From a virus (lineage: Duplodnaviria > Caudoviricetes), in IMG/VR virus record IMGVR_UViG_3300027983_002388: a stretch of DNA of 64,000 nt; one strand, 5' to 3'. The notes below the pieces were generated by a model that saw only the letters and a list, made by a program, of their open reading frames with translations, had not been told where the DNA came from and made no database searches. Both the position numbers and the translations under genes were made by a program. Positions 1 to 64,000 of this stretch are shown here, in pieces. How positions within the stretch are numbered: the first letter of the stretch is position 1; every line of letters starts with the position of its first letter.

Positions 1-92
1 AGCAACTATCTGCCGACTCGTTTGTCACAAGCGATTGAACGGCTTTCTGGTAAAGCCCTTCCTGATCCTTATGTCGCATGGAATATTGAATA

Positions 93-758
93 ATGTATGA
101 AGTATTCGTTCGTGAATCACACGGAGAGTGTCTAGGTTTAATCGTGTTGCTACCGGGTCGTGGACAGCCTGCAAAGGACATCCTGACCCGGTATCATCGC
201 TATTCGACATTAGATCAATTCACATTGGTGGCTGTAGAGCCAGTCGATGAATGGTATCCTGCGCCAAATGGCGCAGAAGATCAAATGGAAGCGGTATGGG
301 GGCTGAGGCTATCTGTGCCTCAGATGGATGGGTTCATTGCTGAACTTGAAGAAGAATTTGAAGTGGATAGGTCCAATGTGACCTTGAGTGGTTTTTCAGC
401 CGGGGCTGTAATGGCAATTCAAATTGCGGCCCACACAGATAGACCATTCAACTCTGTGATTGCTCACAATGGAGCAATTCTGGCACCTGAAGAATTGCCA
501 GAGTCAATTCATCCAACTAAATATCTTGTTCTTCACAACGAAAATGACGATTGCTTTTCATGGGAAGAACGATATTTGCCTATGAAGAATGCACTAATGG
601 AACGAGGTTACGACTTAGAAGTGTTCGAGAACGAAGTCGGTGGTCACTATATCGCTCCAGAAGACGTTGAAGAAGTTGGCCTCTGGTTGAGAGAGCAATA
701 TGATTTACCTATGCCGGAAAAATCAACGGACTCTTTTTCTGAAGAGTCTCCCGAATAA
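93..758 (+). CDS. Alpha/beta hydrolase (phospholipase/carboxylesterase family)
   Basis: GFSAGA nucleophile elbow, LLPGRG oxyanion segment, C-terminal GGH catalytic His. Confidence 0.75.
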   Translation: MYEVFVRESHGECLGLIVLLPGRGQPAKDILTRYHRYSTLDQFTLVAVEPVDEWYPAPNGAEDQMEAVWGLRLSVPQMDGFIAELEEEFEVDRSNVTLSGFSAGAVMAIQIAAHTDRPFNSVIAHNGAILAPEELPESIHPTKYLVLHNENDDCFSWEERYLPMKNALMERGYDLEVFENEVGGHYIAPEDVEEVGLWLREQYDLPMPEKSTDSFSEESPE

Positions 759-1419
759 CTCGGCATGATTGCCTCAAGTCGAACTCTCGACACTTGTGAC
801 ACATCCACGACAACTTGTATTCTTGGAAGGCCCTCATTTCCAATAATAAACGCTTTTTGTGAATGAAGAATTCTTCTTTGCAACATTTGCATATCGTTTG
901 AGTGTATCCGTCTTTGGCTTGTTTGCCAATTTTATGTTTGGAATTATGCGATTCATAATATCGCAGTAATTCATCAGGCATATTTGGCACTATGAAATTA
1001 GAGCCAACCAGCCAGCCATATTTAGAACCATCTTTGTGCATTGACGGCGGCACAACAGATTGATGTTTGTGCGCACGGAATTCCATTCCGTTAAAGACCT
1101 TGCGAGTCAAAGAGGGATCGGGATTCAAAAAAATATGATGTGTTGACTTGGAGCTACGAAACTTAGGATGAGGCGTATATTCTGTCATCTGATGCAAAAG
1201 ATCATTCGCCTCTTCTGTATCTCCTTCAACGTCTACTACACTCCCAAGCAATATACCCATTTCGTAGGCGTTTTCAATTTCAAAGTATGGACGCCATTTT
1301 TCAGCGGTCCAGTTGCCATTCCAATTTAGTCCAACAGGGGCTTTCTTTGCTTTGAAAATCGCAATGGGCTGGAACCCGGCTTGAACGTAGAGTTCAAACC
1401 ATTCTGCTTTTGTTGGCAT
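709..1419 (-). CDS. Bifunctional DNA primase/polymerase (Prim-Pol) N-terminal domain with C-terminal Cys4 zinc ribbon
   Basis: GFQPIAI..KKAP start, GILLG..VVDVEGD acidic motif, H in KSTHHIF, CKCC..CHKC tail. Confidence 0.6.
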   Translation of the reverse strand: MPTKAEWFELYVQAGFQPIAIFKAKKAPVGLNWNGNWTAEKWRPYFEIENAYEMGILLGSVVDVEGDTEEANDLLHQMTEYTPHPKFRSSKSTHHIFLNPDPSLTRKVFNGMEFRAHKHQSVVPPSMHKDGSKYGWLVGSNFIVPNMPDELLRYYESHNSKHKIGKQAKDGYTQTICKCCKEEFFIHKKRLLLEMRAFQEYKLSWMCHKCREFDLRQSCRVIRETLQKKSPLIFPA

Positions 1420-1430
1420 GTGCGTCCTGC

Positions 1431-1589
1431 TTACGAGTGAGATGGATCACGAAGATACGCTTTTGTAGCTTCAATAATATTGTCAGTGGTGAGACTTTCA
1501 ATAACAATGCCCTGACGATGCGCCCACTCTACCACCTTGAGAATATTCTTCTCATTTGATTTGTTGAGCCAGAAGTTTCGCAGTTTCAT
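1431..1589 (-). CDS. Small hypothetical protein
   Basis: ATG at 1589 fills the gap in front of the Prim-Pol gene. Confidence 0.4.
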   Translation of the reverse strand: MKLRNFWLNKSNEKNILKVVEWAHRQGIVIESLTTDNIIEATKAYLRDPSHS

Positions 1590-1624
1590 TTTGCACACTC
1601 TACTATTGTTAAGAGGTAAAATCA

Positions 1625-2533
1625 ATGTCAAAAACAGCCCTAGTTACTGGTGCCAGCGGGTTCGTTGGCCATCATCTTTGCAATATACTTTACAACCAAG
1701 GTTGGAAAGTTGTCGCCATAGGAACCAAAGGTGAACATAAACCTTTGTGTCATAAATTCCTCCAGTTTAACTTAGATGGTATCGCATGGGATTTAGTCCC
1801 AAAGATAGACGTTTGTTTTCATCAGGCGGCAAATAATGATACGACGGATATGGACATGGAAAATATGCTCCGGTCGAACCTGACTGCTCCGTCGAATCTA
1901 TTCTATAGTTTGGCACGAGAAAAAGGTTGCAAACAATTTGTGTATGCGTCCAGTTGTTCTGTATATGGCAACGAGGCTGTGCCATACAAAGAGAAAGAAA
2001 CACGATTAGACCCTTTGAACCCATACGCTCATTCCAAAATGTTGTTTGAGCAATTCGCTGAGAGCTTTGCCCTTGAATACAGCGTCAATCTTATTGGTCT
2101 TAGATATTCCAATGTTTATGGACCGGGAGAAAGTCACAAGGGGAAGCGATCAAGTATGATAAGCCAATTATTGCAAAAAATGCAACTAGGGGAAAGGCCA
2201 AAAATATTCAAATTAGGAGAACATTTAAGAGATTGGGTGTACATCGAAGATGTTATAAGTGCCAACATATTGGCAAGCGAATACAAATACTCAAACGTAT
2301 TCAATGTTGGTTCAGGAGAAGCCATGAGTTTCAACAACGTAGTTGCTACGTTGAATGCCGAATTGGGATCAAATCTGGAACCAGAGTATATCGACTGTCC
2401 ATTCTTAGATACCTATCAATCACACACATTGCTTGATCTAACGCACTCTAAGGCAAATTTAGGATATAACCCCGAATACGGACCAAAGGCGGGAATCAAA
2501 CGATTTGTGGAAGAAATTAGAATCGCTCCTTGA
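1625..2533 (+). CDS. hldD: NAD-dependent epimerase, ADP-L-glycero-D-manno-heptose 6-epimerase-like
   Basis: GASGFVG Rossmann motif, YASS, YAHSK catalytic YxxxK, RYSNVYGPGESHKG segment typical of RfaD/HldD. Confidence 0.7.
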   Translation: MSKTALVTGASGFVGHHLCNILYNQGWKVVAIGTKGEHKPLCHKFLQFNLDGIAWDLVPKIDVCFHQAANNDTTDMDMENMLRSNLTAPSNLFYSLAREKGCKQFVYASSCSVYGNEAVPYKEKETRLDPLNPYAHSKMLFEQFAESFALEYSVNLIGLRYSNVYGPGESHKGKRSSMISQLLQKMQLGERPKIFKLGEHLRDWVYIEDVISANILASEYKYSNVFNVGSGEAMSFNNVVATLNAELGSNLEPEYIDCPFLDTYQSHTLLDLTHSKANLGYNPEYGPKAGIKRFVEEIRIAP

Positions 2534-2703
2534 CTTCTCTTGGTCTGCCAATTGTAGAGTCTTTGTCTATCTTTTCAGAATAGCATCACATACAAAATCA
2601 ATCAAATTACAAACTTTGTATTTGCGACAGAATTCCACGACGACTAATCATAATTCAACCTAACTACAAAAAATTGTTAAATAGCGTTTTGATCCATTGA
2701 ATT

Positions 2704-2734
2704 AAAAAAAAAAGTGTCATTTCTGACACTTTTT
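2704..2734. terminator. Bidirectional intrinsic terminator
   Basis: aaaaagtgtca-tttc-tgacacttttt between convergent genes. Confidence 0.7.
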
Positions 2735-2752
2735 GACCCGTTTATATTGATG

Positions 2753-3721
2753 TTACAAATCGCCTATTCTGCTTTGGACAGGGAATCCTGCTTGTCCCGG
2801 CTCAGGACGAACAGCCTGAGTTAAGTTTTCAGTGTCAACTGGAGTGAACAAGTTTTCGCCATTGCCAGTGCTTTGATATTCAGTCCAACCATCGTTGTAC
2901 TTCGTATCAGGTGAACTGCCAGTCATGCTCTTAACACTGTTCCACCATTTTTCGTCATCAGTAGCTTCTTTTTGCATTTTCTTCTTGGATGACTTCTTGG
3001 AGTTCTTCTTTGAGAACATTGGGCCAGCATCGCCCATGCCACCACCGACATCGCCGCCCTTGCCACCGAGCTTGATCTTAGACTTCAGGTCTTCACCTTC
3101 ATCGTCCCCTTCATCATCGCCCATATCTTCGTCGCTGTCGCCTTCTTCGTCCTCGACGCCCATATCCATATCTTGGTCATCTTCTTCAGCGTCTTCTTCA
3201 TCGTCGCTGTCGTCGTTATCAGACCACATTTTCTTCTTGGACTTCATCATCTTTTTCTTGGACTTCTTTTTAGAGAAGAGAACTGAGTTCAAGTCTTTCT
3301 TGCCCTCGTCGTCTCCTTCGTCGTCGCCCTCAGCGTCAATGTCATCGCCTTCTTCATCATCCATGTCTTCGTCGCCCATATCGGCACCACACTTGGACTT
3401 AGACTTCTTCTTGGACTTAGCACCACACATATTGCTGAACTTAGGCTTTTCGTCACCGTCATCAGCATCTACATCAACGTCCACATCTGGATCGTCTTTG
3501 TCGGACGAAGGCTCGACCATTTCGCCGTCGCCTGTTTCGTCATCATCATCGCCAAACATTTTCTTTTTGGCTTTCTTCTTTGCCATTTTCTTGGATTCTT
3601 CAAGGTCCATGCCGAAACCGGATGGAGCTTGAATTCCGAGGTTTGATGGGTTGGAAATACCAAGATTGAAACTCGGCAATACAGACTCATTCAGCGTCTT
3701 CCACTGTTTGTACGTTAGCAT
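2753..3721 (-). CDS. Acidic/Lys-block low-complexity protein with capsid-targeting-like N-terminus
   Basis: Starts MLTYKQWKTLNES; D/E tracts alternate with SKKKSKKKM blocks; SD GAGGA upstream. Confidence 0.75.
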   Translation of the reverse strand: MLTYKQWKTLNESVLPSFNLGISNPSNLGIQAPSGFGMDLEESKKMAKKKAKKKMFGDDDDETGDGEMVEPSSDKDDPDVDVDVDADDGDEKPKFSNMCGAKSKKKSKSKCGADMGDEDMDDEEGDDIDAEGDDEGDDEGKKDLNSVLFSKKKSKKKMMKSKKKMWSDNDDSDDEEDAEEDDQDMDMGVEDEEGDSDEDMGDDEGDDEGEDLKSKIKLGGKGGDVGGGMGDAGPMFSKKNSKKSSKKKMQKEATDDEKWWNSVKSMTGSSPDTKYNDGWTEYQSTGNGENLFTPVDTENLTQAVRPEPGQAGFPVQSRIGDL

Positions 3722-3796
3722 AATTATTCCTCTTTCGATCTAAACGGGTTAAATCTATATATGTCAGGCTCCAAATCTTTTCCAAAGGAACGGGAA

Positions 3797-4618
3797 ATGA
3801 AAAAAATACTTCTCGCCTTGGCTTTCTTCGGTGCATTAGCGTATTTGTATTGGGTTTTGACAACACCGAGAATAACGCCGGTTTATCTATCCCCCACAGA
3901 TCAAATATCTAAGCAAGAAAAGCCACAGCCAATTCATGAGATTTACGATATTATCAAAGTAATCAACGATAGAAGCTCAAAGATCAAGAGCCTTTATATT
4001 GACGAAATGCCTATTCGTCTTCAACAAGGCAACATGACCGCCAAGGTATATGGTGAGTTAGCAATGGAAAAAGAAAAGAACTTCCGATTAAAGGTGACAC
4101 ACCGATTGACCGGAAAAGAGATGGATATTGGGTCAAATAAGAGTCATTTTTGGTTCTGGTCCAAACGCATGACCCCACCCTCTCTGCACTTTGCAAAGCA
4201 TGAAGACCTTGACAAAACGATGCTGCGAACCGCCCTAAATCCATCCTGGATGATGGAATCCCTCAATATAAGTCCGGTCAACACAGAAAACATTGAAATC
4301 GCCAAATTCAAAGACTTTTGGGCAACCATTCAACCCAGAACAAGTAGTACCGGCGAAAAAGTCACAGTTGTTACGTTGATCCATCCTACTCAAAAAGTAA
4401 TTGTTGGAAGATATTTGTATAATCAAGACGGAAAATTGATCGCCAGCACTGAGTATCAGGACTTTTCCAGTGCCATTCCTCGAAAGATATTTATCATCTG
4501 GTATGAGGAAGGAATAACTTTGGATTGGGATTTATCTGGAGTACAAACAAATGTGGGCATCAATCCACAATTCTGGGTGATGCCCGACATGAAAAACAAA
4601 ATAGACATGGGAAAATAG
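3797..4618 (+). CDS. Membrane-anchored protein, possibly LolA-like beta fold
   Basis: N-terminal hydrophobic helix MKKILLALAFFGALAYLYWV; beta-rich body; SD upstream of ATG 3797. Confidence 0.5.
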   Translation: MKKILLALAFFGALAYLYWVLTTPRITPVYLSPTDQISKQEKPQPIHEIYDIIKVINDRSSKIKSLYIDEMPIRLQQGNMTAKVYGELAMEKEKNFRLKVTHRLTGKEMDIGSNKSHFWFWSKRMTPPSLHFAKHEDLDKTMLRTALNPSWMMESLNISPVNTENIEIAKFKDFWATIQPRTSSTGEKVTVVTLIHPTQKVIVGRYLYNQDGKLIASTEYQDFSSAIPRKIFIIWYEEGITLDWDLSGVQTNVGINPQFWVMPDMKNKIDMGK

Positions 4619-4852
4619 TTACTTGTTGAGTGCCTTTCTGATGGCATCTCGTCTAATCGCCTGTGTCTTGCGACGTTCGGCACTCAATCCAGCAGCATTA
4701 GTCTGCTGTGGAGGCGCTGCGGCTTGCGCACGAAGCTGAGTTGGTGTAGGACCAGCAGCTATGCCGCCTGATGTTGAACGAACAGATGTGCTAGGACGAA
4801 GAACTGGTCCGTTTCTACTTCCGCCTCTATTTTTAGTGCATCCACATGCCAT
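4619..4852 (-). CDS. Small basic protein starting MACGC
   Basis: ORF in a compact two-gene unit. Confidence 0.5.
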   Translation of the reverse strand: MACGCTKNRGGSRNGPVLRPSTSVRSTSGGIAAGPTPTQLRAQAAAPPQQTNAAGLSAERRKTQAIRRDAIRKALNK

Positions 4853-4860
4853 AGTTGACC

Positions 4861-5046
4861 TCACATGAAATAACGTGTATTGGTTTTATAGATCGAGTTT
4901 TTTCTTTGATTTGTCTTTTGAATACGACTAATCAACCTTTGTTGCTGCTCGGTCAATGGTGGATTTGTTGCAAGATTAGTGCTTCCGCAACCACAACCTT
5001 TCGGTTTCTCTTCTGGTTTGTCGCTTGGTACTTGCAATTCATCCAT
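4861..5046 (-). CDS. Small protein with GCGCG motif
   Basis: ORF preceded by TAAATA 4 nt upstream of ATG. Confidence 0.5.
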   Translation of the reverse strand: MDELQVPSDKPEEKPKGCGCGSTNLATNPPLTEQQQRLISRIQKTNQRKNSIYKTNTRYFM

Positions 5047-5055
5047 ACTCTATTT

Positions 5056-6570
5056 ATGAATGAGCAACCAAAAAGGATTTCCAATATGTTTACAGAAGAC
5101 GATGTTTTGAAGTTGATTGAAAAAGCAATCGAAGCTGCATTCAAAAAGTTTAAGGCGGGATGCTATCAGGACGCCGAAATAATACTCAATCAAACCATTA
5201 AAGTCTTTCCTACAGAAATTCACGCATTGCAATTGATGGGTCTTGTAAAACACAATCTTGGCAAATTCACAGAAGCCATCGACATCTTCAACAAAACAAT
5301 AGAAATTGCTCCCAACGATCCAGAAAACTATAACAACATAGGTTTGTGTTATTCAAACAATGGAAAATACGATGCTGCAATTGAAATGCTAAAAAAGGCC
5401 ATCGAACTAAATCCAACTTGCGCCTACATGCACAGCAACCTGGGGCTTCAACACAGAAACATCAATAATCTCGATTCCGCTATCGAATGTTTCCAAAAAT
5501 CACTTTCTATCGAAGAGAGTGATTTAACCTGGGGCATGTTAGGTGGATGCTACGGGGAAAAACGTCATTTAGACGACGCTGAAAGGTGTTTCAAAAAGTC
5601 GATTGAAATCAACCCAAACTTTGCTGGTGGCCATGTAGACTTGGCAAACGTATATCACTTAAAAGGCGAGTGGGATAAGGCTTGGGAAGAATACGAATGG
5701 CGATATGAAGTATTTGAACAACTTAAAGTATGGAAAAATCTCTATGACCCAAGCAAGACATGGAATGGCGAACCACTTGATGGCAAGACTATAATCGTTC
5801 ATGGAGAACAAGGTCACGGTGATACCATTCAGTTCTTCAGATACATCCATCATTTGAAAGCTCGTGTCATATTACACTGTTCAAATGATTTGGCTTCTAT
5901 TTTTGCTGGTCATGTAGATGAGATTTACACAAATGAACCTAGTGAAACTAAAACAGAACAATTGCCAGTTCACGACTACCACTGTTCTATTTTGAGTTTG
6001 CCTTATCTTCTAAAACTGAAAGCGATACCGCCTTTCTCATTGAAGATTGACAAAAGTATAAATCTTGATGGTTACTCTAATCTAATGAAGATCGGCATTG
6101 TTTGGGCGGGAAATCCACAACATCCAAACGACGCCAATCGCTCCTGCCATCTGAAACATTTTCGTGAGATTCATGATATTCCTGGCGTTAAATTGTTTAG
6201 CTTAGTCAAGGACATACGACCTCGCATCTACCGCTTTAACGCCAATCCAATTGATCTCACCGAAGAAACTGAGGACATGAAAATTGTGGATATGGCACCA
6301 ATGATGGAAACATTCAGAGACACAGCAGAAGTCATCAATTCTCTCGATTTAGTGATTACTGTAGACACATCTGTTCTGCATCTCGCCGGATCAATGGGAA
6401 AACCGACCTGGGCCTTATTGCCGTGGACTTGTGACTGGAGATGGGGTTCAGGAGAAGAAACAATATGGTATCCGAGCGTTCGGATATTTCGCCAACCGTC
6501 CAAAGGCGATTGGCAGTCAGTATTTTCAAACATCAAAAAAGAGATTTACAATGAACAACGATTATGTTGA
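5056..6570 (+). CDS. TPR-repeat glycosyltransferase (GT9-like GT-B C-terminal domain)
   Basis: About six TPR repeats, then HGEQGHGDTIQFFRY and DLVITVDTSVLHLAGSMGKPTW; start moved to ATG 5056. Confidence 0.8.
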   Translation: MNEQPKRISNMFTEDDVLKLIEKAIEAAFKKFKAGCYQDAEIILNQTIKVFPTEIHALQLMGLVKHNLGKFTEAIDIFNKTIEIAPNDPENYNNIGLCYSNNGKYDAAIEMLKKAIELNPTCAYMHSNLGLQHRNINNLDSAIECFQKSLSIEESDLTWGMLGGCYGEKRHLDDAERCFKKSIEINPNFAGGHVDLANVYHLKGEWDKAWEEYEWRYEVFEQLKVWKNLYDPSKTWNGEPLDGKTIIVHGEQGHGDTIQFFRYIHHLKARVILHCSNDLASIFAGHVDEIYTNEPSETKTEQLPVHDYHCSILSLPYLLKLKAIPPFSLKIDKSINLDGYSNLMKIGIVWAGNPQHPNDANRSCHLKHFREIHDIPGVKLFSLVKDIRPRIYRFNANPIDLTEETEDMKIVDMAPMMETFRDTAEVINSLDLVITVDTSVLHLAGSMGKPTWALLPWTCDWRWGSGEETIWYPSVRIFRQPSKGDWQSVFSNIKKEIYNEQRLC

Positions 6571-6823
6571 GAAGAATTTAGTTTACCAAGATCAGGTGCA
6601 ACAAATTGCAAAGCTGGTATTTCACGCCTTCTATTATGATGAAGAAGAAAAATTCAATGCTTCATCACCTGAAGTTTACGAAAAAGAAGTCATCAGTGAT
6701 TTGTTACCGATGTCAGATAAGATTTTTCAATTCTTTGGAACTGCGGACGAAGCGAAGAAAGCAATTCGCTTCCTACATACAGTAAATCCAATTAAGGCCA
6801 AGGAAATATTTGATGAACTGTAA
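6551..6823 (+). CDS. Hypothetical protein
   Basis: ORF overlapping neighbours in an operon. Confidence 0.55.
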   Translation: MNNDYVEKNLVYQDQVQQIAKLVFHAFYYDEEEKFNASSPEVYEKEVISDLLPMSDKIFQFFGTADEAKKAIRFLHTVNPIKAKEIFDEL

Positions 6824-7658
6824 AATCTTCTACAGGATTAGCAGCAATAGCCTGTCTAAGCCAAAACTGCCTGGGGCCAACAAGCTCCGTTGCTTGGACA
6901 ACTTCATTAGCGTATTTGGTCCTGAAATAAACGTCCTGGCAGACAATTGCGATCCAGATATATTGGGCGAACTTGAACGCCGTCATTTACGCACTTTGGA
7001 CACGGATTATGGAAACGCCCAATCGTTTTTGCATACATTGTCTGAGGTTAAATATTGTTCAGACGATACAGTGGTCTATTTTGTAGAAGATGATTACCTT
7101 CATTTGCCGACATCTCGCACACTTCTTGAAGAAGGCATTGATTCTGGAGCCGATTACGTCAGTCTGTATGACCACCCGGACAAATATGGTCCGTTATATG
7201 ATGGAGGCGAAACATCCAAGGTATTTCGCACAGCGTCATCTCATTGGAGAACTTCCATATCCACTTGCATGACATTTGCAGCAACAGCGAGCGTGCTAAA
7301 GACGGACATGGAAACATGGCAGAAATGGTGCCAAGGTGCAAACCCCGACGATCATGGTGCCTTTTGTGATTTGAATGCCCAAGGTCGAAAATTGGCAGTA
7401 TCCATTCCGGGGGCTGAGTGTCACACAGATTTGAACTATTCGACAATCATTGGAGAGAATTGGATCGAGCCGTGGGCAATCCAGATGATGCTAAAAAATA
7501 TAGAGCAAAGCATATACAAGTCATATGATGCCGATGCTATTGATGCAATGGAAGAAATACTTCATCACCAAAGAGAGCAACATAACGACTTGTCTAAATT
7601 GGTATTGATTTCAGAAATTGAAAGTCACAGCAAAAAGAAAAAAGCGAGTAAACTGTGA
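6813..7658 (+). CDS. GT-A fold glycosyltransferase
   Basis: VYFVEDDYLH motif, YVSLYDHPDKY. Confidence 0.65.
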   Translation: MNCKIFYRISSNSLSKPKLPGANKLRCLDNFISVFGPEINVLADNCDPDILGELERRHLRTLDTDYGNAQSFLHTLSEVKYCSDDTVVYFVEDDYLHLPTSRTLLEEGIDSGADYVSLYDHPDKYGPLYDGGETSKVFRTASSHWRTSISTCMTFAATASVLKTDMETWQKWCQGANPDDHGAFCDLNAQGRKLAVSIPGAECHTDLNYSTIIGENWIEPWAIQMMLKNIEQSIYKSYDADAIDAMEEILHHQREQHNDLSKLVLISEIESHSKKKKASKL

Positions 7659-7699
7659 TGTTTACTCGCTTTCAGAAGTGATTTCAACAAGCTCAGTAA

Positions 7700-8044
7700 T
7701 TACGACTGAGTGGTTGTCGATGCAGAAGACTTGCTCTTGGCCGGAGCCTTGACAGAAGTGACCTTCTTAGAAGCGGCAGACTTCTTTGCAGCTTTCTTCA
7801 GCGTTGCGGTTGCAGGAGTCGCAGTCTTGCTGCTGTCGCTGACATCAACATCAGTGAAGCCCAGAGATTTGGCTAGATTGCGTGCAGCGCCGCTGACTGC
7901 GGACTTTGTAGGGAACTGTGTGCTACCATCACTACGACGAGCCAACTTGGTTGGCTTGAGTCCAGCGATGCTGACGGTTCCTTCATAATAATCACCAGCA
8001 TCGCTCTTGCGGCTGGCTACTCGGACAGAGAGAGTGTTGCTCAT
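7700..8044 (-). CDS. Small basic protein with histone H1-like Lys/Ala tail
   Basis: C-terminus KKAAKKSAASKKVTSVKAPAKSK; SD AGAAAGG upstream. Confidence 0.55.
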   Translation of the reverse strand: MSNTLSVRVASRKSDAGDYYEGTVSIAGLKPTKLARRSDGSTQFPTKSAVSGAARNLAKSLGFTDVDVSDSSKTATPATATLKKAAKKSAASKKVTSVKAPAKSKSSASTTTQS

Positions 8045-8141
8045 TCGGGTTCGTACCTTTCTTTCATGAAATAAGTCTGTATAGATTCCCAGACGTTAGG
8101 GAATTCTATATTCAACATAGTAGTCAGTCAATATCTTTCGC

Positions 8142-8840
8142 TTATTTTTTTGCTTTCAAATCATCAAAGACAAAGTTTCTCATCTTGTCCAAGCTGCACA
8201 TCTTTGGCTCGACGACCCCTGTGTTGGCAAGAGTCGGGATCAACATGCGACGATCAGCCGGTCGAAATCGCTTGCGATAAAATCCATCGACCGCATCTTT
8301 ATATTTCAAAAACAAAGAGGACATGCTCACGCCTGGAGTTGTTTCTGACAAGTTGAAAGTCGTCAAAATACTCACGATGGTTTTCATGACTTCATCTATG
8401 TGTATTTTCTTTTTGCTTTTGCCGATCCTGGAGAAGTTCAAGAACCAGAGCATGGTATCAGGATCGTATAAAAACAACGGGTTCACCAAACCGGCGTGGC
8501 AATGAGCGTCGATATAATCCTCAATTTGAGAAATCCAGAGTTTTTGACCATTGTTGGCTTGGATATAGTTCTGAAAATAGAAGTACCCAATTATGCTCCG
8601 AAAGCTCAAAATCAAGACATCTCGGTTTCCCTTGTTGTTTAAGCCATGCCGAAGACAAAAGGAACAGTAAAAATTTCCTGGACCGGAGAGCCTATCTATA
8701 AGCGATGATTGGACACTAGCGGTTTCGCAGTTCTTTTCGCAAAAGAAGCATTTACGAAAAACTTTGTCCGATAGCTCTCCTGAAAGGGTGGCTGGGATCG
8801 GTTTGAGCCGAACTTGGCTTATAGAAAGTTTTTCAGACAT
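8142..8840 (-). CDS. Hypothetical protein with Cys4 zinc finger
   Basis: CFFC...CSFC; 232-aa ORF. Confidence 0.6.
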   Translation of the reverse strand: MSEKLSISQVRLKPIPATLSGELSDKVFRKCFFCEKNCETASVQSSLIDRLSGPGNFYCSFCLRHGLNNKGNRDVLILSFRSIIGYFYFQNYIQANNGQKLWISQIEDYIDAHCHAGLVNPLFLYDPDTMLWFLNFSRIGKSKKKIHIDEVMKTIVSILTTFNLSETTPGVSMSSLFLKYKDAVDGFYRKRFRPADRRMLIPTLANTGVVEPKMCSLDKMRNFVFDDLKAKK

Positions 8841-8926
8841 CGTTTATTCACCGAAATTTGTAAAAGCTCGCATACATAATAAGAAGCGAGTGAACTCTAC
8901 TCAATCACCAGAACGAGGAAAAAAAT

Positions 8927-9151
8927 ATGAAGACATTTATTCAATGGGCAGGCGAAGTCAAGAAAGAACTGCCTCTGTACATGCAAGACGAAAATACAAA
9001 GCGTGCTGGTATTGCACATTGGGCTTACCCGGACGCATACGTCCGTCAGCAGTATCCAGATGCTTATTTCATGCCTCACGCCGCTGATGCTCTACAGAAA
9101 ATGGGAAAACATCAGCCAAGTCGCAAGGCTCCTGCTGATAGCTCTTGGTAA
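8927..9151 (+). CDS. Small protein with capsid-targeting-like N-terminus
   Basis: Starts MKTFIQWAGE; SD GAGGA. Confidence 0.65.
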   Translation: MKTFIQWAGEVKKELPLYMQDENTKRAGIAHWAYPDAYVRQQYPDAYFMPHAADALQKMGKHQPSRKAPADSSW

Positions 9152-9226
9152 GTAACAAACCCGCTGCTACTCTGGTCTGAAAAGACAATTGAGCATTAAG
9201 GGCGGGTAGACATTTACCTTTAGTTA

Positions 9227-9258
9227 AAAAACCCCTGCCTTTATTGGCGGGGGTTTTT
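9227..9258. terminator. Bidirectional intrinsic terminator
   Basis: aaaaacccctgcc-tttatt-ggcgggggttttt. Confidence 0.75.
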
Positions 9259-9261
9259 GTT

Positions 9262-9597
9262 TTAGCCCTTAACTTTGTTGATGCGGTCGTTGTGATCCTT
9301 GGCAGTAATCGACTCTTCTTCAACTGGAAGCATTTCGGGACATCTTTCCCAATAACCCCATTGATCTTCATTTTGTGGGTTTTGGAAGACCATGCCCTTC
9401 TTCCAATACTTATTCAATATTTCATCGACCCGCTCCTTGGACAACTTTGATTCCTTGGAAAGTTGAGCGGTTGATCGCCATTGCCATTTGATGCTGCGAG
9501 CCAAAGCGATAAAAAATCCTTGTTCCTCGTCGCCCTCTTTGGTGCCTTGGGGATACACTGAAGTCCATTTGGGCGGTGTCTTTGTTTTATTCTTCAT
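9262..9597 (-). CDS. Hypothetical protein, possible winged-helix
   Basis: SD GGAG before ATG 9597; STAQLSKESKLSKERVDEILNKYWKKGMV. Confidence 0.55.
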   Translation of the reverse strand: MKNKTKTPPKWTSVYPQGTKEGDEEQGFFIALARSIKWQWRSTAQLSKESKLSKERVDEILNKYWKKGMVFQNPQNEDQWGYWERCPEMLPVEEESITAKDHNDRINKVKG

Positions 9598-9702
9598 GAT
9601 TGACTCCGAAAAAAATGGCGAGATTGCCATACTATAATAATGAGGTATTTGGAGAAAATCCAACCCTTTGAATTATATACTCTGCTTAAAAGGAAATGCC
9701 AA

Positions 9703-10221
9703 ATGAGAAATTCACCAAGATTGAATCGTTTTGAGAAGCGAACAATGCACGCCGAGAAGCTGAAGAACGACATGAGCGGCACAGGCGTCTACGTGTATGA
9801 GAACAATACTGAGGGTGATTTGAAGCTGCCGAAGCCGACAGATTCAGGGGTCCGTCAGATTTCTCCAAAAAACAAACCTGGATGTCGATTCCAGGGAGAC
9901 AGTTACTATCTACAATGGGTTGGTTCGCCAATGAATCTACTCAAGCTGGTTGAAGAAGTGGTTCCAAAGATGACTCATGTGGAACTAATGGAACACCGAG
10001 CCAAACAAGAACAATTACTGGAGGAAGAAGCTATGGCAAATGAGCGACAACTATTGCTAGACCAACCTGATTGCATCACTCATCACGGCAAGATCGAGAG
10101 AGTGGTCACAGAACCGGGCCAGCAACCGATCAACGACAATACGGACCTTTCTCAGAAGAAACCTGCCGAGGTTCTTTTGACGGAAGACCCATTGGATGGC
10201 ATTGAGATTATCCTGGGCTAA
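9703..10221 (+). CDS. Hypothetical protein
   Basis: SD AAGGA 8 nt before ATG 9703; terminator follows. Confidence 0.6.
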   Translation: MRNSPRLNRFEKRTMHAEKLKNDMSGTGVYVYENNTEGDLKLPKPTDSGVRQISPKNKPGCRFQGDSYYLQWVGSPMNLLKLVEEVVPKMTHVELMEHRAKQEQLLEEEAMANERQLLLDQPDCITHHGKIERVVTEPGQQPINDNTDLSQKKPAEVLLTEDPLDGIEIILG

Positions 10222-10248
10222 ACCCACACGTCAATACAAACAACGACT

Positions 10249-10281
10249 ACAGCACCCGAATATCGGGTGCTGTTTTTATTT
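10249..10281 (+). terminator. Intrinsic terminator
   Basis: acagcacccga-ata-tcgggtgctgt plus T tract. Confidence 0.8.
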
Positions 10282-10290
10282 ACAGCCGAT

Positions 10291-10319
10291 TTTACAAGTC
10301 CCTGTCTCCGTGGTATGAT
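10291..10319 (+). promoter_or_regulatory. Early sigma70-type promoter
   Basis: TTTACA-N17 (ending CGTGG)-TATGAT; one of six matching copies. Confidence 0.75.
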
Positions 10320-10441
10320 CCGAATCACAGCGTGTTTTGCCAAAATATTCACGCATGAAAAATTTGACGACAGGTCGAACCAAACGATCTCGAATCTCTC
10401 TAGGCATTTGATCGGTCGTCACTCAAATCTGTGGAGCAACC

Positions 10442-11740
10442 ATGTACACTCTGTTTTTGCAGCGGGTTTTGTCGAAAAGAAGCGGCGACGATAAAATTCA
10501 GGCGCAAATCGAATACATCCTTCAGCGTGGAATGGCCGGAACCCGTGGAAAAACCTGGAAGGCCGAGCCGCATCGCCTCCCGCCCATCCAACAAGAAAGC
10601 GGCAATTGGCTATTCAAATATTGCATTACCTTTGAGAAGGTGCGTGGCGACCGGGGACAACAAGCTGAATACAGTCAGTGGGAAGAAATCAAAGCAATGC
10701 TCCAACAGACCGGAGCAATCACTCGCTTTCAGCCTTTTCCTTGGACTGTTCAAGTTGCTCCCAATGTCGCTCTTGTTGCGACTGCTGCTCCTACGGTTCA
10801 GACAGCGGAACCCGTTGAATTAGACCCAAACGCTATTGCCACGACTCCCTTGCCGCAACCTGAAGGGTTTGAGGGTGTATTGGACGGTATGCTCACACAG
10901 ATTTTGGGCGGCGTCCGCACGGTTGGACAATTTGGTCCCGCCAAAAAATGGGACCAACTGATTGTTCCACCCGAACTATTGGGCAGAGACAGCGATGCCC
11001 ATCTTGCAGAACATCCAGCGTGGAAGAACCTCTATGGAGTCAACCCTCAGACTCGCATCATCCTGAGCAACATCAAGCGAGCGCACGAAACGAACGGCGA
11101 AAGTCGTAATCATGGCGTATTGTTCGGTCATGCCGGTTGTGGGAAAACAACTACGATGTTTGCATTGGAAAGTATGTTTGGTGCTGACGCCGTATTGAAG
11201 CTAGATGCAACCAGCACAACCAAAGCTGGTCTGGAGAAGATGTTCTTCAACGACCTGAACGAAATCCCGCCGTTGGTGTTCATGGAAGAGGCTGAAAAGG
11301 CCGATCCTGAAGCCCTGAAAATTTGGCTTGGCGCTCTCGACGACCGTGGAGAAATTCGTAAGGTCAACTTTCGAGTCAACCAACTTCGGTCGGTCAAGGT
11401 ATTGTTCCTCTGCTCTGTCAACAACAAAGCCGCATTCGACAAGATGATGGGAAGTGACGGAACGGAAGCTGGCGCTCTATCCAGCCGGTGTGTGACTCAG
11501 GTGTATTACCCCCGTCCAAGCAAAACTGTATTGCTCCAAATTCTTGATAAAGAAGTTCGAGAAAAGGGTGGTCGCCAAGAATGGATTACTCCCGCAATTC
11601 AACTTGCCACTGAAATGGGCATCACTGATCCTCGTATTGTTCGCAGCTACCTTGCTGGTGGGGACCGATTGCTCGATGGAACCTACCAGCGTGACTGGCA
11701 GGCGATTCATCAGGCTCAAAATACCTTCAACAAAGCGTAA
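10442..11740 (+). CDS. AAA+ ATPase
   Basis: Walker A GHAGCGKTT, Walker B-like VFMEEAEK, arginine-finger segment ALSSRC. Confidence 0.8.
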   Translation: MYTLFLQRVLSKRSGDDKIQAQIEYILQRGMAGTRGKTWKAEPHRLPPIQQESGNWLFKYCITFEKVRGDRGQQAEYSQWEEIKAMLQQTGAITRFQPFPWTVQVAPNVALVATAAPTVQTAEPVELDPNAIATTPLPQPEGFEGVLDGMLTQILGGVRTVGQFGPAKKWDQLIVPPELLGRDSDAHLAEHPAWKNLYGVNPQTRIILSNIKRAHETNGESRNHGVLFGHAGCGKTTTMFALESMFGADAVLKLDATSTTKAGLEKMFFNDLNEIPPLVFMEEAEKADPEALKIWLGALDDRGEIRKVNFRVNQLRSVKVLFLCSVNNKAAFDKMMGSDGTEAGALSSRCVTQVYYPRPSKTVLLQILDKEVREKGGRQEWITPAIQLATEMGITDPRIVRSYLAGGDRLLDGTYQRDWQAIHQAQNTFNKA

Positions 11741-11751
11741 GCAACTTAGTT

Positions 11752-12834
11752 ATGGGTCGTGAAATCAAACGTGTAGACACTGGTTTTGAGTGGCCATTGG
11801 AAAAAGTGTGGAAAGGCTACCAAAACCCATATTGCAAACATGCACATAACTGTGCTGCTTGTGATGGATCGGGCTACAGTACAATGGCAAATCTATACAA
11901 AGATCAATGGTATGGGTATCACGAATTCAATCCTGTTGCCTATGGCAGCGAATTGCTCACACCTGAAACTCCGGCATTAAAATCATTCGTGGAATTTCAA
12001 GTGGATCGCTCCATTCGAGATGCTGCCAATGGCACAGCTTTGGAATTCCATGCTGATTTTCGCTCGACACGAACTGGTACAATGTGCCATAAGACTAAAA
12101 ATGGTCTATACACTCGTGAAGAGGCCATTGAACGTGACTGCAATCGACTATTGGAAATGTGGAACGAGCAATGGAGCCATCATCTGATTGCAGTTGATAT
12201 TGCTGCATTGGTTGAGGGAAATCGGCTTTATGATTTGACTCGACAACGATTGAAAAATATTCCATTGGAGGAATATATCCGCACCCGTGCATATTACTTG
12301 TGGGTAGATGCTGGTCGTCCTGAAGGCGATGCGTCACAATTTTGGGAAATAGCCGCCAAAGAACACAGTGGTCCTTGGCTCCCGTTCTGGAACGGGCATA
12401 CCCCCACGCCAGAAGAAGTCAATGGCTGGAGCATCGCTGGCTTTGGTCACGATTCCATCAATTGTCACATTTGCATTGAAGCTCGATGTAAACGTGAAGG
12501 ATATTCCACGGAATGTGAAGTGTGCAAGGGAAAGGGTTCTATCTGGCAACCGGCAGAAGCCGAACAATGGGCTGAAGATTGGGTAGAAGAAAAACCGCCA
12601 GCAGGCGAAGGATACCAAATTTGGGAGACAGTATCTGAAGGTTCTCCAATCTCGCCCGTATTTTCCGACCCACGCATCCTGGCTGAATGGATGGCAAATT
12701 CCCCAACATGGGGTGCCGCCGAACCAATGTCTGCTGATCGGTGGTTGGAATGGATTGTCGGCCCAGGCTGGTCCCCGTCCGGCATGATGATAAATGGCGT
12801 CTACAAAGATGGCGTTGCCGCAATGACTGAGTAA
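11752..12834 (+). CDS. Cys-rich phage protein with internal DUF2934-like segment
   Basis: CAACDGSG and CEVCKGKG motifs; IRTRAYYLWVDAGRPEGDASQFWEIA. Confidence 0.65.
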   Translation: MGREIKRVDTGFEWPLEKVWKGYQNPYCKHAHNCAACDGSGYSTMANLYKDQWYGYHEFNPVAYGSELLTPETPALKSFVEFQVDRSIRDAANGTALEFHADFRSTRTGTMCHKTKNGLYTREEAIERDCNRLLEMWNEQWSHHLIAVDIAALVEGNRLYDLTRQRLKNIPLEEYIRTRAYYLWVDAGRPEGDASQFWEIAAKEHSGPWLPFWNGHTPTPEEVNGWSIAGFGHDSINCHICIEARCKREGYSTECEVCKGKGSIWQPAEAEQWAEDWVEEKPPAGEGYQIWETVSEGSPISPVFSDPRILAEWMANSPTWGAAEPMSADRWLEWIVGPGWSPSGMMINGVYKDGVAAMTE

Positions 12835-12843
12835 TTTTCTCTT

Positions 12844-12870
12844 CCCCATGACGTAAATAACGTCATGGGG
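12844..12870 (+). promoter_or_regulatory. Perfect 11-bp hairpin with TAAATA at the loop, covering the ATG of the next gene
   Basis: ccccatgacgt-aaata-acgtcatgggg. Confidence 0.55.
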
Positions 12871-13635
12871 AAGTTTTCATTTCATCACTGGCTTAATCTT
12901 CAAGAAAACCAACACGTCGTTGAGATTCAGGTAGCACGCTTCCTTGAAGATATTCTTGAAAAAGCAACCGCTCACAAAAAGCAGGACATGCAGGCTGGTC
13001 AGCCAAATCAGACGTATACGAACTACGTCAGACAAGTTTGGCCACAGGACGCCATTCAAAATGGCGAATTTGTGTTGCCAAGCATCTTCCCTGCCGACAT
13101 TGCAGGTCAGCGAGTACAATTCAAACTCAAGCTGGGACATAATGCCGCCGACACCGTTCACAATAACGGCAAGTTCGAGGGCTTTGTCATCAATATGTAT
13201 CCATTCAACTATGCCAAAAGCATAGAAGATGTTGATCGTCATTTGATGACTCTCAAATCAGCAATGCACCATGAAGCGGAACATATCTATAACGTGGGTG
13301 CTGAATATGAATCCAATGATTGGGATGGCGACGACAAGCATCGCATGGCGATGCAATACATGAGCAATCCCGGAGAAATTCGAGCGCACGCTCGACAGAT
13401 GGCCTATATGTACGCCAAGCACTTCCCTGGTGAGCCATTTGATCTAAAGAAGGCACAGTCAATTCTGAACGGTCCTGGGTTCACCACTACCCATAAGAAC
13501 TACTTCAATGGCTTTGCCAAGCCTGACGTTTGGCAAAAAAACGTCAATAGGTTTGGATATAATCATGCAAATCCGCACGATCAAATCATGCCATTGGTGC
13601 CACAATTTTTGGCCCAATATCAGTCTCAGCCATGA
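12865..13635 (+). CDS. Zincin-like metalloprotein with capsid-targeting-like N-terminus
   Basis: Starts MGKFSFHHWLNLQE; HEAEH (HExxH) at 13270-13284; downstream YMSNPGEIRAH. Confidence 0.65.
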   Translation: MGKFSFHHWLNLQENQHVVEIQVARFLEDILEKATAHKKQDMQAGQPNQTYTNYVRQVWPQDAIQNGEFVLPSIFPADIAGQRVQFKLKLGHNAADTVHNNGKFEGFVINMYPFNYAKSIEDVDRHLMTLKSAMHHEAEHIYNVGAEYESNDWDGDDKHRMAMQYMSNPGEIRAHARQMAYMYAKHFPGEPFDLKKAQSILNGPGFTTTHKNYFNGFAKPDVWQKNVNRFGYNHANPHDQIMPLVPQFLAQYQSQP

Positions 13636-13747
13636 ATGCGGCATTGCTCCTTACGCCTGGGTCGTAAGAAAAACGACATGAGGGTTGCAACTTGGCGAGT
13701 CTTTCCTAAAATAGCTCGATCAATTCGTTCCCTTTGAGGATTTTCTA

Positions 13748-14008
13748 ATGAACCCCAAGGCTGTTGAGCTTGTCGATGAGTACGGCGACCAAGCGTATCA
13801 CGTCGCCGTTGAGTTTACCGTGCTGGCTACCCACATCGGGGACACGGTTGGTGCTGAATTGTTTGGAGAGTGTGCCAGAGATTTAATAGAGGCGGGCTTC
13901 CACAAGCACCGGAAAGAAAATGAAAGAAGATTTAGCTGGTGGAATTCGCTTCAGCGAAAGGATGAAACTCTACGAGGCGGGCTTCCACAAGCACCGGAAA
14001 GAAAATGA
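13748..14008 (+). CDS. Small hypothetical protein; 3' end altered by a local duplication
   Basis: SD GAGGA; ORF runs through the duplicated block. Confidence 0.45.
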   Translation: MNPKAVELVDEYGDQAYHVAVEFTVLATHIGDTVGAELFGECARDLIEAGFHKHRKENERRFSWWNSLQRKDETLRGGLPQAPERK

Positions 14009-14021
14009 AAGAAGATTTAGC
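13889..14021. repeat. Two identical 48-bp direct repeats, 85-bp period
   Basis: gaggcgggcttccacaagcaccggaaagaaaatgaaagaagatttagc at 13889-13936 and 13974-14021. Confidence 0.9.
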
Positions 14022-14102
14022 CGAAAGGATCTTCTATGGTGAAGAACCACGATTACATGAAGAACCAAGATTACAAACCGAAGAGGCGGCTTCGTAGTAA
14101 AG

Positions 14103-14133
14103 AAAAGACCCCGGTTTTAGCCGGGGTCTTTTT
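14103..14133. terminator. Bidirectional intrinsic terminator
   Basis: aaaagaccccgg-ttttag-ccggggtcttttt. Confidence 0.8.
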
Positions 14134-14135
14134 GT

Positions 14136-14642
14136 TTAGCGAATGTTTTCTTCCAACAACTTCTTCACCCTGTTGAGATGGACGTTCGTGTCGATACGAA
14201 GCTGGCCCGATCTAACTCGTGGGTTGTTTATTCCAGTGGATGTTTTGATATTGATAATTGCACCGCCTCTAATATCCTTGATTACAACTTCGGATTTAGA
14301 GTATTCCATCCCACCTTCAATGGATTCAATCATAGTTGATTTGAAAACAAAAATACCATTTGGTTTCTTTTCAATTGTTTCTTTTGCAATCCAAACGAAG
14401 ACTCCTTTGCTGGAATCTCTGCGAACTTTGAACTTGCCGTTGCCAAGGTCTTCAACAAGAGTTACGCCGGACGCTTCTCGAACGGCATCTCTGTGAGAAT
14501 CGACCCAATCAATTGTCTTTTGTGCAGTCGATCTAACTTCGATTTCTTTTTCGACCGTTGCTGCTGCATCTGCTGCATTGGCGATGTGTGGCATAAAGAT
14601 GCTCGTACCAAGCAATGCCAATAGAACTAACAAGTGTTTCAT
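14136..14642 (-). CDS. Exported protein with Sec signal peptide
   Basis: MKHLLVLLALLGTSIFMPHIANA-AD with AxA cleavage motif; SD GGAGG. Confidence 0.65.
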   Translation of the reverse strand: MKHLLVLLALLGTSIFMPHIANAADAAATVEKEIEVRSTAQKTIDWVDSHRDAVREASGVTLVEDLGNGKFKVRRDSSKGVFVWIAKETIEKKPNGIFVFKSTMIESIEGGMEYSKSEVVIKDIRGGAIINIKTSTGINNPRVRSGQLRIDTNVHLNRVKKLLEENIR

Positions 14643-14753
14643 ATCCCCTCCGTGTGAAATGTGACTTGAAGTGACTTCTGATGTTATATAGCCTCAATAT
14701 TTTGATATTGCACACTCCTTTATGTCGTCCAACCTTTTATCGGAGGAAACAAA

Positions 14754-15488
14754 ATGAAAGGCATTATTTTAGCAGGCGGGATGGGGACAAGACTTCATCC
14801 TTTGACAAAAGTAACCAACAAATGCTTATTGCCAGTGCATGATAGACCCATGATTTATTGGCCAATTCAAACACTTGTGGGCAGTGGCATCAAAGATATT
14901 CTTTTAGTATGTGGCGGGAACGCCGCAGGTGAATTTTTGAGAATCCTTGGCAACGGTGAAGAATTTGGCCTGAAACATCTTCACTACACATACCAGAAAG
15001 AAGCAAATGGAATTGCCGACGCTTTATCTTTGGCAGAAGAATGGGCAGACAATGAACCAGTAGCCGTAATTCTGGCTGACAACATTTATGAAAATCCGGT
15101 TCCTGAAGTTGTTACCGCCTTTGAAAAGAATCCTGATGGCGCACACATCTTCTTGACGCCAGTAGACCATCCAGAGTGTTACGGCGTAGTTGAAACAGAC
15201 GCAGCAGGAAAAGTAATAGGGATCGAAGAAAAACCTAAAGAACCGAAATCCAACTTGATCGCAACAGGGTTGTATATGTACGACGGAGGAGTTTGGGACT
15301 ACATCCGAACGCTCAAGCCATCCAAGAGAAACGAACTTGAGATCACCGATCTCAATAATCGTTATTTGGGCATTGGGAAGCTCCACGCTCACACAATCAA
15401 TGGTTGGTGGGCAGACTGCGGAGAAAGTCTCGAAGGATATACGCAGACGTGCTATGCAGCCAGCAGACTTGGAAAGAAGGCTGAGTAA
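14754..15488 (+). CDS. rmlA: Sugar-1-phosphate nucleotidyltransferase (RmlA/RfbA-like)
   Basis: GIILAGGMGTRLHPLT..NKCLLPV, IEEKP, RNELEITD. Confidence 0.85.
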   Translation: MKGIILAGGMGTRLHPLTKVTNKCLLPVHDRPMIYWPIQTLVGSGIKDILLVCGGNAAGEFLRILGNGEEFGLKHLHYTYQKEANGIADALSLAEEWADNEPVAVILADNIYENPVPEVVTAFEKNPDGAHIFLTPVDHPECYGVVETDAAGKVIGIEEKPKEPKSNLIATGLYMYDGGVWDYIRTLKPSKRNELEITDLNNRYLGIGKLHAHTINGWWADCGESLEGYTQTCYAASRLGKKAE

Positions 15489-15489
15489 A

Positions 15490-16377
15490 ATGAAAGTTGT
15501 AGTTTGTCCTTTGGTTAGTCGAGATGTCCCGAAAGCAATTAGGGCAGTCAACTCGATTCGCAACATGATGGCAACAACCGAAGTTCAGTTTTCGGTTGTT
15601 GCCATCATCAATTCGTTAAACGCTGAATTCATTCAGGAATTCAAAACTTGGTGCGACCAAGAATCTGTTGAATACAAAATAACGCCGTCCAAAGGAACTC
15701 CCGCAGCAGGTAAAAATCAATGCCTGAAGTTTTTCCGGGAATCTCAATATGATGGAATGTGCATGGTTGATGGTGACGATCTGTATTATCCAAGTGCCGG
15801 ACTCCAAATCGAGAGACACTTAAAGCATCACCCTGGCACTGATTTATTGATCGTCAAGCCATCCGATCAAATCAATAACTACAGCAACAATTCAGTCCAA
15901 ATAAAAGAAAAAGTACACGCCTGTTGTTGGGGCGACAATATATTCCCATTGCCATACACTTATGGACCCGCAAAACATGAAATGTTCTCCAACAGAGCGG
16001 CTGCTCACAACTTAGGCGGGCATGTTTTTTACAGTCGCAAATTTGTCGAACTCCTTGAATACGATGAAGACCAACTATTGGGAGAAGACCTCTTGTTGGA
16101 GTTCAAAGCATTGAAGCTGCATCAGGAAGGGAAGTTGTGCTTCTGGCTGAGTTTTGCCAGCGACGTTCAGTTTCTTGATCGAACAGGCGAATCAAATATT
16201 CAAGCGATAAAAAACGAAACAGACGGAGAGATGTATTACAACCGGCTGGTTGAAAAAGTAACGTCGATCCTTGATACAAATCGAAGTTCGTTCAATGAGC
16301 TTCCTGTGGAATTTCCCAAAATCATATTCGGTCATGCCGAAAAAATTGCGTGGATTGCCCAACAAGTCGTAGTCTAA
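15490..16377 (+). CDS. GT2-like glycosyltransferase
   Basis: GTPAAGKN, MVDGDD DxD motif, GEDLL; start at ATG 15490. Confidence 0.7.
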   Translation: MKVVVCPLVSRDVPKAIRAVNSIRNMMATTEVQFSVVAIINSLNAEFIQEFKTWCDQESVEYKITPSKGTPAAGKNQCLKFFRESQYDGMCMVDGDDLYYPSAGLQIERHLKHHPGTDLLIVKPSDQINNYSNNSVQIKEKVHACCWGDNIFPLPYTYGPAKHEMFSNRAAAHNLGGHVFYSRKFVELLEYDEDQLLGEDLLLEFKALKLHQEGKLCFWLSFASDVQFLDRTGESNIQAIKNETDGEMYYNRLVEKVTSILDTNRSSFNELPVEFPKIIFGHAEKIAWIAQQVVV

Positions 16378-16378
16378 A

Positions 16379-16407
16379 TTTACAAACGGCAAATTTCGTG
16401 GTAGAAT
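16379..16407 (+). promoter_or_regulatory. Early sigma70-type promoter
   Basis: TTTACA-N17 (ending CGTGG)-TAGAAT. Confidence 0.75.
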
Positions 16408-16490
16408 ACTTCCGTCACAACGCCCCTAAATGAAGCAAGCCCCGATGCAAGGTGCATCGAGGCCAAGGTATTCTCCAGAAAGGACCGAAA

Positions 16491-17906
16491 ATGAATTGGC
16501 TCAACAACATTTGCTGGCTTTCCGATTCGTACAAAATCAGTCACTACAAGCAGTATCCGCCTGGGACAAAACGAATTTACTCGTATTTCGAGTCACGATC
16601 CGGGTCGGTTCATCCTGCCACGACCTTTTTTGGCCTCCAATATTGGCTGAAGCAATATCTGGTTGGGCAAGTCGTAACCGCCGAAAAAATCGACAAAGCA
16701 GAACGGCTGTTTAACAAACACTTCGGCGGCAAGGTTTTTAATCGTGAGGGTTGGGAATACATCCTCAACGTCCACAATGGTCGCCTACCTGTCGAGATTA
16801 AAGCGGCCCCCGAAGGTACAGTGGTTGGAGAATCCAACGTGTTGATGACGGTCGAAAATACCGACGACAACGCATTTTGGTTGACCAACTATCTGGAAAC
16901 TTTACTGGTCCAGGTTTGGTATCCATCGACAGTCGCCACGCAAAGCCGAGCGATGAAGAAAGTCATCCTCGAATATCTTGCAAAGACAGGCGATACGGAC
17001 CTGATCCACTTCAAGTTACACGACTTCGGTTTCCGTGGGGTCACTTGCCCAGAACAAGCCGCAATCGGTGGTGCATCGCACCTTGTAAACTTCATGGGAA
17101 CCGATACGATTCTAGGGCTTGTCTTATTGGACGAATTCTATCATGAACCATGTGCTGGCTTCTCGATTCCGGCTGCTGAACACAGCACAATCACGTCATG
17201 GGGACGTGAACACGAAGTCGATGCTTGTCGCAACATGCTAGTTCAGTATCCAACCGGCCTCGTAGCAACAGTGAGCGATAGCTACGACATTTTCAACTGC
17301 TGTGCCAATATTTGGGGCGGCGTCCTCAAAGACGAAGTGTTGGCTCGTGACGGTGTTTTGGTTGTTCGCCCGGACTCTGGCGACCCTCCGACCGTTGTGG
17401 TGAAAGTGCTGGATATTCTTGGCGAGAAATTCGGCATCACGATGAACAACAAGGGATATAAAGTCCTGCATCCCAAGGTTCGAGTTATTCAAGGAGACGG
17501 CATCGACTTCAAGATGCTCGACCTGATCCTCTCAGCAATGGAAAAAGCTGGTTGGTCGGCTGACAACATTGCCTTCGGTTCAGGTGGTGGACTGCTTCAA
17601 AAACTCAATCGAGACACCCAACGATTTGCCTTCAAGTGTTCTTCGGCAGTTGTTGGCGATGAAGTCAGAGACGTTTACAAGCAGCCCATCACGGACGGCT
17701 GCAAGAAGTCCAAAGCTGGACGATTGAAGTTGGTCTGGTCAGACCGTCTCGGCCTCCTGGCGGGCGCACACGGCAAGGTTTTACAAACTGTGCCTGAGTC
17801 TGATCCACGTCCCGATCAGTTGCAGTTTGTCTTCAGGAACGGCGAACTTCTGGTTGACCAGACATTCGAGCAAGTTCGAGAAGCGACTAAACATACGATT
17901 CTGTAA
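16491..17906 (+). CDS. nadV: Nicotinamide phosphoribosyltransferase (NAMPT)
   Basis: SDSYKISH, LHDFGFRG, SIPAAEHS, VSDSYD, VRPDSGDP, IQGDG, FGSGGGLLQ. Confidence 0.92.
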   Translation: MNWLNNICWLSDSYKISHYKQYPPGTKRIYSYFESRSGSVHPATTFFGLQYWLKQYLVGQVVTAEKIDKAERLFNKHFGGKVFNREGWEYILNVHNGRLPVEIKAAPEGTVVGESNVLMTVENTDDNAFWLTNYLETLLVQVWYPSTVATQSRAMKKVILEYLAKTGDTDLIHFKLHDFGFRGVTCPEQAAIGGASHLVNFMGTDTILGLVLLDEFYHEPCAGFSIPAAEHSTITSWGREHEVDACRNMLVQYPTGLVATVSDSYDIFNCCANIWGGVLKDEVLARDGVLVVRPDSGDPPTVVVKVLDILGEKFGITMNNKGYKVLHPKVRVIQGDGIDFKMLDLILSAMEKAGWSADNIAFGSGGGLLQKLNRDTQRFAFKCSSAVVGDEVRDVYKQPITDGCKKSKAGRLKLVWSDRLGLLAGAHGKVLQTVPESDPRPDQLQFVFRNGELLVDQTFEQVREATKHTIL

Positions 17907-17948
17907 AATCAGAATAGATCAAGTACCACAATTTTATTCAGGAATGAT

Positions 17949-18352
17949 ATGACGAACTTCCAAGAATTCGTTGATCGTAAAAAAACGGTAAAAGTTGGCG
18001 TCGTTGGTTTTTCAGCCCAGAAGTTTGACATCTCTAAGGCAAAAGCCTATATCGTGGCGGCTTTTGACAAGATTGAAAAGGACTTCTCGCCGAAGAACAT
18101 TCATTGCATTTCCGGATTGACCGACCTTGGCATTCCAGCACTGGCGTACCGGGAAGCGCTCTGGAATACGACTTATTCAATGTCGATGAGACGATCTTGG
18201 TAGGGGAAGAGTGGGGCGATGAGAGCGATACATTCCTCTCCATGCTCGATGTCATGGTGAAGGTGGGCGGCGGTAAACAATCGGTAGCAGAGGCTGAAAA
18301 GGCCGAAGCGAACGGGTTGTCGGTGATGAAATTTGATTTGAAGGCCGAATAG
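17949..18352 (+). pseudogene. SLOG-superfamily protein split by a frameshift or deletion near 18155
   Basis: VGVVGFS..ISGLTDLGIPALAYREA in one frame; DETILVGEEWGDES..VKVGGGKQS..E in the -1 frame. Confidence 0.6.
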
Positions 18353-18441
18353 CAAGGTTCGTTGAAGGTACACCTTCGACGCTTCAGACGCTTCAGATTG
18401 TAGTCAAATTGCGATATTAGTCAATTAGTTGGTTGTAAACC

Positions 18442-19056
18442 CTAATTGTGACCTTTTCGGGCTTCGCACCAATCAGCAAAAGAGGTCTTATTTGGGAATC
18501 TCTTCTTAATTGCCCGCAAATGACCGGGCCAAGCCTCTGCGAATTTGGGATGCAATTTCATACCCTCCACCTTGTCCAAATCAGCCCATTCCGACGCATC
18601 GTGTTCTTTTGAAAGCTGTACGTCGAAAGGCTTTGCGACAGCCATCAGGTAGGTGTGAAAGTGATGTGCGCCATCTCTGGCGTGGAAGTGTCCGAACCGT
18701 TGTCCCTCTACGGTGCCGCATTCTTCTTTGGATTCTCGCCGAGCCACATCAAGTGGAGCTTCCCCTTCTTTGGCTTTTCCACCGGGAATGCCCCAATGAC
18801 CGGCGTAATCACTTGATCCATCTCTTTTCAACAAGAGAATCTTTTCACCATCGGTGAAAACGATGCCGCCGCCCAATCTACCCCAATATTTTTTGCCGTC
18901 TTTTCCGATCCGATGAAATTGTTCTGCCATGTCGGCCACAGTGGGATATATCTCCTGATGAGTTATTCCCCATTGTTTGCAAATATCGCAAAATGGAATA
19001 TCCGTTGTTTGTTCGTTTGTGATCGCTCCACAATGTTGACAAATATCGTGATTCAT
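18442..19056 (-). CDS. NUDIX hydrolase with N-terminal zinc ribbon
   Basis: Nudix box GGKAKEGEAPLDVARRESKEECG; CQHC..CDIC. Confidence 0.85.
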   Translation of the reverse strand: MNHDICQHCGAITNEQTTDIPFCDICKQWGITHQEIYPTVADMAEQFHRIGKDGKKYWGRLGGGIVFTDGEKILLLKRDGSSDYAGHWGIPGGKAKEGEAPLDVARRESKEECGTVEGQRFGHFHARDGAHHFHTYLMAVAKPFDVQLSKEHDASEWADLDKVEGMKLHPKFAEAWPGHLRAIKKRFPNKTSFADWCEARKGHN

Positions 19057-19649
19057 TATCCCTTCGGCCCTCTCTTCAAAGGCACCGGCTTCATTTTAGA
19101 GACATGACGATCTGGTTGTCCCTTCAAATGGTGCATCATATTGTGCAACTCTTTTGTGACATCTGCCGCTGAGTCTCCGTTGCACTTCTGAGCGTGTTGG
19201 ACGGATACGGTTCGACGATCTTTGTTGTAGAAGCCTTTGCTTATAACAAAGCAATTGTGGTCTGTATTCCAAGTCACAACCCCCGTCCATTCTCCGTCAT
19301 CCCAATTACGATACGAGACGAGCAGACGGAGGGGCTTTTCCGTGAAGACGTGTTTGGTGTGATAGCCGTGATTCTTCAGTGCAGCACTAACATAACCCAA
19401 GCATATTTTGGCGAAGCCCTCCAAGGATTCCTTGGATGTAGTTCGATAATTTACTTCAATTGCGTATCTGGATGTCTCCACGGCTTCGACTAGATTCTCT
19501 TCCAGATATTCATGATGGGTTTTCATGCCGCCCCGTAGGGTTGTGGCAAAATACTCTTGACAAATACGCAAGAAGTCCTCTCGCTCTACCTTGAGTTCGG
19601 TATGCGTATCATTTTTTTGCTCATTTCGCCAATTGTGAAAGTCTTTCAT
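19056..19649 (-). CDS. Hypothetical protein with capsid-targeting-like N-terminus
   Basis: MKDFHNWRNE; ATG overlaps the methylase stop (ATGA). Confidence 0.6.
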   Translation of the reverse strand: MKDFHNWRNEQKNDTHTELKVEREDFLRICQEYFATTLRGGMKTHHEYLEENLVEAVETSRYAIEVNYRTTSKESLEGFAKICLGYVSAALKNHGYHTKHVFTEKPLRLLVSYRNWDDGEWTGVVTWNTDHNCFVISKGFYNKDRRTVSVQHAQKCNGDSAADVTKELHNMMHHLKGQPDRHVSKMKPVPLKRGPKG

Positions 19650-20503
19650 TGTTCCCATCCTTTTTCGCCAATTTCGCAATCAAAGTTTGTCCAAATGACT
19701 TCCTGTCGCAATTTCTTTTCTCCGTTTTGGAGAGTCGAATTGGCAAACTCAGAGGTTCTTCTGAACTCTCTCCAGTCGTGGAGTAAACTCGGATACAGGT
19801 CATTTATATATCCAGACAAGATCACCTTGCCTTGTAAAGTCAGAAGCAATTTCAACAATAAAATGTGTTGATCGTCTGAGAATTCATGAGAGTAATTTTC
19901 ACCGCCAGTTCTCGAACTCATCAAATAAGGCGGGTCAATATAATGCAAGGCATTAGGGGTGTCATATCTTTGTATTGCATCTAAGGCATCAATGTGTTCA
20001 ATCTGAACATTCTTGATTCGGTTGCAAACATCTTCAAGTCCATCAATGGCTCCCAACCATTGACTGACTGGTAATGCCCTTTTTTGTCTAGCATCTTTTT
20101 TTGTATAACTCCATCGTCCTGGAGTAGCCTTGGTTGCCAAGCCGCTTCTAACCTGTCTGGCTTTTACAAAGAATCTACGAGCTTTTTCCAATGGATCAAT
20201 GGCTTCTTCCATACAAGCGATTCTGAATTCTTCTCGACTATACGGAGTAAGGTCCAATAGACCGACCAATTCTTTTTGATTCAATCTAAGAACTTCAAAG
20301 AAGTTCACCACATCATTGTGAATGTCATTGTAAACTTCTACATCACTTGGAGCTTTATTCAAAAGCACTGCTGCCGATCCGCCGAACGATTCCACATACA
20401 CTTTATGTGGAGTTGAATCCACTAATGGAACAAGCCAATTGAGATGACAGGTTTTTCCGCCATACCAAGAAAAAGCACTGATTTCATTTTTGCGTCTTCT
20501 CAT
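19646..20503 (-). CDS. dam: Dam-family (D12) N6-adenine DNA methyltransferase
   Basis: WYGGKT, YVESFGGS, YNDI, YIDPPY; target sequence unknown. Confidence 0.85.
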   Translation of the reverse strand: MRRRKNEISAFSWYGGKTCHLNWLVPLVDSTPHKVYVESFGGSAAVLLNKAPSDVEVYNDIHNDVVNFFEVLRLNQKELVGLLDLTPYSREEFRIACMEEAIDPLEKARRFFVKARQVRSGLATKATPGRWSYTKKDARQKRALPVSQWLGAIDGLEDVCNRIKNVQIEHIDALDAIQRYDTPNALHYIDPPYLMSSRTGGENYSHEFSDDQHILLLKLLLTLQGKVILSGYINDLYPSLLHDWREFRRTSEFANSTLQNGEKKLRQEVIWTNFDCEIGEKGWEQ

Positions 20504-20594
20504 GTATATAATAAACAACTTTTTTTAGAATGGTTGAAAAATAAAGGCGTATATAGGATCAAAGAGCGAATAAATCACCAAATGAAATAAAGAG

Positions 20595-21467
20595 TCACCC
20601 CATCATGGGTCCAAGCAAATCGCCCCATTTAGAAATTAGCTTTTCTTCCCAATCCTTCTTTTCTTGAAGACCTTCGGCAAGAATAGCCTGACCATCTAAT
20701 TGAACGCCGCCACCAGGACCGGGAGGGTTAGCAATACGACTGCGAATGCGACCCAAAACGATCTTAGCGAATGCTAAAGACCCTTCCTGCATTGCCTGTG
20801 TCACCATTCGGAAATCTGGGCGGCGTTGTAAATACCGCACAGCGACAGGATAACTGCGATAAGGGATTGGATATAGCTTAATGTGGTTGTACCCACCTAG
20901 AAACTCCCATCCACCTTGCTGACTTGAGATTCTGTTGTACATATCTTCATATTGTTTGTATAAAACCCAATCGGACATATTGCCCCAAACTGGCTGTTGA
21001 GGGTTAATGCCACCGGCAATTGAGCCATAGGCTCCACCACCCATATAATCCAGAGGAATTACGCCACCCAAATCGGAAGCTGAAAAAGCATAATTGGCTG
21101 TTTCTTTATAGGAAATTTGTCTAATAAAGCCCACATCAGGTGGCATTTGATAAACGCTCTGTCCTGGTACTGTATAAAAAGTATGGTATTGAAAATATTC
21201 CATTGGGGCATAATCTTCAAAGATTTGCAGGGCGAAATCAATGCAGTTTTCGATCTGTTGATCGTCCAATTCGAGCGGCAAAACTGGTGCGCCGAGCATA
21301 GTCAGGACATATTCTTTAATTTGTCCACGCACTTTTTCTCTATTTCTGCGTGGGCCGATCTTATCTAAAGGATCGGTAGGGCCTAAATCTCCGCAGCCCT
21401 GTCCACAAGAAAGCTGTGAGAATTGGTCCTTAGTCGGTCGTGGGACAAAAAGCATATTGTTCATCAT
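20595..21467 (-). CDS. Neck protein, T4 gp13-like
   Basis: MLGAPVLPLELDDQQIENCIDFALQIF; C-terminal GGGVQLDGQAILAEG. Confidence 0.75.
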   Translation of the reverse strand: MMNNMLFVPRPTKDQFSQLSCGQGCGDLGPTDPLDKIGPRRNREKVRGQIKEYVLTMLGAPVLPLELDDQQIENCIDFALQIFEDYAPMEYFQYHTFYTVPGQSVYQMPPDVGFIRQISYKETANYAFSASDLGGVIPLDYMGGGAYGSIAGGINPQQPVWGNMSDWVLYKQYEDMYNRISSQQGGWEFLGGYNHIKLYPIPYRSYPVAVRYLQRRPDFRMVTQAMQEGSLAFAKIVLGRIRSRIANPPGPGGGVQLDGQAILAEGLQEKKDWEEKLISKWGDLLGPMMG

Positions 21468-21513
21468 GGTGATATATAGGAAGAGTACAAATGAAACTCG
21501 TAAAGGCAGGATT

Positions 21514-24483
21514 ATGGCTGTAATCACAAAATCGTTCCGTGACTTCTTCACTAAGAGTTTTACTGAAGAAAAGGCATACAGAGACTTTGGCACACGACAT
21601 TTCAAACTTTTATATGAAATGGCCCAGCGATTTCACAAACTAAACGCAATGCCAGCAAACATTGATGACGACGACCTAGAATTTCTGGGACAGTTCCCTC
21701 ACGACTATTGGATCAAAGCCAAACAAGCTCGCTATCAAATGTTTTTTGATGCTGTGAAGGGTCTTCACAAGAAAAGACATGAAGAACACGGACAGCCAAA
21801 ACTCAAACAAGCCATTATCACTGCCATCGAAACTGGCGAGTATGGACATCTTCAGGGAGTCATTCCTGATCGGAACATCAACCAATTGAAGAGGGTAGGA
21901 ACTACCCTAAGTGCCAAAGAACGTGCCGATGAAGCCGAAAAGCTCTCGCACGATCATGTGAAAGACAAAACGCCTCACATTGATGAACCACAAGGAGAAA
22001 TTCCATTCACACTCAAGGGATCAAGCGACAAGACAGCCACAAGAAAACCTGTGACGTTTATGGCAAAGCCATTTCTTAATCGACTCTATCACAAATTGGA
22101 AACAACTCCTGGCAATCCTTTTCACCCGGAGTCTGGGCTAAATGGGACGGGCAAGTATGGCCTTGATATGGCTGAACCTATGGATTCAAGAACCATTAAA
22201 TCGCACGACGAAGATGGTGACGAAACTGAAGTCACTTACCCGAATTCTACAGCAGGCATGAAGTTTCCTACGGACTCTCAAATCCGTGACAGAATGATTG
22301 ATTATTTTAATCTTAATGCCCACCGGATGTTCGGTAACTTGCCAGAAGACGCTGAATGGAAGCCCGTTCCTGGAATGCAGGACACTTGGTCTGTAGGGTA
22401 TGTCAGACAAGAGCTTCAAAAAAGAATTGAAGCTCAACTGCGAGTCAGCGGCAAAAAATACGAAAAAGAAAGTGAAATGAGAAAAGAAGCCGCCGACTTA
22501 GTAAAACAGCACATCGTGAAAATGGCTGAATCTGGTCAATTAAAAGGACCGCCGATTCCTGGTCAATTTCCAGATGGCATTCCAATTAAAATTGAGGGCG
22601 GCAAACTTGTGAATCCTCCATTGTATCTTCCGTATCAAATTAAAGATATTAAGATGCGAGATGAAAATGGTGGCGTCAAAGTAGTACAAAAAGCCGTTCC
22701 TGTGGTAAAGCCTGCTCACTTCTTCCGTGAACTCGGAAGTGATGAATCAGATTATGAACACGAATTAGGTGATGATGGTCAGCCAACCGACAAAAGAAAG
22801 TATGATCCAACTACCGGAGAGCCGGTTTATCGGGTTCCTCAAGAAAAATTGAGGGGACACGAAAGACAATTCGTTCATGTTGGAGATGAAGAGTTTCAAA
22901 AGAAAAAACATCGAGCCGCTGGCGCTATTGATTTCAATAGCGAAACAGAACAGGTTATGCACATAACAAAAGGCGATCCTGGTTGGCAAGAAGCCTGGGA
23001 AAAGGCTTTTGGAGATCAACAAAAAGTTGAGATTGATCGTCGTGGTAATGCTACACCTTCAAATAGCGAATCTGGATTCTACGAAGACATCATCGCTGGC
23101 ATAAATCAATGTTTTAAGAGTAGTCATTGTGGTGGAGCTACGCATCATGAACTTGAAATGTTGAAAAACAACATTGAAGACTTCCATCAAATAGTTGTAA
23201 TTAAAATGCTCAATAGCATGGGCGACCCAAATTTGTACACAAGCTCAGGACGCAAAGCCTTTGCTTACAACAAGGTTTCTTCAATTATGCAGAAAGACCT
23301 TGGAAGTGGTGGTGGAACTCGTCGAAAAAGAAACTTGACACAAACTAGCAGAAACACAAGTTTCAGTGCTGGTGGCGAAAAAAATATTGAAGACGATTTA
23401 ATGGGCCAACTCGCTGGTGGTACGGGTAAAATCCGTGGCAGCAAAAAGCGTGGGAAGGGAGATCGCCAATTCGACACATCGGGAATGAACACTCCTTACA
23501 ATTTGACAAACATGAGAGAAGCCTTGATGCAAATGCAAAAGGATGCTCAAGAGGCCGATTCCACAAGCGATGAAGCAAAGAAATTAAGTCAAAGACAAAG
23601 GGGAACAGAAATCATCAATATGCTTCGGGATGGCATAAAAAAACAAATTGATTTCAAAATGTATTTAACAGATACATTGATTGGATTGTACCAACAAGGA
23701 GGAATGGGTAAAGGCGAAGCAGAACAAGCAGCCCAAGCTCAAATGAAAAGTTGGCAGGACGAAGATGGACATAACTCATCTGAGACGTTGATGGCAGCAT
23801 TTCAAAACCACCCACTTGTTCAAAGTGCAATTGGCGCAGCCGGTGAGGATAAAAAACAAGACGGTCAAGTACAACCAACCGACAAAGAGGACAACGCCAA
23901 CGAACAAGAGGCCATGCGATTCTTGCAATCGACATTTGATAAAATGCAGAGTGCAGGTTTTGATGAAGACGACATCAAAGATAAACTATTGGCAAAACCT
24001 GGAGAAAAATACAGTATATTTGTCAAGCAATTGGTCGCACAACAATTTGGCGGCATAAACGATAAAACTACTAAGTTGTTGGATCGTGTACAAGGTGAAA
24101 TCAACAGACGCTTTAAGCTACCATCACCAGCGGCAGCACAAGCGGCCAGAGTTGTCACGACTCCACAAAGCAATGAACTAGCTAAGAAAAAACTAGGACA
24201 AACGCCAGAAGCAGAAGCGAAGCCAGTTCCAACTGTTGCTCCGACTACAAGAATTCCAACACAACAAGTTCCTATTCCTACTGAAAGTGTAAGTGAATTG
24301 TTCGCTAAGAAAAATTGGCTTGGGCTTGCTCACCATCCAGATTATTTGGGAACACACTCTCCAGTATTAGATGCACAAAAATTGAAGTTGCTAAATCACT
24401 TCAAAACAAACAAGGATAAGTACCAGCAGAATGAGATTGAATCTGCTATTGCGAACCTTGAAAGATCAATAAGGAGAGGTTAA
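21514..24483 (+). CDS. Large (about 989 aa) protein with capsid-targeting-like N-terminus
   Basis: MAVITKSFRDFFTKSFTEE; long uninterrupted ORF; SD upstream. Confidence 0.7.
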   Translation: MAVITKSFRDFFTKSFTEEKAYRDFGTRHFKLLYEMAQRFHKLNAMPANIDDDDLEFLGQFPHDYWIKAKQARYQMFFDAVKGLHKKRHEEHGQPKLKQAIITAIETGEYGHLQGVIPDRNINQLKRVGTTLSAKERADEAEKLSHDHVKDKTPHIDEPQGEIPFTLKGSSDKTATRKPVTFMAKPFLNRLYHKLETTPGNPFHPESGLNGTGKYGLDMAEPMDSRTIKSHDEDGDETEVTYPNSTAGMKFPTDSQIRDRMIDYFNLNAHRMFGNLPEDAEWKPVPGMQDTWSVGYVRQELQKRIEAQLRVSGKKYEKESEMRKEAADLVKQHIVKMAESGQLKGPPIPGQFPDGIPIKIEGGKLVNPPLYLPYQIKDIKMRDENGGVKVVQKAVPVVKPAHFFRELGSDESDYEHELGDDGQPTDKRKYDPTTGEPVYRVPQEKLRGHERQFVHVGDEEFQKKKHRAAGAIDFNSETEQVMHITKGDPGWQEAWEKAFGDQQKVEIDRRGNATPSNSESGFYEDIIAGINQCFKSSHCGGATHHELEMLKNNIEDFHQIVVIKMLNSMGDPNLYTSSGRKAFAYNKVSSIMQKDLGSGGGTRRKRNLTQTSRNTSFSAGGEKNIEDDLMGQLAGGTGKIRGSKKRGKGDRQFDTSGMNTPYNLTNMREALMQMQKDAQEADSTSDEAKKLSQRQRGTEIINMLRDGIKKQIDFKMYLTDTLIGLYQQGGMGKGEAEQAAQAQMKSWQDEDGHNSSETLMAAFQNHPLVQSAIGAAGEDKKQDGQVQPTDKEDNANEQEAMRFLQSTFDKMQSAGFDEDDIKDKLLAKPGEKYSIFVKQLVAQQFGGINDKTTKLLDRVQGEINRRFKLPSPAAAQAARVVTTPQSNELAKKKLGQTPEAEAKPVPTVAPTTRIPTQQVPIPTESVSELFAKKNWLGLAHHPDYLGTHSPVLDAQKLKLLNHFKTNKDKYQQNEIESAIANLERSIRRG

Positions 24484-24752
24484 TGGCAAGTTGGATGGAC
24501 TACATGAGTAATCCCCGTGGGCATTACTTGAAAAAGACAATGTTTGAAGTGTTACAAGAAAGATATGCACAGAATGAGCAGATTATCGAAAGAATGGGAG
24601 TGACCCTCCTTACAGAAAGTGATCTCACTGCGTTCATGAAAATGGTCGCTGACATTTATGAAATGGCTTACCTGAAAGCCGTCAGTGACCACAAAGAACA
24701 ACTTCAAAAGGCGGGGTTGGTTGCAAGGGTTGTCTCGCCAGGAAGATCATAG
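24483..24752 (+). CDS. Hypothetical protein
   Basis: SD GGAG; TAATG overlap with the previous gene. Confidence 0.65.
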   Translation: MASWMDYMSNPRGHYLKKTMFEVLQERYAQNEQIIERMGVTLLTESDLTAFMKMVADIYEMAYLKAVSDHKEQLQKAGLVARVVSPGRS

Positions 24753-25370
24753 ATCAAAAGAAGGCTGGTGATCTGAAGGTGTTGCCGATAAGACCCAGCC
24801 TCCTCCTTTTTGTTGTTTTCCCTGAACTCTCCACCATCTTTTGTATCCTTGTTTTGGAAACAAAATAGAGCCAGCATTGATTGCGTCGGTGTCTGTCCAG
24901 ATTTCAATAAACAAATCTTGTTGGTTGAGAATCACTCCTTCAAAAGAAATGGGCTTTCCGTATTGAACGGTAGTATAAGAATCGCCATAAAGTGAATCTT
25001 TTCTGTTTCTCAATACGGCTGGCAAGCAATGAATGAAAGTTTTTTCGATTCCACTATCTGTGGATGCTCGAAGTTCTTCTCGCTGAAGATCAGGTTGAAC
25101 AACTGGTTTTCTTTCAACCACTTGTGGCTGAGATTCTGATTTGACTTCAGAAACCTTAATGTCGGCCTTGGCTTTATCTAAAGCAGACAAAAAAGTCTCT
25201 CGGACATCAAAATCGGATGCCAAAGGGGTAACTTGATTAGTATCTTTGGCTGTTTCGCCATCCCACTGCATATTGTGGACCTTGAAGCCTTCCCATATTT
25301 CTTGGGTCTTCATTACTGGATTTGGTCCAGCGAGACGATAGACGCTTCCATCTTTATTTTTCAATGTCAT
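24747..25370 (-). CDS. Probable virion structural protein (head-tail region)
   Basis: N-terminus shared with the gp14-like gene; beta-rich C-terminus; genomic context. Confidence 0.45.
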   Translation of the reverse strand: MTLKNKDGSVYRLAGPNPVMKTQEIWEGFKVHNMQWDGETAKDTNQVTPLASDFDVRETFLSALDKAKADIKVSEVKSESQPQVVERKPVVQPDLQREELRASTDSGIEKTFIHCLPAVLRNRKDSLYGDSYTTVQYGKPISFEGVILNQQDLFIEIWTDTDAINAGSILFPKQGYKRWWRVQGKQQKGGGWVLSATPSDHQPSFDL

Positions 25371-25433
25371 TGAATATTCAGCCCCTTTATGTTTATATAG
25401 ATTGAAGACAAAAACAAAATAAAAGGATGAATT

Positions 25434-25859
25434 ATGTCGCTAGTGGTTCCAAATATTTCCAATGTTCTCATGCTTCAATACATTGTGAACATGATTGGGC
25501 AAGACGGTGCCGCCGCTCCTGCGGGTGGTCAACGTCTGCTTCGTCTTTTTACAAACAATCTAACACCCGGTAAGTCAACCGTAATTGCAGATGTTACTGA
25601 AGCAACGGCACCTGGTTATGTGCCATACACAATGGTAGGAAGCAGTTGGACAACAACATCAAATTTGGGAGTGAATTCCGCAGTTTACAGTGAACAAACT
25701 TTCGCATTTACGACAGGTGTGACCATTTACGGCTACTACGTTACTACAATTGAAGGTACACCTAGATTATTGTGGGTGGAAAGATTTTCCACGGCTCCGT
25801 ACACTTTGCCAGCAGGCGGTGGCGAGATCGCAATATCCCCACGTTTTACATTAAATTGA
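25434..25859 (+). CDS. Probable tail-associated structural protein
   Basis: LRLFTNNLTP..TEATAPGY..YGYYV pattern seen in phage tail-region proteins. Confidence 0.5.
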   Translation: MSLVVPNISNVLMLQYIVNMIGQDGAAAPAGGQRLLRLFTNNLTPGKSTVIADVTEATAPGYVPYTMVGSSWTTTSNLGVNSAVYSEQTFAFTTGVTIYGYYVTTIEGTPRLLWVERFSTAPYTLPAGGGEIAISPRFTLN

Positions 25860-25883
25860 TTTATATTGACACTTTGACTACTG

Positions 25884-25914
25884 AATGGCGAGAGAGCAAT
25901 CTCTCGCCATTTTT
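25884..25914 (+). terminator. Intrinsic terminator
   Basis: aatggcgagag-agcaat-ctctcgccattttt. Confidence 0.7.
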
Positions 25915-25933
25915 AATTGTGGATAATTATTTT

Positions 25934-26116
25934 TCATCCACATCTTCCCTGTTTGAATTTGCTAAAGATAACTTTAGCTTCGTTTCCGCATTGGCAACGA
26001 AAAACAACAGGAATTCTATCATTGCTATATGGGCAAAGTAATTCGCATCCATTTTCAATCATGAAAAGAGCAACTTCTTCATTGGTTCTTTTTTTCATTG
26101 TTCCTCCACCATACAT
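25934..26116 (-). pseudogene. Remnant zinc-ribbon DNA-binding module of a homing endonuclease
   Basis: GCELL..Y....PVVFRCQCGN....SKFKQGRC then stop; no nuclease domain. Confidence 0.4.
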
Positions 26117-26121
26117 ACAGC

Positions 26122-26664
26122 ATGACTCTTAAAAATTTGAACGGGACACCGTATCAACTTCGTGGAAGCGTGCAAATGTACGATCCAAATGATCGCACGC
26201 ATGATTTATTTAACCTGTGGGATCAAGAGGCGATCCAACGGGGCGGATCGCCTCTTTACTATTACGAAGTGGTTATTACCCCAAACATGATTGATCCGGT
26301 GTATTTGGAAGCTCGTGGAAAACTGTTTTCAAACAATCCTGTTCAATTATGGTGCAATTACGAGCCGATTCCGTCACAAAACCTAATCAATCAGTTTGGC
26401 ATTGATGCTCCAGATGAAATGAAATTCGAGCTTAACTACCGATCTGTATTACAGAGCATTGGACATCCACCTAAAATTGGATCAAGGTTGTTTACGCCAC
26501 ACCTTAGAGAGAATTGGGTTATTGTTCAAAGAAACCTGGGCGAATTCAAATTATGGGGCGCACTCCGTATTGAATTGATTTGCCAACGATTCCAGGAAGA
26601 CGTGGTTACAGGCGAAGGCAAAGTAACACAAAAACAACCAGATTTGAAAATCAAAATCGTTTAA
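26122..26664 (+). CDS. Neck/head-completion protein, T4 gp14-like
   Basis: DQEAIQRGGSPLYY..YLEARGKLF..QFGIDAPDE; neck/tail context. Confidence 0.7.
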   Translation: MTLKNLNGTPYQLRGSVQMYDPNDRTHDLFNLWDQEAIQRGGSPLYYYEVVITPNMIDPVYLEARGKLFSNNPVQLWCNYEPIPSQNLINQFGIDAPDEMKFELNYRSVLQSIGHPPKIGSRLFTPHLRENWVIVQRNLGEFKLWGALRIELICQRFQEDVVTGEGKVTQKQPDLKIKIV

Positions 26665-26678
26665 TCGAGGATACCACA

Positions 26679-27140
26679 ATGAAATCGTTTTATCAGTTCT
26701 ATCAGAAAATGTTAAAAGAAGCTGCTCCGGGTCAACCTGCTCCGGGTCAACCTGCTCCGGGTCAACCTGCTCCGGGTCAACCTGCTCCGGGTCAACCTGC
26801 TCCGGGTCAACCTGCTCCGGGTCAACCGAATGCTCCTGCTGCTCCGATTCAAGGAGGACAGACAGCCCCTCCAGTACCACCAAATCCAATGTCGGACCCT
26901 AAAGTAGCTCAGGCATTTCAGACTATTTCTGGAATTAAAGATCAGAAAATTCAGCAGGCATTTCAACAATTCCAGAAAGCCGCTGGAATCCAGCCTGGAG
27001 GTTCCCCGCAACAAAGTCCAGCATCGCCGCAAGCTCCGGCTTCTCCAAGTCCAGGACAGCCGCAGGCTCAGCCGCAGGCTCAGCCGCAGGCTCAACCACC
27101 GGCTGGTCAGCCCGGTCAACCACAACAACCTCAAAGGTAG
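26679..27140 (+). CDS. Pro/Gln-rich disordered protein with capsid-targeting-like N-terminus
   Basis: MKSFYQFYQKMLKE-AAP; (APGQP)7; SD GAGG. Confidence 0.75.
   Translation: MKSFYQFYQKMLKEAAPGQPAPGQPAPGQPAPGQPAPGQPAPGQPAPGQPNAPAAPIQGGQTAPPVPPNPMSDPKVAQAFQTISGIKDQKIQQAFQQFQKAAGIQPGGSPQQSPASPQAPASPSPGQPQAQPQAQPQAQPPAGQPGQPQQPQR
26723..26827 (+). repeat. Seven perfect 15-bp tandem repeats (APGQP)
   Basis: tgctccgggtcaacc x7. Confidence 0.95.
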
Positions 27141-27247
27141 GTTGAGGCTTGAACAAAGCTGGCCGATGAATGGTGCTGAATAATATTTGTGGTAATTTAG
27201 GTTTAGGGAAAGAAGTTATAGGCGGGCCAATGATAAACACTGGCTGT

Positions 27248-28096
27248 CTATAACTTTTCCTTTTTATCTTGAATGCCTTCATCTTTCCTCTTCATGACCA
27301 ATTTGCCACGGAATTTCTTTTTGTTTTCAATCTTGAGTGCCACAGCTTCAATGAACTCTTGAACGCCTTTCGATCCTTTTTTGGTAAAAACGGCACTTAG
27401 CACTTTGTATTTGTCATCAAAATTGTGACCTAAGTGGTCATGCCAATCATTGTTGACAAATCTCTTGCAGTATTTACTAAGTTTGTCGTCCGTAGATACT
27501 CGTTGAGACATTTCAGCTACGGTCATTTCTTTGATGTCATAGCTAACTTTCTTTGGAATCACAAGAGCCTGACCATATGGCTCACCCTTCCTGAAGATTA
27601 GAGTTTGCCCAGGCATTGGATTCTTAAATACCACGAAGAAGATTTTTGGCCACCATTCAGTCTGAAGATGACCCGGCAAACAACAAGGAACTGTGTATGT
27701 GGTATCAGTGTAGTACCTTGGGTGACATTCTGTTCTAAGAACGTACCCAGACGGCACTTTAATATCAAGAGCCGATGTCATGCCAAAATGTCCTGGAGCG
27801 AAACACATGAAGGGAGGCAAAGAAACATCAGGACATTCTTTCTGTTCTTCGCTGAAATCACCATTGAACACAACTTGCCCGTCAACCATGTTGACTCGAC
27901 ACTCTGTTTCAAATGGGTAACAGAGTTCCAGCCCATAGGTAGCCCCATCGACAAATGGAGGACAATGCCAAGGCTGTGGTTTGTCACCATTTGAATGATC
28001 GTTGGGATCACCAGCCCAACCGGGAATTTGAAGTTTTATTGGTCGAGGAGGAACACCTTTGTACCATGTCCGATATTTGATTTCTAGCTTATCCAT
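27248..28096 (-). CDS. DUF6065-like protein (possible dUTPase-like fold)
   Basis: WHCPPFVDGATYGLELCYP; FRKGEPYGQ; SD AAGGA. Confidence 0.45.
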   Translation of the reverse strand: MDKLEIKYRTWYKGVPPRPIKLQIPGWAGDPNDHSNGDKPQPWHCPPFVDGATYGLELCYPFETECRVNMVDGQVVFNGDFSEEQKECPDVSLPPFMCFAPGHFGMTSALDIKVPSGYVLRTECHPRYYTDTTYTVPCCLPGHLQTEWWPKIFFVVFKNPMPGQTLIFRKGEPYGQALVIPKKVSYDIKEMTVAEMSQRVSTDDKLSKYCKRFVNNDWHDHLGHNFDDKYKVLSAVFTKKGSKGVQEFIEAVALKIENKKKFRGKLVMKRKDEGIQDKKEKL

Positions 28097-28135
28097 TTTG
28101 GTCCTTACTTGAATACCTAATTGTAGGAGAAAGAA

Positions 28136-29137
28136 ATGAGCAGCACAAATAATCCAAATCACCAGCAGAGGAATTTGAACAATTGCGCAGTTCCAGGAAT
28201 TCCCGCAGACGTAAATCTCGATCCTTCTCCTCCGTACTGTGGTAAAGACCCAGAACGGGATGCAGATAATCGAAGAGGAATCAATGACGACAGTTTGAAT
28301 TTCCTCAAAGACGAAACAATGAAGAAGACCGGCTTCGGGGCCAGAGTTGATTGCGACCCGATGCAGCGTGGCTTCATTATTAACGACTTGGAGAATCCAG
28401 AGCGAAATGTCCTCTACAGATATTCTAAATCAATTCGTGGCACAGATGAAGCCATGCTGGATATGTTTAACAACATTGTTGTGATTGATGAAGATGGCAA
28501 GGCATGGCCAATTCCCGTGATGCTCGGTCCACCAGAAAAAGCTGTAGCCGCAATCGTACAAGATAATGTTCACAAAGACGAGACGTTGGTTGTTGATCGA
28601 CTGAAGTTGCCATTGCTGGCTTTGACTCAAACACAAATTGATTACGACCTTGATAGATACACCTATCACAAAGCAATCAATCTGTTTCGCAACAGCAACA
28701 ATGACCGTCCAGGTTTGGCGATTAGTGAAAAGTACAACAAAGATACAGTATTTGGTTTAGCAAGAGGCGTTCCAATAAATATTGGATATTCGGTCACGGC
28801 ATGGACTATGTATCGTGAAGATATGAACCAGATAGTAGAACAAATTCTCACAAAATTTAGTCATGCGGCATACATACGAGTAACAGGTGTCCCTTGGGAG
28901 GTCATGATCAAGCTGGACTCTATTGCTAATAACCTGGAAGTTGAACCGGGCGATCAAGCAATTCGAGTAATTAAATACGAATTTAATATGACGGCTCAGA
29001 CCTATATACCTCAACCGATTGAACGCAAGAAGGCAGTCCTAAAAATGAAGATTGACTTTGTTGACGGTATGACCGAGGAAGAAATCACTGAGGTGATGGC
29101 GAGAATAGAAGAATCTGTCAAGGAATTAGAATGTTAG
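28136..29137 (+). CDS. Tail terminator/sheath stabiliser, T4 gp15-like
   Basis: IPVMLGPPEK, LKLPLL, VPINIGYSV..WT...DMNQIVEQIL..F; upstream of sheath. Confidence 0.75.
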   Translation: MSSTNNPNHQQRNLNNCAVPGIPADVNLDPSPPYCGKDPERDADNRRGINDDSLNFLKDETMKKTGFGARVDCDPMQRGFIINDLENPERNVLYRYSKSIRGTDEAMLDMFNNIVVIDEDGKAWPIPVMLGPPEKAVAAIVQDNVHKDETLVVDRLKLPLLALTQTQIDYDLDRYTYHKAINLFRNSNNDRPGLAISEKYNKDTVFGLARGVPINIGYSVTAWTMYREDMNQIVEQILTKFSHAAYIRVTGVPWEVMIKLDSIANNLEVEPGDQAIRVIKYEFNMTAQTYIPQPIERKKAVLKMKIDFVDGMTEEEITEVMARIEESVKELEC

Positions 29138-29352
29138 AGATAAAAAACAAACAGAAATTTCCAGTTCAATTAGTCATAAGGTCGAGGACGGCCCCACGCT
29201 CTTTCACGGTATTGAATGTACCAGGAATAGGTTGCGGAAAAAATATTTATCTTCTCGAAGATGAAAGAGCAACTGAATACATAGATAGAGCAGAAAAGGA
29301 TGGATTGATTTCCACAAGGTACATACCAAACAAGTTAAGAAAGGGAGAATAA
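29131..29352 (+). CDS. Small hypothetical protein in tail operon
   Basis: ORF overlapping the gp15-like stop. Confidence 0.6.
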   Translation: MLEIKNKQKFPVQLVIRSRTAPRSFTVLNVPGIGCGKNIYLLEDERATEYIDRAEKDGLISTRYIPNKLRKGE

Positions 29353-29356
29353 GACT

Positions 29357-31720
29357 ATGGCGATTCTACAGGGGTTCCCGCCTTCTAACACTATTAGCCC
29401 AAGTGTTAGAATCACTGAGAAAGACTTGAGCTACATTGCTCCTGACCAGTCCTTCCACCGTGCGGGCTTGGTCGGTTTTGCATCTAAGGGTCCGATAAAT
29501 TTACCGACTCTAATTGCAACAAACCGTCAATTGCACGTTACATTTGGCAATCCGCACCCGGACGTTGGCGATCCATTCCTCATTTACGCAGCCGAGCAAT
29601 ATTTGCTTGTTGCCAATGAGCTATTCGTCGTTCGAGTTGCTGATACTGATCCAGTTAGCGACGAGCAGGCATCATCAGCTACGGTTGATGTCCCTGCTGC
29701 CGGTACATTGGTGAAGATTGAATCAGCTTACACCGGGGCTGGCGGGTCATATACGTTTGACGTAGACTCATTCTTCCGTTGGAGACTGAATGGTAATCTA
29801 TCTGCCAAGACACTGGTTGTGTTGGCAGGAACTTACCTAGTTCAAGAAGTTGTTGACGACTTGAATGCACAACTCGACTTTGAGAACGATGGAATTCAGT
29901 TGTACAAGACTGGAACCGGCACAATTGGTGTAAAAACTACTTGGGCATACGGTCCTGACGCTTCATTAGAATTGGTTTCTGTTCAGAATTCCATCTATGG
30001 CAATACCGTTTTGAATGGAAATCCAACTGGACTTGGAACTGGTATGACTCAGGCGACGGTCACTGGCACAACCGCCATGTACCCGAACGTAGGCTATCAG
30101 ACTCCTGGCACCTATGACTTCACAGGTTTGACTGGTCTAAATATTCAAATCGTCTTAGACGGCACAGACAATGTGTTGATCGACGGTATTGTTCAAGTAA
30201 TTGACCTATCTGCTCTCGAAGGCTCCTCAAATGTTATTGCAGACGTTATCACTGCAATCAATGCAGAAAAAATAGAGAATGGTGGAACACTCCCAGGTGG
30301 ATGGACGGCTGTAGCTGTTGGAAACAACGTACAGTTCAACACCAATCACGCTGGAAACGACGCTCGTCTTCGTATTAAGCCAGACAGCACAGCAGAAGCA
30401 TTATTCGGACTCAACACATCCACACACGCTGGCGATAGCCCAGAAGGTGTCACTGGTGCGGTCGGTATCGCAACATACGGTATCGTAACTGGTGCTGTGA
30501 ACAACAGCGGCAGCATCTCGTTCACCATCAATGCTGACAGTCCTGGCATCGAAGGCAATCAGACACAAGTAAGAATCACAAACGACGTTCGTGAAGACCA
30601 CTTCATTATCGAAGTCTTCAATAACGGCGTATCGGTAGAAGCATGGGGCAACTTGACAAAGAACCAGACAAGTCGGTTCTATGTTGAAACCTACATGGCT
30701 TTGGTTTCGGACTTTATCCGAATCAATGACAACACTAGCGAAGGTGCTGGTCCTTTGGACGGTACTTATGGCCTATTAGGTGGATCAGACGGTATTCCTT
30801 CTGATCCAGATGCTCAAGACGCTTTGATTATTGGCAATCAGATTGGCTACACCGGCATGTATACCATGTCCGAGCCAGAACAGATTGACATTGACCTCAT
30901 CGCTGCTCCTGGTCACTCCAGCACTAGCGTTGTAACAGCCCTGTTGGACTTCTGCCAGAACACCCGCATGGACTGCTTGGCGATCATCGATCCTCCATTC
31001 GGTCTGACGGTTGGCGAAATTGTAGCATGGCAAAACGGAACTCACCCATTGAACCTCACACGTTTTGACTCGGACTTCGGTGCTTTGTACTGGCCTTGGG
31101 TTAAGATTCGTGACAACTTCAACCGGGTTGACGTATGGGTGCCACCTAGCGGTTCAATTATGGCAGTTATCGCTCGAAGCGATTTCTTGTCTGCTCCTTG
31201 GTTTGCTCCGGCTGGGGCGAACCGTGGTGTCGTTCCGGCGATCACCGACGTTTACAACCGTCCGACGCTTGCCGAGCGTGACTTGATGTATGGAAACCGT
31301 AACTGCATCAATCCAATCGTTCACTTCAATGATGTTGATGGCTTCTTGGTTTGGGGTCAAAAGACTCTGCAACGCCGACCAACAGCTTTGGATCGTGTTA
31401 ACGTGCGTCGATTGATGTTTTACCTAGAGAAGCGAATTCGCTCTGCGAGCCGTCAGCTTCTATTCGATCCAAACGACGAGACGTTCCAGCGCAAGTTTGT
31501 AAGCATCGCTTCGCAGATTTTGCGTGAGGTTCAGGTAGGTCGGGGCGTTACCGACTTCATCATCAAGGCCGACGCTGAATTGAACACTCCTGATGTAATC
31601 GACCGTAATGAGTTCCGGGCGCAGATTGGCGTACAGCCAACGAGAGCCGCTGAATTCATCTTCATCGAGTTCTCGATTCACAGAACGGGTAGCTTCACAG
31701 AGAACGCAGATACCTTCTAA
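29357..31720 (+). CDS. Contractile tail sheath protein (gp18-like)
   Basis: SPSVRITEKD, GFASKGP, VWVPPSG, WFAPAG.NRG, WGQKTL, DRVNVRRL, AEFI. Confidence 0.93.
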   Translation: MAILQGFPPSNTISPSVRITEKDLSYIAPDQSFHRAGLVGFASKGPINLPTLIATNRQLHVTFGNPHPDVGDPFLIYAAEQYLLVANELFVVRVADTDPVSDEQASSATVDVPAAGTLVKIESAYTGAGGSYTFDVDSFFRWRLNGNLSAKTLVVLAGTYLVQEVVDDLNAQLDFENDGIQLYKTGTGTIGVKTTWAYGPDASLELVSVQNSIYGNTVLNGNPTGLGTGMTQATVTGTTAMYPNVGYQTPGTYDFTGLTGLNIQIVLDGTDNVLIDGIVQVIDLSALEGSSNVIADVITAINAEKIENGGTLPGGWTAVAVGNNVQFNTNHAGNDARLRIKPDSTAEALFGLNTSTHAGDSPEGVTGAVGIATYGIVTGAVNNSGSISFTINADSPGIEGNQTQVRITNDVREDHFIIEVFNNGVSVEAWGNLTKNQTSRFYVETYMALVSDFIRINDNTSEGAGPLDGTYGLLGGSDGIPSDPDAQDALIIGNQIGYTGMYTMSEPEQIDIDLIAAPGHSSTSVVTALLDFCQNTRMDCLAIIDPPFGLTVGEIVAWQNGTHPLNLTRFDSDFGALYWPWVKIRDNFNRVDVWVPPSGSIMAVIARSDFLSAPWFAPAGANRGVVPAITDVYNRPTLAERDLMYGNRNCINPIVHFNDVDGFLVWGQKTLQRRPTALDRVNVRRLMFYLEKRIRSASRQLLFDPNDETFQRKFVSIASQILREVQVGRGVTDFIIKADAELNTPDVIDRNEFRAQIGVQPTRAAEFIFIEFSIHRTGSFTENADTF

Positions 31721-31761
31721 CAAACTGGCTCATATAGAGAGTAGACCACAAGGAGATAATT

Positions 31762-32352
31762 ATGGCAAGATCAGGTTCGGGACGTGATATGGGATTGGGC
31801 CAATTGGCCGGTCCCGATTTAGTCTTCAAAAGAAAATATAGATGGACATTTGAAGTCCAGCCGTATTGCGGATATGTGATTCCTGCTCACTTCGTAAAGT
31901 TGGCTTCACGGCCTAACCTAACGATTGAAGAGACGGAAATCAACTTCTTGCACGGCAAGATGTGGATTCCAGGAAAGGGTTCTTGGGAAACCATTACTGT
32001 TACCTACTATGACATTGGTAACGGCGGTAATGGAATCACAGGTTTGTTCAGTTGGCTCGCAACGAACTACAACTTCACCGATCCAATCGGTTTGCACCAG
32101 TCCTCGAAGAGAGGAGCCGGTCCAGGCTCAAAGGGTTATTCCGCAGACGGTACACTGATGCTGTTTGATGGTTGCGGTGTTGCTATGGAACAATGGAACC
32201 TAAGTCATATGTGGCCACAGGCGATTAACTTTGGCGAACTGGACTATTCTTCCTCAGAAGAAGTAACAGTTGAATTGACGCTTCGCTACAGCGAAGTGGA
32301 GTACATCCCACTTTGCGGTGGCCGCATCAATCCTTGCTGTGCAGGTTGCTAA
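31762..32352 (+). CDS. Tail tube protein 1 (gp19-like)
   Basis: RPNLTIEE, GKGSWETITVTYYD, WPQAINFGELDYS; follows sheath. Confidence 0.85.
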   Translation: MARSGSGRDMGLGQLAGPDLVFKRKYRWTFEVQPYCGYVIPAHFVKLASRPNLTIEETEINFLHGKMWIPGKGSWETITVTYYDIGNGGNGITGLFSWLATNYNFTDPIGLHQSSKRGAGPGSKGYSADGTLMLFDGCGVAMEQWNLSHMWPQAINFGELDYSSSEEVTVELTLRYSEVEYIPLCGGRINPCCAGC

Positions 32353-32379
32353 TTACCCTACAAAAAATAAGATAAACCC

Positions 32380-32523
32380 ATGCCAAGATCAGGTAATGGT
32401 CAGGATGTGGGGTTTGGACATCTTGCGGACGCAGACCTTGTATTCAAACGCAAATTTCGATGGGCGTTTGAGGTACAAGGTCTTGTCCGTAGGGATGTGC
32501 CATCTCATTGGGTGTCTTTCTGA
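32380..32523 (+). pseudogene. Truncated third tail-tube paralog (47 aa)
   Basis: MPRSGNGQDVGFGHLADADLVFKRKFRWAFEVQ aligns with the N-terminus of tube 1, then stops. Confidence 0.8.
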
Positions 32524-32531
32524 GGTAAATT

Positions 32532-33059
32532 ATGCCAAGCACTGGTAATGGAAGAAACATGGGGTTCGACTTTGGGTTAGAAGACCCAAATGCTTGCTTC
32601 AAAAGAAAAAATCGTTGGTTGTTCAAAATTGAAGACGTGAGTGCAGATGGAGTAAGTTCTTTGCCTCCATCTAAAGCTGCACGTCCTTCATTGTCCTTTA
32701 AGGAAATAGAAGTTCAACACTTGAACGAAACAGTGTATTATCCAGGCAAACCTGAATGGAAACCCATCACACTGACTTTGTACGATCTGAAGAAAAACTC
32801 TCTGAATCCTGTGTTCGAGTGGCTTTCCGAGCTTTATGATCCTCGATCCAAAAGCAAATACCGTCCATCCTGTAATGGATTCAAAAAGCGAAAGGCCACG
32901 TTAGAACTTTACGATGGATGCGGAACAAAGATTGAGACTTGGATTTTTGAGACGGTTTGGCCACAGGCAGTAGAGTTTGGCGACCTAGATATGTCCACCA
33001 GCGAACTAATTACTTGTGAATTAACCCTTAGATACGACAGAGCGTATATCGAAAATTAG
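32532..33059 (+). CDS. Tail tube protein 2 (gp19-like)
   Basis: RPSLSFKE, PGKPEWKPITLTLYD, WPQAVEFGDLD. Confidence 0.8.
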   Translation: MPSTGNGRNMGFDFGLEDPNACFKRKNRWLFKIEDVSADGVSSLPPSKAARPSLSFKEIEVQHLNETVYYPGKPEWKPITLTLYDLKKNSLNPVFEWLSELYDPRSKSKYRPSCNGFKKRKATLELYDGCGTKIETWIFETVWPQAVEFGDLDMSTSELITCELTLRYDRAYIEN

Positions 33060-33334
33060 TCTTCGCTATTTTCTTCTTCTTCCTCTTCAAGTTCTTCGCT
33101 CATTTCTTTTTTCAAGAGTTCTTGACAGGCTTTTATTGAGTCTTCAAGCTCTTTAGGTTTACATTTAAGAACCCGGCAGGCTCCACTTTTGTTGAGTCTG
33201 CCTTTTTTTGTGTATACTTTTCCGTCATTTAGTAGAAACGCATCAACAAGATTGCCATAACCACTGTCGATCAGCTTTTGAATCAATTCTTGATTTTCAA
33301 GCTGGTCGAATGAATTACTGTTATAATTTGCCAT
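33056..33334 (-). CDS. Small hypothetical protein with acidic tail
   Basis: SD GAGGA; next to the late sigma gene. Confidence 0.6.
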   Translation of the reverse strand: MANYNSNSFDQLENQELIQKLIDSGYGNLVDAFLLNDGKVYTKKGRLNKSGACRVLKCKPKELEDSIKACQELLKKEMSEELEEEEEENSED

Positions 33335-33350
33335 ATTCCTCACAACCAAG

Positions 33351-33383
33351 AAAAAAAGACCAGGGCAGTATTTACCCTGGTCT
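33351..33383 (-). terminator. Intrinsic terminator
   Basis: agaccaggg/ccctggtct stem with A7 run on the plus strand. Confidence 0.6.
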
Positions 33384-33416
33384 GCCTAAATAATTCTAGG
33401 TCTTTACAACCACGAA

Positions 33417-33968
33417 TCAATAGTCGTTGGCAAGATTATGCCTTTTGTATATACTTTTTGCCTTCGATGCTGGTAGTTGTTGGTCCATTTGTATCTGCAA
33501 GAAATCAAGATACTTACGCTTTAGCTCATTGTAGTTTCTGGCAGTTCTGTACAGTTGTCGGAAGTGGTTTAATATGCAGGTAGTCATATAGTTGAATGCC
33601 TTACCCTTATTAGGGTCAAAGCGATCAATCTTCTCGAAACAAATCATGACGCCTTCTTGCACTGCGTCGTCTTGGTCAATAAGATTGAACTTTGCGTAAC
33701 GTACAATATTCTGTGATAGCTTATAAAACGCTATTGCCAATTCATCCTGTACCTGAGAAAACTCAAAAGCTACAACGTGATAGGTTTTTTCAATAGTAAC
33801 CCATGCGGCAGGCTTCTGGTACTTACCACGCTTCGCCGTTCTTTGTTCGGTTGCGGCAATGTCATCCATGAACATCTGGTATTTGGTACGTTCTTTCTTG
33901 GCTTGTTGGAATTTCACAATCAGACTCTCGAACGTCTTATTGTTTAGATATTCTGTTGTTGCCATCAA
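33417..33968 (-). CDS. Late-transcription sigma factor, T4 gp55-like
   Basis: YLNNK start, DDAVQEGVMICFEKIDRFDPNKG.AFNYMT..I.N.F region-2 pattern. Confidence 0.75.
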   Translation of the reverse strand: MMATTEYLNNKTFESLIVKFQQAKKERTKYQMFMDDIAATEQRTAKRGKYQKPAAWVTIEKTYHVVAFEFSQVQDELAIAFYKLSQNIVRYAKFNLIDQDDAVQEGVMICFEKIDRFDPNKGKAFNYMTTCILNHFRQLYRTARNYNELKRKYLDFLQIQMDQQLPASKAKSIYKRHNLANDY

Positions 33969-34034
33969 GCTCCTTGAGGCCCCGCAAGGGGTCCGTGATA
34001 AAGAAATTGGGGTATCTATATACTGCGCCTAGTA

Positions 34035-34883
34035 TCATTTCTCGCTCGCTTGCTCCCAACTTCTCAGTCTTTCAAGAGCTTCAATCTTGGCATCCTCATA
34101 CCATTTATTGACAATCTCGTAGTAATCTGGGCTGTATAATTTGCCTGATGTAAAACTACGAAGATGGTCTATGTTTTCGTCTTTCTTTCTTTCAAAGTTC
34201 TTTTCGCTACCAATCAAATGTGGTTTGATCTTAAACGATCTCAAGATGTAATTGCCCAATATCTCCGTGTCCGGCCATTGAGGACGAGTGACATTGGGCC
34301 TGTAGTCGTGAATGTTATAATAGTTACATAATCTTCTCATGCTCCAACCAAATCCAATTCGGTCCATAGTAGGCATGTGATACATGCTGGCCGTGTGTGA
34401 AACCATTCCGTGCCAATCAGCATGACATCGAGGGCTTATCTCGTATCCGACAACAGAAGATTTGCTTGGACATAAAGTTGTGAGATGTTCTACAAAATCA
34501 CGCCGACGTAAAAATACATCGGCGTGAGTGGCAAATAAAAGTTCGGTGCGGCACAAGCTAAAAGCCATATCCATTGCCATAGCTGGGAAGTCAGAGGGGT
34601 GCAACACACCATTTAACCGGATGGCGTGTACTTCCACATCTTCGTCACGAAGAGTCTCTATTTGAGCATATTGCTCTGGCGAGCTTCCGGTGTCGATAAT
34701 CAATACATATGGTCGTTCAGATTGCATTTGCAATAAGCGTACACATATTTCTAGTTGTTCATAGGTATCAAGAACCGGCACTACTGCGGTTACACGATAC
34801 TGCCAGGGTTTCTTAGTACAGTTGCCCTCCCAAGGTTGTTGCCATTGGGGAACATTTCTAAGAGGGGCCAAATCCTTTTTCAC
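34035..34883 (-). CDS. GT2-like glycosyltransferase
   Basis: TAVVPV, IIDTGS, ATHADV. Confidence 0.7.
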   Translation of the reverse strand: MKKDLAPLRNVPQWQQPWEGNCTKKPWQYRVTAVVPVLDTYEQLEICVRLLQMQSERPYVLIIDTGSSPEQYAQIETLRDEDVEVHAIRLNGVLHPSDFPAMAMDMAFSLCRTELLFATHADVFLRRRDFVEHLTTLCPSKSSVVGYEISPRCHADWHGMVSHTASMYHMPTMDRIGFGWSMRRLCNYYNIHDYRPNVTRPQWPDTEILGNYILRSFKIKPHLIGSEKNFERKKDENIDHLRSFTSGKLYSPDYYEIVNKWYEDAKIEALERLRSWEQASEK

Positions 34884-34904
34884 TTGTGTCGCTCTATTTC
34901 ATTT

Positions 34905-35111
34905 ATGGAAATCTATCAGATACTACTTGCCATATTGGACAAACCCAATGTGCCGAAGTTCTATCGTGAACTTCGGAATCACTACCAAACCGCTGGTATG
35001 CTACATGAGGTATCTGCCATCAGTCACTTAATAGAGAATAAGTTCGAGAAAAAAGATGTCAGTACCCTTGACGATTCACTTGATAATCAAGAACAACGAG
35101 GAAACAGTTGA
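34905..35111 (+). CDS. Small hypothetical protein
   Basis: ATG 34905; overlaps the start of the next gene. Confidence 0.45.
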   Translation: MEIYQILLAILDKPNVPKFYRELRNHYQTAGMLHEVSAISHLIENKFEKKDVSTLDDSLDNQEQRGNS

Positions 35112-36042
35112 GCATACTCTGGAGTCTTTGCTGCCGCTGAACGCTCACATCTTGGTTGGCGATCTAGGGTGTAAAGATGAAACTGTAAGTAAATGCAAAC
35201 AGTACGGGGCAACCGTAGAACGTATTTCTTTGAATAATGATCTATCGCAGGCAAGAAATCATTTGTTGAAGTTTTCAGACTCCAAATGGAACTTACACAT
35301 CGAACCGTGGGAAACCATCTTGGGTGGACACGAAATAATCCAACAAGCGATAGTAGGGACTCAAACAGCCTACAAAATGAGCATTATTCAAGGAGATGTG
35401 ATAACCAAGCAAATCAGACTTTGGCACAAAAGCACAGAACTAAAGTTTAAGAATCCGGTATTTGAAACACTGAATTACAACGACGCAAAAGACCTTTCGG
35501 CCTACATTGCTGTGGGTCCAAACAATAATTCAATTCTGTATTTAGAGCTTGTCGAGAAGTGGCGAGATCGTTGCCCTTTGGCTAATGAACCCATTTATTA
35601 TACTGCCTGCTCTCATTTAAGTGGGAAGAATTGGGATGCGTTTTTGAATTGGGCAGGCTTGTATTTACATCAAGAAAAATCTGATTCAATGTCAGTTTAT
35701 ATGACGCACTATTATTGCTCGATGGTCAATTGTTACATTAAAAAAGATTACCAACACGCAATACAATCGCTTTTGCCTTGTCTGGCAAAAAAGCCGACGA
35801 TGGCAGAGTTTTGGTGCTTGTTGGGCGATGCCTACTATGCCATTAAGGACTATGATAAAGCAAAGGCTTTTTATGAAAACGCCATTATTTTAGGGAGCAA
35901 GCGACTTAAAGATGATGGATGGCCATTAGAAATATCCAAATACAAAGAATACCCTCAGAAGATGATTGAGGGCTGCGATAAAATCAAGCAGTCTTTGCGA
36001 TTCTATGGCTCAAGGGCTGCGAATCACAACAATCCCCATTGA
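35056..36042 (+). CDS. GT2-like glycosyltransferase with C-terminal TPR
   Basis: LIIKNNEETV..TLESL, VGDLG..DET; TPR AEFWCLLGDAYY....YDKAKAFYENAI. Confidence 0.75.
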   Translation: MSVPLTIHLIIKNNEETVEHTLESLLPLNAHILVGDLGCKDETVSKCKQYGATVERISLNNDLSQARNHLLKFSDSKWNLHIEPWETILGGHEIIQQAIVGTQTAYKMSIIQGDVITKQIRLWHKSTELKFKNPVFETLNYNDAKDLSAYIAVGPNNNSILYLELVEKWRDRCPLANEPIYYTACSHLSGKNWDAFLNWAGLYLHQEKSDSMSVYMTHYYCSMVNCYIKKDYQHAIQSLLPCLAKKPTMAEFWCLLGDAYYAIKDYDKAKAFYENAIILGSKRLKDDGWPLEISKYKEYPQKMIEGCDKIKQSLRFYGSRAANHNNPH

Positions 36043-36454
36043 TCTTTTCAAGAATGTGACGCTTCAACTCAGACATTTTTTCCAAATGAGGGATAATCAT
36101 TGATGCCTCAATGCTTATGATTCCCGTTATGTCACGAATGGTTCCTTCGATAAACCCTTTGTCTTCATTGAATTTTGCAGTCAAGCTAACCGTTATCTCT
36201 TTGCCATCTTTGCGTTTCATATTGACTTGAAAGTCAGACACTTCACCATGTCGGCGAAGTTCTTCAACAAATTCTTCTCTTTCTTTTGCATCGTAGAGAT
36301 CAATCGCAACGTGTTGTGATAAATCATTGAAATCAGAAAAGCCCAAAATGCCTATGGCAGCTTCATTGGCATCAATGAAATGCCCATCTTCTATATTGGT
36401 TCGCCACAAACCAACGGGTGCTGTTTCGTATAGGTCTTTATATTCGTTACTCAT
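35984..36454 (-). CDS. Stand-alone PAS domain protein
   Basis: YKDLYETAPVGLW...G.FIDANEAA..ILG; RKDG.EITV.L..K..EGTIRDIT. Confidence 0.85.
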   Translation of the reverse strand: MSNEYKDLYETAPVGLWRTNIEDGHFIDANEAAIGILGFSDFNDLSQHVAIDLYDAKEREEFVEELRRHGEVSDFQVNMKRKDGKEITVSLTAKFNEDKGFIEGTIRDITGIISIEASMIIPHLEKMSELKRHILEKINGDCCDSQPLSHRIAKTA

Positions 36455-36478
36455 AATGATCTCCCAAATATATAGTCA

Positions 36479-36859
36479 TCAATATATGACATCTAATTCA
36501 TTTACAACTACCGTAACAGTATCTTCAAACCGGGCAACAGCAAGTTGTTTGCGTCCAGGAGGCAACTTTCTAAGTCGTGCCTCTAGTTCATCAATGTGAC
36601 AGTTTATAACGCTGAAGTTATTGTCGGCCAGCTTTTTGGCCTCTTCTTCTAAATTAGCTACCGATCTATTTGGGTAGTAAGCCTGAAGCTGAGGCTTGGC
36701 GTGCATCATGATTTTTTTATAAATTGGTACATTGCACGCACATCCTGGGTTTTGCAGGTATTTCTGCATATCTTCCAGGAAATCACTAGATAAGCTCTCC
36801 CGGAAGCGCTTGTCCCGTAGGGCCTGTTTCACGTCCATTAGTCCGATTGGTCTGCTCAT
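36479..36859 (-). CDS. Hypothetical protein
   Basis: ORF in a compact minus-strand operon; CAC motif. Confidence 0.6.
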   Translation of the reverse strand: MSRPIGLMDVKQALRDKRFRESLSSDFLEDMQKYLQNPGCACNVPIYKKIMMHAKPQLQAYYPNRSVANLEEEAKKLADNNFSVINCHIDELEARLRKLPPGRKQLAVARFEDTVTVVVNELDVIY

Positions 36860-37133
36860 CTGGTGTTGTCTCCACTAAGGTCAATTTGGTTGCTTTAATC
36901 ACATATCCACAACCCGGACACTTAAACGATTTAGCCCGGTTCATAGAAGGCGGAATAACTACTTTTTTGGTAAAAGGATCAACGAAAGGCGATCCACGAG
37001 GAATAGCAGCCTGCTTGACTTTAACTAAATCCTGGATGTCGTCGCCTTTGGTGATTCTTTTGTAGCCACAGTTGTCACAAAAGAATTGGTATGTTTTAAG
37101 ACTCATGGTTCTCGTCATTTGGCAAATTGACAA
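36786..37133 (-). CDS. Zinc-ribbon protein
   Basis: CDNCG..CPGCG; true start may be downstream. Confidence 0.55.
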   Translation of the reverse strand: MSICQMTRTMSLKTYQFFCDNCGYKRITKGDDIQDLVKVKQAAIPRGSPFVDPFTKKVVIPPSMNRAKSFKCPGCGYVIKATKLTLVETTPDEQTNRTNGRETGPTGQALPGELI

Positions 37134-37434
37134 TAGTTGCCGCTTCGAGCCAGTTTAGGATTACAGCAGCAAAATTTGCCAAAAATCCTCCTGCACACCC
37201 GCAAGCGAAAATCTGAAGTGGATTTTGTGAAATCCATATTGCGCCCATCAAGAAACCGCACCATGTACCACAGCACAAGTAGCAGTCTACGACACCGCCC
37301 ATGCTAGGCAGTCCAATCTTGGCTGTAATCGACTTCACAAGTTTTCGGAACCATTCCATAATGGACCCATCAACTATTATGTGACTTAACCCAATACTGG
37401 ACAAAGCGAACAAAATCAAAGTTTCAATATTCAT
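37096..37434 (-). CDS. Small membrane protein, DUF1360-like
   Basis: Hydrophobic helices with CYLCCGTW. Confidence 0.55.
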   Translation of the reverse strand: MNIETLILFALSSIGLSHIIVDGSIMEWFRKLVKSITAKIGLPSMGGVVDCYLCCGTWCGFLMGAIWISQNPLQIFACGCAGGFLANFAAVILNWLEAATIVNLPNDENHES

Positions 37435-37466
37435 AGATTCCCTTTATTTATGTTTTGAAGAAAAAA

Positions 37467-37826
37467 TCACCGCCAAAATGTGACGTGGATTCTATCTTTA
37501 TCTGTGTGGATACAAAAATCTCTGTAGCCAGTGAACTTACAAAGCTCATCAACTTCACCGATTTGCCAATCACAACAGGCGGTTAGCCGGTGGTCAATTT
37601 TATCCACTAGAATTGTATCTGAGAAATACTCTTCTAGTTTGCGAATACGAATTTCGTCAAGCGAGTTGAGTAGTTCCAATACACTGCGTTGACCAAGAGT
37701 TTTCATTCCTGGAATGCGTTGACCCAACTGCCATTGGTCAAAAAAATGGCGAAATTCGGGGAACAAGGCGTGTGCCTTTTTGTCGAAGAAAATTAGTTCC
37801 TCGATATTTTGCAGATTTATTTCCAT
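37467..37826 (-). CDS. Hypothetical protein
   Basis: 119-aa ORF. Confidence 0.55.
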   Translation of the reverse strand: MEINLQNIEELIFFDKKAHALFPEFRHFFDQWQLGQRIPGMKTLGQRSVLELLNSLDEIRIRKLEEYFSDTILVDKIDHRLTACCDWQIGEVDELCKFTGYRDFCIHTDKDRIHVTFWR

Positions 37827-37887
37827 GACACTATGTTAACCCCAAGATGATGAACTTGCTATAAGCTAGTAATCCAAGGAGACAAAT

Positions 37888-39066
37888 ATGGCTGATGATA
37901 CTTTTCGTCCAAGACGACCAAACCCGCCAGATGATGAAGATCAGGTAACGGGCGAAGATGAAGGCGGCATGTCCGCTTTGAATATGGCAGAGAAGATGCG
38001 ACAACAGGCGGCTGGAGAGGATAGTCAATCAGATGACAATCCTAAGCTAACTGGCAACTTCAATATTAAGGGGATGGAAAACGCCCCGCCTGAATTCATG
38101 CAAGCACTAAAAGCCGCTCAGGGTGGCCCGCAGCAGAAAGTTCAGCAAGAAACATCCGGTCATGAGCCGAAGCGTGGCTTTGGCCAGATGTCTGGTGGTG
38201 GAGAAGGTCCAGGTTCAGCACCCGCAGCACCAGTCGCCAAGAAGCGTGACGCTGCATCGACAAGCTCAGGCCACTTGAAAGAATTGCTGGAAGGACTGAA
38301 AGGTTCGACCACAATTTATGAAGAGATTGAGTTGCCTTCGAGGGGTCGTTTTTACGACGGCACTGATGGTCCCGCAAACGGAGTTGTTTCTATTCGTCCG
38401 ATGACGGGCGAAGAAGAACAAATTCTGGCAACCCCACGATTCGTTCGTAAGGGACAAGCCATCAACATGATCTTCCAGCGATGCCTCAAGGAACAGTTCC
38501 GTCCCGAACAACTCTTGACCATCGACCGGACCTACATGCTGATTTACCTGCGTGGTATTTCGTATTCACCGAATTACGATGTTGAGGTAAAGTGTCCTGA
38601 ATGTGAAAAGAAGTTCGGAACCACAATTGACCTCAATACGCTATATGTCGAACCGTGTCCTGAAACATATGGGCCACAATTGCAAGATGTATTGCCAACA
38701 ACCAAGCTGCCTTTCTCATATCGGCTTTCAACTGGTCGAGATGAGCAAGAGATCACGGATTACCGTGATCGCCGCATCAAGGCTTTCGGTGACGCCTCTG
38801 CTGACGATACTTTGATCTACAGAACGTCTATGCTGCTTGATGATATCGACGGCTTGACCAATAAGGGCGAACTTCAGATTCTTCTAAAGAATCTACCGAT
38901 CAGCGACGTATCGTATGCACGCAACTGTATCAACGAGCCACCATTTGGCGTTGATACAAATGTAGAAATTGTTTGCCCTAGCTGTCTACAGGACTTTGAA
39001 GTTGATCTTCCACTGGAGGCCAATTTTTTCTTCCCTCGACGGAAGAAAAACAAGACCCAAGCATAG
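37888..39066 (+). CDS. Baseplate hub subunit, T4 gp26-like, with disordered N-terminal extension
   Basis: IELPSRG, IRPMTGEEE.IL, CPEC and CPSC motifs, FFFP end. Confidence 0.8.
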   Translation: MADDTFRPRRPNPPDDEDQVTGEDEGGMSALNMAEKMRQQAAGEDSQSDDNPKLTGNFNIKGMENAPPEFMQALKAAQGGPQQKVQQETSGHEPKRGFGQMSGGGEGPGSAPAAPVAKKRDAASTSSGHLKELLEGLKGSTTIYEEIELPSRGRFYDGTDGPANGVVSIRPMTGEEEQILATPRFVRKGQAINMIFQRCLKEQFRPEQLLTIDRTYMLIYLRGISYSPNYDVEVKCPECEKKFGTTIDLNTLYVEPCPETYGPQLQDVLPTTKLPFSYRLSTGRDEQEITDYRDRRIKAFGDASADDTLIYRTSMLLDDIDGLTNKGELQILLKNLPISDVSYARNCINEPPFGVDTNVEIVCPSCLQDFEVDLPLEANFFFPRRKKNKTQA

Positions 39067-39068
39067 AA

Positions 39069-39263
39069 ATGTGGAAGGGACTAGCGGAAGAAATATTCTT
39101 CTTCCAATATCACTTACACTTAGCTATGTCAGGGTCAATGAGTCTGCCGATCAATCTGCGAAAATGGATGATCGAACGCTTTATCGAGCAAAAAGAAAAA
39201 GAAAACGAGGCAATGGAAGCCTCACGCAGAAAGGCGCAGTCTCAATCAAAGTCAAGGCGATAA
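39069..39263 (+). CDS. Baseplate hub assembly factor, gp51-like
   Basis: Follows gp26-like gene; FFFQYHL..SMSLPINLRKWMIERF. Confidence 0.55.
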   Translation: MWKGLAEEIFFFQYHLHLAMSGSMSLPINLRKWMIERFIEQKEKENEAMEASRRKAQSQSKSRR

Positions 39264-39266
39264 AAA

Positions 39267-40010
39267 ATGGCAACAAAAGAACGATACCAAAATCCTACTT
39301 GCGGTGACTCAGTAAATCTTCGGTTGTTTACTTACAACAGCAACAACCGAAGAGACGTGCAATCTATCGAGAAAGTGGAAATTTACACTTATGACGATAC
39401 CTTCAGGTCTGCTGATAATCCTCAAGGAATGAGATTGGTTCAAACCGTTCTCGGCACAGATGTCGTACAAGAAGCAACAGGTCAATATTTGTTACAGCTA
39501 ACGGTTTCAAACCCGTTGTATACAATCGGCTCATATAGAGACGTTTGGTCTGTTGTCTTTGAGGACGGCGAATGTGCAACTGCTCAGGTTGCGAACGACT
39601 TTCAGATTTATTCTGATTTGTGGTTCACAACACCAATCCCGCCAATATATGATTTTAATTTTAACTTCCGTCCCAATAAAGTCCGTAAAGGATCAAAGCG
39701 ATATTTGCTGATCCAGGTCGTACCGAATGTTCCACGAGGGTCCGAGATTCTTCCCTACTATGAAAATCTCGCCATAGTCTCAGATTTACGGGTATCTATA
39801 GAACTTGCCTGCGGGGAGTGTGTCCCGGCAGAGCAAGACCTACGCCTGATAGAAGATCGGACCCTTGTGAACTATCGTGAAAAAGGTTACGCATATTTCT
39901 TCCTTGATACGGAAGAATATGATGAAGGCATTTACAATATTTGGTTTGAACTTGCCTTTGGCGAAAACGTGTTCGTGTCTGACAAAAACTCTTTCCAGGT
40001 ATACAGCTAA
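39267..40010 (+). CDS. Probable baseplate/virion structural protein (two Ig-like beta domains)
   Basis: Beta-rich repeats GSYRDVW and GIYNIWF; context. Confidence 0.45.
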   Translation: MATKERYQNPTCGDSVNLRLFTYNSNNRRDVQSIEKVEIYTYDDTFRSADNPQGMRLVQTVLGTDVVQEATGQYLLQLTVSNPLYTIGSYRDVWSVVFEDGECATAQVANDFQIYSDLWFTTPIPPIYDFNFNFRPNKVRKGSKRYLLIQVVPNVPRGSEILPYYENLAIVSDLRVSIELACGECVPAEQDLRLIEDRTLVNYREKGYAYFFLDTEEYDEGIYNIWFELAFGENVFVSDKNSFQVYS

Positions 40011-40531
40011 TGGCCGTTTTTAATCTTCCCGATGAACCAGATTCGCCAGCAGGAAAGGCAATCCAAACTGCATTGGCACCATCAGCAGAAAAGCTGGCAT
40101 CTCTAGTGATGCCAAATAAATTTCAGTTGGTATTCAAATCAGACCCATATTTGGGCGATAGTGTTCATGGCTTGATACTTGACCTGGGCCGCAAAGAATT
40201 GATTTTCAACACAATAGAAAACGGTCAATACAATTGGATTGACTGGCTTTTAGAAGTGCCTGAAGATGAAGTTGTTACGTTATTCTTTTTAGACGAAGAC
40301 AATAAACACAGGTGTATATTGGTCATGGAAGGACTCTATGTGTTTGAACATACTTGTGCAATGAATAATACACAGAACGCTTATGGCATCGACTCGACTG
40401 AAAATCTCGAACACAAAGTAACAGTGCAATTCACCAATATTGAAAGACTACATCCAGAAGGGCAGGGGAAAAGTTTGAAAAAAGTGGTCAGAAGACCCAA
40501 GGAGAATGTTGATCGCCAAAGACAAGAGTAA
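40010..40531 (+). CDS. Hypothetical protein
   Basis: TAATG coupling with the previous gene. Confidence 0.6.
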   Translation: MAVFNLPDEPDSPAGKAIQTALAPSAEKLASLVMPNKFQLVFKSDPYLGDSVHGLILDLGRKELIFNTIENGQYNWIDWLLEVPEDEVVTLFFLDEDNKHRCILVMEGLYVFEHTCAMNNTQNAYGIDSTENLEHKVTVQFTNIERLHPEGQGKSLKKVVRRPKENVDRQRQE

Positions 40532-40564
40532 AGGTAAGATCAAAGACTCCTCCCAAAATGCAAC

Positions 40565-40595
40565 AAAAAGGCTCGCCAATTGGCGAGCCTTTTTT
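40565..40595. terminator. Intrinsic terminator
   Basis: aaaaaggctcgcc-aatt-ggcgagcctttttt. Confidence 0.8.
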
Positions 40596-40777
40596 CGTGT
40601 AAAATCACTCGACTCTCAATCTCTGCAAGGCTTGTTTTGCAGAGGACTTACGGCAAAAAACATGGTGGGAGAGAAAGGCAGGCTTTCGAGAATATTTCTG
40701 TTCAATCTTTACAACCAGACTTTTTTGACGTACTATCTGAGGGAACGAAACGTCTTCTTCACGAAAGGAAGGTGCAA

Positions 40778-41995
40778 ATGGCATCAAAACGTGGTATTCG
40801 TAAACGGAACGAGCGTATCGTCCGTCAAAAACTCGAACAGGAGTCAAACATGGCTGAAAACAAGTTGACCGGAAATGTAGGTCGCACTTCGGTAGCCGAT
40901 CTGATACTAGCCCGTACTAGATTTCTTCACCCGGACAAACCTTCGATTCAGGTGGTACAACCTCAACCTGCGGCCCCTCTGGAGAAGCCCGGCGACAAAC
41001 CTGTGGCTGCATCTCCGGCACTTCAGGACACCGCTCCAGTTGCAGTTGATCCAATCATCAGCAGCGTTCGTCACAAAGAGATGATCTTTCGTGAAGCCGA
41101 CGAGAATCGGGATCACTACCTCTTAAAGCAACTGGAAGACGGCGAAAAATTGCCGTGGTTTCGATACGTCCGCAAAGAGAGTCAATACTCCGAATTCGTC
41201 ATGCTCACAACAGAGATGGCGAAAGCAATGCTTCAGAGCGTCTGGACCGAGACGGAAGGCAACCGAAAGCTGAAAGTTTGGCTGAAAGATGCCTACAAGC
41301 GAGACATTGATAATGATCGCTGGATTCCCTCTGACGAATCGATTGGTATCGACTTCAATGGTGTTGTATACAATGGACGGCATCGACTCACGGCACTCGT
41401 GGAATCGGGCAAAGAATGGCCGTTCTACGTCACTTTCAATTGCTTGGAAGAGGCCAAGTTCACGGTTGATTCCGGGGCGAAACGCAACTCAGCAGAGAAG
41501 TTACGTCTCGTGATCGACACCAAGCTGGGAAATCGAACCACTGGCTTCTGCAAGGCTATCATGAAAGGTCTTCAGAGCAAGGTTCGTTACACAGAGACGG
41601 AAATCGCTGAATTTGCACACAAGTGGCAGGATTTAATTGCCTGGATCAGTAGCAACTTGCCAGTCGCACGAGCCGAAGTTCAAGCGGCAATTGCAAAAGC
41701 ATATCTGTGGTATGGCCCGGAAAAAATCGAACTGTTTGCCGAACGTCTTCGGGAAGTGAAATTCACGGAAGATGGTGATCCAGCACGAGCGTTGTATTTG
41801 GCTCTCACCAAGGCGAAAATCAATCGCATCAACGTCGCATTGGTTGCTTACAAAAAGACGCTGGCAAGCGTTGAGGCTACGGTGACAAACAAGCCGCTTT
41901 CCCGTCTGTATGAGCGAGACGAGGACATTTTCCAGTGGCAAGAAGGCTGGGAACTCCCGCAAGGATCGTGGTGGGAAGCCCAACCAAAAGAGTAA
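40778..41995 (+). CDS. ParB/Srx-like domain protein
   Basis: IGIDFNGVVYNGRHRLTAL; VDSG..R; SD before ATG 40778. Confidence 0.7.
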   Translation: MASKRGIRKRNERIVRQKLEQESNMAENKLTGNVGRTSVADLILARTRFLHPDKPSIQVVQPQPAAPLEKPGDKPVAASPALQDTAPVAVDPIISSVRHKEMIFREADENRDHYLLKQLEDGEKLPWFRYVRKESQYSEFVMLTTEMAKAMLQSVWTETEGNRKLKVWLKDAYKRDIDNDRWIPSDESIGIDFNGVVYNGRHRLTALVESGKEWPFYVTFNCLEEAKFTVDSGAKRNSAEKLRLVIDTKLGNRTTGFCKAIMKGLQSKVRYTETEIAEFAHKWQDLIAWISSNLPVARAEVQAAIAKAYLWYGPEKIELFAERLREVKFTEDGDPARALYLALTKAKINRINVALVAYKKTLASVEATVTNKPLSRLYERDEDIFQWQEGWELPQGSWWEAQPKE

Positions 41996-42004
41996 AATAT
42001 AAAG

Positions 42005-42038
42005 GCTGGCCCGGAAATATCCGGGCCAGCTTCGTTTT
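42005..42038 (+). terminator. Intrinsic terminator
   Basis: gctggcccgga-aata-tccgggccagc plus ttcgtttt. Confidence 0.7.
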
Positions 42039-42041
42039 GGG

Positions 42042-42070
42042 TTTACACTTCCTTATTTCCGTGGTAGAAT
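42042..42070 (+). promoter_or_regulatory. Early sigma70-type promoter
   Basis: (G)TTTACA-N17 (ending CGTGG)-TAGAAT. Confidence 0.78.
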
Positions 42071-42122
42071 ATTCCCAACACCGTGGAACTCGAATATCCC
42101 CAGGAATTAAGGGAAGAAAAAA

Positions 42123-43727
42123 ATGGCTAGTGCCAATAATGTCCTAACAGCGAAATTAGACTTTTGGGTAAAGCACAACAAGAATGTGCTTTTCATCGGA
42201 AAACATGGCGTCGGCAAGACTGCTATGATTAAGGACGCCTTTGATCGGCACGGCTTGAATTGGCGGTATTTTTCTGCATCTACGATGGACCCGTGGGTTG
42301 ACTTCATTGGAGTACCACGAGAAAAAACCGACAACAAGGTTCCCGAACAATTCGAGATCATTAAGGAACTAGCATCCATTGATTTGCCGCTTGCCTACGA
42401 GTGGGTCCAGAACAATTGGAAACTCAGCGACGAAGCGTCCAAGCGTGTCGTCGATCACGCTGTAAATCGCCAGCAAGGATTGACATATCTCGATCTGGTT
42501 CGTCCGCAAACTTTTGCCGCTGGTGAAGTCGAAGCGTTATTCTTCGACGAATATAATCGGTCGCCAAAGAAAGTCCGCAACGCCGTGATGGAACTGATTC
42601 AGTTCAAGTCCATCAATGGTATGAAGTTTCCAAACCTTCGTATCGTTTGGGCGGCAATCAACCCGGACGATGATGAAAACGAAACCTACGACGTTGAACG
42701 TCTCGACCCTGCTCAGGCCGACCGATACCATATCGCAGTTGAAGTACCTTATCGGCCAAATGCCGATTGGTTCCGAGGCGAATATGGTCAGCGTGTTGGT
42801 GATGCTGCCATTCAGTGGTGGGACGACTTGTCGGAAGAAGAAAAAAACCGCATCAGCCCTCGTCGTCTTCAATATGCTCTCGACGTATATCGTGAGCGAG
42901 GGGATATGAGGGATGTGTTGCCTCTGACGGTAAATGTCAGCAAGCTGACCACGGCATTGAATACAGGACCGATCACCGAGAAGTTGGAACAGTTGATGAA
43001 GTCGAAGGACGTGGCCGAAGCACGAACCTTCCTGAACAACGAAAACAACTACACGGCGGCAATGAAGTTTATTCCGAAGTCGGAAACTTTGACGACATAT
43101 TTCATCCCGTTGCTGCCGAAAGAAAAGATGGCAGCACTGATGAACGATGACGACAAGACTTGCAATTACATCATTACCAATACCGACAAAGTGCCGGTAT
43201 TCAAAGATGTATGTAAGGAACTTATCAACGCCAACACCAATGTTAGACTCGCCAAGAAGATTCGCCGGGCGATGACGGAGAATCAAGATTTGGCTACAGC
43301 ATTCGCATCTGAGACAGATGCTTCAGTGCCACCGGCTGAATCGCATTTTAACAAAGTCAAGGCAGGAACAAAGTCCTGGAGTGATACCTTGACCGAATTG
43401 AAGACCGCTCCACAGGATACGTCACAACAGCGTATCCAAAATTACGACAAAATTGCATCCAGCATCCCGGAGAAGCAAACGGCAGACGAGGCATTGGCAA
43501 CATTGGAAATTCTCAATGCAGTGTTTAGCGGCAATCAATTTGCCTCTAGTATCACTGCCAAACCTTTTGAAAAGCTAATGGGGATTGTGAACCACTGCAT
43601 TGCAGAAATCCACCGGAACACCGGATCGGATTGGACTACAATTCTCAGTAAGCATGGCGTTCGCTTCAAGACTTTGTTGGAGAAGATTAAAGTCGGCGGA
43701 TTGTCTTCTCGGTTGTACACTCCATAA
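42123..43727 (+). CDS. MoxR-like AAA+ ATPase
   Basis: IGKHGVGKT, FFDEYNR, AAINP, LDPAQADRY. Confidence 0.85.
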   Translation: MASANNVLTAKLDFWVKHNKNVLFIGKHGVGKTAMIKDAFDRHGLNWRYFSASTMDPWVDFIGVPREKTDNKVPEQFEIIKELASIDLPLAYEWVQNNWKLSDEASKRVVDHAVNRQQGLTYLDLVRPQTFAAGEVEALFFDEYNRSPKKVRNAVMELIQFKSINGMKFPNLRIVWAAINPDDDENETYDVERLDPAQADRYHIAVEVPYRPNADWFRGEYGQRVGDAAIQWWDDLSEEEKNRISPRRLQYALDVYRERGDMRDVLPLTVNVSKLTTALNTGPITEKLEQLMKSKDVAEARTFLNNENNYTAAMKFIPKSETLTTYFIPLLPKEKMAALMNDDDKTCNYIITNTDKVPVFKDVCKELINANTNVRLAKKIRRAMTENQDLATAFASETDASVPPAESHFNKVKAGTKSWSDTLTELKTAPQDTSQQRIQNYDKIASSIPEKQTADEALATLEILNAVFSGNQFASSITAKPFEKLMGIVNHCIAEIHRNTGSDWTTILSKHGVRFKTLLEKIKVGGLSSRLYTP

Positions 43728-43731
43728 ACGA

Positions 43732-43760
43732 TATACAACCAGCATAAAACGTGGTACAAT
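43732..43760 (+). promoter_or_regulatory. Early sigma70-type promoter
   Basis: TATACA-N17 (ending CGTGG)-TACAAT. Confidence 0.65.
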
Positions 43761-43794
43761 CAGAGGGCTGGCAGAACCAGCCCTCTGTTTCTTT
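43761..43794 (+). terminator. Intrinsic terminator overlapping the next promoter's start site
   Basis: cagagggctgg-cagaa-ccagccctctg plus tttcttt. Confidence 0.7.
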
Positions 43795-43808
43795 AGGATG
43801 GATGTAAT

Positions 43809-45230
43809 ATGATTGAAGCAAACGAAGGCGAATTGGATAGTGTTCCTGGGGTTGCCGAGGACGGCACCTTAGATGTTGCGTCATCCAACAAATACAAAGT
43901 CCGCATCTCAAATGAGGAATGGTTTGAGATCAGCCGAGCGCTCGAACCACACCATGCTGTATTTTACAAAGTATGGCAAATGGGTAAGCCAATTTTTAAC
44001 GATGAAATCGAGACTGCTGCTGTGCAGTTCGATGAAAATGGAAACTTCATTTGGTTCCATTTCAATCCTCACTTCTGGAAGAGGATGCAATTCAAAGACA
44101 AGTTATTCGTGATCTGTCACGAAGCGTTGCATATTGTCTTGAATCACGGACTCCGCACTAGAGATTGTGGTTCCAATCGTCGAGCCACAAACGTAGCCCT
44201 TGACGTTGTGGTGAACCACACGCTCGCCAACAACTTCGGATTTGAGCGAACCAACATCGAAGGTTGGGAAGACTATTGTTGGGTCGATACGGTATTCAAA
44301 GATAAAAAGCCGCAACCGCCCGACAATGAAATGTACGAGCATTACTACAACCTCTTCGAGAAAGTCTATGGCGACGGCGGCATGGGCGATGGAGAAGGCG
44401 GCGGTCCAGGTCTTGTCGATGACCACGAAATGATGGGAGAGGGTTCTGATAAATGGGATAAGGTCATCGACCAACTGAATGAAGGCATGTCCGAGGAAGA
44501 GAAAGAATCTCTCAAGGCGACAGTCAATAAGCACTTTCAGAAAAATGAAACGAAGCCCGAGAAAAACCAACCGGCTGGAACTGGTACGGGTGGTCAATGG
44601 GTATTCACCAATGTCGGAAAAGTAAAGAAGAAATCGAAGTGGGAAACGGTCATCAAGAAGTGGAGTAGGAAATATCTGATCGACAAAGAAAAAGAAGTTG
44701 AGCAGTGGGCCAGACTTCAACGTCGAATGACTATGCTGCCAAGGAATATGTTCCTGCCAACTGACATGGAAGTCGAAGACAACGAAAAGGAAAAAACAAG
44801 GATCGACGTGTGGTTTTATCTCGACACGTCAGGATCGTGTTGGGGATTGAAGGATCGTTTCTTTGAAGCGGCATTAAGCCTGCCTACAGAGCGATTCAAC
44901 GTCCGTCTTTTCTGCTTCGATACCAAGGTTGAAGAAACCACCCTCGAAAGTCGTAAGGTATATGGGGGTGGCGGCACGACGTTCGATATTCTTGAATCTG
45001 AAATTCAGAATGAACTCCGCAAGGGTGGTGGCACAAAGAAAACCCTTGAAGGAAAAGAAGTGCCGATGATTACCAAATACCCGGAAGCTGTATTCGTCAT
45101 CACTGATGGATACGGCACTAACGTAAAGCCTGAAAAGCCTGACAACTGGTATTGGTTCATCACGGAAGGTGGCGTTAAATCTCACATCGACCGGGGATGT
45201 AACTTCTATAAACTGGGTGATTTTGAATAA
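43809..45230 (+). CDS. Metallopeptidase-like (HExxH) plus VWA domain protein, DUF2201-like
   Basis: CHEALH; MIDAS DTSGS; ITDG; partner of the MoxR ATPase. Confidence 0.8.
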   Translation: MIEANEGELDSVPGVAEDGTLDVASSNKYKVRISNEEWFEISRALEPHHAVFYKVWQMGKPIFNDEIETAAVQFDENGNFIWFHFNPHFWKRMQFKDKLFVICHEALHIVLNHGLRTRDCGSNRRATNVALDVVVNHTLANNFGFERTNIEGWEDYCWVDTVFKDKKPQPPDNEMYEHYYNLFEKVYGDGGMGDGEGGGPGLVDDHEMMGEGSDKWDKVIDQLNEGMSEEEKESLKATVNKHFQKNETKPEKNQPAGTGTGGQWVFTNVGKVKKKSKWETVIKKWSRKYLIDKEKEVEQWARLQRRMTMLPRNMFLPTDMEVEDNEKEKTRIDVWFYLDTSGSCWGLKDRFFEAALSLPTERFNVRLFCFDTKVEETTLESRKVYGGGGTTFDILESEIQNELRKGGGTKKTLEGKEVPMITKYPEAVFVITDGYGTNVKPEKPDNWYWFITEGGVKSHIDRGCNFYKLGDFE

Positions 45231-45239
45231 GAGGGCAAA

Positions 45240-46664
45240 ATGGACTTCACAGTATTCGACCATCGTGAGCATATGACGGCGCTCACATGGTTGGGTCGTA
45301 AAGACTGGATGCTCTATCGAGACATTCCAGCCCAACGAGCCATCAGCGCTAAACCCCGCAAATTGGTACTCAAGCCCAAACAGCTTCTCGCTCCTGGGCC
45401 TGAGTCACCTATTACTGTGGGCGAAAAAGAATTCAACCGCTACCCCGCAGAAATGTGGAAGGTATTACGGGAGATCATGAACGTCCTTGAATTCGACGTA
45501 GTGGGAACCCTATGGTACAACACCTTGGCTAAAGCATTGGCTGGTGGACCAAAGATTTTTCGACCGTCGCCGCTCCAATGTGAAGCATTGGAACACGCTG
45601 AAGCACGATATGCCTTCAAGGACTACAAGCAACCATTTCCGGTCATCACACTGGAGATACCGGAAGAATATCGTCAGCAACTTCAGCAAAAATATGGCAT
45701 TGATGAATCGCCTCGATATGTTCTTGTCAACCATGATGACAAAAACCGATTCATTACTGTGAGTGCTTTTTACAACAAAGGAAATATCATTACGCATATT
45801 ACGCCTGATCGGGCTGAATATGCAACAATTGAAGAAAGTCTCGTTCGCAATCGAGATCGTCGTCAAGATGACGTACAAGAAGTATCGGCGGGCAAATTTT
45901 TAATGCCCGGCAATCCAGCTATTCAAGGTAGCACCGAGGGTGAATTCGATGCTGCTGAGAATGTACAACGACTCGGCATTAACTTCGCCATGATGATGTC
46001 GCTATACACAGTAAAAGTAGCCGGACCCTTGGATGCTAACAACTACAAGATTTGGCAACAAGAAGCAAGGGCAAAGCGAGGCGGTAGCGTTCCAACTCGG
46101 AGAGCAATGGAATCGCAGCAAAAGCTGGCGGCTACTATGCAACTCATTCAGTTCGACCAGAAAGTCGAATTCTATGACGAAGTTGAAGAACAAATCGAAG
46201 TGGCACAGGGAGTAGATATTGAAAGTTTGCACAAGTCTCCTAGATCTCACTGGAGACGTGGGCATTTTGCAATGCAACCTTTTGGCCTTGGTCGTCGTGA
46301 ACGAAGAATGATTTTTCGTAAGCCGCTATTGGTTAGAGCCAAATACTTCCTGGGAGATATTAAGGACGCAAGCGTCACTTACACAATTCATCCAGGACGA
46401 CCGGCTGCGCCATTGCCAGCACCGCCACCAGAAATGATGGTCAACACTCCAACTCAACTCCCTCCACCGGAGCCTGGGTTGAAGACTGGACAACGAATTG
46501 AAATCATTCAGGCAGAAGAATGTTCTGTCGGTCCTGGAACTCAGGGCAAGATCGTCAAGGTAGTTGATCTTGGATCGAACATGGTACAAATTGACGCATT
46601 GACCGACGATGGGCAAAAATTCTCGCTAATTACCCCGCCAGATGAGTTCAAAATATCAGGATGA
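45240..46664 (+). CDS. Hypothetical protein with HWRRGH motif and C-terminal DUF4314-like SH3 barrel
   Basis: PRSHWRRGHF; Pro linker; GQRIEI...GPGTQGKIVKVVDLG. Confidence 0.6.
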   Translation: MDFTVFDHREHMTALTWLGRKDWMLYRDIPAQRAISAKPRKLVLKPKQLLAPGPESPITVGEKEFNRYPAEMWKVLREIMNVLEFDVVGTLWYNTLAKALAGGPKIFRPSPLQCEALEHAEARYAFKDYKQPFPVITLEIPEEYRQQLQQKYGIDESPRYVLVNHDDKNRFITVSAFYNKGNIITHITPDRAEYATIEESLVRNRDRRQDDVQEVSAGKFLMPGNPAIQGSTEGEFDAAENVQRLGINFAMMMSLYTVKVAGPLDANNYKIWQQEARAKRGGSVPTRRAMESQQKLAATMQLIQFDQKVEFYDEVEEQIEVAQGVDIESLHKSPRSHWRRGHFAMQPFGLGRRERRMIFRKPLLVRAKYFLGDIKDASVTYTIHPGRPAAPLPAPPPEMMVNTPTQLPPPEPGLKTGQRIEIIQAEECSVGPGTQGKIVKVVDLGSNMVQIDALTDDGQKFSLITPPDEFKISG

Positions 46665-46670
46665 TCGATC

Positions 46671-47168
46671 ATGTGGAAATGGCCATTAAAAGAATTTTGT
46701 GATGTTCCTATTGAGAAACATCCTGGTGCGTTCGGTGCCATAAGAACACATGATATTCATACTGGTGTTGATTTATATTGCAAAAACAAAGACCTTGTAT
46801 TTGCTGTAGAAGATGGCACTGTCGTACTTGTGGATGACTTTACAGGAAAAATAACGAATACTCCTTGGTGGAACGACACAAAAGCTGTAATGATAGAAGG
46901 TGCGACAGGAGTTGTAAACTACGGCGAAATTGAGCCTTATTGTAAATTGAATCAAATTATAAAAAAAGGTGATTTAATTGGTTATGTCGTTCCTGTCTTG
47001 AAGTCAAAAAAAGAAAACATCCCAGGACATTCAGTTGCAATGCTTCATGTAGAACTATACAAACATGGCGTTCGCAATTTCGTTGACAAATGGGAACATG
47101 GACAAAATTGTCCTGTTGATTTGTTAAATCCGACTCAATACTTGACAAATTGCTCCATGAATCTTTAA
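46671..47168 (+). CDS. M23-family peptidase
   Basis: HTGVDL (HxxxD) and LHVEL; lacks one usual His so activity is uncertain. Confidence 0.7.
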   Translation: MWKWPLKEFCDVPIEKHPGAFGAIRTHDIHTGVDLYCKNKDLVFAVEDGTVVLVDDFTGKITNTPWWNDTKAVMIEGATGVVNYGEIEPYCKLNQIIKKGDLIGYVVPVLKSKKENIPGHSVAMLHVELYKHGVRNFVDKWEHGQNCPVDLLNPTQYLTNCSMNL

Positions 47169-47174
47169 TTTTGC

Positions 47175-47203
47175 TGTACAACTCTAAATCTCCGTGGTAT
47201 ACT
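47175..47203 (+). promoter_or_regulatory. Early promoter whose -10 lies in a 14-bp inverted repeat
   Basis: TGTACA-N17 (ending CGTGG)-TATACT; aaatctccgtggta/taccacggagattt. Confidence 0.7.
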
Positions 47204-47243
47204 CTACCACGGAGATTTTTTCAATTGCAGGCAAAGGTGATAT

Positions 47244-48425
47244 GTGTCAAACGAAAAACAACAAATCGGGATTTTGCCCCCTGAATTCGTAGACATGATG
47301 ACTCGGCAAGAAGAGTTACATCCTGATCTAGCTTCTTGCATCTTTGAAGAAGGCACATTAGGTAAATGCCTTAAACATCCACTCATTATTGGCTTGTTCT
47401 ACCATCCCGGTATGAATGCCATGTACAACTCACAATACCAAGCCAAACTCAAATACATCGCAGAAGCCGAAGAGAAGAAAAACTGGTCCAGCTATATCTG
47501 GATGCACGAGCGTCCTTATCGGTTAGAAAAATTCTCTGAAATTGAGAGTGAACTATCGGACCAAGAATATTGGGAATTACTGGGTAGCATTTGGTCTGAT
47601 AGTGAAAACCTTTGGCAATACGGCAGCATATTGGGCTGGCTTATCAACAAGAATCGTTCTGGTCGTGAATCCATGATGGATGAACACGAGAAGAAGCTCT
47701 TGGCAAAACTTCCTGATGAATTCACAATTTATCGTGGGCATCAAACCAAGAATCGTCTGGGTTATTCTTGGACCTTGAGCTATTGGCGAGCTAAATGGTT
47801 CGCCAATCGTTTTCAACAAAAAGGACAAGGCGTAGTAAAGGCCACTGTCAAGAAAGAACACGTTATTGCTGTATTGTTGGGACGAAATGAATTTGAAATC
47901 GTTGCATTGCCAAAACATCTAAAAATCGACACAGTTCGGAAAACAATGAAGCGACTACGTTGGCTCGAAGCCGCAAAAGAAGAATTTGATGCAACCTTCA
48001 TGGCAGGGCTAGGAAAACGCAATGCAAGTTTGTCTGTGCATGGCCCGTGGCATTGGGAAAAGGTCGAAAAGAACGCATTGATCTTGGCAAAAAATACGCC
48101 TGGCGCTGATAAGGTCGTGGCTCAATTATTTGCTCTGATTCATGATACAAAACGTCAAAATGAAGATGAAGACCCGGAACACGGTCATCGCTCGGCAGCA
48201 TACGCCGAAGAACTATTCAAACAGGGAAAGTTGGATATTACTGAAGACCAACTTGCTGTATTGATGGAAGCGTGTAAGCATCACAACGATGGGCAAATCA
48301 CAAACAACCCTACTATTGGCGTTTGTTGGGATGCAGATCGTTTAGACCTTACCAGAGTTGGCATTATCCCAAACCCGGAATTGCTGTCCACAAAGGCCGG
48401 TAAAGAACTTCTTTGGAGCATTTGA
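47244..48425 (+). CDS. ADP-ribosyltransferase-like domain (R-S-E type) fused to HD phosphohydrolase
   Basis: TIYRG, YSWT, A.WFA, RNEFE; then HGPWH, IHD, KHH, WDADRLD. Confidence 0.7.
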   Translation: MSNEKQQIGILPPEFVDMMTRQEELHPDLASCIFEEGTLGKCLKHPLIIGLFYHPGMNAMYNSQYQAKLKYIAEAEEKKNWSSYIWMHERPYRLEKFSEIESELSDQEYWELLGSIWSDSENLWQYGSILGWLINKNRSGRESMMDEHEKKLLAKLPDEFTIYRGHQTKNRLGYSWTLSYWRAKWFANRFQQKGQGVVKATVKKEHVIAVLLGRNEFEIVALPKHLKIDTVRKTMKRLRWLEAAKEEFDATFMAGLGKRNASLSVHGPWHWEKVEKNALILAKNTPGADKVVAQLFALIHDTKRQNEDEDPEHGHRSAAYAEELFKQGKLDITEDQLAVLMEACKHHNDGQITNNPTIGVCWDADRLDLTRVGIIPNPELLSTKAGKELLWSI

Positions 48426-48426
48426 G

Positions 48427-48729
48427 ATGCAAACAGTAGGTGATGCAACAAAATCCATCATGAGTTCCCCGCATTGCAAGGCAGTTATTCCTTGTCCAGT
48501 AGTATGTCTACAGGTCTTCAAAACAACGGAGTGCGATTCTCGGTCGCTTGAAGAACTCGTCCTGAAGCGAAACGAAGTTCAAAAACTGTTGCAAGATAAC
48601 AACAAACTTAAAAGAAAAGTTCACGCTGCCCAAGAATTCTTGGACAGACTTCAAAATAGTCTGCCCAAGTATTCTTGGACAGACTTCAAAATAGTCTGCC
48701 CAAGTATTCTTGGACAGACTTCAAAATAG
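48427..48729 (+). CDS. N-terminal part of a gene interrupted by the 35-bp array
   Basis: Stops at TAG inside repeat copy 3; same frame as the 48772 ORF. Confidence 0.5.
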   Translation: MQTVGDATKSIMSSPHCKAVIPCPVVCLQVFKTTECDSRSLEELVLKRNEVQKLLQDNNKLKRKVHAAQEFLDRLQNSLPKYSWTDFKIVCPSILGQTSK

Positions 48730-48764
48730 TCTGCCCAAGTATTCTTGGACAGACTTCAAAATAG
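48626..48764 (+). repeat. Four head-to-tail 35-bp repeats, each a hairpin
   Basis: ctgcccaagtattcttggacagacttcaaaatagt; copy 1 has one substitution, copy 4 lacks the last base. Confidence 0.95.
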
Positions 48765-48771
48765 GTTTACT

Positions 48772-49278
48772 ATGTCGTCGAAACCAGCACTAATCGGACA
48801 AGTGGCGAGCCAAATGATGAAAAGCGGTCGTCCAGGACGGCTTATTGCTACAGATAAACAGAAAGAAAACTTTCAGTTGCGACACAAAAAGCATATTGCT
48901 TGGGCGATTGACAGCCTTCCTCGAAGTAGTACTGCTGTCCCTGCCGTTGTTGTCAAGTGCCTTATTAAGTACGACAACAATAGGGTGGTGGAATTTTGCA
49001 AGGCTTTACGAAGTGGGCTATTTCAAGGGCAAGACGATCCTGCGCTTCAACTGTGGAAGTTTTTGCAAAAACACCGTGGACATGATACCGTTTCTGTGTA
49101 CCAACGGGCGGTCGGTGCTGCAAAGGCTTATATGGAAGGTAGAACACTCAGTTCTCTCAGGCCGTTGAAAGAAGATGTATTTGCCTGGGACGAAGGATGG
49201 ACGGTCCCGGACGATCTTCTTGGCAACTGGACCCCGGATAATCTTCCGAAAGCAGATTCGGATCGACCAATCTCTTGA
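48772..49278 (+). CDS. Paralog of the C-terminal half of the ParB-like protein at 40778
   Basis: IAW..LP, DDPA..LW, EDVFAWDEGW match IAW..LP, GDPA..LY, EDIFQWQEGW. Confidence 0.65.
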   Translation: MSSKPALIGQVASQMMKSGRPGRLIATDKQKENFQLRHKKHIAWAIDSLPRSSTAVPAVVVKCLIKYDNNRVVEFCKALRSGLFQGQDDPALQLWKFLQKHRGHDTVSVYQRAVGAAKAYMEGRTLSSLRPLKEDVFAWDEGWTVPDDLLGNWTPDNLPKADSDRPIS

Positions 49279-49329
49279 GTAAAGGCGTTCACCCTAAAAG
49301 GTGGGAACATATCAAGAGTGTACTGAAAG

Positions 49330-49360
49330 AAAAAAGCACCGGGTTGTCCGGTGCTTTTTT
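49330..49360. terminator. Bidirectional intrinsic terminator
   Basis: aaaaaagcaccgg-gttgt-ccggtgctttttt. Confidence 0.8.
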
Positions 49361-49385
49361 GTTTGTTCTTTGACTTCTGGAGATA

Positions 49386-51038
49386 TTACTTAGGCTTAAC
49401 CAGCGTATATCGCACAACTCGTACTTGTCCAAGTTTGATAATCGGCTGAATCATAGTTTCGCCGACCTGAAGTGAACCTTTGGTGCGAATAAAATCAGCC
49501 ATCCGGTCTTTGACCAACCGCATATCTTCACCAGGACAGATCATTTTGAACATATCCCTCAGCGTAAATACATAACCATCATCATTTAGATCAGCCCATT
49601 TTGTGATAGAATCCAAAATTTCTGTTCCAATCGTTCGACCTGCAATAGATTGGGCCGAATTCCTCGCCGCCTTAATGAAATTAAGGGCTGAAATTGGAAA
49701 TTGTTCTTCATTGACCGAATGGCATCGCTCAAGTTCTTCTTCTTTAAGATATGCCGAGAGCATTCTCTCCACTCGCTTATAAAGCAGAGCCACAGCATCA
49801 GCACTTGTTGGAGCGCTTGTCATCGTTTCCTTGAGGTATCTTCGCAAAGAACGCAGGGACGTGGTTCCTGGCTGTCTCGAAATGGTCTGCCTCTCGACCT
49901 TTTCACCATCGGTCAGAAGATAATCATAGGCATATTCCAACTTTTCTTTGCTGATGCCATAAACGTATGCCCTAAGAAACACGGCCTTGACAATGCCCAT
50001 TCCAACTCTGCGTTTTTGTCCATCCGTGTAACGAGACAACAGGTCATTGAGCCAAGTCAACGGTTCTTGGAAATGGTCAATCATCTTCCTAAGAGTCTTG
50101 AAGCTGAATTGAGTATTCTCTTGCTTTCCTCTGCTATAAGCGACCCTTATTACAGTTGCATTTTTGTTGTTGTACAATGATTCATTAGGATTGTTGCCAG
50201 CCATTGTTTCTGCGTCGTCCATAGTTCGACCGGCTCCGGTATCAATTACCGGCACTTCTTCGTCGGAAATACGACGACGAGTCATAACTCGAATCGACTT
50301 GCCAGATAATAGGCAAGCCAAAGAGCGATGACAACCATTTCTGATGCCGTCATGATTGAACAGGAACATTGAATCACCGATGTAGTAATTTTTTTGTTCA
50401 ATGTCTTGAATAAGGCCAAACACTTTGCCTTCTCGCACTTTGCGATTCGTGGCATTCATCACGATCAACCAAGCGATTTCCGGCGTAATTGTCTCTTCAG
50501 AGTAATCACGAGGATCGCTTTCGCTAATCCTTTTGTATTCAGCCCAATCCTTTTCTGTGGGGGTCAGCTTTGGAAAGGACATCCTAATTGATTTGGGAAT
50601 CCAATTAGGAATATTGAAGTTAAATCCTGCGGACGACGACAGTAAATCAAGCTGAACCTTTGGTTCGCTCATTTTTAGTTCCTTGAAAATAACACTCGAA
50701 CAAAAACCTGAGTCGGTAAGACATTCAGGTAACTCCACATCAATTAGGCGATGGTACTCAATTCCAAATTTTCGATCAATCCAATTTTGGCGCATTTCGA
50801 CAATCAGAGAAATTAGCTCTTGGTCCAAGTAAAACCATTCTTTATGGCTGTTGATGTAATGAAAATATGTATGAAGGTAATCTTCATCGGACAATGTTCC
50901 CGGATAAATAGCCAACAAAACCTGCTTTTCATCGGGCGACATGCCGCTTAACGTAAAAATACGATCAGGCAAACTATTGCTATGACCGATTTTAACCTTT
51001 TTAAGCTGTGGCGAATAAAGAAAATAAACATATCCCAT
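49386..51038 (-). CDS. T5orf172/GIY-YIG-like domain fused to ParB/Srx-like domain
   Basis: GYVYFL..VKIGHS..DRI..EDYLH..EWF; NGCHRSLA..IDTGAGRT. Confidence 0.7.
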   Translation of the reverse strand: MGYVYFLYSPQLKKVKIGHSNSLPDRIFTLSGMSPDEKQVLLAIYPGTLSDEDYLHTYFHYINSHKEWFYLDQELISLIVEMRQNWIDRKFGIEYHRLIDVELPECLTDSGFCSSVIFKELKMSEPKVQLDLLSSSAGFNFNIPNWIPKSIRMSFPKLTPTEKDWAEYKRISESDPRDYSEETITPEIAWLIVMNATNRKVREGKVFGLIQDIEQKNYYIGDSMFLFNHDGIRNGCHRSLACLLSGKSIRVMTRRRISDEEVPVIDTGAGRTMDDAETMAGNNPNESLYNNKNATVIRVAYSRGKQENTQFSFKTLRKMIDHFQEPLTWLNDLLSRYTDGQKRRVGMGIVKAVFLRAYVYGISKEKLEYAYDYLLTDGEKVERQTISRQPGTTSLRSLRRYLKETMTSAPTSADAVALLYKRVERMLSAYLKEEELERCHSVNEEQFPISALNFIKAARNSAQSIAGRTIGTEILDSITKWADLNDDGYVFTLRDMFKMICPGEDMRLVKDRMADFIRTKGSLQVGETMIQPIIKLGQVRVVRYTLVKPK

Positions 51039-51099
51039 GAAAGATTATATGGGCCAAGCGACAAATAAGTGGCTCGTTGTGTTTATTTGCGAATTTTTT

Positions 51100-51669
51100 T
51101 CAAGATATTTCAGGTGCATTTGATGATTCGATAAAGAAGTCATCCTCAAGTTTCAATAAATGTTCCAAAGCAACAACTGACCATTTCCCATATTGTAACT
51201 TGTATTTGAAAGTATGTCCGACCAAATCTTTGGTGTGAACAAAAGCCAACCACGGCTTTCGGGTTTTCTTCCAGCAAAGAAGCGGCTTTCTTCCGCAACG
51301 CTTGCTGTCTTGGGTGACTTGATCTAAGAACGCATCAAGCTCGCTGTTCCCCCGCACAAAGACAGAACTCATGTCGATGCCGTCATAGCCGCCTTTGCTC
51401 TCTATGACGAAGCGGAAGCCTTGGGGAACGATTAGATCGCCGGAGAAGACCTCTCGTGCGTGCTTGGGAAGATGATTGACTTGTCCCCAACGATTGCCGG
51501 AGCCAACAGAGCGACTAAAGCCGTCACCAAATCTAGTGTTCAGGACTTTGGTAAGGTCAAGTTCAGTGCGATTGCCCTTCTTCTTGCCATCAACTTTTTT
51601 GGTAGTCTTTTTTTTGCTAAGAATATCGTCAGTGACGAAATCCTCCATATCCTCAAAATCATGTTTCAT
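51100..51669 (-). CDS. Holliday junction resolvase-like PD-(D/E)XK nuclease
   Basis: KKGNRTELD, SVGSG, GDLI, IESKGG. Confidence 0.75.
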   Translation of the reverse strand: MKHDFEDMEDFVTDDILSKKKTTKKVDGKKKGNRTELDLTKVLNTRFGDGFSRSVGSGNRWGQVNHLPKHAREVFSGDLIVPQGFRFVIESKGGYDGIDMSSVFVRGNSELDAFLDQVTQDSKRCGRKPLLCWKKTRKPWLAFVHTKDLVGHTFKYKLQYGKWSVVALEHLLKLEDDFFIESSNAPEIS

Positions 51670-51697
51670 GTTGTAACCTCTAACAATTATATAGAGA

Positions 51698-52876
51698 TTA
51701 CCGAGATATAATGCCGCTCAATCCTTCCAGGTCTTGACGTTGCTGTTCCAGGTCTTGCAATAATTGATCGAAATCATGTCGCTGTATTGACTGCTCTTGG
51801 ACCAATTGCTCTGTATAAGTGCGGATATTGTTAATCAAATCAATCATCTCGTCGCACTTCTTCTCCACTTCAGATAAAGGGAACTCTTCCCACTCAACAA
51901 TCTTAGGCAACGGTCGCTCTTTTGGAGGTTTCTGCACTTGCAGGATGCGATCTTTTTCATCGAGACTGGTAATGACTTCAAAAGAAGCATTACGTTGAAT
52001 TGGGTCGTGCTTCTTGCCGTCAAATTGCCACGGCGTCGAGCCTTCTTTACAAACCTCAAATCGCTGGACGTTTTTGGGAGTTGTCTCTTCAAGAGTGATT
52101 TTGAATTCCCAAATTTCTTCAGTGGGTAATTCAATTAGTTTTTGTGTACGAGCTAGACTTTTAATGCCAGAACATTCATGAACAGCGTCTTCCCATATCG
52201 TCGGTTCAGACACAAAGAAAACTTGACCAAGAGGCTCTCGCATATCGACAATCCACAATGGACGGTGACGATTACGAAACAACCATAACATGCGACTGCC
52301 ATTTTCTCTTCGTTCACCTACGGCGACCGCCATGTGTCCTTCGTTGATGAGACTAAAAATATCTCGAATGCCTGCTAATCTTTGCGGCAATTCGGCATCG
52401 CCAAAATCTTTCTTTAACTCTTTGGCTGAATAACTCTCACCAGATTCAAATATCCTAAGAAGGATTTCTGAATCGCATTGAGTTTGCAAACCGTATTTTT
52501 GTTTCAGAGAATGATATTCACAATCATCAACACGACCATTGTGAATCAAACCTATTGATTTGTCCTGGCTGGTAAATGGGTGATTGTTTTGATTTGCACT
52601 TGGCTCACCAACACCTTTTGAAGCACCACGAGCATGAATCAACAAGAGATTGGGATTGTGTTTGGATACTAATTTCCAAACATCCTTCTTGATGAAATGG
52701 CTAGATTTGCCCGGTTCTTTGTGATAGAGAACATTGCCGTTAACGCCGCTCTCCGTACCCCAATAACCAGCAGCATCGACGCCCCGACATTCGCTCTTCT
52801 CAAATAATTTGGTTATCAGTTGATAGGTAAGAACTGGCTTCTTTGATTCGCCTATGTAACCGGCAATTCCACACAT
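51698..52876 (-). CDS. Class II (Ntn) glutamine amidotransferase with coiled-coil tail
   Basis: N-terminal MCGIAG, RG.DAAG, HAR.AS, NNHPF, HNG, CDSEI. Confidence 0.85.
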   Translation of the reverse strand: MCGIAGYIGESKKPVLTYQLITKLFEKSECRGVDAAGYWGTESGVNGNVLYHKEPGKSSHFIKKDVWKLVSKHNPNLLLIHARGASKGVGEPSANQNNHPFTSQDKSIGLIHNGRVDDCEYHSLKQKYGLQTQCDSEILLRIFESGESYSAKELKKDFGDAELPQRLAGIRDIFSLINEGHMAVAVGERRENGSRMLWLFRNRHRPLWIVDMREPLGQVFFVSEPTIWEDAVHECSGIKSLARTQKLIELPTEEIWEFKITLEETTPKNVQRFEVCKEGSTPWQFDGKKHDPIQRNASFEVITSLDEKDRILQVQKPPKERPLPKIVEWEEFPLSEVEKKCDEMIDLINNIRTYTEQLVQEQSIQRHDFDQLLQDLEQQRQDLEGLSGIISR

Positions 52877-52890
52877 TAGCATCCTCGTTC

Positions 52891-53409
52891 TTAGAAACCA
52901 TCCATAGGGCCAGGATTGCCCGCCAATGGCGGCGTAGCCAAACTTCCTGTACCTCCTGGTGGAGCTACAGGGCCAGCCTTATCAATTGTAGCTGATTGTG
53001 GCGGCGGGGCAGATTGATCTGGTTTGTCTGTGCCTTTATCATCTTCTTCTGGTGCCGTGTCTGTTGTGGCCAACTTATGAATTGGCACTCCCAGATTAGC
53101 GACAAGTTTTTCAAGAGATGTAGCACATCCAGCAATAGTTCCAGGTAGATCATCTTTTTCCTCGATTGATTTCATCAAGGCAACGCCAACTTTTTGTAGC
53201 GTTAAAAGATGTTTTTTTTCTTCCCTGGGCCAATTACTGTGTAAAATCCGGCGAATTTGATTGACGATACGCTCTGAGAACCGAGTTAAATCTCTAGTTC
53301 CCATATTATTGGCGTCATCACGCAGTTCTTGCGCAGCGGTCAATATATCGCCGACTTTTTGGCCGAGATAGGCTTGGGACTCGTTAAGTAAAAATTGTTT
53401 GAACCTCAT
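52891..53409 (-). CDS. Protein with capsid-targeting-like N-terminus and Pro-rich tail
   Basis: MRFKQFLLNES. Confidence 0.7.
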   Translation of the reverse strand: MRFKQFLLNESQAYLGQKVGDILTAAQELRDDANNMGTRDLTRFSERIVNQIRRILHSNWPREEKKHLLTLQKVGVALMKSIEEKDDLPGTIAGCATSLEKLVANLGVPIHKLATTDTAPEEDDKGTDKPDQSAPPPQSATIDKAGPVAPPGGTGSLATPPLAGNPGPMDGF

Positions 53410-53447
53410 GCTCTATTTAGAGAACGTATTCACATAATTTCTCCAAT

Positions 53448-55100
53448 TCACTGAGACTCTACAGGATTCTCTGGTTGAAGTTTCAATCCTCTGTGCTGAA
53501 TTGCCGCTGTAATCAGCCCTTTGAACAAAGGAGCGGCGTTCATCAACCTGCTTTTGAATTCAGGGTGAGCCTGAGTTCCAATGAAATAAGGGTGAATATT
53601 ACGATCCAACTCCATAACTTCAATAAGTCCAGTTTCCGGGTTTCGCCCACTAATTCTAAATCCCCGTTTAGCATATTGTTCAGAAAATTCCGGGTTTACC
53701 TCATATCGGTGGCGATGTCGTTCGCTAATCAATGGCTTGCCATAGACTTCGGACGCAATGCTATCCTTGGTCAATTCACACTCATACGAACCCAATCGCA
53801 TATTGGCTGATTTCTTATTCAGCTTTTCTTGCCCCTCAACAAAGTGAATGACCGGATATGGAGTTTCCTTATTGAATTCAAGGCTATTAGCTCCATCTAA
53901 ATCACATTCATTCCGAGCAAATTCAATTACAGCACACTGTAGTCCCAGGCAAATGCCCAAAAATGGAATCTTCTTCTCACGAACGTACTGAATGGCTTTG
54001 ATTTTACCTTCAGTACCTCGATTATCGAATCCACCAGGAACAATAATGCCATCCAAGCCCTCAAAATGCTTGTGGATGCCTCGCAAGTCTTTGTATTTCT
54101 CCAATTCATCAGCTTTGATCCACTTGATGTTAACACGAACATCATTGGCAATACCAGCATGAAGAAGGGATTCCTTCAAAGACATATACGCTTCATCACA
54201 ATTGTCGTATTTGCCAAATACGCCGATCTCAATGGCGGGCATGTGGTTGGAGACGTATTTTTCTACAACTTCACGATATTTGTGAATTCTACAAGCACTC
54301 CGATTCAATCGGAAAAGGTCAACGAAAAGATCGTCAACGTGCCGGTCGTAGAATTCAAGTGGAACCTGATAAATGCTCTGTACGTCTGGAGCATCAAATA
54401 TACACTCCCGTTTGACGTTGGTGAGCATCGAGACTTTGGCCAACAGCTTCTCAGGGATCGCACGATCTACACGACAGAAAATCACGTCGGGTTGCAGGCC
54501 ATGCCGCTGAAGCTCTTTAACGCTGTTCTGGAGGGGCTTTGTTTTGAATTCTTTTATCGTATTCACCCACAGAATAGGTGCGACCATAGCGATCAACACA
54601 TCGTCTTTGAACTTCTGCTTGAATTGTCGCATAGCTTCAAAGAAGGCAAAGCTCTCACTATCGCCAACGGTGCCGCCAATCTCAACAATAACAACGTCTT
54701 TATCTTTGCCCAAATCCACGAGGCGTTGCTGGATTTTATCTGTCAAATGCGGAATAAGCTGGATGGTTTGACCAAGATATTTGCCAGCTTCTTGTTCCTC
54801 GATCAATTCCTTGTGCAAAGTCCCTGACGTGCAAATGTTCATCTTGTTGACATTGATGCCAGCAATTCGCTCATAGTGTCCGAGATCAAGGTCGGTTTCC
54901 GTGCCATCATCGCAAAGGAAACACTCCCCGTGTTCACGGGGAGCCAAAATTCCCGCATTTGTGTTCAAATACGGGTCGAATTTGACGAGGGTGATGTTGT
55001 GACCACGGAACTTCAGCAAAAGCCCGACGCTCGCTGCCGAGACGCCCTTGCCAGTACCAGAAATCACACCACCGACCACTATAAGGTACTTAGCTGACAT
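53448..55100 (-). CDS. pyrG: CTP synthase
   Basis: GGVISGTGKG, KFDPYLN, ETDLDLGHYER, GICLGLQC, ERHRHRYE, QAHPEF. Confidence 0.95.
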   Translation of the reverse strand: MSAKYLIVVGGVISGTGKGVSAASVGLLLKFRGHNITLVKFDPYLNTNAGILAPREHGECFLCDDGTETDLDLGHYERIAGINVNKMNICTSGTLHKELIEEQEAGKYLGQTIQLIPHLTDKIQQRLVDLGKDKDVVIVEIGGTVGDSESFAFFEAMRQFKQKFKDDVLIAMVAPILWVNTIKEFKTKPLQNSVKELQRHGLQPDVIFCRVDRAIPEKLLAKVSMLTNVKRECIFDAPDVQSIYQVPLEFYDRHVDDLFVDLFRLNRSACRIHKYREVVEKYVSNHMPAIEIGVFGKYDNCDEAYMSLKESLLHAGIANDVRVNIKWIKADELEKYKDLRGIHKHFEGLDGIIVPGGFDNRGTEGKIKAIQYVREKKIPFLGICLGLQCAVIEFARNECDLDGANSLEFNKETPYPVIHFVEGQEKLNKKSANMRLGSYECELTKDSIASEVYGKPLISERHRHRYEVNPEFSEQYAKRGFRISGRNPETGLIEVMELDRNIHPYFIGTQAHPEFKSRLMNAAPLFKGLITAAIQHRGLKLQPENPVESQ

Positions 55101-55137
55101 TGACTCTCCTTTGGTAATTCCAAACAATATTTTCAAG

Positions 55138-55203
55138 CAAGCCCTGCTTTCACCTAAGAGCGAGCACCCGACCTCTTTAGGATCGGGGTAGTTGACAGGG
55201 CTT
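55138..55203. mobile_element. Isolated IS200/IS605-family end hairpin remnant
   Basis: Minus strand GTCAACTACCCCGATCCTAAAGAGGTCGGG...GGGCTTG; no transposase or nuclease gene nearby. Confidence 0.45.
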
Positions 55204-55275
55204 ATTCTTTATGCACTCTGGAGTGTTCGTCGTAGTGGGTCGATCAGGACCGGAACTTTATCCGATCTCACAAAA

Positions 55276-57549
55276 TCATATTGAGCAAGCTCCACCGGCA
55301 CAAGCAATTGTGTCCATCGGCTTGGTTTCGTCGGTTTCTTCGATCATCAAAGAATAATCTACGTCTTTGTATTCTCTCTGCAAATCTTGCCAGAGCTTCC
55401 AATTGTGGACTTCTTTGAGGCAATATGTCATATGACGTGAATCACCCTCGAAATATCGGTTGGCAAACTGCACTGCACGACGAACAAAATCCTTCTTTGC
55501 CTCCCAAGAAGCATGAGCAATTTTGTGGGCATGATGTTCTTGCATATGTTCATAATTGATGACATCACCCACCAATTCGGCTTCTGGAGACTTGGGTTCA
55601 ACCAAGGGATCGCCATAACCTAATACGGTTTCGCAAGCTACCCAGAGGTTATCATCAAATGCACGCAATCCATGAACAATTAAACCACTGGCAAACAAAC
55701 TGCCTTCGCCATACATCTGAACGATTTCACGGGCAGTATGAACGGTAGTGAAGGGGGCTTGGGGATAATCCAAATCGCCTGATTGCGGAAGCAATGCGAT
55801 GCCTGCAAAGAATCTACGATTGTCGAAAATATAATCAGTGACAGCATCCCATTCATCGGGACGTACATTGATCGTATTGGATACGTTATGAGTGAGCCAC
55901 GGTTGAGTACAAAGTTCAGGACGTGTGCCAGCCATAACCCAATTTGCCTGTGTACTCTTGACGTGTTCCAGGAGCTTCAAAGCAGACAATTGGTTCTTGG
56001 TCTTTGCACCATCAGGAACTTCTACACAGAACGTAATGACCTCATCGGTCTTATTGGCGCTCCATACAGATTTCTCAACAGCAATCCCATTTCGCTCTTT
56101 GAAGAACTGCAAAGGAGCTTCCATATAGTTGCCCTGAATACGACGAAAATAACGCTTGGCATGATGCGGGTGAATACCGCTGGCACTGCCAAGAATACAG
56201 CTAGTCGTTCCGGCTGGCTTTACGCATGTTGCACGGGCGGCTGGGTTGATTCCAATCTGCTTGGCCATCCACTCATTCGTATCAAGAATGAGCTTTGCCA
56301 TTTCCTGTTGATTTTCCTCATCGAAAATAATATCAGGATTATCCATCATACCCGTAATGCTGACGCCCAATAGAGCTTCTCGTTCCACAATCTCCTTGGA
56401 TGTTTGTCCAAGATATTCAAAGTTTGTATACGATGCTTGAAGAGTGCCAATAATGGCTGCGGCTTTGGCCGCAATAGCAAAATCTTCTTTGCTCTTGATC
56501 TTGCGACCATTGATTTCGCAAAGATTGCACATCTGCCAACCTGAAATGCCAGTCTTCCAATGAACCGGCCACATGCCAATTTCAACACATGGGTTCACAA
56601 CAAGGTCGGGATGATCGGCAAATACGAATCCAGGTTCTCCGAATTCTTTTACATCCTTCATTGCCTCTTCAAATTGCTCTTTAGTGGTTTCGCCACGAAT
56701 GAGCAACATAGAGTTGTTGGACCTTGCTCTCTGAGGATTTTCCGTAAACCAATTACCAGTCTTGGCTTTACGCATATCCATATCGTCTACCGAGAACAAA
56801 CAAATGGTAGCCGACCGTCGAACGCCACCACTCAAAACGGCATCGCTGATGTGCATAACAATATCGTATGCGTCAATAGACCGCAGGCGTTTGAACCTCT
56901 TGCAGCGATCATCCATGAGCTTACAAATAATCTCTAGTGAACGACGTAATGGTTCTGGTCCTGGGGCCTTGCCAACTCCCGATGCCAATACAGCACCGGC
57001 TGGGCGAATGTGTGAAAAATCAAAGGTCACATCACAGCCATACCATTCCGAAAATTCTTCATGGGGCATGTATGTTGCCAACAAGATACCCAAAGCATCA
57101 GACCATCCCTCAATTGAGTCAGGAATGATATACTTTCGCTTTTTGTGAACCTGTCCGCTTGTACGACTTTCATGGAAATCAGGTAGCTTTCCAATATGGT
57201 GATGTTGCACAGAAAAACCTGTGCCGCAACCGCATAATAAAAGCCAGAATGTTTCTTGGAAAAAACGCACTCGGTCGCAATATGAGACACAGCAGTTGTA
57301 CATGCGGGCATTTTTTTGTTCAATTGACTTGCCGCCAAATTGGAGCGCCCGTTGTGAGCCTAGCACTAATTTTTGCTTAACTTTATCGAATGCCCATTCA
57401 ATGTCCGAAATCATGTGCGGGAACTTACGAATGTGCATTTGCATCACTCGATCAACCGCCTCATTCCAAATCTCTCTTCTTTTTTCTTTCTGATTAAATC
57501 GAGCATATCTGCTGACGTAAGTGTATTCCTGTAAAGCCTTTATAGACAT
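55276..57549 (-). CDS. nrdJ: Class II (adenosylcobalamin) ribonucleoside-triphosphate reductase, monomeric type
   Basis: GGVRRSATI, VNPCVEI, CNLCEING, TCVKPAGT, C-terminal CAGGAC. Confidence 0.9.
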   Translation of the reverse strand: MSIKALQEYTYVSRYARFNQKEKRREIWNEAVDRVMQMHIRKFPHMISDIEWAFDKVKQKLVLGSQRALQFGGKSIEQKNARMYNCCVSYCDRVRFFQETFWLLLCGCGTGFSVQHHHIGKLPDFHESRTSGQVHKKRKYIIPDSIEGWSDALGILLATYMPHEEFSEWYGCDVTFDFSHIRPAGAVLASGVGKAPGPEPLRRSLEIICKLMDDRCKRFKRLRSIDAYDIVMHISDAVLSGGVRRSATICLFSVDDMDMRKAKTGNWFTENPQRARSNNSMLLIRGETTKEQFEEAMKDVKEFGEPGFVFADHPDLVVNPCVEIGMWPVHWKTGISGWQMCNLCEINGRKIKSKEDFAIAAKAAAIIGTLQASYTNFEYLGQTSKEIVEREALLGVSITGMMDNPDIIFDEENQQEMAKLILDTNEWMAKQIGINPAARATCVKPAGTTSCILGSASGIHPHHAKRYFRRIQGNYMEAPLQFFKERNGIAVEKSVWSANKTDEVITFCVEVPDGAKTKNQLSALKLLEHVKSTQANWVMAGTRPELCTQPWLTHNVSNTINVRPDEWDAVTDYIFDNRRFFAGIALLPQSGDLDYPQAPFTTVHTAREIVQMYGEGSLFASGLIVHGLRAFDDNLWVACETVLGYGDPLVEPKSPEAELVGDVINYEHMQEHHAHKIAHASWEAKKDFVRRAVQFANRYFEGDSRHMTYCLKEVHNWKLWQDLQREYKDVDYSLMIEETDETKPMDTIACAGGACSI

Positions 57550-57652
57550 TTTTCCTCTTTTCCTTCTGCCAAATATTGTTTGGTCTTGTTTGCTGGGAAG
57601 GTAGCTAGTTGTTATGAGCTGAATTTTTTGACTATTATTGTCGGGGGTTACA

Positions 57653-57681
57653 ATAATAGCTTTTAAGGCATTTTATGGCAA
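57653..57681 (-). promoter_or_regulatory. Sigma70-type promoter for nrdJ
   Basis: TTGCCA-N17-TATTAT; both boxes lie inside inverted repeats. Confidence 0.5.
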
Positions 57682-57761
57682 GCCATAAGTCGCTCTGAAA
57701 GTAACTTATATCGTGCAAAAACGTGCAAAAACCTTTCGCACGAACACATAAATGGTCTTCT

Positions 57762-59798
57762 TCATTCTTGAGACAATTTAGTATATCCACCTTCATGAAC
57801 CATTCTGATAACGTCTGATCCTTCGAGCATTCGCATAAGGTCTGGATCATGAGTCGTGACAAACACTTGCTTGTCTTCGGCCAACTCACAGATCATATTG
57901 TAAATGCCTTGGACACCCAAAGGATCGACATTGGTGCTGACTTCATCTAAGAAGACAATAGACGGGATGGAACCGGAGCTAACGGTCATGACGTGTGCGA
58001 AAGATTGGCTCACAGCAAGATTGAGACGCCGACGTTGCCCTGTAGACATAGCATGATATACATAAGGATCGCCATCCACTGGATTACGTTCAATTTTTTC
58101 GTTCAACTCATTATCGAACTTGAGCGTGATCTTATTGTCGATAAGGAACTGAAGCCAATAATTGATACGGCTGTTAAGCTCTGGAATAATCCCATCCACA
58201 ACCCATTTGCGAATACCATGTTCGCCGAGGCCAGCAATCCAATAATCAAAATATGGCAATTCAGCTTCGAGAGCTTTTACCTCGACTTCTTTATTGGCCA
58301 CATTGAGAGTGACGTTATCAAGTTCCACTTTATCGTTGTCGATAAAGTCTTGATATGGCGAGCGACCTGCCAACTCTGTTTTTTTGCTTTCAACCGAATT
58401 CTTGATTTGAGAAATCTCTTGTTCCAAAAGAGCTTCAGCACTATCCGCTTTTGGTTCACGCACCTTAGAGGCGGCAACCAGATCATTTCTCAATGTTCTG
58501 AGTTGGGAATCAATTGAACCAATCTTTGTCACAACCTGACCGATCATGGTTGTGACTTTTCCCTGTCGCAGCTTCAGATCATCAGTTTTAACGGCAATCT
58601 CTTTGCCTCCCGTCATGGCCGTCTGAATATCAAGATTGATCTCATTGATTTCTAATTTAAGACCATTCACATATTCAAGGATATTTTCCTCTTCAACAAC
58701 ACTGCGGCATTTTCCGCAGCGGGTGCCGGGCTTATTGGATTCCAAATCAGCAATCTCAAATTCTTTTTTCTTCCGATCAGCCAACTTAACTCTCGCAGTC
58801 GCAGAAAACTCTTCATACTGCTTGGTAAGTCCCTGAGCCTCTAATTTCAATTCCGCTTCTTTGTCTTTCACCAACTGAAGTTTCTTCTCCAGATCAGCCT
58901 TAGAAACCTCCAAAGGAGGAATCGAATCATTGATAGAGGTAATCTTGACCTGAGCCTCTTGGTATGCCAGGAGTGCAGCGCCAGTATCAGTAGAGGCTAA
59001 TTCTTGTCTCTTGGTTAGAATGGATTTCTCAAGAACAACGATCTCATTTTTCTTCGTGAGTTGCCAATCAACATGCTTCTTTTCAGTCAACAAAAGACGA
59101 CGATTGGCATCATCCTTAATGGACAATAGAAGGTTGTATTCTTTTGCTTTCGAGTCGATATTCTGTTTAATCACCTTCCGCAACTCTTTGGCGTTTTCAT
59201 GCCACTCTCGATAGTCGCCCAATGAAAGCAGATTTTCTACGATCTCTTTCTTTTGAGGATTATCACACTCCAAGAAGCACAATCGCTGATCGTCTGTGAA
59301 TATGCACATATTCACAAAAGCGTCATAAGACAAACCGATGACACTTTCAATCTTCTTTTGAGTAGTCTGCATTGTGCCTTGAGTAATCTCTGTGGTCTTG
59401 TCCCAGATGGCATCTGGGCTTTCCCACAATCTCAAGCTGTTTCCGTCTTTGCGATCCAACCGTGTACGAACAACACGGTAATCGCCAAAGATAAGTTCAA
59501 CTTTGCAGTCTTTACCTACAAGGTTGTGAACGACATCATTGACTTTCAATTTTTGTTTTACGGTTTTGCCAAAAAGACCATAAACAATAATCTCTTGCAA
59601 TGAGCTTTTGCCTGTTCCATTACTGGAAATCTTGGTTTCATCAGATTGTTCACTTGATGAATCAATTGCCTTAGCATCTCGATTCTCGCCACGAATCAAA
59701 ATGATATTGCCGTATTTCTCCAATGGAAGTTGGATACCTACGGGACCGAAGGGCAAAAAGTTCCACGCCGCAATGTGTTTGAAGGTTAGATTTATCAT
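57762..59798 (-). CDS. sbcC: SbcC/Rad50-like ATPase (T4 gp46-like)
   Basis: SNGTGKSS, coiled coils with CGKC hook, MSTGQ signature, VFLDEV, H-loop TTH. Confidence 0.9.
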   Translation of the reverse strand: MINLTFKHIAAWNFLPFGPVGIQLPLEKYGNIILIRGENRDAKAIDSSSEQSDETKISSNGTGKSSLQEIIVYGLFGKTVKQKLKVNDVVHNLVGKDCKVELIFGDYRVVRTRLDRKDGNSLRLWESPDAIWDKTTEITQGTMQTTQKKIESVIGLSYDAFVNMCIFTDDQRLCFLECDNPQKKEIVENLLSLGDYREWHENAKELRKVIKQNIDSKAKEYNLLLSIKDDANRRLLLTEKKHVDWQLTKKNEIVVLEKSILTKRQELASTDTGAALLAYQEAQVKITSINDSIPPLEVSKADLEKKLQLVKDKEAELKLEAQGLTKQYEEFSATARVKLADRKKKEFEIADLESNKPGTRCGKCRSVVEEENILEYVNGLKLEINEINLDIQTAMTGGKEIAVKTDDLKLRQGKVTTMIGQVVTKIGSIDSQLRTLRNDLVAASKVREPKADSAEALLEQEISQIKNSVESKKTELAGRSPYQDFIDNDKVELDNVTLNVANKEVEVKALEAELPYFDYWIAGLGEHGIRKWVVDGIIPELNSRINYWLQFLIDNKITLKFDNELNEKIERNPVDGDPYVYHAMSTGQRRRLNLAVSQSFAHVMTVSSGSIPSIVFLDEVSTNVDPLGVQGIYNMICELAEDKQVFVTTHDPDLMRMLEGSDVIRMVHEGGYTKLSQE

Positions 59799-59841
59799 GC
59801 GGGCAGTATAGAACTTCTCGCAATGTGCTGCAATACGATTG

Positions 59842-60576
59842 TTATTTATTGTTATTTATATTGCTGTCAAGCACAGTCTTTGGCATCAACTTACGAAGAA
59901 CGGCACTCTTTTTTCGATCAAGAGTTTGATATAGCTCTTTGTGCCGTTCCCAGAAGAAAATGTTTCTATTGTTAAGCATTCTCTTGATCTGTCCGGTAGG
60001 GTGAACCGTCTTTTGAATTTGACCCTTATAGGTCAACTTGCCATCCACGTCTTTCAAATGCGGAATGTCAGTAAAGTTCCAAGTGTTGTCGGTCTTCACA
60101 AGAAACTTACCAAAGTGGTTAATCAAGCACTCATGAAAACTGCCTTTGTCATTCATGAAAGACATGATATTCAAAATATCCTGCACGCACATCCATTGAT
60201 AAGACGGACCAACCAAAAAACCGTGACTACGATTAGAAGATACAACCAGATCATCTTTAGCTATCTTGAATATTTCGCTAATGTCATCCTGAAAGGAAAC
60301 ATCGGCATCCCAATAAGCAAATACAGCAGATTCTTTTTTGGCGAAGTTGGCAATTGCTCGCAATGTATCGGAACGTATATCTCCAAAAGAAATGCCAGTA
60401 AACAGCATCGCTCCGGTTTCAAGAATTTTACTTTTGGTGTTGGTCGAAAGACCAAACCCAACAATGACTATGCGTTCTGGATCGTGTTTGGCAATTTCTC
60501 GCAAGGAAACTAACCAAGATACACCCCACAAGTGCCAATACGCTTCGTCAAAACCAGTTACAACATAGTTTTTCAT
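59842..60576 (-). CDS. GT-A-like nucleotide-sugar transferase
   Basis: VVTGFDEAY, IVIVGFGL, AYWDADV DxD motif. Confidence 0.5.
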   Translation of the reverse strand: MKNYVVTGFDEAYWHLWGVSWLVSLREIAKHDPERIVIVGFGLSTNTKSKILETGAMLFTGISFGDIRSDTLRAIANFAKKESAVFAYWDADVSFQDDISEIFKIAKDDLVVSSNRSHGFLVGPSYQWMCVQDILNIMSFMNDKGSFHECLINHFGKFLVKTDNTWNFTDIPHLKDVDGKLTYKGQIQKTVHPTGQIKRMLNNRNIFFWERHKELYQTLDRKKSAVLRKLMPKTVLDSNINNNK

Positions 60577-60577
60577 A

Positions 60578-61636
60578 TCACTCCACTTTTTGACAAATTT
60601 TGCGACCGATACGCAGAAGCTCATCTCGATCAAGATTTTTGGGGCCAATCTCATCAACATACTTACCAAGCATTTCATCGCCCCTGTATAAGATAGCTTT
60701 GGCATCTTGGATTACATGCTGATCCATAATCTTTTTTTGCTGCTTGATCTCCAAGCTGCCCATATTATTGGATTCCAGCATCTCTTTTCGCAGGGCAACC
60801 AAATCGGTTGCTCCAATATCGTCAACTTTAATACGAATGAAATTTTTGTTCAAATCGTATTTGTCTTTATCCTTGATGCTGATGACCAAGTGAACGGGAC
60901 TGAAATCATTTGGGATATATGTCTTCTTGCCAGTTTTACCATTGAAAGCAATGATGTGCTTCTTCTGGAATGCTTCACCGAAAGAAAGCTCCAAAGGAGA
61001 ACCAACATATTCGACCTTCTCATTAACCCGTTGTTCGGCATGGTAGTGACCAAGGAACGTGTGTTTATAATGATCGAATAAACTAACGCCCACACTCACC
61101 ATATCGCCGTCATGTTCGATGGAAATATCAGACTGATGGGTGCCATGCAGGATAGCTCCGTCAATAGCAATATGTCCTAACGCATATTCTGGGCTTCCTG
61201 GTTTTTCCTTGAGTTCTTCCAACGTGGTAATCGGATTGTGTGTGAACGGAATAAAGTCCCAATTCGATCCAGCGATATTGATACGCTCAGGACGAGCGAT
61301 AATCTGAACGCCGGGCAGTGCCGATAAAGGAATGACGCTGCTGACCGAGGTTTTATCGTTGTACCAAAGATCGTGATTTCCCAGCAGCAAATATAGTTTG
61401 AATTTGCCGCCCCTCAGTCGCTTCTCCAAAGTCTCGAAAGCTCTTTGGTAGGTGTAGACCTCGATTTTTTGACGGTCGTGATATAGATCGCCACCAAATA
61501 GAATATTGGTTATTCCTCGTTGTTCAGCAACGTCAAATACCCAATCAAGTGCCTTTAGGCAATCTTCCAATCGACCATTGGATCGCTTGTGCGGGTGAAC
61601 GTGAATATCGCTAAAGATCAAAACTTCATCATTCAT
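60578..61636 (-). CDS. sbcD: SbcD/Mre11-like nuclease (T4 gp47-like)
   Basis: SDIH, GGDLYH, LGNHD, LGHYH, YVGSP..SFGE. Confidence 0.9.
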   Translation of the reverse strand: MNDEVLIFSDIHVHPHKRSNGRLEDCLKALDWVFDVAEQRGITNILFGGDLYHDRQKIEVYTYQRAFETLEKRLRGGKFKLYLLLGNHDLWYNDKTSVSSVIPLSALPGVQIIARPERINIAGSNWDFIPFTHNPITTLEELKEKPGSPEYALGHIAIDGAILHGTHQSDISIEHDGDMVSVGVSLFDHYKHTFLGHYHAEQRVNEKVEYVGSPLELSFGEAFQKKHIIAFNGKTGKKTYIPNDFSPVHLVISIKDKDKYDLNKNFIRIKVDDIGATDLVALRKEMLESNNMGSLEIKQQKKIMDQHVIQDAKAILYRGDEMLGKYVDEIGPKNLDRDELLRIGRKICQKVE

Positions 61637-61920
61637 ACCGATTCTCCGAGCAGTTCGAGAAGGACATCGCCATGACAGAGTTTGGGACGACACCAGCAAC
61701 CCAGACGTTTTCCACGAAGGTCTTCAAGCGATGCCATTAAATCAGGTTGGGTCTTTATCCATTCCCGATATTTGTCAATGGCTTCATAACGGGTCGCAAC
61801 TTTTGTCTCGGCCAAGCAACTTGGTTTATGACTGAAAGGGTTGCCCCAGATTGAAGGTCGTCCGATATAAACGTCGTACTCATCACGACCGCAGTGTACG
61901 ATACTGGTTTTCATGTTCAT
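61633..61920 (-). CDS. DUF4326 family protein
   Basis: VYIGRPSIWGNPF..LRGKRLGCWC.P..CHGDVL. Confidence 0.85.
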   Translation of the reverse strand: MNMKTSIVHCGRDEYDVYIGRPSIWGNPFSHKPSCLAETKVATRYEAIDKYREWIKTQPDLMASLEDLRGKRLGCWCRPKLCHGDVLLELLGESV

Positions 61921-61963
61921 GGGCGTATTGTGCCTAAACCAGTGCGTTCAATCAAGACAAGAT

Positions 61964-61995
61964 AAAAAAATAGACGACTCGTAAATAGTCGTCTA
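61964..61995 (-). terminator. Intrinsic terminator
   Basis: tagacgact/agtcgtcta stem with A7 run on the plus strand. Confidence 0.6.
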
Positions 61996-62005
61996 TAAAG
62001 CAGAT

Positions 62006-62323
62006 TTATTGATTTTGCATATCGGGCTTATCGGGCTTTTCCTGTCCGTCTCCACTGAGAACTCTTTCCAAAACGTCCCAGACGTTGTATGCTTTGAGCT
62101 TCTGAGGAGCGGTGCCACCAGCCGGTGCGCCAGGCATCCCTCCCATCGGTGGAGCGCCCATGCCCATTCCACCACCCATCGGTGGCATTCCACCCATTGG
62201 GGGAGCGCCGCCAGCAGGCAGTAATGCCCCAGGACCACTGATTCCACCAGCCCCGCCCGGTGGAGGCGGTGGTGGTGCAGCTTCGTTCAGTTTGAATTCG
62301 AGAAATTTCTTGAAGGTATTCAT
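62006..62323 (-). CDS. Pro/Gly/Met-rich protein with capsid-targeting-like N-terminus
   Basis: MNTFKKFLEFKLNE-AAPPPPPP. Confidence 0.7.
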   Translation of the reverse strand: MNTFKKFLEFKLNEAAPPPPPPGGAGGISGPGALLPAGGAPPMGGMPPMGGGMGMGAPPMGGMPGAPAGGTAPQKLKAYNVWDVLERVLSGDGQEKPDKPDMQNQ

Positions 62324-62463
62324 CACCTTATGTAGTGACGAAAATCGGAAATTTCCCAAAAGGATCGAACCTGAATCGTTTTTGACTCTCTAAGGTATCT
62401 GAAGCCAAGTCGCTGGAAGTCTCGGAACCGACAAGTGCGTTTTCAACTTTGTCGAGAAGTAAC

Positions 62464-62492
62464 TTTACAAGTGACAAAAGCCGTGGTATGAT
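62464..62492 (+). promoter_or_regulatory. Early sigma70-type promoter
   Basis: TTTACA-N17 (ending CGTGG)-TATGAT, with no long ORF downstream. Confidence 0.75.
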
Positions 62493-62498
62493 ACCAAC

Positions 62499-62816
62499 GT
62501 CCTGATCGGACAACGCTTCTTGTGAGTCTGGGCGTGTGGGGCTTGCCTCATTATCAGACGAGGGTGGGAGTCAACCTAATGACCGGGTTTTAATGTTTGC
62601 ACCAAAGCATAAGCAAGCGTCGGCTTCTATGGGTTGTCTGTGCCGTAATCAGACCACCCGGCTTCTATGGGTTGTCTGTGCCGTAATCAGACCACCCGGC
62701 TTCTATGGGTTGTCTGTGCCGTAATCAGACCACCCGGCTTCTATGGGTTGTCTGTGCCTCAATCAGACCACCCGCCTGCGAGTTGAATAAAATTTCAGAT
62801 TCCGTCTTGAAATTTT
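62499..62816 (+). ncRNA. Putative early structured non-coding RNA
   Basis: Promoter upstream; 12-bp closing stem 62513-62524 with 62608-62620; four pseudoknot-capable repeats; weak hairpin 62789-62816. Confidence 0.5.
62621..62772 (+). repeat. Four head-to-tail 38-bp repeats
   Basis: cggcttctatgggttgtctgtgccgtaatcagaccacc x3 plus a fourth copy with two substitutions. Confidence 0.95.
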
Positions 62817-62835
62817 GTTTCGAGACGACTACTAT
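62807..62835 (+). promoter_or_regulatory. Sigma70-type promoter for the leader/tRNA operon
   Basis: TTGAAA-N17-TACTAT. Confidence 0.55.
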
Positions 62836-62883
62836 AACAGACACAAGCGAACAAAACGTCCGCACAATCAATTGGAGTTCATC

Positions 62884-62964
62884 GTGAACACTTTATCCCT
62901 CAGTCTATCGCTCTCTTATTCCTTGCTATCATTTAGCAACGGAGAAGGCTGCGTCCTGACTTAA
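62884..62964 (+). CDS. 26-aa Leu/Ser-rich attenuator leader peptide MNTLSLSLSLSYSLLSFSNGEGCVLT
   Basis: SD GGAG 6 nt before GTG; codons 4-18 are 6 Leu, 7 Ser, 1 Tyr, 1 Phe. Confidence 0.7.
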   Translation: MNTLSLSLSLSYSLLSFSNGEGCVLT

Positions 62965-63037
62965 AGGGACAATTGTGGGGAAGAATAAACCCCCGGCAGC
63001 TTTCTCCAGAAATGGAAAAGCTGCCGGGGGTTTTTTT
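62915..63037 (+). promoter_or_regulatory. Transcription attenuator (protector, antiterminator, terminator)
   Basis: 1:2 = 62915-62927 with 62935-62948; 2:3 = 62941-62952 with 62996-63007; 3:4 = 62990-63030 stem, GAAA loop, T7. Confidence 0.72.
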
Positions 63038-63042
63038 AGTTT

Positions 63043-63132
63043 GGGAGTAAGGCGACTGCTGGTTGTGTCGCACCTGCCTGTAAAGCAGGGCCTACAAGGT
63101 AAACATCGCAGGTTCAATTCCTGCTGCTCCCA
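63043..63132 (+). tRNA. tRNA-Tyr (GUA), long variable arm, CCA not encoded
   Basis: GGGAGTA/TGCTCCC acceptor; CCTGC-CTGTAAA-GCAGG; GCAGG-TTCAATT-CCTGC. Confidence 0.92.
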
Positions 63133-63204
63133 CTGTGTACGTCAGATTTATTGTTGCGTCCTCACTCTTGTAGTGCGGAGGCAACTAATGAAAGAATAAC
63201 AAAC

Positions 63205-63276
63205 GGATCGGTAGCTGAGATGGAGTATCGCTGGCCTGAAAAGCCGGAGACGAGGATTCGAGCGACTCCCGATCCA
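63205..63276 (+). tRNA. tRNA-Phe (GAA), atypical or degenerate
   Basis: GGATCGG/CCGATCC acceptor; CTGGC-CTGAAAA-GCCGG; T stem GAGGA/GACTC has two mismatches; D stem has one. Confidence 0.7.
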
Positions 63277-63288
63277 CTGAAAGGAACA

Positions 63289-63849
63289 ATGATGGAACCG
63301 ATTTATTTGCCATCTGCTGGCAACGATATGAGCAGAGTGGTTAACTCTATTTTCGATGAAACGAAGGGTCTTGAATGGCTGACCGAGAGGTCTGCCCGGA
63401 AAGAATACTTCATGTCCACGAAAGACAGAGAGTATAGCTACGGGAACAGACATCAAGGCGACGTAATGTACAGAAGCAAGCCATTCAGTTTTTTAGTGGG
63501 ACAGTTTATGGAGTACATAAACGAAACACAGAAATCTGAATTCAATGTTTGTTTTCTGAACCGCTACGAAAACGAACAACAGCACCTTGGATGGCACGCT
63601 GATGATTTTCCGGGAATGAGAGCCGATCAGTCAATCGCCGTGTTGTCGTTGGGAGCAGAACGGGAAATATGGTGGAAGGAAAAATCCTTCAAAGGAATTA
63701 TTCCACCAGAAAATAAACAACTGTTGGAACACGGCAGCATATGGATTATGCCTGTTGGATTTCAAGATGTTTATCTTCACAAAATTCCAAAACATGGAAA
63801 GCCTTGTGGAGAAAGGATCAGTTTGACATTCAGAAGTTTTGTTGATTGA
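63289..63849 (+). CDS. alkB: AlkB-family 2OG-Fe(II) dioxygenase
   Basis: LNRY..GWHADD, VLSLGAER, HGS..M, HKIPK, RISLTFR; SD AAGGA before ATG 63289. Confidence 0.88.
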   Translation: MMEPIYLPSAGNDMSRVVNSIFDETKGLEWLTERSARKEYFMSTKDREYSYGNRHQGDVMYRSKPFSFLVGQFMEYINETQKSEFNVCFLNRYENEQQHLGWHADDFPGMRADQSIAVLSLGAEREIWWKEKSFKGIIPPENKQLLEHGSIWIMPVGFQDVYLHKIPKHGKPCGERISLTFRSFVD

Positions 63850-63946
63850 CGGTAGAAGTCTGTATGTTGTCCACCGGCTTGCCGAGTTCAACGGGACTCT
63901 GAGCTAATGACTCAGACGAAAGATTGATGCTCCGATCAACAAAAAT

Positions 63947-64000
63947 GGCACGGTGATGCAATTTGGCAGACATCTCACGCTTAGAACGTGGGTTCTGTGG
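63947..64000 (+). tRNA. tRNA-Leu (UAG), truncated by the window end
   Basis: GGCACGG-TG-ATGC D arm; TCACG-CTTAGAA-CGTGG. Confidence 0.75.

What the first reader, a model, noticed from the sequence alone, without database searches (positions are those of the whole stretch)
62464..62816. Early non-coding RNA with four 38-nt pseudoknot-capable units: possible type III antitoxin mimic or RNA decoy
Seen: a consensus early promoter points into a region with no credible ORF. The predicted transcript has a 5' domain closed by a 12-bp stem, then four tandem 38-nt units. Each unit parses exactly as an H-type pseudoknot: S1a CGGC, L1 UUCUAUG, S2a GGUUGUCUG, L2 U, S1b GCCG, L3 UAAU, S2b CAGACCACC (S2 has one mismatch). 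Copy 4 weakens S1. Established: type III antitoxins are arrays of about 35-36-nt pseudoknots (ToxI 36 nt, AbiQ antitoxin 35 nt), and phage phiTE escapes ToxIN by expanding pseudo-ToxI repeats. Inference: an expandable RNA anti-defence decoy. Alternatives are a protein sponge or a Racr-like repeat mimic. The units lack an obvious A-rich cleavage linker.
Basis: partly seen in the sequence, partly recalled or inferred. Interest (0 to 1): 0.8.

Follow-up and report, generated by a model that had tools for sequence, protein, structure and literature searches.

The report
Expandable pseudoknot RNA heading phage tRNAs
A huge freshwater phage has, behind a conserved promoter in front of its tRNA genes, an undescribed non-coding RNA built from repeated knot-like folds; in this strain the last fold has multiplied from one copy to about four, which suggests a dose-tunable decoy whose target is still unknown.

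Summary
A 38-nt unit is repeated about four times (62621-62772) behind a conserved sigma-70-type promoter. No ORF is credible and no Rfam family matches.

Seven diverged relatives carry the same RNA, always with one unit. Their compensatory changes support both stems of the proposed H-type pseudoknot, and a coordinated third change fits a major-groove base triple.

The 12-bp closing stem is not conserved.

The expansion is real. Public unitigs from two studies break at the repeat with 2.3x and 1.3-1.6x flank depth. Assemblies with identical flanks show 4, 2 or 1 units.

The RNA lies between a promoter and a large tRNA array. A 75% relative keeps both promoters and the array but lacks the RNA, so it is accessory.

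Best reading (about 0.4): a multivalent, dose-tunable protein-binding decoy. The type III antitoxin mimic version has no direct support. There is no known antitoxin match, no A-rich cut site and no toxin gene nearby. A relaxed unit pattern also found no look-alike in 185,579 prokaryote species. The function was not tested.

The parts
62464..62492 (+). Promoter P1: TTTACA, 17-nt spacer, TATGAT with an upstream TG. The transcript probably starts near 62499.
   Evidence: Consensus scan, 10 of 12 matches plus TG. Conserved at the same position in all relatives, including L058 and L059.
62499..62511 (+). 5' terminal hairpin (GUCC / GGAC). Absent in L053 and L057.
   Evidence: Fold and alignment.
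62513..62559 (+). PK-A, an older diverged pseudoknot module. S1 is ACGC/GCGU and S2 is GUCUG/CAGAC. L1 begins UUCUU. In this lineage a 16-nt hairpin is inserted in L3.
   Evidence: S1 pair 2-24 is C-G here and G-C in L049/L050 (compensatory). The pair between L2 and the end of L3 is A-U, U-A or G.U.
62562..62583 (+). PK-M, a short diverged pseudoknot module. S1 is GGGU/ACCU and S2 is GUC/GAC.
   Evidence: The S1 pair is U-A in five variants and C-G in L049/L050 (compensatory).
62596..62617 (+). Hairpin P4. The stem is UUUGC/GCAAG and the 12-nt loop (NCCRAAGYAYAA) is conserved.
   Evidence: The stem is replaced by CCCUU/AAGGG-type pairs in L049, L050, L053 and L057 while the loop is kept.
62621..62734 (+). 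PK-B copies 1-3, three identical 38-nt H-type pseudoknot units. S1 is positions 1-4 with 22-25. S2 is positions 11-20 with 30-39 and has a conserved U15.C35 mismatch.
   Evidence: Repeat detection. Covariation: four pairs with compensatory change, 99.1% of cells paired, 0 of 500 shuffles reach this.
62735..62772 (+). PK-B copy 4, the terminal unit, with GU changed to UC at 62759-62760. This leaves a C1.U25 mismatch in S1.
   Evidence: The same terminal variant is present in L069 and L070.
62773..62806 (+). Spacer between the array and the second promoter. No intrinsic-terminator-like site lies on the + strand here.
   Evidence: and the sequence.
62807..63037 (+). Context: second promoter (62807-62835), a 26-codon Ser/Leu/Tyr/Phe-rich leader ORF (62884-62964), and a strong hairpin followed by a T7 run (about 62988-63037).
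   Evidence: Conserved in relatives with an in-frame 3-nt indel, and present in L059, which lacks the RNA.
63043..63133 (+). Context: tRNA-Tyr(GTA), the first gene of the tRNA array.
   Evidence: ARAGORN and Rfam.

Best explanation
This is a previously undescribed, accessory non-coding RNA of a roughly 460-kb freshwater phage lineage.

Promoter P1 transcribes a string of compact H-type pseudoknot modules: PK-A, PK-M, hairpin P4 and PK-B. All the pseudoknot modules appear to have arisen by repeated duplication of one ancestral unit. In this strain the last module has recently expanded by slippage from one copy to about four.

In PK-A and PK-B the pyrimidine L1 (U-C-U) would lie in the major groove of S2, over A-G-A.

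Shown here: the promoter is conserved, the folds covary, the RNA is present or absent among relatives, and the unit number varies.

Inferred: the modules are repeated binding sites for one protein, probably a host RNA-binding defence factor or nuclease. The RNA would act in trans as a multivalent decoy, and its capacity would be set by the number of units. Release from the primary transcript would come from RNase P cutting at the following tRNA, where one is present.
For: Structure:
- In PK-B, S2 has three compensatory pairs and S1 has one, G2-C24 to A2-U24 in L058. Overall 99.1% of cells are paired and 0 of 500 shuffles reach that.
- The S1 stems of PK-A and PK-M each have their own compensatory change.
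- Across seven full-length RNAs 98.9% of cells are paired, against 43% or less when partners are slid.
- G.U pairs place the structure on the + strand.
- In L058, C7 becomes U together with C18-G32 becoming U18-A32. This fits a C.G-C to U.A-U triple swap.

Modular origin: PK-A, PK-M and PK-B share the GUC..GAC stem, an NGCC-type loop and a UCU-type L1.

Accessory nature:
- L058 keeps only the promoter plus PK-B in front of a tRNA.
- L059/L060 keep P1, P2, the leader and the tRNA array but have no RNA.

Dose variation:
- Relatives and a Logan contig with near-identical flanks have 1 unit.
- L069 has 2 units and L070 and the window have 4, all with identical flanks.
- Unitig depth gives a mean of about 3.3-3.6 in two studies five years apart.

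Precedents for RNA-gene amplification as phage escape: PhiTE pseudo-ToxI (PMC3475682) and tRNA-Tyr amplification against Septu (PMC13096335).
Against: - No transcript, partner protein or phenotype has been shown.
- The RNA always sits between a promoter and tRNA genes, which also fits a cis-acting leader.
- Only one lineage carries the expansion, and its terminal copy has a weakened S1, so the extra copies could be neutral.
- The 2-copy assembly may be a collapsed repeat.
- The family was detected only in a narrow clade, so there are few independent covariation events. Several rest on single sequences (L058, L057, L053).
Confidence: 0.4

Rival explanations
1. It is a cis-acting 5' leader of the tRNA operon transcript. 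The pseudoknots would protect the 5' end, guide processing, or make RNA polymerase resistant to termination across a long untranslated tRNA array. On this view the extra copies are neutral.
For: In every variant the RNA lies directly behind P1 and upstream of tRNA genes. In L058 the unit ends 5 nt before a tRNA. In L049, L050, L053 and L057 a tRNA-Met follows it. No terminator-like site separates the array from P2 and the leader.
Against: L059/L060 run the same two promoters, leader and tRNA array without the RNA. Three diverged modules, each keeping its own pseudoknot, plus a fresh expansion are not expected for a one-per-transcript element. There is no resemblance to put, boxA or other Rfam antitermination elements.
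Confidence: 0.25
2. It is a type III antitoxin mimic. The units would imitate the repeats of a host ToxI-, CptI-, TenpI- or antiQ-like antitoxin and neutralise the cognate endoribonuclease. The expansion would have been selected as it was in PhiTE.
For: The unit length of 38 nt is in the range of known antitoxins. The pseudoknot fold is supported. The units are arranged head to tail. The change from 1 to about 4 copies is like the PhiTE change from 1.5 to 4.5-5.5 repeats.
Against: No Rfam family matches. No A-rich cut site is present. A relaxed pattern for the unit finds nothing in 185,579 species genomes. PK-A and PK-M differ in sequence from PK-B. The single unit is conserved with compensatory changes across a clade, so it has a function of its own rather than being a chance look-alike. 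No ToxN gene was found in the relatives' records (a weak negative).
Confidence: 0.1
3. The units are tandem small-molecule aptamers, that is, triplex H-type pseudoknots like SAM-II or preQ1-II. They would sense a metabolite and tune read-through into the leader and tRNA array.
For: The fold is a compact H-type pseudoknot with a likely major-groove triple and conserved loop nucleotides. It sits in a 5' position. Tandem aptamers are known (own knowledge).
Against: There is no expression platform. In L058 a tRNA follows after 5 nt. No riboswitch family matches. The module sequences differ from one another.
Confidence: 0.07
4. The RNA is functional as a single unit, and the four-copy array is a neutral or slightly harmful slippage product, or is partly an assembly effect. 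On this view the array has no dose meaning.
For: Eleven other contigs have one unit. The copy number differs among assemblies with identical flanks. The terminal copy has a broken S1 pair. Depth ratios are below those expected for a uniform 4-copy array.
Against: The multi-copy form dominates in two studies, from different years and habitats, at a similar mean of about 3.3. PK-A and PK-M show that earlier duplications were kept and maintained by selection.
Confidence: 0.15

Closest known systems
PhiTE pseudo-ToxI (Blower et al. 2012, PMC3475682)
   Same: A phage-encoded non-coding RNA of about 36-38-nt pseudoknot units, whose copy number rises from about 1 to 4-5 by slippage.
   Different: Pseudo-ToxI is recognisably similar to the host ToxI and is not a complete foldable unit in the wild type. 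Here no host counterpart is known. The single unit is itself conserved and foldable, and it sits in a larger RNA with two older modules at the head of a tRNA array.
Type III antitoxin RNAs (ToxI, CptI, TenpI, antiQ)
   Same: Tandem units of 34-45 nt, each folding into a pseudoknot, some with triplex contacts.
   Different: Those lie directly upstream of their toxin gene, are near-identical repeats, and carry the toxin's A-rich cut site. None of this holds here, and no Rfam match was found.
Protein-sponge sRNAs (CsrB/CsrC, RsmY/RsmZ) (own knowledge)
   Same: Many repeated small structured sites on one RNA. Their number sets the titration capacity, and they arose by duplication.
   Different: Those sites are GGA hairpin loops bound by CsrA/RsmA. 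Here the sites are pseudoknots without a conserved GGA. The one GGA, in L053, is half of a compensatory pair.
Triplex H-type pseudoknots (SAM-II, SAM-V, preQ1-II aptamers; telomerase RNA) (own knowledge)
   Same: A pyrimidine L1 lies in the major groove of S2. There is candidate covariation from C.G-C to U.A-U.
   Different: There is no sequence or covariance-model match and no expression platform. S1 is only 4 bp and S2 is up to 10 bp.
Amplification of RNA genes in phage tRNA clusters as escape (SegB/tRNA-Tyr against Septu, PMC13096335)
   Same: Copy-number gain of an RNA gene in or next to a phage tRNA cluster, which raises the RNA dose.
   Different: That case is a homing-endonuclease-driven amplification of a kilobase segment containing a tRNA. 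Here a 38-nt unit has expanded, most simply by slippage.
T4 stable RNAs C and D in the tRNA cluster; HK022 put RNA (own knowledge)
   Same: Small structured phage RNAs encoded with the tRNAs (C and D), or lying just behind a promoter (put).
   Different: There is no sequence or structural similarity. The function of C and D is unknown, and put is a two-hairpin cis-acting antiterminator.

Membership tests
Type III toxin-antitoxin antitoxin RNA | Tandem direct repeats of about 34-45 nt | tested here: met
   38 nt x 4.1 copies in the window. All relatives have one unit.
Type III toxin-antitoxin antitoxin RNA | Each unit folds into a pseudoknot | tested here: met
   Compensatory changes in S1 and S2. 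99.1% of cells are paired and 0 of 500 shuffles reach that.
Type III toxin-antitoxin antitoxin RNA | Endoribonuclease toxin gene (ToxN/AbiQ/CptN/TenpN) directly downstream, behind a terminator | tested here: not met
   Downstream are a promoter, a 26-codon ORF, a terminator and tRNAs. No PF13958 match in two relatives' records, although the control genomes also gave no signal.
Type III toxin-antitoxin antitoxin RNA | Match to a described antitoxin RNA family | tested here: not met
   No Rfam 15 match at E<=10 in the window or at E<=5 in L053 and L058.
Type III toxin-antitoxin antitoxin RNA | A-rich toxin cleavage site once per unit | tested here: not met
   No AAAU or other A-run in the unit. 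The only A-containing loop is YAAU. A toxin with a different specificity cannot be excluded.
Phage antitoxin mimic of the PhiTE pseudo-ToxI kind | Phage-encoded repeat whose number differs between close relatives | tested here: met
   1, 2 and 4 units with identical or near-identical flanks, and a depth-based mean of 3.3-3.6.
Phage antitoxin mimic of the PhiTE pseudo-ToxI kind | Clear similarity to a host-encoded antitoxin array | tested here: not met
   A relaxed 28-nt pattern (21 fixed bases) found 0 hits in 185,579 species genomes. An exact pattern would miss a counterpart with several more differences, and the host is unknown.
Phage antitoxin mimic of the PhiTE pseudo-ToxI kind | Suppresses the cognate toxin or abortive infection | not testable with these tools
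   Needs co-expression or infection assays.
Racr-type CRISPR repeat mimic | Similarity to a CRISPR repeat of the host | tested here: inconclusive
   No genome hit to the unit pattern, but only one pattern was scanned and the host is unknown.
Riboswitch aptamer (SAM-II/V, preQ1 classes and others) | Match to a curated aptamer model, and an expression platform | tested here: not met
   No Rfam match. In L058 a tRNA begins 5 nt after the unit.
CsrB/RsmZ-type sponge | Repeated GGA motifs in hairpin loops | tested here: not met
   The loops read NGCYGYAAU. GGA occurs only in L053, as part of a compensatory stem pair.
Processive antitermination RNA (put-like) or operon leader | Required in cis directly behind the promoter of the operon it serves | tested here: inconclusive
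   The position fits. However, L059/L060 have the same promoters and tRNA array without the RNA.

The most novel reading that the evidence does not exclude
Huge phages carry an evolvable, multivalent triplex-pseudoknot RNA that disarms an as yet unknown host RNA-binding immunity factor, possibly a new toxin family with an RNA antitoxin. Natural populations have been caught in the act of tuning its dose by repeat expansion, with 1, 2 and about 4 units in otherwise identical genomes. Two much older rounds of the same process are preserved as PK-A and PK-M.
Probability: 0.25. Interest if true: 0.85.

Novelty: new variant of a known kind. Interest (0 to 1): 0.62.

Why it matters
Very few RNA-based phage counter-defences are known: pseudo-ToxI, Racr and amplified tRNAs. 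This locus offers a new, covariation-supported RNA fold that is absent from Rfam. It has a natural series of 0, 1, 2 and about 4 units in closely related phages, and it sits in the translation-support region of a roughly 460-kb phage.

If it is a decoy, it points to an unknown host factor and gives a ready-made bait to fish it out. If it is instead a cis-acting leader, it would be a new kind of element governing expression of large phage tRNA arrays.

Either way the module is small (38 nt), well defined and testable. The two older modules also show how repeat RNAs can grow and then diverge.

Tried and rejected
1. Rfam 15, both at gathering scores and at permissive E-values, on the window and on two relatives. 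Only tRNAs matched.
2. Phage nucleotide database, distant mode. No match.
3. T-box idea, from the AGGGUGG motif. Rejected, because the U is C in L049/L050 and it covaries as a PK-M stem pair.
4. ThrRS-operator or tRNA-Tyr anticodon-loop mimicry, from the CGU/GUA in the PK-B loop. Rejected, because position 26 is C in four variants.
5. CsrA sponge. There is no conserved GGA.
6. rRNA-piece mimicry, prompted by earlier notes on this genome. No rRNA model hit in the local search and only a 7-mer resemblance, so it was dropped.
7. Coding reading from the AUG in L1. There is no Shine-Dalgarno sequence, the frame changes with each 38-nt unit, downstream ends differ, and substitutions are mixed synonymous and non-synonymous.
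8. DNA iteron or origin reading. Rejected, because G.U pairs, compensatory changes and the promoter all point to an RNA on the + strand.
9. The 12-bp closing stem of the 5' domain. It is not conserved.
10. The unit hairpin on its own is not more stable than shuffles, z = -0.16. The support comes from covariation, not from energy.
11. Covariance model of the unit. It found nothing in 53 other loci or in four whole records of more distant big phages.
12. Metatranscriptome run X12 holds 0.23 of the sampled words of 62495-62800 and none outside it.
13. ToxN family search in the relatives' records. Nothing was found, but the control genomes gave no signal either.

Full report
**What is in the window**

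Tandem Repeats Finder reports a 38-nt unit repeated 4.1 times at 62621-62774, with 98% matches and score 294. The 27-nt core occurs four times in the window and never in 100 shuffles. Copies 1-3 are identical. Copy 4 differs at unit positions 25-26 (62759-62760).

A sigma-70-type promoter, TTTACA-17-TATGAT with an upstream TG, lies at 62464-62492 and points into the region. Only short, unconserved ORFs overlap it.

Downstream come several context features:
- a second promoter (62807-62835)
- a 26-codon ORF rich in Ser, Leu, Tyr and Phe
- a strong hairpin followed by a T7 run (about 62988-63037)
- tRNA-Tyr (63043-63133) and a second tRNA

The neighbouring genes are SbcCD, ribonucleotide reductase, CTP synthase, DUF4326 and an AlkB-like oxygenase, so this is a large phage. 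A near-identical relative of 223 kb is rated 46% complete, and the longest contig carrying the identical DUF4326 protein is 462,616 bp. The genome is therefore about 460 kb. No Rfam 15 family matches the stretch, even at E<=10.

**Relatives**

Two IMG/VR contigs share the whole block from promoter to terminator at about 96% identity but have only one unit.

Using the neighbouring DUF4326 protein as an anchor, I fetched contigs of relatives with 75-90% protein identity. A profile search found the RNA in L049, L050/L051, L053 and L057. It also found a minimal form in L058.

A relaxed pattern for the unit found four more metagenome contigs. It found nothing in the representative genomes of 185,579 prokaryote species. 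Every instance outside the window's own strain has exactly one unit. A covariance model of the unit found nothing in 53 further loci or in four whole records of more distant big phages. As far as could be detected, the family is confined to one clade.

**The pseudoknot is real**

It gave:
- 99.1% of cells paired
- four pairs with compensatory double changes
- 0 of 500 shuffles reaching these values
- slid controls at 47% or less

The compensatory changes are:
- S2 pair 13-37: G-C, A-U in L053, G.U in L057
- S2 pair 14-36: U-A, C-G in L057
- S2 pair 18-32: C-G, U-A in L058
- S1, the pseudoknot stem: G2-C24 becomes A2-U24 in L058

The positions flanking S1b (21 and 26) vary freely. The U15.C35 mismatch is invariant.

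In L058 the switch of pair 18-32 to U-A comes together with C7 to U in L1. L1 therefore reads U-U-U over A-A-A instead of U-C-U over A-G-A. This is what a major-groove C.G-C to U.A-U triple swap would look like. It rests on one sequence, so I treat it as a lead.

The hairpin alone is no more stable than shuffled sequence, z = -0.16. The case rests on covariation, not on energy.

**The 5' domain is made of older copies of the same module**

Comparing all GUCUG...CAGAC hairpins and parsing each relative shows three elements in the 5' domain.

- **PK-A (62513-62559).** It has the same plan as the unit: a 4-nt S1a, an L1 beginning UUCUU, the GUCUG/CAGAC stem, and a loop starting GC. Its S1 is ACGC/GCGU in five variants and AGGC or GGGC with GCCU in L050 and L049. 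That is a compensatory C-G to G-C change.
- **PK-M (62562-62583).** It is a shortened version with a GUC/GAC stem. Its S1 is GGGU/ACCU or GGGC/GCCU, which is again compensatory.
- **P4 (62596-62617).** This hairpin keeps a 12-nt loop while its stem changes from UUUGC/GCAAG to CCCUU/AAGGG-type pairs.

On seven full-length RNAs the combined structure pairs 98.9% of cells, against 43% or less for slid partners. G.U pairs in several helices place the structure on the + strand.

The RNA is therefore a string of pseudoknot modules produced by repeated duplication. Two rounds are old. One is recent and specific to this strain.

**The expansion is real and variable**

Logan unitigs (k = 31) of run X1 (freshwater 2017, flank depth about 367) and run X4 (estuary 2022, flank depth about 18) both break at the repeat. 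The results were:
- A 62-nt unitig of 32 words has 2.3x the flank depth in both runs.
- A 36-nt unitig of 6 words has 1.6x the flank depth in X1 and 1.3x in X4.

For an array of n-1 identical units plus the variant terminal unit, these two word classes occur n-1 and n-2 times. The data therefore give a mean n of about 3.3-3.6. They exclude a single or double copy as the main form.

Other assemblies differ:
- Run X5 holds a contig joining 62645 to 62760, which is one unit, with otherwise near-identical flanks.
- JGI contig L070 has four units and ENA contig L069 has two. Both have flanks 100% identical to the window.

The two-unit assembly may be a collapsed repeat, and the depth figures are rough. 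Taken together, though, the array is not an assembly loop, and its length probably varies in nature.

**Context and dispensability**

In all variants the RNA follows P1 and precedes tRNA genes. Depending on the variant, what follows is a tRNA-Met, or P2 with the leader ORF and terminator, and then an array of Tyr, Ser, Leu and Phe tRNAs.

L058 has only the promoter, PK-B and, 5 nt later, a tRNA. This suggests that RNase P cutting could release a pseudoknot RNA of about 45 nt.

L059/L060 are relatives at 75% DUF4326 identity. They have P1, then about 40 nt, then P2, the leader ORF, the terminator and the tRNA array, with no pseudoknot RNA at all. The RNA is therefore an accessory insert between two promoters and not a required part of the operon.

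**What it most likely does**

*Shown:* a conserved promoter, three independently maintained pseudoknot modules, presence or absence among relatives, and variation in unit number.

*Inferred:* the modules are repeated binding sites for a protein. The RNA would act in trans as a multivalent decoy whose capacity is set by unit number. I put this at about 0.4. Two precedents show that raising the dose of a phage RNA gene by amplification can defeat host defence: PhiTE pseudo-ToxI, which went from 1.5 to 4.5-5.5 repeats (PMC3475682), and tRNA-Tyr amplification against Septu (PMC13096335).

*Rival readings:*
- A cis-acting leader of the tRNA operon, about 0.25. The position fits, but the L059 arrangement and the modular duplications weaken it.
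- The specific type III antitoxin mimic, about 0.1. It has no direct support. There is no family match, no A-rich site, no toxin gene nearby, no host look-alike, and the modules differ in sequence.
- A ligand-sensing aptamer, about 0.07.
- The extra copies are simply neutral, about 0.15.

**Novelty**

I found no description of this RNA in Rfam 15 or in the literature searches I ran. It is closest in behaviour to pseudo-ToxI and to sponge RNAs, but it fails the membership tests for type III antitoxins. I rate it a new variant of a known kind, namely phage repeat-expanding structured RNA. It would count as categorically new only if the partner turns out to be a new class of host factor.

Earlier notes of this scan had flagged the same stretch and the neighbouring leader ORF on this genome. 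No look-alike on other genomes had been noted.

Noticed in passing
window 62807-63043; L059 5200-5400 (-): A second promoter, a Shine-Dalgarno sequence, a 26-codon ORF rich in Ser, Leu, Tyr and Phe, and a strong terminator lie directly before an array of Tyr, Ser, Leu and Phe tRNAs. The ORF is kept in relatives with an in-frame 3-nt indel. The 75% relative L059 has a 26-codon counterpart (MNAMFSFSLL...). It looks like a leader-peptide attenuator. A hairpin inside the ORF also shows a compensatory change (UUGCUA/UAGCAA versus UCGCUA/UAGCGA).
   Followed up: partly
window 62405-62463; L050 3716-4471 (-); L053 1614-2363 (-): In relatives P1 sits at the 3' end of a roughly 250-aa gene with a weak class II aminoacyl-tRNA synthetase core hit (PF00587). 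The window keeps only a short remnant of that gene's end, so the gene has been deleted here. In L001, L002 and L058 a different ORF ends at the promoter.
   Followed up: partly
L049 about 620-790 (-); L053 about 1330-1475 (-): An extra conserved segment of about 100 nt lies between PK-B and tRNA-Met in L049 and L053. It is absent in L050 and L057. ARAGORN calls an overlapping tRNA-Gly in L053. It may be another small structured RNA or a degenerate tRNA.
   Followed up: no
window 63205-63276; L058 3931-4003 (-): Rfam finds a tRNA here that ARAGORN does not call in the window. Its homologue in L058 is called tRNA-Phe with the unusual anticodon AAA.
   Followed up: no
window 62006-62359 (-): A 117-aa protein whose middle is almost entirely Gly, Pro, Met and Ala repeats, with no Pfam or PHROG match. 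It is divergent from P1 and conserved in the close relatives.
   Followed up: no
L055 125-3221: A relative at 85% DUF4326 identity has an IS200/IS605 pair (a TnpB-like OrfB and a Y1 transposase) and no tRNA array or pseudoknot RNA within 6 kb upstream of DUF4326.
   Followed up: no
window 62422-62467 (run X1, minor contig): A low-depth contig (4.9x against 369x) in run X1 shares only the promoter region and then diverges on both sides. A second, rarer relative with a different arrangement therefore coexists in the same sample.
   Followed up: no

Follow-up and report, generated by a model that had tools for sequence, protein, structure and literature searches.

In bacteria and phages, tRNA genes are usually regarded as controlled at the level of the promoter and not through the sensing of decoding. 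Such sensing is familiar from the amino-acid operon attenuators of enterobacteria (the trpL, hisL, leuL, thrL, ilv and pheL leaders), in which the control codons specify one or two amino acids and the controlled genes encode biosynthetic or charging enzymes. In E. coli, the pheST attenuator (pheM leader) uses Phe codons only and controls a cellular gene for a synthetase. T-box riboswitches, which control tRNA-charging genes, bind uncharged tRNA directly and do without a translated ORF. Phage-borne tRNAs that replace lost host tRNAs are known as a counter-defence, also against PrrC, and are expressed from strong constitutive promoters with no sensor described. Published cases include a T5 tRNA-Tyr that counters retron-Eco7 PtuAB (PMC11555353) and a phage tRNA-Lys that counters PARIS (PMC11464382), and a theory of leader-peptide transcription attenuators is available (PMC1183508).

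Here we describe a locus in a 64,000-nucleotide stretch of DNA from a Caudoviricetes virus (IMG/VR record IMGVR_UViG_3300027983_002388; hereafter the window) that is likely, and in our judgement with good confidence, to be a ribosome-mediated (leader-peptide) transcription attenuator gating a phage tRNA operon. An earlier note on this DNA had read it as the attenuator layout, and that reading is supported computationally by the anatomy of the locus and its conservation, by the alternative pairings and by the match between codons and anticodons. As in the amino-acid operon attenuators, a promoter-proximal short ORF carries control codons, 1:2, 2:3 and 3:4 pairings exclude one another, a terminator precedes the controlled genes, and the stop codon is sited where a ribosome completing the peptide would block the antiterminator. 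Unlike in those systems, the cargo consists of tRNA genes, the unit is phage-borne, and the leader spans four amino acids with nearly all of their synonymous codons. With pheST it would share a leader peptide that governs a component of the translation apparatus by the level of charged tRNA, and it differs from it in the tRNA cargo, the four amino acids' codons and the phage setting. The features of the leader region (62807-63037) and its neighbours are as follows.

62807..62835, + strand: sigma-70-type promoter (TTGAAA, 17-nt spacer, TACTAT; promoter scan)
62863..62868, + strand: 5' strand of the outer helix P0, CACAAU, directly 5' of the Shine-Dalgarno sequence; partner 62972-62977 (fold)
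62874..62877, + strand: Shine-Dalgarno sequence GGAG, 6 nt 5' of the GTG start at 62884
62884..62964, + strand: leader ORF of 26 codons plus stop; translation MNTLSLSLSLSYSLLSFSNGEGCVLT, then stop
62893..62937, + strand: control codons 4-18, 15 Leu/Ser/Tyr/Phe codons without interruption
62896..62928, + strand: segment 1, the 5' arm of the rod (P1 5' strand 62896-62905, P2 5' strand 62914-62928; fold)
62934..62969, + strand: segment 2, the 3' arm of the rod, containing the antiterminator strand 62941-62952 and the stop codon 62962-62964 (fold)
62976..62980, + strand: GGGG(G) run, partner of CCCCC 62990-62994 in the antiterminator conformer
62987..63008, + strand: segment 3, the terminator 5' arm (fold)
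63013..63037, + strand: segment 4, the terminator 3' arm with the U7 tract (63031-63037; fold, hairpin -38 kcal/mol)
63043..63133, + strand: tRNA-Tyr(GTA), first gene 3' of the terminator, 5 nt beyond the U tract
63205..63276, + strand: tRNA-Phe(GAA)-like gene with a mispaired T arm (Rfam tRNA model, 36.5 bits)
63289-63849: 2OG-Fe(II) oxygenase gene (the window ends at 64000)

The promoter, the GGAG and the 26-codon ORF that had been proposed are all present in the sequence, and a codon count bears out the proposed codon set (all six Ser codons, five of the six Leu codons, TAT and TTT). Including a CTG at codon 25, this leader holds cognate codons for all 11 anticodons of the tRNA cluster in the nearest relative. 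The tRNA-Tyr gene had been said to follow the U tract without a promoter of its own; the gap is 5 nt, and our sigma-70-type promoter scan finds no promoter-like site between the terminator and tRNA-Tyr. A tRNA-Phe gene, also claimed, stands in so far as a GAA gene passes the Rfam tRNA model, with the reservation that its T arm is mispaired and ARAGORN makes no call at 63205-63276. The tRNA-Leu said to come next is absent from the window, where the oxygenase gene follows.

Folding of the window confirmed the proposed segment 1:2 hairpin, the 12-bp alternative between segments 2 and 3, and the terminator. In the minimum-free-energy fold, 62914-62928 pairs with 62934-62948, and the helix continues outward with 62896-62905 paired to 62958-62969. 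The terminator stem counts 18 bp, interrupted by one bulged C; it is capped by a GAAA loop and followed by the U7 run. In the alternative conformer, GGAGAAGGCUGC (62941-62952) complements GCAGCUUUCUCC (62996-63007) over 12 bp including one G-U. With ORF nucleotides 1-45 masked and the terminator 3' arm absent, the 3' arm of the rod pairs with the terminator 5' arm, and segment 3 gains -25.8 kcal/mol from upstream pairing (z = -4.3). In the window, then, the 1:2, 2:3 and 3:4 pairings are mutually exclusive, and 2:3 is favoured only when segment 1 is held. Since the finished terminator hairpin (-38 kcal/mol) is far stabler than the antiterminator, the switch must be kinetic, as in the trp operon.

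Relatives were obtained by anchoring on the neighbouring SbcD gene; the 2OG oxygenase gene, used in the same way, yielded none. The leader unit recurs, adjoining SbcD (43-93% identical), in 21 distinct lineages of related huge phages, a family of freshwater, estuary and sediment habitats. The earlier note had called for such a search upstream of related phages' tRNA clusters, and the ORF, Shine-Dalgarno motif, codon run and terminator are present there. All 21 lineages have a leader ORF (21-29 codons) with a Leu/Ser/Tyr/Phe run of 11-16 codons, and in each of these units a terminator (-18 to -41 kcal/mol) follows, its U-run starting 52-71 nt past the leader stop; the terminator carries compensatory changes among relatives. 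A promoter scoring at least 9/12 lies within 130 nt 5' of the leader in 19/21 lineages, and a Shine-Dalgarno-like motif stands 5-10 nt before the start in about 19/21 leaders (manual reading of the 18 nt before the start codon). The leader is present at every tRNA cluster found in either locus set; in the metagenome set, about 70 SbcD loci lack a leader, and none of them has such a tRNA cluster.

Megablast of 62400-63300 against deposited phages gave no match, a sensitive DNA search of the region returned tRNA matches only, and the exact terminator sequence is absent from IMG/VR. A 15-mer motif search gave 40 loci and no new leader, those that passed our leader scan being duplicates of known contigs. 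One metatranscriptome contig was found, covering the element upstream of the leader and not the leader itself. The T-box model RF00230 had no match with E <= 1 in 62000-64000, and neither in the window nor in 11 related loci did a T-box or any other cis-regulatory Rfam family reach its gathering score. The His_leader model (RF00514) scored 22 bits, its cut-off being 49 (E ~0.9), with no other leader family listed; in sequence the unit is unrelated to the amino-acid operon leaders. The unit resembles a T-box in being an antiterminator/terminator switch that reads tRNA status; unlike in a T-box, the conserved Shine-Dalgarno motif, start codon and frame indicate that the ribosome is the reader.

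These comparisons leave a chance or compositional artefact, in which a pyrimidine-rich spacer happens to be open in one frame beside an ordinary terminator, with a very small probability. The run is rich in C and U, and a longer open frame from 62815 illustrates how easily open frames are found here. The comparative data contradict such an origin: start codon, Shine-Dalgarno motif, frame length and stop position are kept even where the flanking SbcD is only 43-54% identical, Ser is spelled with both UCN and AGY codons, and in the related loci scanned, leaders that pass the scan with a terminator of -17 kcal/mol or lower occur only before these tRNA clusters.

The leader codons mirror the genes behind them. 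Across 16 loci, 164/167 downstream tRNAs are for Leu, Ser, Tyr or Phe, the others being two GCA tRNAs and one without assignment. Among the distinct downstream anticodons, 133/135 have a cognate codon in their leader, compared to 58 +/- 6 at random (z = 12.9), and the cargo can read 54% of leader codons versus 18% at random. The only cluster with GCA-anticodon tRNAs is preceded by the only leader with UGC codons (two) inside its run, and the only locus where no tRNA-Leu was detected (98-kb contig) has a leader with one Leu codon, compared to 4-7 in the others (10 leaders tabulated). Synonymous codons are also unusually varied: summed over leaders, there are 50 distinct Ser codons and 39 distinct Leu codons, versus 39.5 +/- 2.5 and 31.4 +/- 2.2 expected from background usage. 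The choice of AGU and UUA is partly accounted for by pairing with the stop-codon region. Codon proportions for Leu, Ser, Tyr and Phe do not significantly track tRNA gene numbers (Spearman 0.03-0.44), and the leader of the 595-kb phage LR756511.1 retains a Phe codon while its tRNA-Phe genes are located elsewhere. The earlier note had asked whether tRNA-Ser genes lie further downstream, and the nearest relatives carry tRNA-Ser genes with GGA, GCT, CGA and TGA anticodons 3' of the leader, along with five tRNA-Leu species. Its description of Leu, Ser and Tyr as the long-variable-arm tRNA class holds for these three and also fits the odd GCA tRNAs of one relative; Phe falls outside it. As the control codons are mixed over four amino acids with no single-residue run, the response to loss of one tRNA species should be weaker.

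We also considered whether the unit is a stand-alone small gene, encoding a Leu/Ser-rich peptide of 26 residues or else a small RNA, the terminator acting as an insulator and the tRNAs being transcribed by constitutive leak-through or from unseen promoters. Promoter, Shine-Dalgarno sequence, ORF and a very strong terminator do make up a complete unit, with a predicted short transcript of about 195 nt from the promoter to the U tract; huge phages may have their own polymerases and promoters, outside the reach of a sigma-70 scan; and in some loci 300-1300 nt, including small ORFs, separate the terminator from the first tRNA. In the window and most loci, on the other side, the first tRNA lies within about 5-50 nt of the U tract. 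The peptide drifts outside the Leu/Ser/Tyr/Phe run, and the RNA pairing of the C-terminal halves is kept though their residues differ. A stand-alone gene would also leave the codon-anticodon match, the co-occurrence of UGC codons with GCA tRNAs and the excess codon variety without a reason, and other units in the same genomes encode peptides that differ greatly from this one and likewise reflect their own cargo. We regard this explanation as improbable.

These other units extend the attenuator reading beyond the window's family. A 436-kb relative has three leader units, each matched to its own tRNA cluster. In LR756511.1, the Leu/Ser/Tyr tRNAs stand behind a leader of the window's family; a strict scan found no leader at its main tRNA cluster, and a laxer scan found a second, Leu-free 'checklist' leader of 35 codons from an ATG, placed within that cluster before most of the other tRNAs. 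Similar units occur in the cultured Caulobacter phage CcrBL10. The units in G007, LR756511.1 and CcrBL10 consist of a short ORF of cargo codons, then a terminator, then tRNAs; compared with them, the window's unit is a separate sequence family, adjacent to SbcD and devoted to Leu, Ser, Tyr and mostly Phe.

The evidence for the switch itself was assessed across the 21 leaders with per-sequence folds, shuffles, own-versus-foreign partner tests and counts of named structures. These took the place of RNAalifold, because MAFFT misaligned the rods and the program then found no structure beyond the terminator or the P2 hairpin. The rod is specific against shuffled 3' arms (mean z -2.7, Fisher 3e-16, combined p-values being inflated because the lineages share ancestry). 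A single-duplex measure of the antiterminator (significant in 6/21 leaders) was dropped as too crude and replaced by the energy gained by pairing the terminator 5' arm. Before the 3' arm exists, segment 3 gains on average -13.1 kcal/mol from upstream pairing in the 'stalled' state, compared to -5.9 kcal/mol with a ribosome at the stop codon (Wilcoxon 5e-6 versus stalled) and the same value with no ribosome (1e-6). By these energies, sequestration of segment 3 is state-dependent in 19-21/21 leaders. Against shuffles the gain has a mean z of -1.8, with p <= 0.05 in 12/21 leaders, and 11/21 leaders rank their own upstream zone in the top 3 of 21 as a partner for their own terminator arm; about 8-9/21 lineages show no advantage of the antiterminator over shuffled or foreign partners. 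In the window clade, the antiterminator is also the best ribosome-free fold as long as the 3' arm has yet to be transcribed, although the gain there is far smaller.

Covarying pairings, which the earlier note had proposed looking for, were found in both parts of the switch. The 1:2 rod is kept, with P1, P2 and the terminator jointly 79% paired versus 37-45% for slid controls. In the window clade, the antiterminator is 94% paired (slid controls 41-65%), with three pairs changed on both sides in an unfitted MAFFT alignment; in a distant clade, it is 79% paired (slid controls 34-49%), again with both-sided pair changes (unfitted MAFFT). Helix P0 is kept in relatives, where CACAAUUG/CAAUUGUG is replaced by CACAAG/CUUGUG, and helix 3 (GGGG(G)/CCCCC) is paired at 93% in 6 relatives.

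This evidence bears on whether decoding might be sensed with an output other than intrinsic termination, the hairpin serving as a processing or stability element (access of RNase E or RNase P) or the output passing through Rho. The codon match supports sensing alone and says nothing about the output, the antiterminator has no statistical support in several lineages, and the 5' end of the tRNA is so close to the hairpin, at 5 nt, that RNase P must act beside it. Against this, in each of the 21 units a G+C-rich hairpin runs straight into a tract of U, the hallmark of intrinsic terminators, nearly all leaders sequester the terminator 5' arm in a state-dependent way, and the 2:3 pairing covaries in two separate clades. 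We consider such an output unlikely, if by a hair less so than the stand-alone gene.

For the attenuator that we favour, the following mechanism is proposed. Host RNA polymerase would initiate at 62807-62835 and transcribe the 26-codon leader, the first two thirds of which (the Leu/Ser/Tyr/Phe codons) would form the 5' arm of a long hairpin, with the last codons and the stop in its 3' arm. Without translation of the leader, or with ribosomes reaching its stop unhindered, the 3' arm would be engaged by the 5' arm or masked by the ribosome; with the 3' arm thus occupied, the 18-bp/U7 terminator would fold and transcription would stop 5 nt before tRNA-Tyr. In a shortage of charged tRNA for Leu, Ser, Tyr or Phe, a ribosome would stall on a control codon and hold the 5' arm. 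The freed 62941-62952, aided by GGGG at 62976-62980, would then pair with the terminator 5' arm, and polymerase would enter the tRNA genes. The tRNAs produced would read the leader's own codons, which would make the unit a negative-feedback supply sensor. The parts, their conservation, the alternative pairings with their covariation and the codon-anticodon match are observed; that stalling leads to read-through, and what depletes the tRNAs in nature, we infer.

Judged from the sequence, the tRNAs are most likely made only when ribosomes lack them. Like the counter-defence tRNAs that replace lost host tRNAs, the cluster places a tRNA-Tyr first behind its leader; unlike those, with their strong constitutive promoters, its expression appears conditional. 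The trigger may be cleavage of host tRNAs by a defence system, and plain supply-and-demand feedback fits equally well. In the 436-kb and 595-kb phages, the Leu/Ser/Tyr tRNAs (in some lineages with Phe) are kept strictly apart from the others, which suggests a shared threat or bottleneck. A more speculative proposal, to which we give perhaps one chance in a few, is that huge phages split their tRNA complement into separately sensed regulons, each with a leader that lists its codons. The window's unit might then be a dedicated sensor of class II (long-variable-arm) tRNAs, whose loss through a host tRNA nuclease or phage-induced destruction of host tRNAs would call up a full replacement set, including short-arm tRNA-Leu that could evade a nuclease directed at the long arm.

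Leader-peptide attenuation is an established mechanism, and its application to tRNA genes seems unpublished: the earlier note knew of no attenuator controlling a phage tRNA operon, and our literature search likewise found no relevant attenuator or leader peptide before tRNA genes. If the reading is true, it would provide direct feedback from the speed of ribosomes on given codons to synthesis of the matching tRNAs, and would extend attenuation to a new class of cargo. Short and modular, such units could act as natural reporters of how plentiful specific charged tRNAs are. Phage tRNA clusters would be made on demand, a testable logic that bears on why phages carry tRNAs, whether for codon compensation or for counter-defence.

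The unit in the window, all of it on the + strand, consists of the following features:
62807-62835, + strand: promoter-like site TTGAAA-17-TACTAT (sequence scan)
62874-62877, + strand: Shine-Dalgarno GGAG
62884-62964, + strand: leader ORF of 26 codons with a GTG start
63031-63037, + strand: U7 of the terminator, which follows an 18-bp hairpin with one bulge and a GAAA loop
63043-63133, + strand: tRNA-Tyr (ARAGORN and Rfam)

Each of these elements had been proposed in an earlier note and was confirmed, and its codon claim was borne out by a codon count: codons 4-18 are restricted to Leu, Ser, Tyr and Phe, and the leader uses all six Ser codons and five Leu codons (if CTG at codon 25 is included). 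In the best fold of the unit (-81.8 kcal/mol, z = -8.7), the arm carrying the control codons pairs with the arm of the last codons and stop, forming a rod, and the terminator forms as well. The proposed tRNA-Phe stood in part: the tRNA-Phe(GAA)-like gene at 63205-63276 passes the Rfam tRNA model (36.5 bits) and has good acceptor and anticodon arms, but its T arm is mispaired and ARAGORN makes no call. The tRNA-Leu placed after it is absent from the window, where a 2OG-Fe(II) oxygenase gene (PF13532, AlkB-like; 63289-63849) comes next, inside the tRNA array. IMG/VR yielded no relatives of this gene, and the phage's nearest relatives do not carry it here.

Genes for a tail sheath, SbcCD and ribonucleotide reductase place the window in a large tailed phage. 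Its DNA occurs in freshwater and estuary metagenomes, and among named relatives the uncultured phage LR756511.1 (595 kb) is closest. An ORF-poor stretch (62360-63290) separates leftward genes (a P/G-rich ORF, DUF4326, SbcD, SbcC) from the rightward tRNA genes. Within it, the interval 62464-62800 holds another promoter-like site (TTTACA-17-TATGAT, with TG), followed by a conserved element that lacks ORFs and contains 4.1 copies of a 38-nt unit (62621-62774); relatives keep the element, but with a single unit. The sole RNA-library contig found, a 264-nt freshwater metatranscriptome contig from a one-unit relative, spans this element upstream of the leader, not the leader, and the element is possibly a separate small RNA.

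Searches of deposited phages with the DNA of the window locus gave tRNA matches alone, so the neighbouring SbcD protein was used as an anchor to fetch relatives' loci from IMG/VR and JGI metagenomes. These were scanned, in combination with ARAGORN, for a short ORF that contains a Leu/Ser/Tyr/Phe run and has a terminator behind it. The leader that the earlier note suggested looking for before the tRNA clusters of related phages was present in 21 distinct lineages, whose SbcD proteins are between 93% and about 43% identical to that of the window. In all 21 units, the leader is 21-29 codons long with 11-16 consecutive Leu/Ser/Tyr/Phe codons, the terminator hairpin is -18 to -41 kcal/mol, and the U-run begins 52-71 nt past the stop. 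A sigma-70-type promoter lies within 130 nt of the leader in 19/21 lineages, and about 19/21 leaders have a Shine-Dalgarno-like motif, judged by reading the 18 nt that precede the start codon. Beyond the run, the peptides diverge freely; the leaders of the window and its nearest relative differ by synonymous changes, by exchanges among the four amino acids, or by changes that the hairpin compensates (UUGCUA/UAGCAA to UCGCUA/UAGCGA). One locus (L057) also has a CAT-anticodon tRNA (3449-3519, minus strand) that is not part of the gated unit and lies directly 5' of the leader's promoter.

The leader was present at every SbcD locus with a tRNA cluster, and no cluster was found at the leaderless SbcD loci (about 70, metagenome set). 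Leu, Ser, Tyr and Phe account for 164/167 downstream tRNAs at the 16 loci with readable clusters. In the nearest relatives, the set comprises Tyr(GTA), Leu(CAG, GAG, TAG, TAA, CAA), Phe(GAA) and Ser(GGA, GCT, CGA, TGA), the last answering whether tRNA-Ser genes follow the leader. Contigs of two relatives (223 kb and 262 kb) hold no other tRNAs, save one distant Ile. LR756511.1 and a 436-kb contig (G007, 85% complete) have ~60 tRNAs each, with Leu, Ser and Tyr set apart behind the leader and other amino acids in a distant cluster; tRNA-Phe joins one group or the other depending on the phage. At two loci, tRNA-Leu occurs behind one leader in two builds, one of 83-88 nt that has a long variable arm and one of 75-76 nt that lacks it: TAG and TAA each in both in G001 (L140, 70-86.5 kb), and 76-nt TAA, TAG, GAG and CAA in G007 (L222, 9-19 kb).

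The match extends to codons. For 133/135 distinct downstream anticodons, the leader in front of them contains at least one cognate codon, compared to 58 +/- 6 for leaders sampled at random from the codon usage of each phage (z = 12.9). The cargo can read 54% of leader codons vs 18% at random, and codon variety exceeds the codon-usage prediction. Two lineages, as natural "experiments", fit this codon-matching reading. One (G004) has two GCA-anticodon tRNAs, and its leader alone has UGC codons inside the run; the other, without detectable tRNA-Leu on a 98-kb contig, has a leader with one Leu and ten Ser codons. Otherwise, the share of each of the four amino acids in the leader does not track tRNA gene numbers. 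The GCA tRNAs (L225, 37580-37960, minus strand) are unusually long (80-83 nt, with long variable regions) and flank a tRNA-Tyr, to which one of them is 70% identical; they resemble class-II bodies redirected to UGY codons.

Concerning the switch, complementarity between the two arms of the same rod is specific (mean z = -2.7 vs shuffled 3' arms), and the rod's outer helix, P1, covaries widely and contains the stop codon in 17/21 leaders. We measured the antiterminator as the energy that the terminator's 5' arm gains by upstream pairing before its 3' partner exists. The mean gain was -13.1 kcal/mol with a stalled ribosome (ORF nt 1-45 masked), -5.9 with a ribosome at the stop and -5.9 with none (Wilcoxon 5e-6 and 1e-6 for stalled vs the other two); the window's leader gave -25.8, -7.1 and -10.2. 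The stalled-state gain was significant vs shuffled upstream zones in 12/21 leaders (p at or below 0.05), and the own zone ranked in the top three vs foreign zones in 11/21. As the lineages share kinship, pooled p-values overstate support. In unfitted alignments, pairing of the antiterminator reaches 94% in the window clade (slid controls 41-65%) and 79% in a distant clade including LR756511.1 (slid controls 34-49%); for the terminator-state helices it is 79% (slid controls 37-45%). Three pairs of the 12-bp antiterminator helix are altered on both sides in the window clade. A ribosome stalled at codons 4 to about 15 would leave 62941-62952 free, while one at the stop would cover half of it, a geometry that fits classical attenuation. 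Since the finished terminator is far more stable than the antiterminator, the choice between them must be kinetic.

Similar units precede other tRNA clusters. G007 has two more, each peptide mirroring its own cargo: L223 (about 165.3-165.5 kb), rich in Ile, Gln, Arg, His, Lys, Cys and Asn, with exactly those tRNAs behind, and L224 (184.85-185.07 kb), rich in Thr, Ala, Val, Glu, Pro, Gly, Asp and Met, likewise. In the main cluster at L224, ARAGORN also calls a 71-nt TCA tRNA that may read UGA, together with Phe(AAA) (191389 and 195520). Within the main cluster of LR756511.1, a second leader (L137, about 277.7 kb, minus strand; 35 codons from ATG) has zero Leu, lists most non-class-II amino acids and leads through a -26 kcal/mol terminator into the cluster. 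The cultured Caulobacter phage CcrBL10 (L228) has similar short ORF and terminator units before tRNA groups, one mirroring Pro/Thr/Lys/Leu/His/Ala cargo (48599-48840, annotated as a hypothetical protein) and one Val/Ile/Gln/Arg (about 50560-50660).

Rfam cis-regulatory families gave no match at gathering score to the window locus or related loci, and full-text literature searches turned up no account of leader peptides or attenuators before tRNA genes. The proposed mechanism is of a known type, leader-peptide attenuation; the novel aspects are the tRNA cargo, a "checklist" leader covering several amino acids, and the occurrence in a phage. The tRNA depletion that the unit would sense could arise from demand alone or from a host nuclease, as in the published cases of tRNA-Tyr and tRNA-Lys loss (PMC11555353, PMC11464382).
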